A stretch of 55,372 bases of DNA, the filler included, from Sluysia triapertura (Eukaryota): NCBI GenBank assembly GCA_046118255.1. It is 4 parts of 4 records of this genome, joined end to end, with 100 filler letters (N's around TTAATTAATTAA, not from the genome) between each part and the next. Parts side by side here need not be neighbours in the genome. Positions count along the whole stretch, not along the records: positions 1 to 12,841 come from JBJNIA010078600.1; 3 more parts are not named here. The stretch is one strand, 5' to 3'. A program made the position numbers and the translations under genes. The number at the start of each line of letters is the position of its first letter. The first letter of the stretch is position 1. A model generated the notes under the pieces. The model had not been told where the DNA came from and did no database searches. It worked only from the letters and a program-made list of their open reading frames with translations. Of the stretch, positions 1-55,372 are shown piece after piece.

Positions 1-36
1 ATATGCGATGCTACAATATGCAATTCTAGAATATTA

Positions 37-885
37 GTGAATGAAGAATCAAACTTATACCTGCTGGAGAATCTTTGCCAGATTTTGGTTGTCCCAGGAC
101 TGAATCAAAGTAGTGCTGATGATTACAATGACATAAAGCATGATGACGTAGCTGAAGAAGGCTCTATTCGACTTTTATCTGAATGTACAAATTCAATTCT
201 AACCATAAAAGGTAATGACTTAATTTTGATTTCCACTAACCGTTTGTTTGATAATTATTATGTTAATATTATTTATCATAGATTTATTCTTCTGTATAAC
301 CACGAAGATGGATACGCCAACGGACCAGAGCTGCAATTATCATCAATTTTAATTAAACGTTCAACATTTTTATATAAATCATTTATATTAATAAAATTTA
401 ACATTAAATGTTCTAGTTCTTTTTGCCTTTATGATATCTATAAAATTTCGAAATTTAATGATAAGCAAACCCTAAACGTTATAGGGTCGAATCATAAAAT
501 AACTAAAAGAAATAATGGTTTTTGTATAAAAGGAAGTTTTTATAACATTAATCAAGGAATTAAACGTATAATTTTCATAGAACAATACAGATGCCAAGAA
601 TATAAACTTTTAAATCAATGTCAATCATACGAAACTCGTTTCATTAAAGATCACATGTTTATTCAACATAAATTTATAGTATATAAGAATATAAACTACT
701 TAGTTATTTTTTGGTGTAACATTAAAATATCCAAACCATTTAGCTTCATTCATAACTTTAACACGTCTATAACACATCAGTATTTTCGACTCTCTTATAA
801 CAATAAGCCCTCAACATTCATCACAAAGATATTTGAATATGTTAATAACACAACTAAATTCTATAACCCCATAGCAACCATTTGA
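37..885 (+). CDS. Hypothetical 282-aa ORF, no recognisable domain
   Basis: Long stop-free frame in very AT-rich DNA; the opposite-strand frames I translated contain many stops. Annotated start is GTG, so it may be an internal exon or element-borne. Confidence 0.3.
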   Translation: MNEESNLYLLENLCQILVVPGLNQSSADDYNDIKHDDVAEEGSIRLLSECTNSILTIKGNDLILISTNRLFDNYYVNIIYHRFILLYNHEDGYANGPELQLSSILIKRSTFLYKSFILIKFNIKCSSSFCLYDIYKISKFNDKQTLNVIGSNHKITKRNNGFCIKGSFYNINQGIKRIIFIEQYRCQEYKLLNQCQSYETRFIKDHMFIQHKFIVYKNINYLVIFWCNIKISKPFSFIHNFNTSITHQYFRLSYNNKPSTFITKIFEYVNNTTKFYNPIATI

Positions 886-2339
886 ATAATTGTATTCAAT
901 TAAATAAAATATTATATATATTTAATTATATATGTTGGTCGAGTGTCATTAAATTGAGAAATTTGTAATGAATTATTTGTACTTAAGAAGTGTCTATGAC
1001 AATTAAATAAAAATGATTTACAAAAAAAAGAATTTATGATCTGTTCTAATTCTGTTTTATTATAAAATTATGGGATTAATTCGTTAACTGAAAGACAAAA
1101 AGCAAAATAAAAACTTCCTTTATTCCACAACCAGTCAGAAATTTATAAACGTTATAAAACATAAAACGTATCAAAAATTTACGTACGTATGATGAACAGA
1201 ATCTTTTTCGTTGACACGCAGTTTTGGTTTCATAATGAACCTTTACAACCATTATGTCTAATGTCATTTCACAAGTGGATGAAATAGCCTTGAAATGTTT
1301 TCGAGGATTCATAAATTTAAAATATTTCTCACGACTAAACATAATTTTTGTCTTATAATTATAAAATTAATAAAAATATTAAAAATATTACGTATAGTGA
1401 CAATAATGATGGCGTGAATATAATCAGAGGGAAAGGAACTATGATATTGATATAAATGATTTTGGTGTGGAGTTTAGAGTTTATAGAATATTATTTGTAG
1501 TTTATGCTAATGTAGGAAAGTAACGAAGAAGTTAAAGTGTTGAATGTGAAATTTTATGAATGTTGAGGACTCTGGGGAAAACTCGGTTTTAGTAGAATCC
1601 TCTATGATGGATAAAAATATCAAACATCGATTTTTTCGGAAACATATCTGGTGACCGATGCTTTAAACTAAGTTTAGAGGTCAAATATTATTATCGGTTT
1701 ATGAGGATCAAGATTATGTGCTTGGGTTTTGTCCACATGTTTCGACAGGTGGCAATAGTCCTTGAAACACGAAATTCTGTAAGGGTAATAAACTTAAGAG
1801 AAGAATATGTCCAATCATTCCGGAGTTCCGACGTATCAGTTCAGAATGTAATAAATAGAAATATTTCTGCAGTGGCCAACATGAACCAGAAAATACACGA
1901 AAAAGCTGTAAATGTTTCTCTGATAGATATTAATGGATAATTCTAGAATTCACATTTATTTGATAATTCGAGGCGAACATGAACTTAGAACATTAATTGC
2001 CTGAAGTTTAATGAAATTACACCTGAGGAGTATGATTGTTGAATATTTAATCTTGGAACAAATTTACAAATATAATTTATTTTTATTTCATTGATTGCAT
2101 CAATTATTTAAATGGTTGCAACAACTATTTAATTGATCGAAAAAAATCTATAATATCAAAGTGCTACTTAATATTTAAAATGGTACATTGATACGTTTAG
2201 AATATAAGCTCAAACAAAATATATCTTGAAAATACTTCAAAAGAAGGACTTGAAAGTAGAGAATATCTATATACGAATTTTTAACATACTAAATTAGGAA
2301 GTAAAAATAAATACACGATATCAGAGATTTCCTCTCATA

Positions 2340-3178
2340 TCGTGTTTCCCCGAAATTAAGACAGAGCTTATATATAATTTTGTGGGGAGTGTCCTATTTT
2401 TATCTATCGAAAAACAAAGTTACAAAGTAGAGATTTATGAAATTTCTAAATGTAAACAAAAAACATGAAAACCGATCTACATTTACTAATGAATAATATG
2501 TTTTATGTTTAAAAACTACTAAATATAAATCATTCAAAAATGATTCTGTTATGTCTTGCAAGTCACACTGGATTCCAAAGATTCTGCGGAGTTTTCATTT
2601 AACTGAATTTCATTATTTTAAGTCATTCTCGTGGATATTGTGCTGCAAAGGAGAAATGATTTGATAATTTCTAATAAATTCTTACTTGAAAGATTGTTTG
2701 AAAGTGAATCACAGTCAGAATCTTATTGTAGTCAGTAACAATCCGAAAGTGAACCAGAATGCTTTGACAATGAAAGTATCTCAGAATGTATTGCAATTTA
2801 ACAACTATATCTAACAAAGGTGTCATAAGTTTAACCATTTTTTCTCAATTCATGTTTTGACTTTTCATATAATAATTGTTAAATTTATTTAGATGTATAA
2901 TTGTCCTTCAGCTCATCCTACATCTAAATATACCTACCTGGTAATCAAATACACAAAATTGTGGTAGAAAGTGTTAAAGCTAATGGTGCTTTAAATACTG
3001 AAGTTTATGCTAAAGAATGTATTGAAAGGCGTCTCAAGTCATTCATTGACTTTTATTAAGTATCCTAATGGGCTATCAACCAGGACTTATTTTAGGGGTA
3101 GGTATTAAATTAAAATCATCCTGAAACATCACGCTAAGTCTTATTTGCAGAGTGGGTTTTATTTTCGAGGAAACACGG
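2340..3178 (+). mobile_element. Internally deleted pogo/Tc2-type (Tc1/mariner superfamily) DNA transposon
   Basis: Left end TCGTGTTTCCCCGAAATTAAGAC and right end GTTTTATTTTCGAGGAAACACGG are inverted repeats (19/23 match); TA precedes the left end; internal remnants resemble a pogo transposase C-terminus. Confidence 0.65.
2967..3050 (+). mobile_element. maT/DD37D-like transposase fragment
   Basis: Translates as ESVKANGALNTEVYAKECIERRLKSFID, resembling the G.IN.EIY..ECL.KRL.PFI segment preceding the second catalytic Asp of DD37D transposases. Confidence 0.5.
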
Positions 3179-3965
3179 TTTATAATATCCAATATATTTT
3201 CTTTTTTGTTTTTGGACCAGACTTGTTTTTCTTAATAGATATTCTTTGATTATATCATTGCTTTTAATTTAGTGTATATTACGGTTTCTCTTATTAAAAT
3301 ATTTCATAAATTTGTTTGATGAAAAATTCTGTGTTGATACAGATTGTAGTCTTTCAAATTCAGATTTCGTGAGTAGTAGTATTATTAAAATAAAATTAGC
3401 TTATTAAAGATAATTTTGCAGTTGAAAATGATCTAAAATACTTCTGAATTTTGTGCGATCGTTGAATTTGTATTGATATTGATAACTATACTAAAATTAA
3501 TATTTTACTCCATCAATATTAAAATATAACAAATGTATTTGTAGATATATCGGAAACAAACATATTGTTCTACATTTTAAAGATTCTAGATAGTTGAAAT
3601 TGTTTCAAAACTTTTAGAACTTCAAAATAAATTTTTATTAATTTTGTTTAATGATTCATTTATTATAATTTTCGCATACTTCATAGCTGAAATTTAGATT
3701 GATTTCTTTCAATGTTGTTCAGAAACTTGTTGCGAAACACTAAGCAACATTAAATTGATATCATTACAAATTTTTAATATTTTCTTATTCTATCAAAGCT
3801 TCCACAGAATAATTATCCGTTTTTTCTTTGCCAAACACACCAATAATTATATTTAAAATTCCATTAAATATAAAAACAAATAAACTTCAGAGTAACAATT
3901 AAATCATTCTAATGCAAATAATATAATATTAGTGTAAGAAAACGTGACGTAAAATAATCTTAAAA

Positions 3966-4017
3966 GTGAGTCCACCAACGTATTGGACTTACTAAAAAAT
4001 GGCCAACCGTTGGATTT
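3966..4017 (+). repeat. Dispersed structured repeat, copy 1 (hairpin with possible pseudoknot)
   Basis: GTGAGTCCA-CCAACGTAT-TGGACTTAC...GGCCAACCGTTGGATTT; a similar copy lies at 18187-18238. Confidence 0.7.
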
Positions 4018-6775
4018 TTTATGTAAGAATTCGGAGAAGTGGTTTAATTATAATATCACTAATCTTTAAGGAGGATTTGAACTTTATACTTTAGTTTAAC
4101 GAGATTTTAATATGGTTCTTACTTCGAACCTTTAAATTTACTATTAAGATTTTAATAAGGTTCTTACACCGAACCTATTCTTTATGCAGATTTTAAAATG
4201 AATTAAAAATAATCTTAAAATAATATGTCTATTAATAACAAACCACAAAAATGGATACAATTAATAAAACAATATTATATAATAAATATAATTTTTAAAG
4301 GATTATTCCTTGAATAATCTCTACAGTGGATAGTTTAAATAATTATTTTAATGAGCTATCAATAAAAGATAGCTATTGGCAAATTAAATAGAAAATTTAA
4401 GTTGATTTTAAAGATGCAACATTAAAAGTTGCGAAAAACTTAAACATAAAAAACTAACGATGAAATTTCACTAATTCAAAACGAATGAGAGTCCACGTTA
4501 AGGATCGTTATGTGAAGAAATTTCAATAATCTCAGATAGCCTGTTCTTTTGTTACAAGAAACGAGAATTCCGTGTGAATGATTTATCCGATAAAAGAATT
4601 GTGTCAAACGTTATGTGTAAGTGGTGAAAAATGCTAAGTATTTATATATAAAATTAAACGACCTTGCATAAATATAACAATTTAAACAAATAAAATATAG
4701 TTACACTCTTACAAAAATTAATATACAAAAATAATCAGAGTTTTTTAAAATAATTAATTTTAAAATTATACAAAAATAATTTCTTACTTTTATTAAATTA
4801 AATGAAATGTTTCCAAGTAAATAATATTTAAATAATATAATTATTGATTTAAATTTACACAATTTCTTAACTATGTTACTATATTTACACAAATCAATAT
4901 TTCTTTTAATTACTGTTTAGTATTTACGCACAAATCAATTTGGTATTTACTACTATATTTACAATATTACAAACAAGTTAACTATGTTTAGTATTTATAT
5001 TTGATTTAAAAGTAATCGTTATAATGCCAAGCATTCTGTTTTAGTTAATTCATTTAGTTCAAGCTACGGGGTCACGTGATAATAATTTGGGAGCCCTAAA
5101 AATTTTAAAATTGTTAGATTATACAAACAAATTTTTCTTTTTGCTTTGAATATTTTTTGTTGTTTTTACCAATTCAAGTAATTCCATCATCTAATTCCAT
5201 AATTTACGTTCTTGATGTAGAACAATCATCAAGAATAAAATTTCAAAGCAAATATACTTACAAATTCATAAAGCAATTATACATTTTCACTAGAGATATA
5301 TATTTTTTAGCTGTTAATTAAAAATAACGTTAGCAGACTGCTATCACAATCGCGAAGTAGCAGCTATTATTAAATAACAGCGACGTGTTGAAAAAATATT
5401 AATATTTCACAGAAGTGAAATATTAACATACATAATAATGCATTTTTGATATAAAGAATTAAAATTTAATTTTGTTAATTTTTCTTTATTTTTGCTAAAT
5501 AATTAGAACTATTGTTGTTCATAATATTTAATTTATAAGAAACAGAAAAATACATTTTGTTATTACAAAGCTAAATAAATAAAAAATTAAATTCTGCATC
5601 TATGTTGTTATAGTCAAATTTATTATTATTTACGTTTAGATTATGTTACACGATAATTTTATTAATATTTTAAATCACATATTTTAATTAGCCATAAAAA
5701 TGTCTTCAAAAATATTTTTGTGTATCTAATTGAAATTTTATTATGGTTTTAATTTACTTGCTATTTCGTAATTCGTCATTATTTGTTAATTTTAAGTTTT
5801 TTCAAATTAATCATTTTTGCTAAACTAGAAATATTTTAGATTGATTGAAAAAAATGAATAATAATGGAATAAATCTACAGCAAATCCATTTAATTTCTAT
5901 TTAATTCATTGAAACTTAGTATATTTTTACAAAGCGCTTTATTATTAAAAGTTTTATTATCATAAACAATTCATTTTGTTAATTTTGTCAATCGTAGTGG
6001 ATATAAATTTAAAATATTTTAAAATATTTTAAATTTATAACAAGCATGAAAAATAAACATGAAAACCGATTCAAAAATAGTGAAAATCCTGTAGATTAAT
6101 TAATTTATTAAATTTGCTAACAACTATATCTAAAGAAAAAGATAAAGTAAAAGATTCTCTAATGATAAAATAAAATATTTAGGTAGAAAATTAAAGGCTT
6201 CAGAACAAGCACCCAGTATATATATGCAGTCATATCTCGACTTAATACTAACTTTATATATATATTGCCAAATAAAAATACAAATTAACTATGATGATTG
6301 ATATTATTTACAATAATAGTTTTTAAATTTCGTAATTTTATAATATTAATATATTTGTTTTTTAGTAAAATAACTTAAGTAGAGCAGGCCAATATTTTAT
6401 TTATCTATTTATTTTCTTAATTTCTTAAATTCTTTATTTATTGACATTTTTCTTTTAATGCCATAAAATAAAGATAAAAAATAACAATGGTAATATTTAC
6501 ACATTCTTATTTTTGGGATGATAAGTGTGGTGCGTATTATACAAAGGTACAGAAGAAATACTTTTTTCCTGCTTGAAAAATTAGAAATTAGAAAATAATA
6601 AATTGTTACAAAAATGTGTATTTTTATTCAAATAAAGAAACCACTAGTTTCATCTACACTTTCTGTTAAATTCTCAATATAATCATCTTTTCCAAACATT
6701 AATTCATTTTTCATATCAATATCATCTTGCTAATTCTCTACATCAGATATATCGTTCGCCTATCAATAATATTAG

Positions 6776-6931
6776 TCATAGGACCACATTTGTGTAAAAT
6801 ATTTCTATTTCTCTCCGAAGTTTTACATAGACTTCATGTCCTCGAGACACTACCTTATTTCCAATGCGTTCTGCAATTTCAATAATTTTCAATTTAAAAC
6901 CAGTCTTGTAATTGCAACATTTTTGAAGACA
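6776..6931 (-). mobile_element. Degenerate pogo-like transposase N-terminus (Brinker-type DNA-binding domain)
   Basis: Minus-strand translation NYKTGFKLKIIEIAERIGNKVVSRGHEV resembles the Y.A.FKL.VI..AE..GNRAA.R.F.V consensus; bounded by stops. Confidence 0.5.
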
Positions 6932-7189
6932 CTATATGGGAATAAAAATACCAATATTAGAATATTTAAACAGAAATATTAATTATGCATATGTATCATA
7001 ATTGCGTTACTTATATTTTCTTACATTTAGTTTAATTTTTAATGTGTCTATTATATTTGGATAATTACGGTAGTTCTTAAAATTAAATTATGAAACATAT
7101 TTATTAATAAAATTTTTTTCTTGATGTTTGCAAAAGCTCTTGCATGTATCAAAGTTTCGCAACTTTCCAGCAAATAAGTAAAAACTTAC

Positions 7190-7542
7190 TTATCCTTAAT
7201 AAAACTAAAAAATGATCTCCATTCATCTTGTATTTGACATTCTACCGAAATTTCGCTAATTTCCGACCAACTAACAATAACCAGTCCGATAAATACTTGA
7301 GCCTCGTTTTCATAAACTTTGGAATAATTAATGGATTTCATGTAATCAATCAATATAGTCAAATCTTCTTCTTGGACATTAACTACATTTACATGAACCA
7401 CGGCTGTGGCAGTATTACCAGATGTTTGAGATTTGATAAAACCGGTATCACCAGTATAGACTATTTGTGGATCATTTCGAGCAATTACTTCGAATTTAAA
7501 TGATTGAATCTGTTCATAGTCCAATGCCTTTATTTGTATTAT
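7190..7542 (-). CDS. Protocadherin-like gene, exon encoding end of EC3 and start of EC4
   Basis: Acceptor TTTTTTTTCAG ending at 7543; translates IIQIKALDYEQIQSFKFEVIARND...; donor GTAAGT at 7189-7184; phase-0 join to the upstream exon gives IDSSSGD|IIQIKALDYE. Confidence 0.88.
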
Positions 7543-8380
7543 CTGAAAAAAACAAAATCGAATTATTCGAAATACAAAGTTTCAGTTCGATTTTATAACG
7601 AATACTTGTACAACCTATTTTTGTGTCAATAAATAATTGTACAATAATTAATAATTAATAATAATTTATTAATTGAGTAAGTTACAATTAATATTGAATC
7701 AGCCTAGAACATAACAATGAAAACAAGAGTGGAATTCAAAAACATAACAATACTTAAAAATTTAAAAAAGCAAAATTTTAAATAATAATTAATTTAAATT
7801 CAAAAAAAACTTAAATTTAAGAAATTACACAAAATTGTATTCAAGATAGAGAAATTTAGAAATAGTAGAATACCTGCTGAAATATATGGCATCATATGTA
7901 CCGAAAAAAATGGAGAAAATAAAAAAAACAATAATAAAATTAAACTAACAAGGATGTAAGAGAAAAATATATTTATTGATCTGAATAAAAGAATAAACAC
8001 AGATTGAATCAAATTAAAAGCAAGATCCAGTAGTTGTTGATATGAACAATAAATTAGTAAATATGCGATACTTACAACAAACAAATTAGTACTTAAAATA
8101 CTTATTTCTTAATTTGGAAAATTTGTAAATTCATACAAATGCTGAAATAGTCCATTCTATCATGATTTAAATATTAAAAATTTCGTTATTATAGTGGTTT
8201 TTAACCTATTAGCTCCTAGTGCGCAAGCAATACATTTGTAATAGCAATTTGAGTTAATCAAACATTGTTTATAACACTGAGTACATCATATCATTATTAT
8301 AAAGTTATTTTTATAATAAGTACTTTTAAATCTATACTCTATTGTTCTAAAAACATTAAATTAAAATATCGAAATCTAAC

Positions 8381-8831
8381 ATCGCCAGAACTTGAATCAA
8401 TTCGAAAATATTCAGATGCATTCAGTTTTATTAACTGATGTGGATTGAATCCGTAAATAATCCTTGCATTAACATCTTCATCTTGATCTGTTGCTTCTAA
8501 ACGTAAAACAACTTGGCCATGTTGTTCCACTGGACCTTCGTTTATACTTAGTGAATAATCAGTTTTCTTGAATTTCGGTGGATTATCATTGACGTCAGTG
8601 ATTTTGATATTAATCGTTATTGAACCAGTACGAGACTTTTCCGATGATTCCAAATCAATTGCTAAAAAATCGAAATAGAAATTCGATACTGATTCACGAT
8701 CAAGAGATTTCATTATTCGAAGTGCTGGATTGTAGAAACAATCTGATTGCAAATTTGATTTGTCAGGACTTCTATCGATCAGTTGAAAAGTGGAACGAAA
8801 TTCGTGCGGCTTTTCGTTATAAAATTTGTAC
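8381..8831 (-). CDS. Protocadherin-like gene, exon encoding EC2-EC3
   Basis: Cadherin motifs LDRE, DVNDNPPKF and ATDQDED; acceptor CAG at 8834-8832, donor GTTAGA from 8380; phase-2 join with the upstream exon restores DYL-R-YKF. Confidence 0.92.
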
Positions 8832-10930
8832 CTGATATTATAAATCATTTTATAATTATCAATATAAATAATGTTAAATAATATTAATAATAAGCATATA
8901 AATAATATGTTAAGACTTCAAGTTTGTCTGAAGAAATTAGCACTCAACTTAAATAAAGCCTGTATAAAGTTGAGACAAATTTAATCACATTTAAAAGCAA
9001 TAAAAAACGTCCGAAAACTAATGGGAATTAATAATTTTATATTTGTTCAATTTCCTCTCCGTTTTTTAAACACTCAGCAAAAATCTGTCAATCACACTGT
9101 ACGCAGCACCTATGATTTAGGATATCTTCAATTGTAATTGATATCAGTTCCTTCAATTTCCCAACAATTATTATTATTTGTGTGTAATAATTGTTACAAA
9201 TTTTCAAAATTGCAACAACATAGCACGACCTTGTCAGGTATAAATACATTAGGTTATCTCAAAGATCTAACATGTAAATGGGATAATAATAATAATAGTA
9301 TAATAACAATAATATTAAATAAATAATAATTATAATAATGATTCAATAATAAATTAACCAAAAAATTATTGCAAAAAACACTATATATTGTGTTCAATTT
9401 TTGGATCAATAACATTTTTAGTTGCAATTAGTTTTTTGTTACACTATTAATTTTTATAATATTTCAAAAGTCGACTACATTTATTTTGTTGATAATATGT
9501 AATTATAATTATTTTGTTAGTGATTAATTAAAATTGCTCGTGATATTTGTTACACAGATGATAGAATTTTGAATAGCACAATGTAACTGTTTCCGTTATC
9601 ACGAATTAAGAAAATTAAATCAGATAATCCCGACACACTTAGCTTGGCGATTGTTACACATTAAGTTCCATTGTATAAATTTATTCATATCCCTAAGTGA
9701 TATCCAAAATCAACTTAAAATTATTTTTTAATTATTTTCAAATAAATCCACAAAATCATATCAAATTTTATCTTTTATTTTAGTGTGCATTTGTTGTATT
9801 AGTAATTTTGGATTATAATTAATTTTAGTGAATTCAACAATTTTATTGATTTTTCCCAAAAAATTGTAATTATCAGTGATTTTTGAAACACTATTTTAAA
9901 GAAATCCATAAGCTATAAATAATAAATATTATAGTTATAATATTGTAATAATGTAAATCATGTAAATGTAATTATTAATGTAATCATGTATTGTAATAAA
10001 ATAATAAGATAAATTACATTGCAAATAAAGAGAACATGAAAAAGTTGCTATTATTATTGTAATTAATAATTTTATTATTTTAAAGTATTATTTATTATTA
10101 ATTATCAAATTATAAAAATTATTTTATTAAAAATATTATTATTATTGGTAAAAGTAAAAATATTATTATAATTATTCATCATTTATTATCTAATATTATT
10201 TCATCATTACAACTAAAAACGTTTCAGGTCAATGACCACATATGCAAAGCTAATATAAATAGTGTAAATTCATTATCTCTTATTCATTAGTTTTATATGT
10301 GTACGAGTCAAAAATTCTAAGTCTATTATTCACACATTTGTTTATTCACGCGATTAATCATTAGTAGAAAAACAATTACAATTCAATATTAATTGGATTT
10401 TAAATCATCAACTTCTAATCTACAAATCCTTTAGTTGTCAATTAAAAGAGATGTAACTAATAAAGACTAATCATAAGAAAATTTTACTGCTTTTAAATTA
10501 CGTCAATACTTTTAATTAACAGCGTTAGTTTATGTGAATTATTAAGTTGTATTTTAAAAAATAAATAAATAAATCTACGTCAAATTTTTAAAAATTAAAG
10601 TAAATGTTTGTTATTTATATAAATTTCAATAACTTTAAAGAAGTTTATTATTATAAAGCATAATAATATTGAAATTAATAACAAATATTATTGATCTACT
10701 TTTTGCAGGTATGTTTCTGAAAATTTAACTTACCCACAAAATACCTGAGGGTCGATTCGCCTAATACACACGATTTATACCGATTCTGGAGACGTGCTAT
10801 TAGGATTTATACTTATCAAAAAACTTAAAGCTTATGCTTACTTAACGTATAATCAACACTTAGTGTCTGAAATAAATCACACTTGAGAATAACTTTACAA
10901 TTAATTACTTTATATTTTATATACTTACAT

Positions 10931-11349
10931 TACTCTTCTTAAGGTTTAGTTTGATAAAATTATAAATTACACAAGCCTTTATAACAAGGTCTTGCTCAAA
11001 ATAATTAATAAATTTATTAAATTTCTCTACCCTTCTTAAGGTGTAGATTGAAAACTTTTATTATATTTTAAAGGTTACACTAGCCGTATTAAGGTCTAGT
11101 GGTGAAAAATGAGTTTAATGAAATAATAACAATTAAACAATCCTAAAGTATATTATTAAAAGTAAATTCTCTTACAAGAAATTATACAAATCGATAATTA
11201 TAATATCTACAATAAATTTGCGAACTTGTTCAATCTCGTTAGGCAGTTTAAATATTTTATGAATAGATTCTGCAAGCCTTTTTAAGGTCTTGCATAAAAA
11301 GAAAAGAAATTTAAGTATTACTTTAAAATTCCCCTATAAGGTGAATTTT
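10931..11349 (-). repeat. Intronic array of structurally conserved bulged hairpins
   Basis: Five clean hairpins (10972-10994, 11026-11047, 11078-11101, 11271-11294, 11325-11349) plus a decayed one (10931-10950), all stem-CC-loop-GG-T(bulge)-stem on the + strand. Confidence 0.8.
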
Positions 11350-12346
11350 TATAAACCTACGAAGTAAAGAATTACTTCTATATTGACATTGTCTTCTTAT
11401 AAATTTTCTTCAAAAAACTTTTAAATAAAATTGAATCCTAAAATTTTCTAAAATTTTTGTGTAAAATTATTAAATTAAACTCACCTATTTATATTGATAT
11501 ACGCCATTTGTAATTAATTCATTAAAAGATATTTTATTAAATTGATCCAATAAAAGAAAATTTAAAAAAGTCCTATTTTAAATAAGGACAAAAAATTGTA
11601 TATTAGCATTAATGTTAACATAGTTTTAGACTCTATTGCAATTATTACAGAAAGAGTTTAATAATTAATTTCATGTTAAGATAATCGTATTAGTATCCCA
11701 TTAATTTAAAGTGAGTAAAAGATCTCTAAAAATTTTGTCATTTTGCATTCAATTATTTAAAATCATGTGAACATGCCCTTAATTGTGTAAGACTTGGATC
11801 ACAGGCGAATTCACTAAGATTTTACGATATTCGATTTACAATCGTAGATATTTTAAGTGCAACTACATTAATATTAATCTGCATGTGTAGCTCTACATTT
11901 TGAATAAATTAAAAATTATATCTCAGAACACACAACTTTGCTCAAATTGTATTGGTCAGAAAATTATTCTAGAAAAATGTCTAATCAAATTTATTTGAAA
12001 GTTCCTTAAAAATTAAACTGAAACAATAGGCAATACATAACAAGAAAGCAAACAATTCAAATGACAAGTTCTATTATAAATCCAAGTCTTGTAACAGTCA
12101 TTGAATTTATAAATCTTCGGTCAGCGTCCAATATAATTTTCAATTCGTTTTTTACAAAAAAAAATGACAACTGAATTCTTGAATATAATCTTTAAGCTCT
12201 GCTTCAAAAAATCAGAAAAATTCGATAATGATAAACCGATAAAGGTTAACTTAATTCAAATATAAAATTTTTACGAAACAAAGGAAAAACAAAAAATGGA
12301 GTCAAATCAGTATAAAATTACTACAAAATTTTAATAAAATACTTAC

Positions 12347-12790
12347 CTTAAATAGTCGTTACTTGAAAAATCAGCATCAGTAGCTCGTGGTAAAGGGATT
12401 ACTTTACCAATCTCCATATTTTCAGCCACATTAATTACTGTCATGGTGGATCTGTCATTACGCAGAAAATCTCTGACTTGGAATTCCGGTGTATGGTCGT
12501 TAATATCTACTATTTTTATTGTTAAATTAATTTTATTAAAATTATTATCTTTCCACAATACACCGACATGTAGAGAAATTTCACAACTAATGTCTTTATA
12601 ATAATAATTGTTACTATAAATACGTGGCGAATTATAATTATTAACATTACTACCAACGTTACGACAACATTCGCCAATTTTTTCACACATAGAATCTAAA
12701 TCAATAACATGACTCGTATAAATACAATCATTCATAATTTGAAAATATTTCATAGCTTTACTACTCGTTTGTAATAAAGAAAATGTATAA

Positions 12791-12841
<51 letters not shown>
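12347..12841 (-). CDS. Protocadherin-like gene, exon encoding EC1 and start of EC2 (5'-truncated at contig end)
   Basis: IVDINDHTPEF, VAEN and LPRATDAD motifs; Cys-containing EC1; donor GTAAGT at 12346-12341; frame is open to the contig end through an (AAT)16 run. Confidence 0.9.
12793..12841. repeat. (ATT)16 microsatellite, in frame as poly-Asn in the cadherin exon
   Basis: Read directly; runs into the assembly gap. Confidence 0.95.
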
Positions 12842-12941
12842 NNNNNNNNNNNNNNNNNNNNNNNNNNNNNNNNNNNNNNNNNNNNTTAATTAATTAANNN
12901 NNNNNNNNNNNNNNNNNNNNNNNNNNNNNNNNNNNNNNNNN
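12842..12941. other. Artificial contig linker (N44-TTAATTAATTAA-N44)
   Basis: Six-frame stop 12-mer centred in exactly 100 bp; identical at three places. Confidence 0.97.
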
Positions 12942-13289
12942 GTAAATCGATTGACGTAGGCGGACCCAAAATCTAAAGTTATTATTTTTATAATTGTTCG
13001 AAAAGTTAAGAGAAAACCGAACACATCTAAATATTATTTCAGTTATAACATCTAGCATTCACACATCATCAAATATATTTAATTTTTAGTAGATTTAAAT
13101 ATGTTGAGAATATTTTTAAAATTTAAAAGACAGATCATATATAAAGCTTTTAAAAGATAAAAGGATTATGTACTTAGTAATAATAATAACATTTTTGTTG
13201 TTATTATTACTATTACCATTTTAAATTTTATTATTATTTATTATTAATTCAATTTATCAACGATAGACGAATAATTACCTGGGTAGCTG

Positions 13290-13350
13290 CCATCATCAAC
13301 AGTGACATTTTTGATTTACAGTTATAATTTAATATCACTGTTGTTGATGG
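13290..13350. repeat. Inverted-repeat hairpin, family shared with 39991-40050
   Basis: CCATCATCAACAGTGA pairs with TCACTGTTGTTGATGG with one mismatch. Confidence 0.7.
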
Positions 13351-13621
13351 TTGTCGTCACAGTGTAATTTGGTCATTATACATTTTGTCGTTAATTTGTA
13401 TGTTTCTATTGGCCTTTCAACGCTTCTGGTTGGATGACCAATCAATAATTACTTCATCACAAATTTTCATACTAAAAAATAATGGTAAAAGATGTTAATG
13501 AACAACAATAATTACTTTATTTTTAATTCACGTTTACGGAAAAATAACGTTCAAAATAATTTAACTACAATTTTCATTCACAAAAAATAATCTGGAATTT
13601 TTTAACAAATTTCTACAGAGT

Positions 13622-14093
13622 ATTATATTTAATCTTCCTTATGCTCGTTGCGTATTTATTGAAAAGATCGATATAGATGTCTTTGGTATAGTATGTAAAG
13701 TGAAGGATAAATTTAATTTAGAATATTATGCAATTATAAAAATTCGAAATTCGTTTAAAAGTAAAATAACTTTAATTAGAAGTATACGTGAGATAAAAAC
13801 TATTAAACATTTCAACCATCCAAACAATATTAATATTACTGATATATTACTGATATAAATTTAAATGAAACACCTGATGTCTACGTAATATTTAATGTAA
13901 TGGAAACAGATTTATATCGTACAATAAACAAGAACTTTCTGACGATCGTATTCATTATTTTATGTATCAAATATTTTGTGGTCTTAATTACATTCATTCG
14001 TCTGCAATGATGTATAAAGACTTGAAACCTGCTAATACTCTTACAAATAGTAATTGCCTGATAAAGATAGCTGATTTTGGAATGGCAAGGTCA
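13622..14093 (+). pseudogene. MAPK7: MAPK7/ERK5-like MAP kinase pseudogene fragment (subdomains I-VII)
   Basis: RSIREIKTIKHFNHPN, DVYVIFNVMETDL, YFMYQIFCGLNYIHS, KDLKPAN and KIADFGMAR motifs. Two frameshifts (one at an 11-bp duplication, 13834-13855); Gly loop degraded to IDIDVFG; HRD changed to YKD; no TxY activation loop found. KHF.H and DFGMAR favour the ERK5 subfamily. Confidence 0.8.
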
Positions 14094-15059
14094 GATGAAC
14101 AAATAAATCCAATACGGATTTCTATTTCAAATGCTAATTATGCATTTCAAGATGTTCTAAAGGTGATAGGCAAATTTCGACAATTAAATATGTTATTACG
14201 TAACAATCCTATTTATAATGTTGATGTGCGAATTAAGGAACATATGTTTTTAGTAAGCTTGGAAACCTTCCAAGAAGTTATTTACATGTTAACAGAAAAA
14301 GGTACAACGTATGTAGAATCAAATTGATAAAGTCTTGTCGAGATGAACAATTAGAGAACGATGATCATAATGTTGCAGTTAGTTATGGGTTTAATAATAA
14401 TTTTGAATATTTAATGCTGGAATCGCTTCATGTATTAGTGGTACGTTTATTTAATTTGACTCTTTGTTTATCAATTAAATTAAACTGTTATACAAGAATA
14501 AAAGTTTCACTCTGAAAAATCATGTTTCACTTAATGTAGATTTGATTTATAAATGAAAAATTACTTCTAAAACTTTTAAAAGACATATTCAAAATATTAA
14601 TGATTTTTTACACCATTTATCCTCAGTGAAATGACCTCAGACAACGTTACTTGTATGGTGGAACAAATCATAATAATTTGTTCTGATAATGTTTTTAACC
14701 ATGAAGAAAAATTTTATAAAATTAATTTAAATGTTTTAGTTTCGGCTCTTTATGATCTATTTGAATTACTCAATGAACTTAAAGTAATTAATTTTTGTAC
14801 TGATGTTAACGACATTATATTTTTTTATTTTCTTTTAGGTAGCGAAATGTAAGGCATAAGTGGCACATCATTGGAGACAGTATATCTATCAATCATATTT
14901 ACATTAAATAAAATTTTATGCAATTTTTGTATATTTTATTGTGATATACAGTTTAAAAATAAATTTCAAATATTTTCATTCTTTTTTTAATTATAATAGA
15001 AAGTTAAATTGTATTAAAATAATGATAAAACATTTAACAATGATAAAACTTAACATTGT

Positions 15060-15650
15060 TTGGTTAAGTTTTCGACGCGCAGAAAGAGATTTTTTGTTTC
15101 TGTATTTGTTGCAGTAAATTTTTGGTTACTGGAAAAAATCATTCTTACTATTCTTATTCCATACTGAAATAATGTTATCGGCAATTTTGGCTAGTTCGTA
15201 GATTTTAGTATTTTGAGTTTCAACGAGTATACCTTGAACTGTGAGAAGCATAGTATCGAGAAAAATAAAATGATTTTATATTTTAATAGTATTTTATTAT
15301 TATTATTAATGACCAACAGAAAAAGGATATATTAAGTCGATTTTATAACTTTTACGAGTCTACAATAGTTAGAAATTAAACTTACTATTTGATTACAAAA
15401 TATAATATTTGATTTCTGCAACTGTCTGATGCGAGTTTACTGGAATATTTTCATAGAAGTATACTAATGCGAACAGTTCAAACCAATTTGTGTGAAATAT
15501 AATAGTATTTTCAACTTGTCTAACAATTGTGCATCAACTAACTAATTCGACTAATTTTCAGTATCGTAGAATAAAATTGTGAAAACAACTTATGTAGATT
15601 GATCTTCGTATGGTAAAATGGTGTGACTAACTTGTGCTTTATATCATCAA
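15060..15650 (-). mobile_element. Decayed Ty3/gypsy gag remnant
   Basis: Fragments KLVTPFY, EKYYYISHKL and LLTVQGILVETQNTKIYELAKIADNII occur in the order of gag motifs KLPPFW / TKFYYVV / LP..VQ.IL...L..LA..ADKI; many stops. Confidence 0.4.
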
Positions 15651-16689
15651 ATAGTAATTGTAACTATTTTCAAAATTCTATTTATAATGCAATGGCTATA
15701 AAGAGCCATATTAATAAATATTAATTCGTTTAAACATACGTTTTCTAGAAGATTCCTTTGGGAATTAATTTTAAAATAATTAAGTATTTTTTAATTTCAA
15801 TGTAACTGTAATTATAATTTTTTAAAATAATAATTTTAATAATTTTTGTAATATTTATAATATTTTATAATTTTACACAAAACATAAAAAATACATAAAA
15901 TATAAAATAATATAAATAATAAAACATAAACAAATTTTATACAAATATAGTAATAAAATATAAATAGATTTTATACAACCTTACAATGTTAATGTCACAG
16001 TGATTTGATAATAAGGAATTAATGTTAATGTAAAAGTTAAAGGGATTTAGTAATGATGAATTAAAGTTAATGTGAGTATGTACAATTAACAAATTGTCAA
16101 TATGTTGGGATTGCCCAATTGTAGATCAGGAGATGAATGAGAAACATATAGAACAATAAAATGAAGGAAGAACTGATACAACATTATAAACACTGTTGTA
16201 TCATGAAAATGAAAACATCTAAAATAATGTTAACAGCTAAAGAATATCTTAGAGTTCGAAAGACCTATATAAGGGTTTGAGACCTTATGGAAGCTTGATA
16301 TAGACTTGGAAAACCTTCAGAAACATTAAGGCACCTTTGAACTTGTAAACCTTTAGATCATTTATGACCTTTATTAACATTTAAGTATTCTTGAAACATC
16401 GATAAGCAGTTGAAATCCTTTAGTAACCTTATAAAGTATTTAAAATCTTTAAAATCTTTAAAAAAAATCATTGTTAGTATTAAGGATAAGTATAGTACGG
16501 TGATAATTAACATAAAGAAGTAAGATAAGGAATCAGAGGGGTTAAGGTGAAAACATATAGAACCTCCTGAATGCCTTATTAACTAATAAATAACTTTAAA
16601 ATCTTAATAAAACCTTTAAACATAAAATAAGATTAAGTCTAAAAATAGATTAGTTAATTAAAATTTTAATTAACTTAATTAAGAGAAAA

Positions 16690-18119
16690 TACGTTTTCGT
16701 GAATAAATTTTGAATTAGGAATGCTATGCTAAATTCAAAACTGTGTATGTATTTGTTTTGACCAAGTTCATGCAAGGATAGCCTTAATATTGAACAAATT
16801 CAAATTTGAATTAATTCTTAATTATGGAATTTTGAATTTTTATACTTAGAATGATATAAATATAATGAAGTGAATATGAGATAATTGCTCTGAAAGAAGA
16901 GAATCTATAAATGAGTTCGAAGTGTTTGTTTGAGAATAAGAACCTTAAACATTTTTCATAAGAAAATTTGGTGCGAAAAATTGAAAATCAATTAAATTCT
17001 AAAAAGTGAAATTAAATTCATTATTTTTAAGCATGTTAACAATATTTTTGATTGTTATTTTAATGTGAGAAGTAATTTAAATAAAAATAGATTGAGTGGA
17101 ATAAAAGAAAATGATGGTTGATAATAAATCAAATTTTTGTGTTTGCACCTAATGAAGTTTGACAGAACGTACCATGTAATTGTCAAAGTTGTTATTGTCG
17201 GTCTAATGCTCAAAGAAATTTTGATGATGTATGTGAGAAAGTGTTTGATTGTGAAACCTAGGATTGATTGGATGACAGAGTATAAAATGAAAACTTAAAA
17301 AATTTTACAAACAACAAGAAAACACAAGCGCATAATTAAGTTAGAAGATCCATGTTTGGGTGAGTTTTAATTTATTTATTTTTGTTTAATATTATTTTAA
17401 TTTTATTAGAAAAATTAACTTTTGAGGGAATTTTTATTTAACTTTGCTTTATTAAATTTTACTATTGTTATTAAAATAAAACTTTGGGCGAAACTTTAGT
17501 TATTTTTGGCAAAATAAAATTTTTCGGGGAAATTTTCTTTTTTCTTTACATATTGATAAATTGATTTTTGGGAGACTCCATGCCTAAATAATTTTAAAAT
17601 ACTTTAAGCTAGTTATTTGATTATTATTTCATCTTTGATTTTAAGTTATCGATATATTAATTTTTTGGAGGCTTCCTGCCGGATGATTTTATAACTTTCT
17701 TTGATTAAGATCGAATAAAATTATTCTAAAATATATAAGTAATGTTGTTGTTTTCAATTTTTTAGATATTGATATTTTAATTTTTCTTGCATTACCTCTG
17801 GTTTTTTGAATACATTATTGTGTGCTTAATATCGTTAAAAAATATTCTTAATTTTGAGATTAGTTAATTTACTTTAATTTAATTTAATTTAGTTAATTTA
17901 CTTATATTATTGTACTTGATTTTTGTGCTTATTATTGCATTGTTATTAATTTGAAAATAAGAACGTAATTTTTGAGTTGAATAAATATCATTATTAAAAT
18001 AAGAAAGTTTGTGTAAAGTTTCACTTGATCTAATGAATATTTAGATTATGTGAGATTCTATCTAGATAAATTAAATTTTATATTGGTCTATTATTACTAT
18101 CAATTTCAAAGACGCAACA
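16690..18119 (-). mobile_element. Dispersed repeat family A, LTR-like, copy 1
   Basis: Collinear similarity to 26015-27173; similarity stops at AAAGACGCAACA (TGTTG... on the minus strand, a typical LTR start); the gag remnant lies downstream on the minus strand. Confidence 0.6.
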
Positions 18120-18186
18120 AACATAGATGTTCTTTATACTGTGAGAAAAGTAAAGTAAATATAATAGAATAAAAACTTAACTTACA

Positions 18187-18238
18187 GTGAGTTCACCAAC
18201 CTACTGGGCTTACCAGTTAGGGCCAGCCGTTGGATTTT
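18187..18238 (+). repeat. Dispersed structured repeat, copy 2
   Basis: GTGAGTTCA-CCAACCTAC-TGGGCTTAC...GGCCAGCCGTTGGATTT; stem differences from copy 1 convert Watson-Crick pairs to G-U. Confidence 0.7.
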
Positions 18239-18768
18239 ATAAATCAAGATAAAGTCTCAAAAATATACTAATAAAACCTTAATGCTTAGTTCTATCTGGA
18301 AGTAAGCTTATTATTGTCTATTATAATGCTGAGATTCTTTAATAATTTTCAAATTGAGGTTCTCTGTTAATGGAAGTTAACTTGAAGGCTTTATGTCGTT
18401 AAGGATTGCTGAAAACTTTGGTTATCAACAGTATAAATGAAAATTGAAATTTATTTAATGATTTTTCTTAGATCTATTGAATCTACACGAAAAAGGTGCG
18501 TGATAAAAGGTTCGTTGATTTCAATTTTCAGAATATTCGGAGTTAGGTTAGGTTTTAGAAATGTTAAAGGTGATTCATTCTGGCTACAATAAAAGAAGAA
18601 ATATTATTTATGATTTTTGCATGTAGAGTTGATATGGTACAAAATTCTGAATGAAAATAACACACATAAAGAGAAGTGAAAAGGTACATGAAAATATATA
18701 AGATAATACGTTAGTTTAATTTTTATGTCAAAAAATTTTTAATTTTAGTTACTATATCTTATATGAAT

Positions 18769-19170
18769 TTATGAATAAAAAGAATCCTTAATTATGATTT
18801 TTCTTGATAAATGTTTTGATCTTTTGTATAGGCCCGCTCTTTTGTAGAAGCGTCTTAATTGACGACGTCTATTGTGTTTCTGGGATTTTGAAAACTCAGA
18901 AGAAACATTTGGATGCGGTACAGTTAATGAATGCTTATTATTTTTCTTAAAATGTTCTGGATAATTAATTATGACTTCTTGAACCTCTGTATATTGATTA
19001 TAAGGATATTGTGGAATTTTTTCTAAAGTATATGTAAATTGATATTTTCCTTTATAATAAAAAGTATAACTTTCCTTTACTGGTGTTCTGCACAAAGGGC
19101 CGTTCATATATTCTGTGAAAGTGCAGTGAAATAGATTAATAATGCATTTAAATGAAATTTGTGAAAGCAA
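18769..19170 (-). CDS. Hypothetical 133-aa protein with basic C-terminus
   Basis: ORF track (TTG start); Arg/Lys-rich tail KHNRRRQLRRFYKR; same strand as the adjacent cluster. Confidence 0.35.
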   Translation of the reverse strand: MLSQISFKCIINLFHCTFTEYMNGPLCRTPVKESYTFYYKGKYQFTYTLEKIPQYPYNQYTEVQEVIINYPEHFKKNNKHSLTVPHPNVSSEFSKSQKHNRRRQLRRFYKRAGLYKRSKHLSRKIIIKDSFYS

Positions 19171-19782
19171 GGATATGTTTTTATGAAGTGTTTATGAATG
19201 GAATGTTGACATATTGGACATAGATGGAAATACATTAAAAAAGAAGATAAAATTATAATAAGGTAATAATATTTTAAAGTTAATTAATTAATTAATTAAA
19301 GTACTAAGTTATGATCCTAATTTAAATGCACGCTAAAAACTACGAAAGATATTAAACAATATTTTTTGTAAAGGTAGGTGACCGGTTGGACAGAAATAAA
19401 ACCGTCAACATCGATTACTTGTAACTTTTCTATATATACTGTTTAATCCTATATTTTAATTGTATGTGTCATTCTACGAGGTATTCTTATATACATTTTA
19501 TGGCTTCAGTCGCAAGATTGACTACAAGCAAAGCATAAAGCATGAACATGATAATCAAAGATGAATGTTGATTTTAAACTCTTTAATGTCATTATTGTGT
19601 TAGGAGATTTTAAGATTAATTAAATTGATTTTAAAAATTTTTTCGATAGTTTAGTTGTATTCCTAGCTATTAATGTTGTTTTCTTAACTATTATTGACTT
19701 ACATTGTTCTTAGTGTTAGTAGTTTCCTTAATAATGGGTATAATAAAATTGTATGGTCGTGTGAGTGACCAGTCGTTTGCTT

Positions 19783-20313
19783 TTATTGATTCATTAGCAT
19801 TAAGTATCCAAGCGTATATAATTGAAAAGTTGACTCAGGATAGTAATTCAACGTAGTAGTGTGTTTCAGTGGAATTAATTCTGAAATAGTTTCTTTATCA
19901 GTTCCATATCTTATTATAATTGAGTTATTTGCTATGGGATTAACGCCATTATGGAACATTTCAACCATTTTATTGATTTTATCGTAGAATACATAATGCA
20001 TTATTGTAATCCAATAATAATGTGTATGTATTACTCGATTCATTAATTCCATTGTTATTTTGACCTGATATAATTGGGATTCAAATAAATCTTCACAAGT
20101 TACTGTCCAATATATTGAAGCTTTAATTGGTGTTGAGGAAGTAGTACAGAACTTATTGAAACAACAATTAATAGATAAGCTAACTAATTTCTCATCCCTT
20201 TGCTTAGCTACAACTACTATTACGTCGGTCTTGGCTTGAATAGTTATTTGTATATTATTGTAAAACAATTTCTTACTTAGCTTATTTATGGTTATATCAA
20301 ATGGATTAAACAA
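19783..20313 (-). CDS. Hypothetical protein of the virus-like cluster
   Basis: 176-codon open frame, in frame with and directly after the TAG at 20349-20347; no recognisable domain. Confidence 0.4.
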   Translation of the reverse strand: MFNPFDITINKLSKKLFYNNIQITIQAKTDVIVVVAKQRDEKLVSLSINCCFNKFCTTSSTPIKASIYWTVTCEDLFESQLYQVKITMELMNRVIHTHYYWITIMHYVFYDKINKMVEMFHNGVNPIANNSIIIRYGTDKETISELIPLKHTTTLNYYPESTFQLYTLGYLMLMNQ

Positions 20314-20346
20314 ATACAGAGCAATACCGATGATATTTGAAATCCA

Positions 20347-21345
20347 CTATAATGTGTAGGTAGTCTGTGTTGAATCAAATATTGGTGACGGCATTATTAG
20401 CGGTAATGGTGGTTCTGGAGGAGGGACATAAAATCTATTATTTCTTGGAATTGAATATTGATTATCATCGTCATTATTAGAATCAGTATTAGTGCACTTA
20501 CATTTATTCATAATGAACATCATGATCATTAGTAAAATTATTGACAATGCAATAACAAATAATGTAGCCGCGATTACTAAAATAGTTATTGACGGATCCT
20601 TTTTTAATGTATCTATAATTTAGTTGGTTCTCTGATTCCTGTATAGCAAAATGAAGTTGTTTAATGATCTTAGCTTGATGTTGAATGAATATTATTATAT
20701 ATCTATCTTCTGATAGTAAATAGTCTTTACATATTGTTACTGGATATTCCTTATTTTTGTTGGGGTAAAAAGGCCTAAATTGCCATTTGGTAAAATTGAC
20801 AATAATAAGATAAAATCGTTAGAAGGGCTGAAGCTCAGTGGTAGAGCATTCGAACTGCGTACGAGAGGTCCTGGTCAGTCCATTGTACGAAGTCCAACAT
20901 TTTGCAAAACATGTTTATGTAGTTCCCATATACTAAAATTTAGTGTTACTGGATTAATACGTATGTAATGTGCTTTAATATTCTTAGTTACCTTAATTTG
21001 CACTTCTGTATCGAAATTATAAAAATCCAAGTATTTCGATTTGTAAATTCTCTCTGATACGTCCGTAACTGATATTAATGTTAGTAAGGCAAGTAGCATC
21101 ATACCCGTTATCCTATTATTAATTCTTATAATTCTGTTACATGTGATTATGTAGTAAATAGTAAACAACATGTAAATTATGGTAAAGATTAAGAGCGCAA
21201 CTATAAAAATATTTTGTATTTCTAACTTATTTTTCATACTTATATTCTTACTTAATCCCGTGGTAATATTCGTATACTTATTCGTTGTAATAGGTAATAG
21301 TGTACTTATTGTTTTATTTATATCCTTTTTCTTAAAAATGTCCAT
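20347..21345 (-). pseudogene. Disrupted membrane protein(s), env-like topology
   Basis: Hydrophobic helix IFIVALLIFTIIYMLFTIYYII, signal-like MMLLALLTLISV, ectodomain broken by frame changes near 20875 and 20620, TM helix ITILVIAATLFVIALSIILLMIMMFIM, cytoplasmic tail with PPPEPPLP. Confidence 0.45.
20825..20882 (+). tRNA. tRNA-Ala(TGC)-like sequence lacking the T arm (pseudo-tRNA or tRNA-derived element)
   Basis: Acceptor stem GGGCTGA/TCAGTCC with G3-U and discriminator A; canonical D arm GCTC-AGTGGTA-GAGC; anticodon arm TTCG..CGAG with TGC at 20856-20858; variable loop AGGTC; no TTCRA loop or B box. Confidence 0.65.
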
Positions 21346-21746
21346 GAAGTCCCTTGTTACTTTTCAAAATTACGATTTTAATTTAGAGACCATCTACATG
21401 TTATCAAGACCTAGGATACGTCCGAAATTTTAAATAACGTGAATTTCTTAGTGCAACCACCAGAAGGAGAACTGTTTCAATATGTGTCAACAGAAGAGAT
21501 GGTTAATGAAAGTAAAGCATCCATGTTAATTTGTCAATTTCTTCTCCATGTTTTCTCAGAAATTGAGTCGTCAGCGATACATGATCTTAAAGATATTAAA
21601 ATATGCTATATTAAAAAAGTTGTTAATGCTATTATCGAATATATTTGTGTTAATTGTTACTTTGCTTTGTGTAATTTGTCACTACTATAAGGACCTTAAG
21701 TCCATTTTCCTTAATTATAAATTCATAGTTTTTAATTTTAAAATTT

Positions 21747-22990
21747 TTAATTATAATATAACCCGGCCATCACATCCATCTGTAAACTTAATTCTGAATT
21801 CAATAAGTCATTTAAATCTTCATTTAAATCTTTGCCATGAGTCATATTTGATAAAAATTCTTCAACTTTTTGATCAATTTCCTTAGTTTTAGTTTCTGGA
21901 GTATTTATTTTATCAATAGCAGCTATTATTATTGATTCCATCCTTCTGTTTCTATCACTTCTGTGGCACTGTAATGAGCATCTTCTTCAACTATTTCCAT
22001 TTCTTCATGGTCTGTTTCTTTATTAAAGATATTTTCTATATCTGTTTCTACTTTTTGATCACAATTTAGTTCTAAGTTATTTAGTTGATTTTCTTCCTGC
22101 TTTATTTCTTCCGTTGATTCTTCTTCTATTTCATCATTACTTTGTATTTCTTCATCAACTTGCTTATTTAATTCCGGCTTCTTTGTCTTTCCTTTCCATT
22201 TGTCAATAAATTCTCGAATTCTTTTTTATTTTGTCTTCCTTTATCGCTTCCTTTATCTCCTTTATTTGTTCAATACTTTCTTCTGAAGGATGTTCTAATA
22301 ATTCCCGAATTCTAACCTAAATTGGTTGGATGGTTAATCTATTTTCTTCTTTTTCTCGTTCTTCCCCTCTCTGTTTATCTTTTTGAAATTCTAAATACTG
22401 TCATGCATGTAACTCATAAAGATTTCCTCTTCTTGTTTATTTTTAAATCTGTTCTTGTCGCAATCCAATCCAGTAATATAGAATTCTCATAGAATTGCAT
22501 TCTTTTCTTCATCTGAAATTAACTTAAGGTATTTATCATCTTCTTCATCACTACTCATCCCTCTTCTTCTTGGTTGTCTTCTGATACTATTTCTTTCTTC
22601 TTTATACTGATGTACTTCATCTTCATATTCATAATCTTTTTAGCTTCTATAATTACAATTTACCTTTCCCTTATTATTCTTATTCTTATTATCATTAAAC
22701 CTTACCTTCCTATTCGGGCTTTGGTATCGTCCTCTTACCTTATTAAAATCCTGAGTAAATACATTTTGTTTTAACTTCCTACAATCTCTTGCATAATTCC
22801 CCTTTTTATTACAGTTGCCACGGATTAATTCTCCATCTATATTAGTTTGAGTCTTATTATTATATTCATATCTTTTATTCCTATTAAAATTAGAGCTTGG
22901 TGGCCATCTCCGTGCTGGTCTTTGTTCATAATTAGAAGCACCATAGTTACTTGTTCTTGTGTGGAGGGCAATAAATATTTGGACTTACAA
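21747..22990 (-). pseudogene. Gag-like ORF remnant with degenerate CCHC zinc knuckle and long E/K-rich tail
   Basis: RGNCNKKGNYARDC at 22822-22781 is CX2CX4HX4C with two single-base changes (TGT>CGT, CAT>AAT), flanked by N/R-rich nucleocapsid-like sequence; continues through stops and frameshifts as a charged region. Confidence 0.6.
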
Positions 22991-23582
22991 GTTCTAGTTT
23001 TATTTTTATTCATTTTTACTTTTTTTCGAAAATTATTTGAAACATCAATTAAACAAAAATACTGAAACTTTGATCTAATTATATGTAACAAAATAGACGT
23101 AAGGCCTGAAACAACTAAAGAATTTAAAACATTAACAAAATTTGCTGTTTTATTATTTAAAAAAGATAAGATCAAACGAAACAAGTAAATAGTAAACGAT
23201 AACAAATAAATCATGTTTTTTTGTATAACCGCTAGAATGTCTTCGAGAATTTTCAATAATTTCAATGAACGATGATGTGATATTATTTCATGAATTGTTC
23301 GGAATGGTGCCATGAATCATGTAAACAGATTTGTACATTCAATACGTAACATGTCAATGCCATGATGTTGACTAATTGTCATAATTATACACAACAAAAT
23401 TGATAATTCAATTTGTAAAGATTTGAAAGAAACAGCCAATTTTTAAAATAGTAACTCTGAATAACTATAATTAGAAATTTTAAATACTCATAACTGAACA
23501 TACTTCTTTCTACTATAAATATAATTATCACTTCTTGATGATTTCAATATAGATTTAGTTAATTCACATGTTGATGTGCTTC

Positions 23583-25563
23583 TTACAATTTGTAAATGAC
23601 AAAAAATGAAACAGTTGAAATACCAAATAATAAAGTCGTTGCTGAACCATAAATTAATATAACGATAATTTCCGATTACTATTGTGAATAAAATAACATA
23701 ATATAAATTCCTATATAAGTTATTAAACCAAACTTATTATCAATCTCAGTTTCATAAATCAATTGTTAACATTATATGTACTCCCATTATATTTACTGCA
23801 TAAAATCGCAATATATCTTCATCGATTTTCAGTAATATTTTTAATTTTTTATCTTAAAAACCATATTTTTATTAATAAATTTATATATTTGTTTTTTGAT
23901 AGTCACACATGACATTATTTGATTTAAAACTTTTTTTACTATAAAAATCTAAATTATTTACTTCATGTTCTTTACCACAATCACTACATTTTAATACCAT
24001 TATTTGAATACATGCAACTCTGCGAATAACTGTACTAATAAACATAAATAGAAATGTTTATTTTTTTTGTGGTTTGGTATATCCATATATAACAGGAACT
24101 TCATTACCAGTATAAAAATAAAGTGGTTTAGAATATTTTGTATACTCTATACTTTTTACATCACTACGTGCAGTTCGAACTTGGATAGCATACTTGGTAT
24201 TTATTTTTAATTTATCATATTTGACAATTTTAGTTTTTGAGTTAAATGTAAATTTTTCATTTGTAAATGTATTGTGCAATAAAAATTCAAAAATTTCAAA
24301 ATAACATCAATCTTTTAATAATGATTTTATTTTGAATACTCTTTCATTGCTTAATATATTTGGTACAGAATATAAAGAACTTTCAGTTAATTTATTTAAT
24401 GCTATTGTACAATATTCTTTACTCCAATTCGATGTTTTATATTCAACTTCAATACGAACTTTCGCACATATATGATCACACATTGTTATATTACTAAAAA
24501 TAATATAATTTACTTTAGATTCTAAAGCTAAAACTCTTCCATTAAGACGTACTTCTGAAATAAAAGTATTATTTTTACAATTACTTTCAATAGAGGTATT
24601 CCACATTATTCTAATGTATAATTTGCTACTATTTAAGCTTTCTATTAATTCAATTATAATACTTTTAGGTGGTACTAATACTTGACTTTTTCCTGTACAC
24701 ATATGAAGCTGATTGAAACTTTTCGTATTAAATTGCGTCACATACCATAACGATAAACAAAAAAGTTTACATTCATTCGGTACAAATTTAATACTTAAAT
24801 CTTCATATGGAGTATACTTAATTTTTAGAGGATACTCATTAAAAGCTATGTATCTAATAAAAGAGGGATAACAAAGCTTATTTTTTATTTTTGGTGAAAA
24901 ATATACAATACCAACATCAGAATGATCAATGATATCGTTAAGATTAACATCTGGTGGCGCAAAACAAAAAGATGTGTAATTAAATTGCATAGGATAACTT
25001 CCAATTATATAACTGTTAAAACTAATAAAAACAACTGCTGATTTAGGTATAGTATTCAAAATAATTTCATTTTTCATACTAATTAGGTGTCTTTGACATT
25101 TACTAAATACTTTTTGAAAATCAAAATTATTAAACACATGACCATGAAATTCACAACTGCCATCACTATATAAAAACAACCAAACATATTCAGCAGTTGT
25201 GGGATAAAATTCCAGTTTCATTTGACTTTTAAGCACGGAATAACTAACTTCATTGATACAATATATATCTGAATCGTGTTTCGTAAAATTGACATTACAT
25301 AATTTAACTTTAGTTATACTTTGTACACAAACGAGATTCTTTGAATCAAATGCACAAAAATTAGTATTAAATTGACGTAATATTTTATAAATTTCTGAAT
25401 GATACATATTATTTTCTAATCGGTAAATTTTCCAAGCCACACAAGTACTGTTTTGTACGACAACAATATCTTCAAAACTATAAAATCCGACTTGACACGT
25501 ACATGTGACGCCAGTAAAAAAAGTTAATAAAAATAAACTTAAACATTGTTTATTAAAAGTCAT
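23583..25563 (-). pseudogene. Fibronectin type III repeat single-pass receptor-like gene, apparently disrupted
   Basis: Signal peptide MTFNKQCLSLFLLTFFTGVTC; FN3-like segments (PPKSI...IMWN...AKVRI...SNWS; KLKINTKYAIQVRT...YSKPLYFYT); in-frame TGA at 24309-24307 joins the two ORF-track ORFs; further stops; TM helix IIVILIYGSATTLLFGISTVSFFVIY near 23590-23670. Confidence 0.65.
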
Positions 25564-25911
25564 TATGAGACTGTATTAAAATATTGATTATTTCATAACT
25601 TAATTTTTTATTATTTCAAAGATCTTAATTAATTAGTTTCCATTAATTTGTGTATATTAATATGCCTTTTATTAATTTTCATAATCTTCCTTTGAATTCA
25701 TGGTTTTATTTATCCTGCGAATTCCACATTCTTATCACTGTAGTTTCGTTTACTATTATTTTCTTCTAAGTTTAAATGTGTCATTTTCATATTTTTAAGC
25801 TTTTTTTTGGAATTACTGATAGTATTTTTAGAATTCTTATTACCATTTCATTAAATTATGATAAAATTATTCAAGTTTTATTTTACTTTTGAATGCCAAA
25901 TAACACAATAA

Positions 25912-26011
25912 NNNNNNNNNNNNNNNNNNNNNNNNNNNNNNNNNNNNNNNNNNNNTTAATTAATTAANNNNNNNNNNNNNNNNNNNNNNNNNNNNNNNNN
26001 NNNNNNNNNNN
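25912..26011. other. Artificial contig linker
   Basis: N44-TTAATTAATTAA-N44. Confidence 0.97.
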
Positions 26012-26014
26012 AGT

Positions 26015-27173
26015 ACGTTTTTGTGAATAACTTTTGAATGGGGAATGCTATGTTAAATTCGAAACTGTGTATGTATTTGTTTTGAAAATACCTTTCAATG
26101 AAGTTATGGTTTGACAGAGTTCATGCAAGGAAAGCCTTAATATTGAGCAAAGTCAAATCTTAATTAATTATTAATTATGGTATATTGAGTTTTTAACACT
26201 TAGAATGATGCAAATATGATGAATGGAATATGAGATGATTGCTATAAAATGGAAAATCTATGAGTGAACTGGAAATGTTTGTAAAATGGTTCGTTTGAGA
26301 ATGAGAAACTTAAAACATTTTTCATTAGAAAATTGGGTATGAAAAATAAAAATTAATTAAATAATAGAAAGTGAAATTAAATTCGTTATTTTATGTATGT
26401 TAACAATAATAATGATTATTATATTAATGTGATAATTAATTTGAGTAAAAATAGATTGAGTAGAGTAAAGAAAAATAATAGATAATCGTAAATCAATTTT
26501 TTGCGTTTTGTATCTAATAAGCTTTGACAGTCTGTACTATGTAACTGTAAAAGTTATTACTGTCGAATTAATTCTCAAAGAATGCTGCAATGATTTGTTT
26601 GAGAGAATGTTTAATCAAAAATTTGGGAATGATTGGATGATGAGAATATATAAAAATGAATACCAAAAATTTTACCTGGCAACACAACAGTAACATCATC
26701 GATTAATAATGCAAATGAGAAGTAATTTTTGAATTTATTTTATAATTAAAAATAATAATATTTTTGGAGGATTTTATTAAAATAGTTTTTGTTCTTGCGT
26801 GTGTTGAAAATTTATATTTGATAATCGTGAATAATAGTTAATATTTTTCTTAGCGTTGCGTCACCTCTAGTTTCTTTGTTATATATGATTATATTATTAT
26901 ATCTTTGAGACTATTATAAACGTTATTGTTAATCTTGTCATTTTAATCATTTTTAGTACTGATTAATAGAGATTTATATTAATACTAATTTTCAATTGAT
27001 TTTTATTTAACCAGTAAATTGTTGTGTTGTTATTGATTTGATTTTGTGGTGAATTAATTATTGATATTCAATAAGAGAATTATTGAAAATTTATATTTGA
27101 TCTTGTGAATTCTTTTTAAGCTAATTAAAATAATATTGAGTTATCATAACTAATAATTTTTAAAGACGCAACA
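26015..27173 (-). mobile_element. Dispersed repeat family A, LTR-like, copy 2 (cut by contig end)
   Basis: Collinear with 16690-18119, e.g. GGAATGCTATG.TAAATTC.AAACTGTGTATGTATTTGTTTTGA; ends at AAAGACGCAACA. Confidence 0.6.
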
Positions 27174-27755
27174 TTAATACAACTTCAGATTTTGTACCAT
27201 CAAACTTTAAGTTGAGATGGAAAATCGGAAGCTGATAAATGTTTCCACTATTTTTGTAGCTAAATTAATTATATGGTACAAAGGTGAAAGTCAAGTTATA
27301 TAAAAGTCACTTATTTCAATGGTTTAACAGAGATAACGATGAAATAACGGAAAAATTAGGTGATTGATAATATTTAGAAATTTTTACTACTATAATAAAA
27401 TGTTGTATTAATTTATCTGATTATTCTTTTATTAAAACTTCAGAAATCAATGAGCACAATAAAAGACGACCTTATTATTTCACATTTGTTTCAAAATATG
27501 TCAAGGTTAAATTTAGTAGGCATCACATTACTTATTATATGATTAAATTTATAATTTTAAAATTACTTAATTTGAAATCAGTTCATTATTTTAAATGTGT
27601 GATGATAGCAACCCATAGCATTTATCGTACACACTTTCACGGTCAAATTCGAATATATGACGTATTTATTCTGATATTATCAGTTACAGAAAGAAATACG
27701 AAAATACGGAAATTTAAAGATTTGCTGTATCAAATCAAATTATTGGTATTTAAAC

Positions 27756-27935
27756 CAGGGTTTACAAACCAGGATTCGAAATTTATGGACGGTAATGAAA
27801 CCGAAGAATCTAATACGGGTTGTTAGAATGTTTTTGACTCCATTAAATTCTAATTGTTTATGTGGTCCAGATATTAATGATCAAGCCTTTGGCGGAATAA
27901 TTTCAAAATTAGAAGAATATTCAAAGTATTCAGAA
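27756..27935 (+). mobile_element. hAT-like element remnant, copy 1
   Basis: Starts CAGGGTTTACAAACC; collinear with 42663-42832; contains FGGIISKL / FGEIISKVRK-like transposase residue. Confidence 0.5.
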
Positions 27936-28576
27936 ATCGTCATTGAAAAACGACTATTTGCAAGAAATATTAGACACTTCCACAAAATGGAATAGTATTA
28001 TTACAATGATTTCTGGATTGGTAGAATTAAAAAGTTTGTGAAATCTATGAAACTATATCAGATGAGGAATGGGAATCTTTGGATGTTCTTGAAAACTCAC
28101 AAGTCACTTACAAAACGCTACACAATGAGTAGGACACGTGAATTTATGTGGTGGGCAGAAATGTTTTCCTATTCTATATGTGTCATTGGTACATGACCTT
28201 TAAAAATACCGCGAACTCGCTATGAGTTGCTTAGTTAATTGCTTAGAAGATTGCGCTCCAAGTTAACAGGTTAATATTCATTATTTCTAACTGGAAAGTT
28301 GTGATTCTAACTCGTCTATGACATTAGAGACGGAATAATGCAAGACTATATCAACTGAAATCTATTCCTCGATGTGTTACAATTTCAATATGAAAATTAT
28401 AATAAAAAGCGCACGTAAAATTTTATAAATTTTAAGTCATAATTTAAGTTTAGTTGTGTTTGTTGAGAAATGAGATGTAAAGAAGAGTGTCATTATAAAG
28501 AAATATGACAATGAAGTAGACAGTAATCGAATATTATAGCACTATTCTTATTAATTAGTTACATTTGCATATATAT

Positions 28577-28895
28577 CAGTGGTGGCCAAGCTCCTTGATA
28601 GTCCGAGCCAATTCACAAAATTTTTCGCCAGCTGCAATTAAATACGTATTAAAAGATTATGCATTAAGGTATTAAAATATTTTTCGATGAGTCATCATCA
28701 TTCTTGGACAAAAATGAAATTTGTTACAACGTGTTGCACTTAGTCTATCATATTTGTTGTCAGTAATTTAAAAGACATTTTGAAACACATACGGAACTAT
28801 AATAATTTTTTAAAATATTATTACACAAAAATGAAAAGGGAACTCGGTATATTTATCGAGAGCCACAAATAATCCTTCAAAGAGCTGTATGTGAT
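28577..28895 (+). mobile_element. Partial hAT (Charlie/Buster-type) MITE
   Basis: Begins CAGTGGTGGCCAA, has GAGCCA subterminal motifs near both ends; right TIR not found. Confidence 0.4.
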
Positions 28896-28957
28896 ATATG
28901 AATGAGATATGCTCTAATTTTTCTAACATTTAATCTACGGCAAAATATTTTGAGTAG

Positions 28958-29292
28958 GGTCCGGTTACAGTAAATGTCTTACGTCGTGAAGAGAGCATTC
29001 CTGTAACTGTATGAGGTAATACTTTATCTAATTATCAATGCTCCTTAATGAGCTACCTCCAATAAGTCCTCCATTGAATGGTGACGGTTGTAAGAAAATA
29101 CTCGAGATTAAAAACGATATTAAGAATGATACTATACTTTCAGATTCAAAATACATCAAATAACATAAATTATATCCGTGCAAATGCTTATTCTCTGAAG
29201 AAAATACAAGAATCAACTGGAAATATGAAAAAGGAACGGCCTAAAACATCCATCGATATGACAAATTATCAAAGAGGAACTATACCGAAATA
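28958..29292 (+). pseudogene. ENKD1 (enkurin-domain protein)-like disrupted exon
   Basis: Collinear fragments GPVTV...V*GNTL / PPLNGDGCKKILE / NYIRANAYSLKKIQE / NYQRGTIPK(Y) match recalled ENKD1 motifs; one stop and two frameshifts; donor GTAAGT at 29293. Confidence 0.5.
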
Positions 29293-30357
29293 GTAAGTTG
29301 TATTTTATTATTATTATCATTATTTTCAAATAAAAATTAATTTATTTATTAATTTAATTATTGATGGAAATAAATTCTCTGTTACACTTATTTTCTATTA
29401 TTAAACTACACTTATAGTTTCTTCATCAAAATTATTTAGTAGATATATTTCAAGTGTACTAAAAATAGGATTCATTTGTGTGTGTGCTGTCTAAATCAAA
29501 CCAATCAAACTAGTTTGTATTTAATCTTGTATTTAAACTTTTATCCTATAGAAATGCACATTTCGGTTAATTTCAATTCAAATCTTTAAATCAACTCAAC
29601 TCAGGACAAACAGTAATTACAAGGAAATATTAAATATCTAGGAATTGACGAGATCTTATACTACAGTTGATGTTACATTTTTGAAAAAAATGAAACTAGA
29701 CTTGATGAATTTAATTGACCAGAGGCAATCTCATTTGGAGAACACATATGAACTTTGACCTTGTTATGTGTGATCTTGTATTTGTCAGCGTATCTTTAGT
29801 GTGCGAGAATTTACTATTACAAATTATATTCAGAGTGATGGAAGTTCGTGTTTATCAAAGTATGGCTGAGGTTTATTTCAACATTAACACTGACTGATCC
29901 TAAATGGCGAGAATTTATTTCAATTTCTAAACTCAATTTTAATAAATACATGGATTTTATTATGACACTCAAATTGGATCGGGGCGATCTGCCATAGTAA
30001 AAAATGAATAATGAAAAAGACAATTAATATTCATGTTAGAACTTTGATTGCTTCTAGATGAAGCATTCAATAAGAAAGAAGTACTGTGCAGATATATCAC
30101 ACAAAATCTTGTTATTTAAAAGGAGCTTCTATTACTGCTTGATAGATAAGCACGGATTTTTCCGAGAACTTAGGTGTTACATTAATTAATTTGGAACATT
30201 GCACTGCCTAAAATATTGATTTATCTCTATAGTGACGGTAATTACTCTGTGGCCCATGTTTTGATGCAATAAAAAAAAATAAAATCCACTGCTATACAAC
30301 TTTTATATTTATGAAAACTTTTTATTACAAATTATATTATTGCATATCTCTTAATAC

Positions 30358-30752
30358 ATTAAGAGTAGTTTCAATTGCTTCCAAATTGCATGTTAATGTT
30401 TTTGGAATGCTTCTTTCCCTACATGGGCTAACATTGAACTTTCGAACACTTTTTGAAGAGTCAAGAAAATATTTTCTGATTTTTTGACTACACGTTGCTA
30501 GTGCTACAATTTTGTTTTGAAGTTCTTGTCCACATAACTTCTTGCGACAAGAATTTCCTTTAATTCAGGAACCGGAGTATACAATGGCCGGTTATCGTGA
30601 AATGGGGACTTTTTAAATTCTCCAGCAAACATTTTTATTTGTTCCTTTTGACAATTTCCTATTGTTAGATAGCACAGAAGTGCTTGCAGGATGGTATTTC
30701 TCTCCTCGTCACTTAAATTTCTGCATTTTATTCCAGAACGTTTGATTTCCAT
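30358..30752 (-). mobile_element. Internally deleted mariner transposase remnant resembling the DD39D (plant/oomycete-type) clade
   Basis: N-terminal RNLSDEERNTILQALL and IKGNSCRKK...ELQNKI, then C-terminal NIFLTLQKVFE and PKTLTC; catalytic core absent. Confidence 0.6.
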
Positions 30753-31699
30753 GACTTAAAGTTATTTGGATTGAAAAGAAAATAGCAGCAAGTTATTTTG
30801 GTACAAATTTCAGAAATTACAGTTATTTACAAAATTATCATAATTACTGAACAATTACTTCCCAAAAATTATTTTATGATTTTATAATTCTCTATTGTTC
30901 ATAAACAAATCACTTATTGTCATCTTATATATTATCAAGTTAGCAACAAATGTCAAATGAAACAATCATTTTTGAACAGAAGTATTTAATTTGAAATCAA
31001 TATTATTTCTAAATTTCTATATTTTTCTTAAGCTCTTTTGAGCACTTTGAGAATGTATAATAATAAATATGAAATTGAATTCATAAACTAAACTATGTAT
31101 GAATAATTTATTTGTATGAAGTGTAAGTTGATTGATGAATGTGGTTTAAGATAAATTTATTTAGGATCTAATAGGATTGATTTAAACTGATGCTGAAATG
31201 TATGAAAAGATGTAAAAGACGTAAAGTAAGAAATTTTAAGAAATTTGATATGTATGCGGTTGTAAATGCTTTTTATTGAATGATTTTGTCTTTGTCATTC
31301 ATAAATTGTAAGTTCTAGAAATCAAGGAATTCCAACCAATCATATTAATAATTGAATCCAACCAATTATAATTAAAATGTTTTGTCTATGAAGGAAAGAT
31401 AGTGTTCACCACTACTGTGACTGGGACATTTGTAAAATCCATTCCATAGTATCTTTTCTATAATCAATTTCTCCACATCAATTTCGATTATATATTTTTT
31501 AATTTTCTGCTACAACATTTGTTTGGTCATATTATCATTTGCATATGCAATCTTATTAATTTATCTTTTATTAATTCGTGTTTGTTATTACCTATTTCTC
31601 CATTTCCATTATTAATATTATTGTAACATAATATTCATTAGTTTTTTTAAAATCTAAAATTAATTTAATTTAAATTTATTTAAAATAAAAAATTATTTC

Positions 31700-32990
31700 A
31701 AAGTAAAATGCTTTATATCAATTTAGAATGAGATTTAATAGAGTTAGTATAAATTCAAAATTTAATAACAAATAAAAATTAATTTTAGATTAAAATAAAT
31801 AATCATTTTAAAATGAGATTCTATAAAGACAATATCATATTAAATTTTAAGAACATAAAGACTATTCTAATATGAGAGTTAAATTATATTAAATTGAGAT
31901 TGAGTAAAACTATTATACAATTAAAAATTAATAACATTATTCTCGATCAAAATTAACTGAAATTAAAGATTGGGAGAATGTTATATTAAATTTAAAACCA
32001 TATTAAAGTGAGACTTAATATAAATACTATAAAATTAAAATTTATTAACAATTTCAGATAAAAACAATGATTAGTATGTGCCACTTATACTTATTAATTT
32101 ATAAAAATTACTTATTTGCTTACAAAAATTTCAGACAGAAAATAATTATTATGTGTTATTACTTGTAAATTATTTAGTATTATTATTTTAGACAACGAAC
32201 AATAATTACTGTATTGTTATTAGTTACTACTTGTAAATTATTACTATTAGATAATACATTGTAGATTATTATTACTAATTTAATTATTTCTATATGTAGT
32301 ATTTAAAAAATTATCGTCATAAAAAATAGTATAAATAGACGATTTGATTTTCAACCCATACAATAATGCGTAGAATTTTCAGACAGTAGTTTAGAGAATT
32401 TGACACAGAATTTGATTCAAATTATTCGTTTGAGTATTCTGAACTTTATTAACTGGATCGAACATTGAACGTAACGGTAATTATTATTGATTTTTTGTCT
32501 GAAAAATTAAAATACATTTTATATACATTAAAATTTATTATTAAAATATTTGTTATTTTATATTTTGTTATTAAGTGTTTAAATATTTGTCGAATTAAAT
32601 TTTTGAGAATTTATTGACTTATTAATTAACTGTTAAGTAGAAAGAGAGAACCCCAAAGAAAAGATAAAACAGAATAGAACAAAATAAAATAAAGTGAGGC
32701 AAAATAATATTTATCCATATAACAATCAAAGTCAAAGTCGAGTATCTTTGCAAATAAAACAAAAAACTTACTTGTGTTTCCATTCCCGGTCATCGGAACG
32801 AGTATCAGAACTCAGACTTCTAGATAGAATAATCAAGCATTAATAGAATATTAAAACGATAGAGTTTTAAAGACTAACAATAATTTATATAAGTGAAGAT
32901 ATTTAAAGTATTATTGAGAACTAAAGTATGTATTGACTAAAGTTGAGATTCTATTATAAACTAACTTAAAGATATTGAGGAATATTAACG
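31700..32990. repeat. Dispersed repeat family B, copy 1
   Basis: Blocks similar to 48620-49990 (e.g. AATGAGATTTAATAGAGTT; TCATCG.AACGAGTATC...ACTTCTAGATA) and partly to 44870-45140. Confidence 0.7.
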
Positions 32991-33179
32991 TTATACAATT
33001 TGTATAGAAAGCATAATTGTTTAATTTATTAATTTGACATAAGAAAGTATTCAGAATCGTTTGAAGAAGAAATTTAATTAATGAATTTTATTACAAAATT
33101 TAAACTCATATCTTGTGACTAATCAAGTAAAATAAAACATTGTGTAATCATCAGTAATTAAAAGCAACATAACACTAAC

Positions 33180-33310
33180 CGTTGGATTGATATTTGATTT
33201 GTTAACTTATATTTATCATCTTGTTCTTGAAGTAATTGTTCTTTCTGGCGCGATAATTCCTTTCTTTCTTCAGATATTGCTAATTTCATTCCTTCCAATT
33301 CTGCCAATTC
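33180..33310 (-). CDS. Coiled-coil protein exon (FBF1-like)
   Basis: AG at 33312-33311, translates ELAELEGMKLAISEERKELSRQKEQLLQEQDDKYKLTNQISIQR, donor GTTAGT from 33179; phase-compatible with the 35334-35477 exon. Confidence 0.6.
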
Positions 33311-34779
33311 CTTAAATTGGAATGTTAGGCTTAAATTATTCGATTGTAACGTATGAAATGATTTTATTTATTCAAATAAGAATTCAATACGACAATGCGT
33401 TATTGTCATTTGTATAAAGTATATTTATTCCAATTTCAAAAAAACCTATGTATGACTTTGAAAATGTTTAAGAAAAGTTCATCTTTATTAATCAATTGAG
33501 CCAAACGGAGTCGATTACTAATCGTGGTCCCATTTTCATTGCTTGTTACAATAAGCTAGATGTGTTCGAGAAGACAATATGTCAAGTGTGTATTGAGATA
33601 ATTAAATGAAAGAATTCCCAAACTATATTCCACCGAAAATTATTGTTCTAATGAAGATCGATAAACTAAAATCAATTAATTATTTAGTTTATTCCATTTT
33701 TATTTTTATTGTTTAAACAAATTGAATTTAGAAAAGTTATTTTGTTATGTATGAAATTCCTTAAAAACGTACTATTTATATGAAATTCATAGATATTCAG
33801 ATAGAATGTTTATTGAACAGAAAAATTTGGAAATCCTTGGTCTGAAGTGTAATTTCTTGCAAGTACGGAAAATATGGTTTATAAATGACTAAATGATAAA
33901 TGATTAAATAAATACTATAGTGATGATCAATAGAAAAAAGGTGTCTTTGTTTAGGTATGAATTGACTTGGAGTTACATGATTTCTTATTTTATTGGACCG
34001 TTGCATGTATAATGTAATTGGAATAATAAAATTTATACATAAACTAAAAGTAATATGTATCACGAACTATTTATATTTGTCAATAGCTGAAATTTTAATA
34101 AATTGATATTCTAATGCGTATTTAAAAATATAGTAATAGTATGTAAATTAAACAATGTCTAAAAATTTAAATATAATAATAGTTTTTGTGTGTGTTAAAA
34201 GTGCACATATTAAATTGGCCATTTGAATAAAATTAGCTATAGAAAGTAATTAAATATAGAAAAGTTATTATGAAATAAAATTAAATGGCTCAAAATGAGT
34301 AAGAAAAAAAGCTGCATCAGGTGTTTTCTGCTGTCAAACATTTAGATTATTTGTAGACCTAATGTTTTGATCGTGAAGATACTGAATTAATACCCTGAAC
34401 TGATATTGCTAATGCATTTGACAAAATTAGTGATAATCATATAACATTGACTTGAATTATATTGTGAACTAAACTGAACTAAACTGAAAAAAGAGTAATT
34501 TGCATCCTCTATCCTAATACAATTAAAATTTTAAAATTATAATGTAATTCCAAATGATCTGTTTTTTATTGTAATAAGTTATTTATTTTCATTTTACAAG
34601 AATAATAATTTGTATTGATTTTTGAGAGTAAACAGAGAATTTAAACAAGGGTTTTAAACTTTCAAAAACTGATAGCATTTTTATCTATTATATTAGAGAC
34701 GAATAAATAAACTCAAATAAAACATTGATATTTTAGTGAAAATAGTAACAAACAAAAGATTAAAGCAAAATAGGCATGA

Positions 34780-35050
34780 GGTAATTTTACAACACAGTAC
34801 TAAAAACGGTTTCATGAATACCCATTCCGCATGAGTAAAAAATTGGGGTACGTTACTTATGTTGAAATTTTCATTATCACCAAAAATGACATTAAAGACT
34901 TCATTCGGTTGATGAAAATTCTTGATTTTGAGTGAAAACAAAATGTTGTCCAATGAAGTTTCAATGATGTTCAGAATAATGGTGTCGATCTGAAATTCTT
35001 GAATAATGATTGAATACACTGTTTTTTAATTCGAATACCTGGATTTCTAT
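34780..35050 (-). mobile_element. Possible decayed hAT (ZMYM1-like) transposase fragment
   Basis: QEFQID...SLDNILFSLKIKNFHQPNEVFNVIF loosely resembles F.I..F..ILD.I.S.L..RF..LNEV...F. Confidence 0.3.
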
Positions 35051-35333
35051 CACAGAAAATAGTACTTATTAATGTAAAAAAACCTAGGTTATAAAGCAAA
35101 AAATTTAAGTTTTTCCAGAATGTTAAGAATGATAAGGTTTTTTTAAAAATTCAAGTTCGAGTTTTACATTACAATGTAAAAATTAATATATAAAGTTAAT
35201 AAATTTTTCAGAAAAGTTAAATCAATTAAATCATCAAAATTTTCTTTATTTCTTACTTTCTTTCTATGCACAAAATAATTGTATTATAAATAAAAAATTA
35301 TCAAAACCGAAATTTATAAACTTTAAAAATAAC

Positions 35334-35477
35334 TTGATTCTTTTTAGAATTATTATATTGATTTAATTCAGACCATTTCGCCATTTCCCGAGTTAAGCTT
35401 ACTCTTTCTTCACTCAACAAACGTTTTTCTTCATATAATTGTTCATGCATTTGCTTTTGTTCTTCTAACATTTTTTG
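35334..35477 (-). CDS. Coiled-coil protein exon (FBF1-like)
   Basis: Acceptor TTTTATTGCAG; QKMLEEQKQMHEQLYEEKRLLSEERVSL resembles recalled FBF1 LLEEQK....EERR.L..E; donor GTTATT. Confidence 0.6.
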
Positions 35478-36947
35478 CTGCAATAAAAGAAAATAATAGA
35501 AATATTTGTACTGAATACTGATTAAATATATTTTAAATAATTTAGCTTTACATTCACCTGAATATGAATAATTAACAATGTGCACAACATAGATCAATGT
35601 TTAGCGTAAACAACGTTGCTACTATTACTGTGTTGGTACTTATTTGTAATTATAATAGAAAAATATAAGTTTCTTAATTCTAGAAGTAGTATCATCCTTT
35701 GATAGTGACTAGAATTTTTTTCTCGAGAACAAATAACAAAACAATTAAGACAACTTATTTACATTATTGAGCAAAACATAATTAAAAATTCAACAAAAGA
35801 TAATTTTACATCAGTTTAATTTTTTAATTTATTATTTTATTGTAATCATAGATTTTAATTAGATTTTTTGTACGATTTGTCGTTAAATTACTTACAGTTT
35901 GGAGACATTAATCTTTTTTAACTCGATTGACAGTTATCTTGTTTCTTTCACAAGAAACGCGAATGTGAAATTACTAAATCATAAAAAATATTTCTGAGAT
36001 CATTTCAGTACTTTACCAAGATAAGCCACCAATAAAAATTTTTTCCATAAAATTTGTGTTTAGTTTTGTAGTTACAAAGAAGTTGATGATAACTGAAAAC
36101 CTTTTATTACGAAACTAACATACCTAACATTTCACATTTCCAGACAATACAAGTACACTATACTTTAGACTATACTTCATTTGAAACGTAATATGTATGA
36201 AGTCATATTATTTAAAATTTTGAGCTGAAAATAGAAAGTTATTGAGTTAACCATCTCAGTAGTAAATATTCAATATGTTCATTGATGGTACTTATTTGTT
36301 ATTGTACATGAAAAATACTGAACTCAATAGTCAGACAGGTATCGTAATACATATTCCATCTATTCGGAAACTCAATATAAAATAATTGTAAAAATATTTT
36401 CCAAATGCTTATTTTATTTATTAATCGACTATTTTCAATAAAATTTGTTTCTCAAAAATAAAACACACCCTAAATAATAAACTGTAATAATATTTTGACT
36501 ATATCTTACTAATTTTTATGAGCACCTATTATTGATTGTTATATTAATTTTGTCTTCAGATTCAAGATACAGAAATAAATAGGCACATATTTATTGTTTG
36601 TATTCCGTATTGCATTAACAATATGAGTCACAATCTTAATCAATCTTAAACGATTTAGCGGGGATAAAAAATGAATTTAAATTTGATTTATAAATATAGT
36701 AGAAACAGTATAGCGTGAACAGTTCTGTGTAGAGTAGGCTTCCTATGACTAAATGACTTATTTACTTACGAAAATGGAGTATAGTTAAAAAACACATGCA
36801 AAATTTTAATAAGTCAAGTATCAAAATTATTTAAATTTTTATTTACTGATTTCTTTAAATTTTGGATATTAAACCGTCCAAAATGAATTTAATATATCAT
36901 TTTTATTTAGTAAATTGTTATATAATAAAATAATGATTCCTCTAAAC

Positions 36948-37015
36948 CAGTGGTGTCAAACCTTTTTGCTTTACGGGCCGCAAGCGGCCCATGGGCCGCC
37001 ACTTTGACACCACTG
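36948..37015. mobile_element. 68-bp hAT (Charlie/Buster-type) MITE
   Basis: Perfect 13-bp TIRs CAGTGGTGTCAAA / TTTGACACCACTG; flanking 8-mers CTCTAAAC and CACTATAT both carry the central TA. Confidence 0.85.
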
Positions 37016-37092
37016 CACTATATAATATATAGTATTATATAGTATAGAAGTAATATGTAGTATAGAAGTACTTGACCACCTGTAGTACTTTT

Positions 37093-37192
37093 NNNNNNNN
37101 NNNNNNNNNNNNNNNNNNNNNNNNNNNNNNNNNNNNTTAATTAATTAANNNNNNNNNNNNNNNNNNNNNNNNNNNNNNNNNNNNNNNNNNNN
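37093..37192. other. Artificial contig linker
   Basis: N44-TTAATTAATTAA-N44. Confidence 0.97.
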
Positions 37193-37316
37193 CAAATTTA
37201 TCGTAGCTATATATTAATAGTATTTTTTTAGAAATGAACAAAGTAATAAAAAACAAGCAACTTCTGGTGTTTATCCTATTTTAATTCAATTTCAATCTTC
37301 TGATATATGCGAACGG

Positions 37317-37317
<1 letters not shown>

Positions 37318-37379
<62 letters not shown>
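37318..37379. repeat. (TTA)n microsatellite, about 20 units
   Basis: Read directly. Confidence 0.95.
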
Positions 37380-37860
37380 GATGTTCTTCCAATAGGTAAA
37401 TTAATCTATGCCTTGTCAAAATATTATTATTTATTGAATTTAACTAAAATAATTGTCAGTTATAGGATATAATAACTCATACAAAATAAATATAGCTTCG
37501 GTACGGTTTGAAACAATGTATAATTTGATAAGTATGAAAATTTAATATTTTTCTACTTAAAATGCAAACGTATATTTTTCAATAAATATAACAATTCATT
37601 TTGCGTATTTAAATTAACTGACGTAGTAATGTAACACAGTAGATTGTCTTTCGACATGAATGCTTGTACAGCTGATTCTACGATATCTTGTAAGAGTAAA
37701 ATTAATTTTATTAGTCTTTCTCTACTTTTGAGACAATAATCACAACTATCGAAATAAATGCTTCAATCTGACCACTCTAAATTAAAAGTATTACAAAATG
37801 TATAAAATCTGTTGTACAATTAATATTATCAAGAAAGTCTATTGAATAAGTTATTTATAA

Positions 37861-38134
37861 CACGGTTTCTCAACCGTTGGGTCGCGTTAAATTTTTTATG
37901 TGTCGCAGACTCGTGGCTTAGTATAATATAATATATTATAATAATGTAATATATTATAATATAAATATAAACTACATACAAAAAAATTAATTTATACAAT
38001 CAAAACGCTAATTAGCGCCAATAGTATATATCTTTTTTATTTCTTAGCATTCCTTTATGTAATAAAAAATTGATTCGCAGAACAATCTGAAAAAATTTTA
38101 TTGGGTCGTCGGGCAAAAGGGTCGAGAAATGCTG
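37861..38134. mobile_element. hAT (Charlie/Buster-type) MITE
   Basis: Imperfect TIRs CACGGTTTCTCAACC / GGTCGAGAAATGCTG, GGGTCG subterminal motifs, 8-bp TSD-like flanks ATTTATAA / ATTTAAAC. Confidence 0.75.
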
Positions 38135-38447
38135 ATTTAAACAATATTTTGTTACATTTGATTTTGTCAGTATTCAATAACAAATAAAATTAGTAAATCA
38201 TTTTAGTAGTACACATTTTCAAATAGAAATATCAAATTATGTAAAATTATTGATTTATATTTTGAAAATTGAAAAAATCAATTTATTTATTAATGGTAAT
38301 AATGTTTTCATATTAATGCTCCCTTATTATTTGTTCAACTAATATTTAGACAATTACCTTATAAATTATAACGTAATAGATTAATATATTTAATAATACC
38401 CGCAGGTATAATATGTGACTCGAATTGTTCCATGTATAAAAGAATAA

Positions 38448-38448
<1 letters not shown>

Positions 38449-38510
<62 letters not shown>
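38449..38510. repeat. Head-to-head (AAT)n(ATT)n microsatellite palindrome
   Basis: Read directly; about 31-nt arms with no spacer. Confidence 0.9.
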
Positions 38511-39990
38511 GTTTAAATGTAAAGTAATTATTACATAAAATTATGATATATTAATGTATGTTGTTTTCAGATTACACAAATTATTATATTCACATAGATA
38601 AATATGGTTTATTATATTTTCTTATTGCTAATGTTTTAGTTGGTTTTCTGCGATTATCAAAACTTATAATTACGTATCCAAAATGGTGTTCAATTTTTAT
38701 TATTTATTTTTATTGTTCTTGCATTAATGTTGCCTTATTAATTTTTAGAGTATGCATTTCGAAATTTAAATTTTTTAATAAATGATTTCTTCAATTTTTA
38801 TTTACTTACTAATATTAATAAATAAAATTTGTTAATAATGTAATGTTATAATTATCGTTTTTCCAATTTTATTAGCAATACCAAAATTTATTGTTGACTA
38901 CTTTAGATAAAATCATTAATAATCATTGTATTAACAAAAACCTAATAAAAATAATAAAGTATTAATTTGTATTGCGCGAATATCTGCCCTGTAAATAAAT
39001 ATTATAAATGTAGTGGTCAACATTCATAGTTAAACCCAATCAAAATTAAATTTCACTAAAATGCAATCTTTACAACAATCATATTTTCTTTTACTTCCGA
39101 ATTACACCAATACAAACATCATAGAACAACATTCGATAATCATAACACCTCATTAACTCATATACACCAACAAATCAACTAAAATCCCAACCATTTATAA
39201 CGCAACAAACTTCAACATCCAACTCAAACAATATATAACACTCATCCACGAAATAATTCAATAAACAATTCACAAATCACAAATATAATAGCATTCAAAC
39301 AACGCTAACAACTACTTCAGAAACACAGGCTATTTACATCTAAACCCTTATCAACCACAAAAACTTAAATTCATTTCACATAGACATAAACATCGTAAAC
39401 AAATACTCGCAATAACATTATAATATATATTAAAACTTATTTTGTAATCATCATCCAAAATTAATTTAACTTTAACCTTTCAATAGACATTTGAAGCCAT
39501 CAAAATTAATTCATAAATCTTGTTTCAAACTATAAACCTTTTAATAAGTTTCAACAATTATTTTAGCATCCCTTACTTTCTTACAACCTAAACCATTACA
39601 TTCTTCAAACCAGATTTTGAATAGCTTTAAGGATTTCATTATTATACTGTGAAGCAACAACCACAAATAATACATTATACACTTAGTTGTTGTTGTTCAT
39701 TCACAGTACAACATTCTTCTTATTCCTTTTTATTTCATATGTATAGAAGCAAAAGAATAACAGAAAGTTCATGTTTAAGATTTAAAGATTTATGCGTTTT
39801 TTCTCTTTTAAAAAGTTTTGTAATAATAATAATAACAATAATTTCATTATTTTTATTATTACTAATATTGTTATTATTATTAATTTTATTATCATTACTA
39901 TTGTTATTGTCAGTACTATTATCATTGCCATCGAAGTGCCTGAAATTAAAATAAATTAAATTTAATTAGTGCAGTTCAGACTGGTTACTG

Positions 39991-40050
39991 CCGTCACCAA
40001 CACTGACAACCTATTTACATTTTTCATTAGGCTGTCAGCGTTGATGATGG
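39991..40050 (-). repeat. 23-bp-stem hairpin, family shared with 13290-13350
   Basis: On the minus strand 22 of 23 positions pair (three G-U); 14-nt loop. Confidence 0.7.
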
Positions 40051-40112
40051 TCGGTGATCAGACATAATCCACAATAATCATCATCACTATAAATTACTAG
40101 TACTTTCTTATC

Positions 40113-40165
40113 GCCCAATCAGAGTGAATACAACTTTCAATATACTTAGAATACTCTGATTGGGC
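40113..40165. promoter_or_regulatory. Inverted pair of CCAAT boxes within a perfect 13-bp inverted repeat
   Basis: GCCCAATCAGAGT ... ACTCTGATTGGGC, upstream of ORF 40439; CCAATCAG is the NF-Y consensus. Confidence 0.45.
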
Positions 40166-40438
40166 TGTCTAAAAAAAGAATTTAATATTAGTGGATTAAA
40201 ATTTTTCTTACCAAAAAAAGAAGATCACAATTAAATTTTTCTAGATAATTACAATTTAAAAACTTTAATACTATCAGTCAAAATACCAGACAATTCATAA
40301 TAAACAGTTCAGACAATTCTCAATCAGCAAAAATTGTTCCAGACAAGTTCAATTAAAAAGTAGACAATTAGTAGTGTAATTCTAGATAAGCAATTCGTTT
40401 ATATTTAACATCATTTTAAAATATTTCATCGATTAGTA

Positions 40439-41961
40439 GTGCAAATTCCAGACAAACAATTCCAAGTAATGATGCAAAATAATGAAAATCTAGTAATGAA
40501 ATTATCTAAAGAATTATGTTCGAAATTTCTAAATGAAATACAAGATACGGATAAATTCGTAGATTATGGTATGACTGAACATTCTGATTTAGCGAGTCAA
40601 CTGGACATGCTTCAAGAGGTAGTTCTATTTATTTGTAAAGTAAATGATAAATTTAATGAATTACCTAGTAGTAAGAATTGTCATCAATTAATTCACGAAT
40701 TTAGTAAATGTCTAGACAACCTATTTGATAAATTTTGCTTTTTAGTTTAGGATATAGAGATTTAGACAATCTTAGTCTTTCAAGTAATAATGTAGAAAAC
40801 CCTGTTAGAAATCTCGAAGAAATTAATATTAGAATTTGTGTAAATGATGATATCAAAGGACTAAATTCAATACTTTCAGATAATGTTCATGAATCGAAGA
40901 AGTTTGGTTGCAAATTTTATTCAAGAAAGATAAATACGAATCTTAATAAAATAATTGCCGATCAAGAAATATTCAATATATTAGATGAATGTGGAGCAGA
41001 GTTAAATAGATTAGACGTAACCCTAAAGGAAGAGGTACTACCGAAAATGTTAGATGAAACTGAACGCAATTCTGATAATTCTAAAATTAATTTTAATGAC
41101 GTACATAAAGTGATTGTACTTAAGAGCGAAGATCCAGCAAAAACAAGTATTGATACTAAGAAATTAAATGCAAAAAGAACCAATTTATTTGACAATCTAT
41201 TTACTAACAACATTATTTCAACTGGTCTAAATTTTCCTTGTTATTCTGATGATCACATTGTTGAACTAAGTTTAAGTGACTATGGGACATAAGTTTTTTT
41301 AGTTAAATTGATCATTACCTGGAAAATGAAACGTTCGAGAGCCACATCCGAAAATTCAGACAACTTTATTAATGTTAAAAAAATTGTGTTAATCGTAACT
41401 CAAATACATAATAACATTTTTCATTTTTCCAATTTTTATACAAAGACTTTAACATTAATTAATAAATTTTATATTAAAATTAATGATGAGATGATGATAA
41501 TTAAACATGTTATAATCAATAAACTTAAAGTTCTAAAATTCACGAAGCACCATGTTAATGATTATGCCAGTTACGATGATCTTGATAAAGAACTTAAAAT
41601 CATCTCAATGAGTGTATTGAGTAAGAAAAACACTATACCAAATACTAAAGTGTTAAAATTAAGAATAGAATATTTTATAACGATCAAATTGAAAGTTCGA
41701 ACTAGCACGGACTATTATTTTGATAATTATGTCAGTCACTATGAATTAGAAAAGAAAGTCATGATAATTTCAACGAATAAATTAAATAAGAACTATAACA
41801 CATCAAATGTTAAAGCATTAGAACTTAAACTATATAACTATAAGTTCAATTTTTCTTGCACATTTTCATTCCTTCAATATACTTGTAAAGCTATTTACTG
41901 TATCAAATTCACTAATACGCTCTCAACTTCAATCTACATTATAAACACAAACATGTCTTAA
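40439..41961 (+). pseudogene. Broken intronless ORF series, probably retroelement gag-derived
   Basis: Three abutting ORFs in different frames; N-terminus QFQVMMQNNENLVMKLSKEL; internal 55-aa (165-bp) tandem duplication starting at 41512 and 41677. Confidence 0.35.
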
Positions 41962-42662
41962 TCTTCCATCTGTAAAATCTCAGCATAAATCTTCGTATAT
42001 AAAATCAACAAATAATAACTTAAATTATACAACATTATCATACATAAATTTATGTCAATCCGAATTACCCATAATAAAATCAATTAATGTAATCTTTGTA
42101 AATAATTGTGTATAATAAAATTTTTAAATAATTTTAGTTAATAATAGTTAATGGAAGTTATTGTTTTATATCAATAGAAAATTAATCAATAATTTGAAAA
42201 TTAATGGAAAATTGTTTTAGAATAATTTCGTATTTAAAAAATAATTAATTAAAGTAAATTGTTTGAGGTATTTATCTCTTATCGGAAAATTGTTTTAAAT
42301 AATTAACACAAATTGTTTTTGCAAATTATCACTGTTATTTTGAAATTAAAGAGTATAAAAGGAGAAATCCACAATTAAACTTACAAGAAAATACGAGTAA
42401 AAGCATAATCAGATACATTATAATTTAGAAACGCGCTGTAATTCATATTTGTCAAACTAAAATCATCATCCATTATTATTATTTGAATTCGGAAAATCCA
42501 GAATATCTATTTGCAATTACAGTTTTCCGATAAATACGTAAGGTTATTTCTGTTAAGTTTTTACCACTTTTTCAATGAAAAGGTTAACATAATATTTTTT
42601 ACAGTTATTTTAATGGTAGCTTTAAACTATTATTAAAATTATATTTCGATCTTAGTATCTAT

Positions 42663-42832
42663 CAGGGTCTGCAAACCGGTACTACAGTACCAGTAAATAC
42701 CGGGATTCGAAAATTATGGATGAAATACCGTTTAAGATTTTTTTGACTCTGAAATACATTGTAATTCTTTATGTGTTTCAGATATTAATGAAACTTTTGG
42801 TGAAATAATTTCAAAAGTTAGAAAAATATGCT
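42663..42832 (+). mobile_element. hAT-like element remnant, copy 2
   Basis: Starts CAGGGTCTGCAAACC; collinear with 27756-27935. Confidence 0.5.
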
Positions 42833-42927
42833 AATAATTACGTTACAGTGAAATGGTTCATTAAAGATAATATTAAAGTTAAAAACATTATGATTATAAA
42901 AACTTTTAATATTCAGTAAAATTGTAT

Positions 42928-43896
42928 TTAAATTACCATTAATAAAAAATTTATTAAGGAAAAAATAAAATAATTATTAAGACATTTATTGAATACTACA
43001 TACGTTAATACATCAATCAAAATTATAATTTTTAATTTTATATAATAATAAAGTTTGTTTATGTTTGTAAACGTTATTGTCCATTCGCCGATTTCGAAAC
43101 ACAGTTCTAAAAAGAAAGAAATAGATTCAAAACTTTTACAAAACATTTTATAAATCAAATTATTTACTTTTGAATTTGACATTTTATTGGAGAAGATATT
43201 TCTTGACCTGAGTTCTAAACTTGAAATAAGACTTGTGATGCGATTAAGATTGTCGTAGAAGAACTGTTCATAGTTTGTATCATGTTGTAATTCAGAGATC
43301 TTATGTGTACATTTGCATCCAGCACCATATCTTAAACATTGTCTATCAAGTGACATGTCATATAGACAGATGCCATGTCTGCGATGGCCAATCTGAGTGA
43401 TCTTTTTATGGAAATAGCTAACTTTTCGAGTTAAATACAGATATACGATGACAAATGCTGCTGACATATGCGAAACTGTTGTATCAATATTCATGTCAGT
43501 AAAATATATTAAAGGAACATTACTTGACATAAAATGTACATTGGAAGAATCTAAATTAAGTACTGATACGTATTGATTTGCGTTTGATGGATTAGCAGCT
43601 ATTATTTCGTTCGAATTACATTTAGAATTATTTTGCATTTGTGTCGAAAGTTTATGTATAAGAATTTGGGAAGACATTGTTGAATTAGACAAATCAAAAT
43701 ATTGAAGTGTAGAATTCGACAGACTAGTAACTACAGTAGTTATTGTTGATTTTGTAGATGATTCAATCGAACAACATAATTTCATAGCATTAAGATCAGT
43801 ATTTAATTTTGTTAAAGTATGTACGTCACTGATATTGTGAGCTTGTTTCAAACATTTGCCACTATTACAATCACTTTTCAATATAATCTCAATCAA
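42928..43896 (-). CDS. Hypothetical 322-aa ORF, possibly tail of a decayed gag-derived ORF
   Basis: Long open frame (TTG start), S/T/N-rich; upstream stop-riddled IDDSKARSVFR*SI resembles gypsy gag DD.KRAVFL.SIG. Confidence 0.3.
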   Translation of the reverse strand: MIEIILKSDCNSGKCLKQAHNISDVHTLTKLNTDLNAMKLCCSIESSTKSTITTVVTSLSNSTLQYFDLSNSTMSSQILIHKLSTQMQNNSKCNSNEIIAANPSNANQYVSVLNLDSSNVHFMSSNVPLIYFTDMNIDTTVSHMSAAFVIVYLYLTRKVSYFHKKITQIGHRRHGICLYDMSLDRQCLRYGAGCKCTHKISELQHDTNYEQFFYDNLNRITSLISSLELRSRNIFSNKMSNSKVNNLIYKMFCKSFESISFFLELCFEIGEWTITFTNINKLYYYIKLKIIILIDVLTYVVFNKCLNNYFIFSLINFLLMVI

Positions 43897-44320
43897 ATAT
43901 GCAGAACTAGGTCTATTTTCTACTAAAAATAATAATCTAAATCTGTTATTTGGGTTTTATGTCGACACGAAGGTATGATATACGTTTCAAATTGATCATC
44001 GAAATACGCTCCTGGCTTTACTATCATCAATTGTTTAATCTTGGATGATTCTCGTTAAGGACTTATTTTCAAATGAAATACTAATGCTTTATAATTAAAA
44101 TGAATTGACTTTTCATTTTTACGGTTCATTTTTAATAGTTTGAACATTGATATCTCGAAGTAGAATTTTCTATTCACTGTCTGCTTTAACTTTTTGTTCT
44201 TAATTTGTAACTAAAATAATTCGTTTTTAATCTAATAATTTGTTTTCTTGCCTCATGTTGTTATTGAGGTTTTCTAATTGAGGTATTTTGTTTATTCTGG
44301 ATAAGGAAAAATGTTGTTTG

Positions 44321-44429
44321 ATTGGTTAACCAATGGGATAGAAGAGTAAGATTTTTATTAGCTCATAATTTTTATTTTTAGCTTGCCGATAATTACAGCT
44401 CTACAACGAACTGTCAGGTGATGACAGTT
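44321..44429 (-). promoter_or_regulatory. Palindromic double CCAAT plus TGACAG hairpin
   Basis: ATTGGTTAACCAAT perfect palindrome at 44321-44334; AACTGTCA-GGTGA-TGACAGTT at 44409-44429; upstream of the minus-strand ORF. Confidence 0.4.
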
Positions 44430-44869
44430 GGAAATGAATTGAATAGGAACAGTATTGTTAAATGAGTTAGCAACAACTAGAATAATTAAAATTTTCGTGT
44501 TGTATTAATACTGATAATAATAATAAAAATGTGTATGTATAAACAAATTTTAAAGTTAAAATTTTTGAAGAAATTTCGTGAAATCGTGTCATTGGAAATA
44601 CCTTTGCCAGAAACCAAACAAGAATAAATTTAACTTGTACAATCGAAGATATTTCCTTTTCTACAGAATTTATTGATTTAATATCACGGTCATTAGAAAT
44701 ACTTTTGGAATTTGTCCAATATCATTTTTGATAATATTAATTAATATAATATAATAATAATACTTAATTACCTAATTTCAATAAAATACTAATATTAATA
44801 TTTTAACTTTATTTTCTTAGTTTATTAATTAAGATCTTAAAATCCGATTAGAATTATATTAAAAACATG

Positions 44870-45140
44870 ATTTAGAATAATATAATAAGTTAAAATTATA
44901 TTATATTGAGATTGAATAGAACTAGTATGTAATTAAAAATTAATAACATTATTCTAGATAAAAATTAACTTAAATTAAACAGGATAGAAAGAATAATGTC
45001 ATATCAAAAATTAAAAACATTGTAATCAACAAAAATTATTTTGAAATAAGAATGATTAAAATTATATGTAATCAAAATTTAATAACGTTTTTCTCTATCA
45101 GAAGTAACTTAAGTAAAGATTGGGTAGAACAAATAACTAA
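44870..45140. repeat. Dispersed repeat family B, partial copy
   Basis: Shares TTGAGATTGA.TA.AACT, AATTAAAAATTAATAACATTATTCT and ATTATATGTAATCAAAATTTAA blocks with the other copies. Confidence 0.6.
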
Positions 45141-46329
45141 AATAATATTAACCGCACTTATTATGTTGGACAAAGATCAAATACTATACTAAGCTAGAAG
45201 TAAATTGCGTATATTTCGGACGAAAAACAATAACTATCATATAAAATTTAACTTTGATCAAGTTAAATTGCATACATTATATTAACATCGATAAAAATTC
45301 TACAATACAGTATAAATACTCTGTCATATGAGATAAAGTAGTTTAAATGGATTGAAAGTAATATAGTTTATTGAATTTTATCGAAATCGAATTGAATATT
45401 ACTGAAATTGATTTGAATTATTAATTGAATTGAATATTACAGAAATTGGTTAAACTGATCCAAACAAATTCGACAGAGGAACCGATTGATTAATCTGATC
45501 AAATATTAAAACAATTTTGCATTTATTCAAAAATTTCTGAAGTAGTAAGTGATTTGTATCCGAACATAAAATCTATTAAAACAAAAATTTTAATTAGAAA
45601 AATAAAGGATAAAAGGTTAATTTGCAAGACATTGTGTTAAATAAAGTTTACTGTGTTTTAACTTTATTTTTCTTTAAAGAAATAGAGAAAGTAAAGCCTC
45701 CAAGAGGGGAATATAGATACAAAATTAAATTATAATTAAAAAGTAACACTTTTTGTATATTTAAAATTGAACTCAAACTTTTTGTAAACAGAATAAAAAT
45801 TTTATCCTTTTGAGTAATATGGATAAAGATTGTCGTTCAGACCATCCAAAATAGTACTCAAAGTCGCACTTCCAGATAAGGTATATATAATACTTGCATA
45901 ATATGTTAATAGAGGAAATTTACATTAATAAAAGATTGGGCCTTCAGATATATTTAAGTAGTGATATAAAGTGAAAATATTAAAGAAGCTTAGATTATTA
46001 TCAGAGACTAAGAGTTCATTCAAATTTAATAAAACACAACCTTTTTAATTTTTAAAATAGCATAAAGCTCGTAAAAACGTCAAGCAACCTTAGATGTTGT
46101 ATAAATTTCATCCAATGATTCGCATCTGTTTTTAAATTCAACATCATAATCATGTCTAACTTCTTTGTCTTCGGATAATGATGAAATGGGAATTTAATTT
46201 TGATAGGATCTTGTATAATTAAAAATATATAGTCTGGCGATCATATAGATTTTAAATTCCTTCATTATCCGAAAGGAAATCGATTTCTAATTTTTCGGAT
46301 TAATTAGTATTTTTAATACTAATAATTTG

Positions 46330-47162
46330 CGGTCTTTAAGCATTTGACTTGCATTGCCGTATAAAATTGTTAATTCCAAATAATTCCAAGAATTATTTGG
46401 TGCATAAATAGGATAAAAGGATTTGGTGTTACATAAACATCAGTAGGCAAATAAATTGGCGATAATTTCTTTTGTAGTGAACTCAAAATTGGTACATTAT
46501 AATTGGAAATAAAATCGCAATCAAACAAAGTAATACACTGCCTATTAATAAAATAAAGAAACTTCAACATGTCAAATCATCAAACAATGTTGTTTTACCC
46601 CAATTCGATAGACTCTTTTACTGTTTAGATTTTCTAATAAATTAATGACGACATGCACAATGAATGGTCATTATATGAATTGTTAGAAATAAAGAAGACT
46701 GCTACTAACATTTACCTTCCAATAATTTTCGCATTCTGTGAAGAACGATCTTATTCTAAATATGTTCACGAATGTTACTAAGTGTTTAAAATGTTATAGG
46801 ATGTCAATATCATCAGTGGAAGAATTAGTAAATGACAATCACTGTGATCGTCGAATCAGAGTATTACGAATTTATTTAATTATCAATGCATGATTTATGC
46901 AGTTTCATCGTAAGCTCCTGTTCTGAACAACCCAGAGTCAAGACAGACTTAGAGAAACGTGGTAATCAATGGATATCAGCTTATAAATTCTACGATATGT
47001 GCAATATTACTCTGACTGGCATATGCAGTAACAATTGAACATCTGTTGTTAGAAGTTTATTTTAAATGTCACATGTTCAATATGTTAATCTTGTTGCTTC
47101 TTTATTTCGTCATCGAATTGCGTTTTAAATTGATACGGAATAGTTTTTACAGCATTAAACCG
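46330..47162 (-). mobile_element. Highly decayed Ty3/gypsy pol remnant
   Basis: RFNAVKTIPYQFKTQFDDEIKKQ resembles the RT N-terminal F..AR.VPY..K..V..E motif; later WGK...FDDL and ILYGN fragments follow in pol order; no intact YxDD found. Confidence 0.35.
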
Positions 47163-48619
47163 ACATTGAAATTAACAAAAATTTAAAATTTAATAAAAAC
47201 GTATATGATACAAATAAATTAAAAGAAGTGAAAAAATACCATGACTATAGATTTGGTGAAACAAAAAATAAAAGTGATAAAATAAGAATAGTTATCCAAG
47301 GCTAATAAATCTGAAGATAAGGTCAAAATTTTATCTGAAGGCAAAATAACCCCTGTCTTTTCTTTAAAAACCTAATTGAACGTTTAAATGGATATATTGG
47401 GTTCACTTATGTTCCACGATTTAAGCTTAAGATTTTCTGTGTGGCTCGAGGGTCTAAATACTTATTCTTTTACAATAATTGGACTTATCCTGTTAATATT
47501 TTCTCAGTCTTATGATATAATTTGGTTTCAAAAATTATTCACTTTATCAACCTGTTCATATTTCTATAATTACCTTAACTCTTTATCGTTTAAATTAATG
47601 ATTATGACTACTTATTACATTTCTCCTTTATTTATTAACTTATTTTTTATTTTATTTTAAACTCCACAACAGCAATAACTATTTATTCTATTTTGAATTC
47701 TTTAACGATCTTTTATCTGAATTCTTTATATGTTAATTCTAATTAATAATAAATTTCTCATTAACTTATTTATACCTTTAACTCGTTATCAAACAAGGAA
47801 TACAAATTATAAATGTATAAATTAAATGTAATATCGATTCAAAACGTGATTAAATGGAGAATTATTCCTAAATACGTCCTTTTATGTTTTACAAAAACAT
47901 TCGTAAGTTTACACAATTTAATTTAATTATTTATATTCTATTTTAGATAACATTTCGAATCATAGTAAGTACTATTATTTTTAGGTAACAGTGAAAAATA
48001 ATAGTGAGAGAAAACATCATGTAATTATTTTATTATTTCGTTTTACTATTATTATTTTGTAGGTTTCATCATTACCTGGTGCCTGACAAACTGAAAAGTT
48101 CTTTATTAAGCGGTCCTTTATACCTTTATATATTTGACTTATTCCACATCAATTTCAGGGTTGTTTTACATTTGTTTATTATATACTATCATCGGTAATG
48201 TTTTCATTTCTGCCTTTTAAGTTTCATTATTATCATATTCTTCACCTTTCATTTCTCAACTAAAATATCCGATATACTATCATTTATTTTTTCATTTAAA
48301 TTATCATTTACAGCCATATTTTCAACTATGTTATTTTTAATCTTCATTTTCTTTATTGCTTGTAAAGAAAATTATTAAATTATTTGATATTAAGAGTTTA
48401 TCTTGATTATACCAAATCAATGAATGAATAATAATGCAAAAGAAAAATACAAAAACATTAAAAAATAAAAATAACATTAAAAATAATAACAGCAATAAAT
48501 ACATCAAAACGAAAAAAATATTTTTATTTTATGAAAAGATGAATATGTAACATAATATTCATCTATTTTTCAAACTTAAATTTATTTCTTAAAATAAAAT
48601 TAAAATCATTATCATTAAG

Positions 48620-49990
48620 ATTATAATGCTTTATATTAATTTAAAATGAGATTTAATAGAGTTAATATAAATTCGAAGTTTAATAACAAATAGTAATTAA
48701 TTTTAAATTGAAATTAAATAAATAATCATTTTAATACGTAAGCTAAAATTATACTAAACTGAGATTGAATAAAACTTGTATGTAATAAAAATTAGTGACA
48801 TTAACTTAAATTGAATATTGGGTAGAACAGGGAGAATAATGTAATATCTAATTTAGAGGCATTATAATCGATAAAGATCATCCTAAAATAAGAATAATTA
48901 TAAATTATATGTAATCAAAATTTAACAAATCATTCGAACTGAGGGCAATATTTGTTATATACTGTACACATTGTATTACAATTACATTATTATTAAAACT
49001 ATATACATTATTAGAACTAAATTATTATTATTTAAAAATTATACACATTGTATTTATTACTTGTAGTATTTAGTATATGCATTGTATGATATCAAAATTA
49101 ATGTAAAATTATGACTACTAATATTGATAGAAATTGCTACCACTAAAAAACTATTGACAAAACTATTATTGCAAAAAGAAAATTAAATTATAAAAGACAA
49201 AAAATTCTATTAATAGTCGCAGAAAATTACAAACACAACAAAAATTGTTTTATACAAGAGAACATTGGTTGACATTCATACAAAGATACTTATATTCATA
49301 AAATATTTGGCATAAGCTTGATCTATTAATACCAGGACATTCGCATTTACAAAATATTTGGGAACAGATTTGATCAATTAATTATTAAAAACGAGGACCT
49401 TGCATTCAAAAGTAAGTAACAATTACTGTAATCTCAGTTCGAAATTTGGATTCCTTATTCATATTAGTAGTCTTAAAATAATAAAATAATAAATAAAATA
49501 ATCCGATTTACGTCATCGTTTTAGTTGTTATTTAATAAATTTTTCATTGAGTTCAATTTACTTTCCTATTTGTAATTAAACTTAAAGAATCGAGAATAGA
49601 GTCCCCGACAGGAATAAAATTATAGTAACAAAATGGGTTAATATCGATAGTTGTTCTAAAACTGAGATTTATTAATAAAATAGGATTTTATTTTGTTGTC
49701 TTACCGAACGTCGAAATCAAAACTTACCTTCGCACTTCCATTTCAGATCATCGAAACGAGTATCCGACCTCACACTTCTAGATATAATTAGTCTAAAGCA
49801 TAAAGATTATTTGTAGATTGAGACGATAAAGAGTCTATACGATATAAAGTACAATAACTATCAAGAGCATTCAAGTTGTTATCGAAGAATAATAATAAGT
49901 AAAAACATTTAAATTAGCATCGCAAACCAAACGTTCGTGTTAGCTAAAGTTAGGAAATCATTCAGAAATATTAAAAGTATAATAACATTG
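48620..49990. repeat. Dispersed repeat family B, copy 2
   Basis: Collinear blocks with 31700-32990. Confidence 0.7.
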
Positions 49991-52900
49991 TGATTTTTTT
50001 ACATTAAAGGATTTTGAATTTAAAATTATAACAAAGGGAAGTATTGTGATATTATTTGTATATGTATTCAAATTATTGTTATAAATTTTAGAATTATAGT
50101 TTTTATCTTTTTAATTATAGAATTATTGTTATTACTTTTATTGCTATCACTTTTATTATTTAATTTAAAATTTCTTGTTTGAAATTACATAAAAGTCATT
50201 ATAAAACTGGTGCTTAAGGCACTCGAACATTTTGTTATAGAAATAAATTTTAAAACGAAAATAACACAAAGATTCTTTATTATATATAATTAACTTAAAT
50301 TTTACAATCATTGTTGACACAAATATAAAACGAATAAAACTATATACACAATACTTACATTTATTAACGCTAGTAATTCTGGCCGAAATCGAATCGTTTC
50401 ATGTACCCATACTATTTTTTTGTAATACAATTTTCATAATTTTAAGTACAAAAAGTGGTTTAAATAATGGAATTTGAAACATACGTCATACGTCAAAAAA
50501 TTTTATAGAACAAGTGATATTTTAAAATAGCGTAAAACATTCTATAAACTTTAAAACGAGTAATATATTCAATTGCATAAATTTTAAATGTATTTAAATG
50601 TATAATGTAATCATTTTTATATCTCTTTTTGTTAATCTATCTACACGAATACATTTAAAAATATTAAAAATATTTGCATCAAAATGAAGAATATAATGGA
50701 TTTCATTAAATTGAAAATTATCTAAAACAACATTAATGAATCTTGAAGATATCTTTTCTTTATAATGTTCGTCTGACTCATTTAATGGAATGGTTTGGGA
50801 TACTACTGGAATGTTTCATAAAAATACAAATCGATTATCATTACTTTGAAATAATATTAAAGCAATATTATTTTTTGATAAGAATGATTGAATTCTAGTA
50901 GCAATAAAAATTAATTATTGACTTTATTTTGCTAATAAAATCTACACCTAATTAAAATAGATCAGTATGCAAAATTATATAAGATGTATGCAAATAAACA
51001 TTTTCCAAGATTCGTTATTGCCGAATTATAAAATTAGAATATTCTAGTAAAGTAGGCAAACATGTGTGACTTTGTTCAGTGATTTGCTGTTTTGTTGGTT
51101 GTTGTGGCTGGTTTTGTTCGATTAAGCGTTATCGAATAAAATGTAAAGAAAACGATATGGAAAATACATTGAATTATGTTTAAAGTTAGTTTAATTTTTT
51201 TGTTATTACTGCCATCAGAATTCACTTTAGCATTATTCGTGTTATGCACTGTTAAGAAATGCATTGTACACAGTTTATTGCTTCCATAGTTTCTAACTAG
51301 AATTTCTACATTCTGACGAATAAAAAAATATAAAAATATAAAATTACAAGATAGAAGCGGGAAGAAAGTGTCTCATAATGATGACAAGATGACAATGCAT
51401 TGTGTTTTATAAAACGGTGTTTAAGTAAGCATTTAAAATTTCGTAAGGATGGATGATGTGCTGTTGCAAGTGATATGGATAAACTTGTTATGTACATGTT
51501 TATTATGATTTATGTGATATGTAGGTGGGTGTTGGCCTGGCCACCACATTTATATTATTATATATGTAATTATTTTTGTTGAAGCACAATGGTCTTTCAG
51601 AAATACTTCTCCCTTCAGAAAGATTTGTTCTCAAATAGAGATAAAATTTTTGTAATGTTACTAGTAATATCAAATAGTATTCAAAGTTATATGTTTTTAA
51701 TATGATAGCGAATAAAATTACACCTCCATGTAGTGCGAAGTAGTGACGATAAGACAGGCTAACCATTACCAAGCAACTACGCCTTTTTGGTCATGATGAC
51801 TGAGTATTTCTTTGTGGCAGTTTGAGAACGGATTGTGGAGAAGCCAAGTAGCAATAATTCACCAATGTGTTGTTCCGTTTCGTGTTGAAGATGGTAGTAG
51901 TTGTTTCGGGTCGTTTGGGAGAGTGCAAAAGTAAATTTAGAAGATGATGTAACGACAAATGAGAAAAAGAAAGTAGAGGAAGAATGAACAATATAAAAAA
52001 GAAGAGTTATTAGGAAAAGGAAGGTAAAAAGGAAGCATAACTTTCCCTAATCACATCAAATAAGGAAATTAATTCAAATGTAAAACGAGTACGGGACCGT
52101 TTTAGGCAGGCATAATATGGCGATTATAAGTCTAGGATGTAGAGCCACTATAATCTTATTATGTATGCGTCCAATAAAATATAGACAAACACATCAATGT
52201 CTCTAGTTTCTGTGAGATCAATTTTGCTCATACCTTGAATAACCTGTAAAAATAATAAAGACAGTGAAATGAAAACCATACATTCAAGGCTTAGTGCGTG
52301 CACAATTTTTTGAATTGACAAGTTGAACACTCGATAAAACATATAACAGATGAAGACATAATATAAATTATATAACATAAAATATAATAAGATTATAAAT
52401 GTAAATTAAATACTTATATATTATTTTATGAATAAAAATGCTTTAAACTGAGATCCATGAAAAAACGCAGATTTTATCATAATTACTGTATGAACTATAC
52501 TCATACACGACATCACATACACAAGCCATCACAAATTAACATTTCATACACAAAAAAAAACACTAAACATATTATCTGATTTATTCAAAACACACACACA
52601 CAATCATAATGTACAGTTATCATGAGTTGTATTTATTGTTATCATAAATTCCATTGTAATAATAATTCTTATAATAATTTAATATAATAATTCTTATAAT
52701 AATATCACAATACCATCAACATCATCATATAAAATATATAATAATTCTATTATAAATTTAATTGTATTATTGTTATCATTATGATTTGTGTTATTTTCAC
52801 AATTAATCTTCTTTTTATTCTTTGTGTTTATATGAATTTGTATATAATTATGTATGTGTTGTTATTGTCCACATTTTATTGTTTCAATAAATAACTTTCA

Positions 52901-53362
52901 ATAAACTTTCTTTCTAACTCTCTTTCTTTAACTTTCTGGTGTTGAAATTATTGAAATGATTATTTATGTAGAATGATAACCAAATTATTACTATTATTAC
53001 AATTTATTAATTAATACTACTGCTAATATTTCTCCACCATCTTATTGAGTGTTATTAGTACAAATATTATTATTATTACAAATATTATTATTGCGTATTT
53101 TACATTTGATTTTTAGTTAGATTTTAGTTACTTAAAATAATCAGTGACTAAAATTTAGCTAAAAATTATACTGCTACTATTATTACTACCACCACTATTA
53201 TCATTACTACTGCCTTTCGGAAATTTCATCATCCAATCAGAAATTATAAAATAAAATGCAAAATATTAAATAAAATTATAACGATTAATAATTAATTGCT
53301 GAGTAAAAATATCGATCGCTCACAATTAATTATAAAATCGTAATTGTTGAATTTTTATATTT

Positions 53363-53590
53363 ATGGCTTGTCCGAAAATTTAAGTGCTATAATTTGGTTA
53401 TTATTGGTATTACTGTTAGCTTGGCCTCTTGCTACATCTTTAGCAGTAATTTATGTTTTTATTACTACTTACAGCTCGTATACAACCACTGAAAGAAATT
53501 AACGATGCTTTATTAAAATTTATTCACCTTCCTTATGATTGGTCACAAAAACATGCACCAAAGGAGTTGGAACCGAACGATAAAAATTTA
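53363..53590 (+). pseudogene. Small uncharacterised invertebrate membrane protein, frameshifted
   Basis: Reconstructs as MACPKI/SAIIWLLLVLLLAWPLATSLAVIYVF/LLLTARIQPLKEINDALLKFIHLPYDWSQK, resembling a recalled ~70-aa family (M.CP.IL..I.W.L.L..I.WP...Y....PF..C...L....LP); -1 and +1 shifts in T runs. Confidence 0.5.
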
Positions 53591-54406
53591 AGAACGTTAT
53601 ACATTATTATGTTGGTAAATTTTATATTTTTATCCTTGCTGTATAATAAAAGTTTATCAAATTTCGTTGTAATGTTTTTAAAGGCCTTAAGCCTGTGTTG
53701 TTTAATAATTCATAATAGTTAAAATTTTCAATGTTTTGACTAATAATATGCATTAATAATAATAAATAAATAATAATAATAATAAATAATAATAATAATA
53801 AGCAACTTGATTATACAAAGTCAAAGTTCAATATTAATACAGATATTGTCTAAAAATCGAATAAATATAGACTAATATAAGAAATACAAGATGTTATTTT
53901 ATAATTGTAAGATCTATGATGTTCGGGTTTAATTATTGATGACTTATTATTATTATGAACATTATTAACTTTATTTTTTAATTCACTACAAAAATCTATG
54001 TAAAATTCGAAATGATTACAATTACAAATGTGGTGCTTAAGGCACTTAAGTAATACATTCAAAATAATTATGAAAATGTAAAAACTCAATATAAATTTAT
54101 TAAACATCCAGAAAATTGAAAATTTTATTATTCTCGATACACTATTAATTTTATCAATAGGACAACCTTGTCTTCCAAAACGATCTAAGACTCTGGCTCG
54201 GATCACAACAATATCGATCAGGATAAGATTTAAATGAGTCGATGAGGTACTGAATTTATACCAATAAGTCACCTCCATTACTAATAACTTTCTAATTCCA
54301 TGCTTACCAACTTGACGAAGAAGTGTTTGAGATTCAGTCCAAGTTCGGTGGTGCCGAACAGTGTGAAAAAGTCTAATATCGCTAATGAATATAAAATTTA
54401 AATTAA

Positions 54407-54746
54407 TTAACGGCATTTTGAATATACACCGTTTCATCGTGAATACATTTTCAGCTTTAAAATTTATCACATTATTAATATATGTAGTTACTCAATATTC
54501 TTAAAAATTGTTAACAAAAGAAAAGAATTGTATTCTGTAACATATTCAATATTAACATCAATCAATTTTAGTTACTACATTTTTCAATAACATTTAACAT
54601 GACTAGTCTACTAGTTAACGGCACTTTTAAATTATACCGTTTAATCATGAATATAATTTTAGCTTTAAAATTTATCTCATTATTATTACTATATGTAAGT
54701 TTCCCAATATTGTTAAAAGTTGTTAATAAAAGAAAAGAACTGTATC
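54407..54746 (+). repeat. Diverged direct duplication of about 130 bp
   Basis: 54407-54535 and 54615-54746 both run TTAACGGCA...AGCTTTAAAATTTATC...AAAAGAAAAGAA.TGTAT. Confidence 0.85.
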
Positions 54747-55372
54747 TATTTGGGGGTGGAGTCCCCGTATATAATGTTTTTAATATAAAATCTTGAGAAC
54801 TAGTTTTCAGAGATACGATATAAAATGTTTTTATAAGGGAAGTTATGAGACTGTAACTTAGATAATGTAGCGTTTGATCGTTAAAATTATTTGACTCTAT
54901 TTGAAAGTTTAAAATTATTGGCGAATCTTTAACTAAGTCAGCGTTACATAGATTGATATAAGATTATACATTTGGAACTCTTAAAGGTATCAAGTCAAAA
55001 TATGAAGATGCATAAAGTACGTATATTGTTATTGAGGATGTTAAATAAATTTTGTGAGAAAAACATAAATCACTGAGCATAAAGACCATAGCGTAGTGAA
55101 AATTGAAATATCTTTGTTAAGAAAATCCTGTTTTAGTGCTTTAAAAGTCGGTATGATAGACGCCTGGGTTTGATTATTTCTCACAAGTGGTCTTAGACTT
55201 TTCTTTACTTTCCCATAATAAATTAAATCTAAGGTATTATAATTTATATTAAACTCAGGTACTGAATTATCATAACTTACACATTTATTGGTTTCGATAC
55301 TTATATTAATCATGAACTTTATTACTTTATTAAAGCTATATTTGGAACGACGATAATAAAAAAGATCCATTA

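What the first reader, a model, noticed from the sequence alone, without database searches (positions are those of the whole stretch)
10931..11349. Periodic array of bulged-A hairpins with fully covarying stems inside the protocadherin intron
Seen: on the minus (pre-mRNA) strand five hairpins read CAAG-A-CC-TTGTTATAAA-GG-CTTG, TCTAC-A-CC-TTAAGAA-GG-GTAGA, CACTAG-A-CC-TTAATAC-GG-CTAGTG, TGCAAG-A-CC-TTAAAAA-GG-CTTGCA and AAAATTC-A-CC-TTATAG-GG-GAATTTT. The outer stems mostly differ in sequence yet always pair perfectly, while the unpaired A, the CC/GG pairs and the following TT are invariant. Cores sit at 10941, 10986, 11038, 11091, 11284 and 11338 (neighbour spacings 45, 52, 53 and 54 bp, with one 193-bp gap) and are separated by unrelated AT-rich spacers. 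Established: stem, bulged A, two pairs, loop is the architecture of the MS2 coat-protein operator. Inference: structure conserved without sequence implies selection on a multivalent protein-binding RNA or ssDNA array, e.g. a retroelement packaging or export signal, a splicing or localisation element, or processing sites releasing small RNAs. A neutral tandem repeat would conserve sequence, not pairing. This is my best candidate for an undescribed system.
Basis: partly seen in the sequence, partly recalled or inferred. Interest (0 to 1): 0.8.

Follow-up and report, generated by a model that had tools for sequence, protein, structure and literature searches.

The report
Hairpin array inside a retrotransposon LTR
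The five bulged-A hairpins are real and far beyond chance, but they belong to a decaying solo long terminal repeat (LTR) of an abundant Ty3/gypsy-like retrotransposon inserted in a cadherin intron. The same hairpin array, with different but always complementary stems, recurs in related LTR families, so it is probably a structured RNA signal of the retroelement rather than of the host gene.

Summary
**Observation confirmed.** Five perfect hairpins of the form stem-A-CC-UUxxx-GG-stem, plus a degenerate sixth, lie on the minus strand at 10929-11349 and nowhere else in the window. Dinucleotide shuffles give a mean of 0.18, and never four or more in 1000.

**What the region is.**
- It is not unique intron sequence. 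It is part of a roughly 1.04 kb dispersed repeat with at least 500-1300 candidate copies in the genome.
- The repeat has TG...CA termini, 4-bp target-site duplications and no terminal inverted repeats.
- Related repeats share its last ~120 nt and the same hairpin array. They are followed 4 nt later by a tRNA-Lys primer-binding site and then a gag ORF (Retrotrans_gag, zf-CCHC). RT, RNase H and integrase lie downstream in one such locus.
- It is therefore a solo LTR of a Ty3/gypsy-like element, and its sense strand is the window's minus strand.

**What supports a function.**
- Across subfamilies and families the six slots keep the bulged A, the CC/GG pairs and a UUAANAN loop.
- The stems differ but stay complementary, with about ten stem types and G·U intermediates.
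- Individual copies, including this one, decay about as expected without selection.

**Best reading.** The array is a cis-acting RNA hairpin array of the retroelement, most likely a Gag/nucleocapsid binding, packaging or dimerisation platform. The partner, and whether the array lies in U3 or in R/U5, are unresolved because no RNA data were available.

**Score.** A new variant of a known kind; moderate interest.

The parts
10704..11740 (-). Solo LTR of a Ty3/gypsy-like retroelement ('family A'). The 3' end (...ACCTGCA at 10704) is firm. Homology to full-length copies is firm up to about 11685. The 5' end at 11740 (TGACAA...) is tentative.
   Evidence: Dispersed repeat. Constant 3' terminus with unique flanks in about 40 copies. 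Full-length copies are 1052-1063 bp with TG..CA ends, no terminal inverted repeats and 4-bp duplications. Permissive alignment of full-length copies to the window.
10700..10703 (.). AAAA next to the LTR 3' end; possible 4-bp target-site duplication with 11741-11744.
   Evidence: Read. Weak evidence: the abutting repeat B natively has AAAA at this point.
11741..11744 (.). AAAA next to the tentative LTR 5' end; possible partner of the duplication.
11485..11493 (-). TATAAATAG, the first TATA-like box, upstream of the array and conserved with its flanks across divergent subfamilies.
11325..11349 (-). Hairpin H1, AAAATTC-A-CC-TTATAG-GG-GAATTTT. This slot covaries most between subfamilies.
11271..11294 (-). 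Hairpin H2, TGCAAG-A-CC-TTAAAAA-GG-CTTGCA. The related family has GCAAC/GTTGC here.
11228..11246 (-). Degenerate copy of a small conserved GC-rich motif (GCCAACCGAGGTTGAGC in other copies, CAAC-CGAG-GTTG) in the long gap between H2 and H3.
   Evidence: also present in the L077 and L078 LTRs.
11078..11101 (-). Hairpin H3, CACTAG-A-CC-TTAATAC-GG-CTAGTG.
11026..11047 (-). Hairpin H4, TCTAC-A-CC-TTAAGAA-GG-GTAGA. Other copies have TCTAG/CTAGA.
11013..11018 (-). Conserved AATAAA between H4 and H5; one candidate polyadenylation signal.
   Evidence: Function not tested.
10972..10994 (-). Hairpin H5, CAAG-A-CC-TTGTTATAAA-GG-CTTG. This copy has a 3-nt insertion in the loop. Other copies read GCAAG-A-CC-TTAAAAA-GG-CTTGC, a duplicate of H2.
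10929..10950 (-). Hairpin H6, decayed in this copy (ACTAA-A-CC-TTAAGAA-GA-GTAAT). Other copies read ACTAG-A-CC-TTAAGAA-GG-CTAGT.
10908..10923 (-). TATATAAAATATAAAG, a second conserved TATA-like or poly(A)-signal-like motif just downstream of the array. It is also present in the related LTR family.
10704..10825 (-). 3'-terminal ~120 nt of the LTR, shared with related LTR families that are followed by the primer-binding site. Presumed U5 end or integrase attachment site.
10100..10703 (-). Unrelated dispersed repeat 'B' abutting the LTR. It is context only and not part of the element.
12346..12753 (-). Upstream cadherin-type exon of the host gene, ending in AG|gtaagt (context).
8339..8848 (-). 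Downstream cadherin-domain exon of the host gene (context).
   Evidence: PF00028, E 3e-10.

Best explanation
**What it is.** The stretch is part of a solo LTR of a Ty3/gypsy-like LTR retrotransposon. It inserted, in sense orientation, into an intron of a cadherin gene and is now decaying.

**The array.** The LTRs of this retroelement clade carry a conserved module of about six short hairpins. One gap is 200-245 nt and the other spacings are 40-56 nt. Each hairpin has:
- a 4-9 bp outer stem of free sequence,
- an unpaired A on the 5' side,
- two C-G pairs, and
- a loop reading UUAANAN.

**How it most likely works.** The LTR is transcribed as part of the genomic RNA, whichever of U3, R or U5 holds the array. 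The hairpins most likely act as RNA on the element's sense strand. They would form a multivalent array of identical binding sites for an element-encoded protein (the Gag/zinc-knuckle nucleocapsid) and/or for loop-loop contacts, serving genome selection, dimerisation or packaging.

**Shown.** The LTR identity, the orientation, the architecture, its conservation and the covariation.

**Inferred.** That it acts as RNA, which partner it binds, and which replication step it serves.

**My odds.**
- LTR identity: about 0.9.
- Array maintained by selection for structure in active lineages: about 0.8.
- Gag/nucleocapsid binding or packaging as the specific role: about 0.3-0.35.
For: **LTR identity.**
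- The region is a repeat with 506-1337 first-look candidates, 70-87% identical.
- Full-length copies are 1052-1063 bp, with TG...CA ends and no terminal inverted repeats. 4-bp duplications (CGAC, CATC) flank 2 of 3.
- The 3' end ...AAAACACYTGCA is constant with unique flanks in about 40 copies.
- Relatives sharing the last ~120 nt and the hairpin array are followed after 4 nt by TGGCGCCCGAATTGGGAC. An ORF follows that matches Retrotrans_gag (26.5 bits against a cut-off of 24.1) and, in another locus, zf-CCHC. RVT_1, RT_RNaseH_2, Integrase_H2C2 and rve lie downstream.
- That gag N-terminus has at least 2001 candidate copies.
- The primer-binding site is the exact complement of the 3' end of a tRNA-Lys(UUU)-type sequence present in this genome.
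- 4-bp duplications are reported as typical of animal Gypsy-mobilised elements (PMC10886601).

**Structure under constraint.**
- In 12 distinct hairpins from slots, subfamilies and families, the seven inner pairs are paired in every row, with 2-4 pair types each. The covariation score is 0.78 against 0.23 in shuffles (0 of 500 reach it). Slid registers are 21-47% paired.
- H1 changes from AAAATTC/GAATTTT to ATATTC/GAATAT, to GTATTC-A-TC..GA-GAATAC and to TGTGTTC/GAATGCA, with U·G intermediates.
- GCAAG/CTTGC changes to GCAAC/GTTGC, and TCTAC/GTAGA to TCTAG/CTAGA.
- A covariance model finds at least 126 genome hits at E < 0.1 among only 150 candidates scored.
- 19 of the 20 sampled loci carry 2-5 same-strand hairpins in the same spacing pattern; the other has one hit.
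- Hairpin columns are better conserved than spacers: 0.90 for stems, 0.95 for the bulged A, 0.82 for spacers.
Against: - No RNA data exist for this organism in the run index. Transcription, the U3/R/U5 borders and folding in vivo are all untested.
- Two conserved TATA-like motifs, one upstream and one downstream of the array, leave its position relative to the start site open.
- Perfect Watson-Crick stems fold equally well on both strands.
- Mismatches in the copies show no clear G·U excess over A·C (71 against 51, and 15 of the 71 are one inherited pair). The strand is therefore assigned only from the LTR's orientation.
- The rows of the covariation alignment were chosen because they pair, which inflates the percentage paired.
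- For family A itself, no copy with an adjoining primer-binding site or internal region was found, and no contig held two LTRs flanking an internal region.
- No binding partner has been shown.
Confidence: 0.6

Rival explanations
1. **tRNA anticodon-loop docking.** The hairpin loops pair with the anticodon loops of tRNA-Lys, the element's own primer, and of tRNA-Asn. The array would capture or position tRNAs on the genomic RNA. This would be a multiplied version of the contact between the A-rich loop of HIV-1 and the tRNA-Lys3 anticodon.
For: - The primer-binding site is complementary to a tRNA-Lys(UUU)-type 3' end.
- That tRNA's anticodon loop in this genome reads CUUUUAA. The commonest loop, UUAAAAA, is the exact complement of its U33-A38.
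- From general tRNA knowledge, not checked in this genome: UUAAGA is the complement of U-CUU-AA (Lys-CUU), and UUAAUA pairs with U-GUU-AA (Asn) through one G·U.
- Loop positions 1-4 and 6 are nearly invariant and position 5 varies, as expected if only the 'codon' third base is free.
- The HIV-1 precedent is described in PMC3185550, PMC2691828 and PMC7793103.
Against: - In an AT-rich genome, an A/U-rich 7-nt loop matching some NUU anticodon loop is not very improbable.
- The most frequent loop in the related family (UUAAUAA or UUAAUAC) does not match the primer tRNA.
- In H2, H4 and H5 the loop bases are predicted to pair internally as CCUU/AAGG.
- The array lies 190-650 nt from the primer-binding site.
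- No experiment bears on it.
Confidence: 0.12
2. **DNA-level element.** The array lies in U3 upstream of the promoter and works as repeated enhancer or factor-binding sites, or as cruciform-prone or single-stranded cDNA hairpins during reverse transcription or integration.
For: - A conserved TATA-like motif lies just downstream of H6 in both LTR families, about 200 nt from the LTR end. This would give a typical short R-U5.
- The invariant ACCTTAA core and the roughly 52-bp spacing, about five helical turns, would suit repeated protein sites.
- Repeats in U3 are common in retroelements (general knowledge).
Against: - A duplex-DNA binding site does not explain why flanks of free sequence stay complementary through double changes.
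- U3 is also part of the genomic RNA's 3' end, so a U3 location does not exclude an RNA role.
- The upstream TATA box is equally conserved across subfamilies.
Confidence: 0.12
3. **Mutational by-product.** Template switching of reverse transcriptase or polymerase at quasi-palindromes repeatedly 'corrects' imperfect inverted repeats. Stems would then co-vary without selection, and the hairpins would have no function.
For: - Quasi-palindrome correction is a known mutational process (general knowledge).
- Individual copies decay at about the neutral expectation: 82% Watson-Crick cells at 72-84% copy identity.
Against: - This does not explain the invariant bulged A, the CC/GG pairs and the UUAA loop start.
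- It does not explain the fixed slot order and spacing kept across diverged families.
- It does not explain the higher conservation of hairpin columns than of spacers.
Confidence: 0.07
4. **Host co-option.** The array in this particular intron has been taken over by the cadherin gene as a splicing, localisation or small-RNA-processing element.
For: - The LTR lies in the same orientation as the gene, so the hairpins are in the pre-mRNA.
Against: - This copy is one of hundreds.
- It is degraded: H6 is broken, H5 has an insertion, and the motif in the H2-H3 gap is mutated.
- There is no sign of extra conservation here, and no Rfam match.
Confidence: 0.03

Closest known systems
Cis-acting RNA structures of retroviruses and LTR retrotransposons (packaging signals, dimerisation hairpins, TAR and poly(A) hairpins, the HTLV Rex-responsive element in the LTR, the constitutive transport element of simple retroviruses)
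   Same: Stem-loops with conserved loops or bulges sit in the LTR or leader of a gag-pol element that uses a tRNA-Lys primer. Structure is maintained by compensatory change. The presumed role is binding of Gag/nucleocapsid or of an export or dimerisation partner.
   Different: Here a single small motif is repeated about six times at roughly 50-nt spacing, with stems of free sequence. No such array was found in two literature searches. Its position (U3, R or U5) and its partner are unknown.
Dispersed packaging-signal hairpins of single-stranded RNA viruses, including the MS2 coat-protein operator (general knowledge)
   Same: Several hairpins present a common loop or bulge motif on variable stems. 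There is a bulged A on the 5' side, two base pairs below the loop.
   Different: The MS2 loop is 4 nt, whereas here it is 7 nt (or 3 nt after CCUU/AAGG pairing). There is no related coat protein. Some members lack the bulge. The element is a eukaryotic retrotransposon. This is architectural resemblance only.
Contact between the HIV-1 A-rich loop and the tRNA-Lys3 anticodon, and the tRNA-like element near the primer-binding site (PMC3185550, PMC2691828, PMC5689005)
   Same: A retroelement primed by tRNA-Lys(UUU) carries loops complementary to that tRNA's anticodon loop.
   Different: HIV-1 has one loop adjacent to the primer-binding site. Here there are six hairpins 190-650 nt upstream inside the LTR, with loop variants that fit other tRNAs. 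The interaction is untested.
Repeated motifs in the LTRs and 5' untranslated regions of insect gypsy-like elements, such as the Su(Hw) site array of gypsy (general knowledge)
   Same: A short conserved core is repeated in direct orientation, with AT-rich spacers, in the non-coding part of a gypsy-like element.
   Different: Those are duplex-DNA protein sites without complementary flanks. Here the flanks pair and co-vary.
LTRs carrying small-RNA-derived modules (Cassandra, Helenus, Ajax; PMC10886601)
   Same: An unusual structured module is embedded in an LTR. Animal members give 4-bp duplications and depend on Gypsy elements.
   Different: Those modules are tRNA or 5S rRNA copies with polymerase III promoter boxes. 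ARAGORN and Rfam find nothing of the kind in this window.

Membership tests
LTR of a Ty3/gypsy-type LTR retrotransposon (solo LTR) | Dispersed repeat with 5'-TG...CA-3' termini and no long terminal inverted repeats | tested here: met
LTR of a Ty3/gypsy-type LTR retrotransposon (solo LTR) | Short (4-6 bp) target-site duplication | tested here: met
   CGAC and CATC flank 2 of 3 full-length copies. AAAA/AAAA at the window copy is only weak support.
LTR of a Ty3/gypsy-type LTR retrotransposon (solo LTR) | tRNA primer-binding site directly downstream of the LTR's 3' end | tested here: inconclusive
   Met for related LTR families that share the terminal ~120 nt and the hairpin array: TGGCGCCCGAATTGGGAC lies 4 nt after ...GCA in L073, L077 and L078, and a TGGCGCC match lies downstream of the last hairpin in L090 and L107. 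It is the exact complement of a tRNA-Lys(UUU)-type 3' end. No family-A copy with a primer-binding site was seen; all sampled copies were solo.
LTR of a Ty3/gypsy-type LTR retrotransposon (solo LTR) | Internal gag and pol with the order RT - RNase H - integrase | tested here: inconclusive
   Gag (PF03732, zf-CCHC) follows the primer-binding site in L078 and L079. RVT_1, RT_RNaseH_2, Integrase_H2C2 and rve lie in that order further on in L079. An env-like ORF lies between them and the locus may be composite.
LTR of a Ty3/gypsy-type LTR retrotransposon (solo LTR) | Two LTR copies in direct orientation flanking the internal region, and a polypurine tract | tested here: inconclusive
   No locus in hand holds two LTRs. 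The polypurine tract was not examined.
MS2-type coat-protein operator hairpin | Stem, bulged purine two pairs below a 4-nt loop of defined sequence, bound by a phage coat protein dimer | tested here: not met
   The bulged A two pairs below the loop is present. The loop is 7 nt (UUAANAN), or 3 nt after inner pairing. There is no coat protein homologue in the context, and some members lack the bulge. Protein binding is not testable here.
Structured RNA element under selection (generic criterion) | Base pairs kept through compensatory changes beyond controls | tested here: met
   8 of 9 pairs have changes on both sides; 0 of 500 shuffles reach the covariation score; slid registers are 21-47% paired. 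Caveat: the rows were selected for pairing.
Structured RNA element under selection (generic criterion) | Transcribed on the proposed strand | not testable with these tools
   No RNA run holds the sequence. The strand is inferred from the LTR orientation relative to the primer-binding site and gag.
Any curated RNA family (Rfam 15) or tRNA | Match to a covariance model, or a tRNA cloverleaf | tested here: not met
   No Rfam match at E <= 1 and no tRNA in the window.

The most novel reading that the evidence does not exclude
The LTRs of this gypsy-like clade carry a true multivalent RNA 'address'. Six copies of one small bulged-A hairpin would be read cooperatively by Gag or the capsid lattice, giving packaging-signal-mediated assembly as proposed for small RNA viruses. 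Alternatively, their UUAANA loops would act as codon-like docks for the anticodon loops of tRNA-Lys and tRNA-Asn, concentrating the primer tRNA on the genome. Either would be a mechanism not yet described for LTR retrotransposons.
Probability: 0.2. Interest if true: 0.7.

Novelty: new variant of a known kind. Interest (0 to 1): 0.45.

Why it matters
How LTR retrotransposons outside yeast and the retroviruses choose, dimerise and package their genomic RNA is largely unknown.

A short, easily recognised hairpin is repeated about six times, with free stems and fixed loop and bulge. It is conserved across LTR families with hundreds to thousands of copies. That gives a concrete and testable candidate for such a signal. 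It also gives a simple covariance model for finding these LTRs.

For genome annotation the lesson is practical. Striking 'covarying' RNA arrays in introns can be fossils of mobile elements, and their covariation reflects selection on the element rather than on the host gene.

Tried and rejected
- **Curated RNA families and repeat finders.** Rfam (E <= 1) and ARAGORN on the window found nothing. Tandem Repeats Finder does not see the array, because the units are too diverged outside the core.
- **RNA evidence.** Only one DNA run, kept as contigs, holds the stretch.
- **DNA transposon or MITE.** Rejected: no terminal inverted repeats.
- **Non-LTR or SINE reading.** I considered this because 3' parts are far more abundant than 5' parts. 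I rejected it: there is no tail, the termini are TG..CA, duplications are 4 bp, and relatives carry a primer-binding site and gag. The AT-rich 5' part is probably under-detected.
- **Helitron.** Rejected: the termini do not fit.
- **Gag fragment.** Pfam on the 63-aa fragment of L073 gave nothing; longer copies did match.
- **Strand test by G·U against A·C counts.** Inconclusive.
- **Full-length element with two LTRs.** None among the held loci.
- **'Empty site' proof.** I compared the window's flank with other copies of repeat B. The flank upstream of the LTR does not align.
- **Primer tRNA gene.** The exact 3' end was found only in tRNA-half-like repeats (L082-L085). Two complete tRNA-Lys(UUU) genes (L086, L087) differ in the T stem. 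Those two short loci carry the metazoan-wide conserved tRNA-Lys sequence, which is also that of vertebrates. I read only their anticodon loop and did not search or compare them further.
- **Searches left unused.** The large protein searches, since Pfam settled the proteins.
Full report
**1.

| Slot | Coordinates | Sequence |
|---|---|---|
| H1 | 11325-11349 | AAAATTC-A-CC-TTATAG-GG-GAATTTT |
| H2 | 11271-11294 | TGCAAG-A-CC-TTAAAAA-GG-CTTGCA |
| H3 | 11078-11101 | CACTAG-A-CC-TTAATAC-GG-CTAGTG |
| H4 | 11026-11047 | TCTAC-A-CC-TTAAGAA-GG-GTAGA |
| H5 | 10972-10994 | CAAG-A-CC-TTGTTATAAA-GG-CTTG |
| H6 (degenerate) | 10929-10950 | ACTAA-A-CC-TTAAGAA-GA-GTAAT |

- A scan for 'stem of 4 or more, A, CC, loop of 3-11, GG, complementary stem' finds these five and nothing else on either strand of the 12.8 kb.
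- 1000 dinucleotide-preserving shuffles of the window give a mean of 0.18 and a maximum of 3. None of 5000 shuffles of the 419-nt region itself gives two or more.
- RNA folding recovers all five hairpins with the bulged A.
- In H2, H4 and H5 the inner helix is predicted to extend to CCUU/AAGG.
- The hairpins fold equally well on the other strand, as perfect Watson-Crick stems must.

**2. The stretch is part of a transposable element, not unique intron sequence.**

- A search of the window's own genome (619 Mb, 263,945 contigs) with 10900-11400 gives dozens of scored matches at 72-87% identity. These come from 506 first-look candidates, or 1337 with a longer query.
- Aligning copies with their flanks shows a constant 3' end...TTTTAGATAAAACACYTGCA. 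Each of about 40 copies continues into different sequence beyond it.
- Three full-length copies begin TGTCAGA(A)AGCATTTTG and are 1052-1063 bp long. They have no terminal inverted repeats. Two of the three are flanked by 4-bp direct duplications, CGAC and CATC.
- The window copy aligns to them from 10704 up to about 11685. It probably starts at 11740 (TGACAA...), with AAAA on both sides. That AAAA is weak evidence, because the abutting repeat B has AAAA there anyway.

**3. It is an LTR of a Ty3/gypsy-like retroelement.**

- The last ~120 nt occur in many more places than the rest of the repeat.
- In L073, L077 and L078 that end is followed after 4 nt by TGGCGCCCGAATTGGGAC. L090 and L107 carry a TGGCGCC match downstream of their last hairpin.
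- About 350-490 nt further on lies an ORF. In a longer copy it matches Retrotrans_gag, above Pfam's cut-off.
- In L079 a zinc-knuckle Gag follows the primer-binding site. RVT_1, RT_RNaseH_2, Integrase_H2C2 and rve lie downstream in that order.
- The Gag N-terminus has at least 2001 candidate copies in the genome. The protein atlas places the Gag among retrotransposon Gag and Ty3-capsid clusters.
- The primer-binding site is the exact complement of the 3' end (plus CCA) of a tRNA-Lys(UUU)-type sequence found in this genome. That sequence has a T stem of TTGGG/CCCAA.
- Four-base duplications are what animal Gypsy-dependent elements are reported to make (PMC10886601).
It is also the strand of the cadherin exons.
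- Not shown: a family-A copy with its own internal region, or any contig with two LTRs.

**4. The hairpin array is a conserved module of these LTRs, and its stems co-vary.**

- Twenty-nine family-A copies show six slots, H1-H6.
- H2 and H5 are duplicates (GCAAG/CTTGC), and so are H3 and H6 (CTAG). One copy therefore offers four independent stems, not five.
- Between subfamilies the stems change on both sides. H1 reads:
  - AAAATTC/GAATTTT
  - ATATTC/GAATAT
  - GTATTC-A-TC...GA-GAATAC (here the inner pair changes as well)
  - TGTGTTC/GAATGCA, with two G·U pairs
  - One copy has the U·G intermediate of the inner pair.
- H4 is TCTAC/GTAGA or TCTAG/CTAGA. H5 gains extra pairs in one subfamily.
- In the related families that carry the primer-binding site, the same slots hold GCAAC/GTTGC and UAAC/GUUG stems around the same A-CC-UUAAUAC-GG core.
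- Another LTR has GCTAG-A-TC-UUAAUAA-GA-CUAGC.
- On an alignment of 12 distinct hairpins:
  - the seven inner pairs are paired in every row, with 2-4 pair types each;
  - the covariation score is 0.78 against 0.23 in shuffles, and 0 of 500 shuffles reach it;
  - sliding the partner by 1-3 columns drops pairing to 21-47%.
  - I chose those rows because they pair, so the percentage is inflated. What counts is the number of different stems on one core.
- A covariance model built from the alignment finds at least 126 genome hits at E < 0.1, among only 150 candidates scored of about 550,000.
- Of the 20 loci I sampled, 19 carry 2-5 hits on one strand with the same spacing pattern: 40-56 nt, plus gaps of about 85-95 nt or 170-245 nt. 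The other has a single hit.
- Within family A, hairpin columns are better conserved than spacers: 0.90 for stems, 0.95 for the bulged A, 0.90 for loops, 0.82 for spacers.

**5. Individual copies are fossils.**

- Across copies, 82% of stem cells are Watson-Crick, 6% are G·U, 4.5% are A·C and 7% are other mismatches. This is about what copies 72-84% identical to the window copy would show without selection.
- The window copy has a broken H6, an insertion in H5 and a mutated motif in the H2-H3 gap.
- Selection for structure therefore acted on replicating lineages of the element. It did not act on this intron, and I find no sign of host co-option.

**6. How it probably works.**

- LTR sequence is part of the genomic RNA whether the array lies in U3 (3' end), R (both ends) or U5 (5' end). 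An RNA role is therefore possible in every case.
- A duplex-DNA binding site cannot explain complementary flanks of free sequence.
- The most economical reading is a multivalent array of identical small RNA hairpins. Their invariant parts (bulged A, two C-G pairs, UUAANAN loop) would be the recognition surface, and their stems would only need to pair.
- By analogy with retroviral and Ty elements, the likeliest partner is the element's own Gag or zinc-knuckle nucleocapsid, acting in genome selection, dimerisation or packaging.
- UUAA is self-complementary, so loop-loop contacts between two genomes are also possible. This step is inference.

**7. Two findings bear on alternatives.**

- Loop complementarity to tRNA:
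  - The commonest loop, UUAAAAA, is the exact complement of U33-A38 (UUUUAA) of this genome's tRNA-Lys(UUU) anticodon loop, CUUUUAA. That is the same tRNA type the primer-binding site matches.
  - From general tRNA knowledge, UUAAGA would fit Lys(CUU), and UUAAUA would fit Asn(GUU) with one wobble.
  - This recalls the A-rich-loop-anticodon contact of HIV-1 (PMC3185550, PMC2691828, PMC7793103).
  - It could also be chance in an AT-rich genome, and the commonest loop of the related family does not fit the primer.
- Position of the array:
  - Two conserved TATA-like motifs bracket it. One is at 11485-11493, conserved with its flanks across divergent subfamilies. The other is at 10908-10923, conserved also in the related family.
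  - Without RNA data I cannot say which is the promoter and which, if either, is a poly(A) signal.

**8. Comparison with what is known.**

- The thing works like the cis-acting RNA structures of retroviruses and LTR retrotransposons. It also resembles the dispersed packaging-signal hairpins of small RNA viruses.
- It is not a member of any curated RNA family.
- It fails the defining features of the MS2 operator beyond the bulged A.
- Two full-text searches found no description of such an array in LTRs. That is absence in one library, not proof of novelty.
- I file it as a new variant of a known kind.

**9. Verdict.**

- The mechanism is plausible but unproven.
- Interest is moderate.

Noticed in passing
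L077:1396-1865; L078 (reverse strand) leader; L073:191-530: The 340-470 nt leader between the primer-binding site and gag is U-rich and C-poor (6-8% C). It holds 7-15 copies of TAAGTT(T), against fewer than 1 expected from shuffles. UUAAG also occurs in the LTR hairpin loops and at the LTR's 3' end.
   Followed up: partly
L078:294-779 (-); L079:5393-6679 (-): ORFs downstream of gag match the Monjiviricetes (rhabdovirus/chuvirus-type) fusion glycoprotein family PF24664, at E 2e-13 and 1e-27. This looks like an env-like gene captured by, or nested in, this retroelement. The order gag - unknown ORFs - glycoprotein - RT/RNase H/integrase is unusual, and the locus may be composite.
   Followed up: partly
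L082, L083, L084, L085 (contigs C71767, C219748, C221106, C244732): A repeated sequence starts with the 3' half of a tRNA-Lys(UUU), from the anticodon arm to the acceptor end, with T stem TTGGG/CCCAA. It continues into a shared ~45-nt tail. Its 3' end is the exact complement of the retroelement's primer-binding site. ARAGORN finds no complete tRNA there.
   Followed up: partly
L077:586-658 (-); 5' flank of the LTR in L046: A tRNA-Arg(GCG) gene lies next to the LTR in L077, and a tRNA-like fragment lies next to the LTR in L046. This could hint at insertion near polymerase III genes, as for Ty3, or could be chance.
   Followed up: no
window 10100-10703: A second, unrelated dispersed repeat ('B') abuts the LTR's 3' end. 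Other copies of it extend at least 25 nt further upstream, so the LTR sits at or inside a truncated copy of B.
   Followed up: partly
window 11228-11246 and the same position in other copies; L077 ~915-930: A small GC-rich motif, GCCAACCGAGGTTGAGC (CAAC-CGAG-GTTG), is conserved in the long gap after the second hairpin slot in both LTR families. It is mutated in the window copy.
   Followed up: no
L086, L087 (contigs C47754, C257503): These hold complete tRNA-Lys(UUU) genes whose sequence is the metazoan-wide conserved type, as in vertebrates, with flanks richer in G+C than the rest of this genome. I read only the anticodon loop and did not search or compare these contigs further.
   Followed up: no
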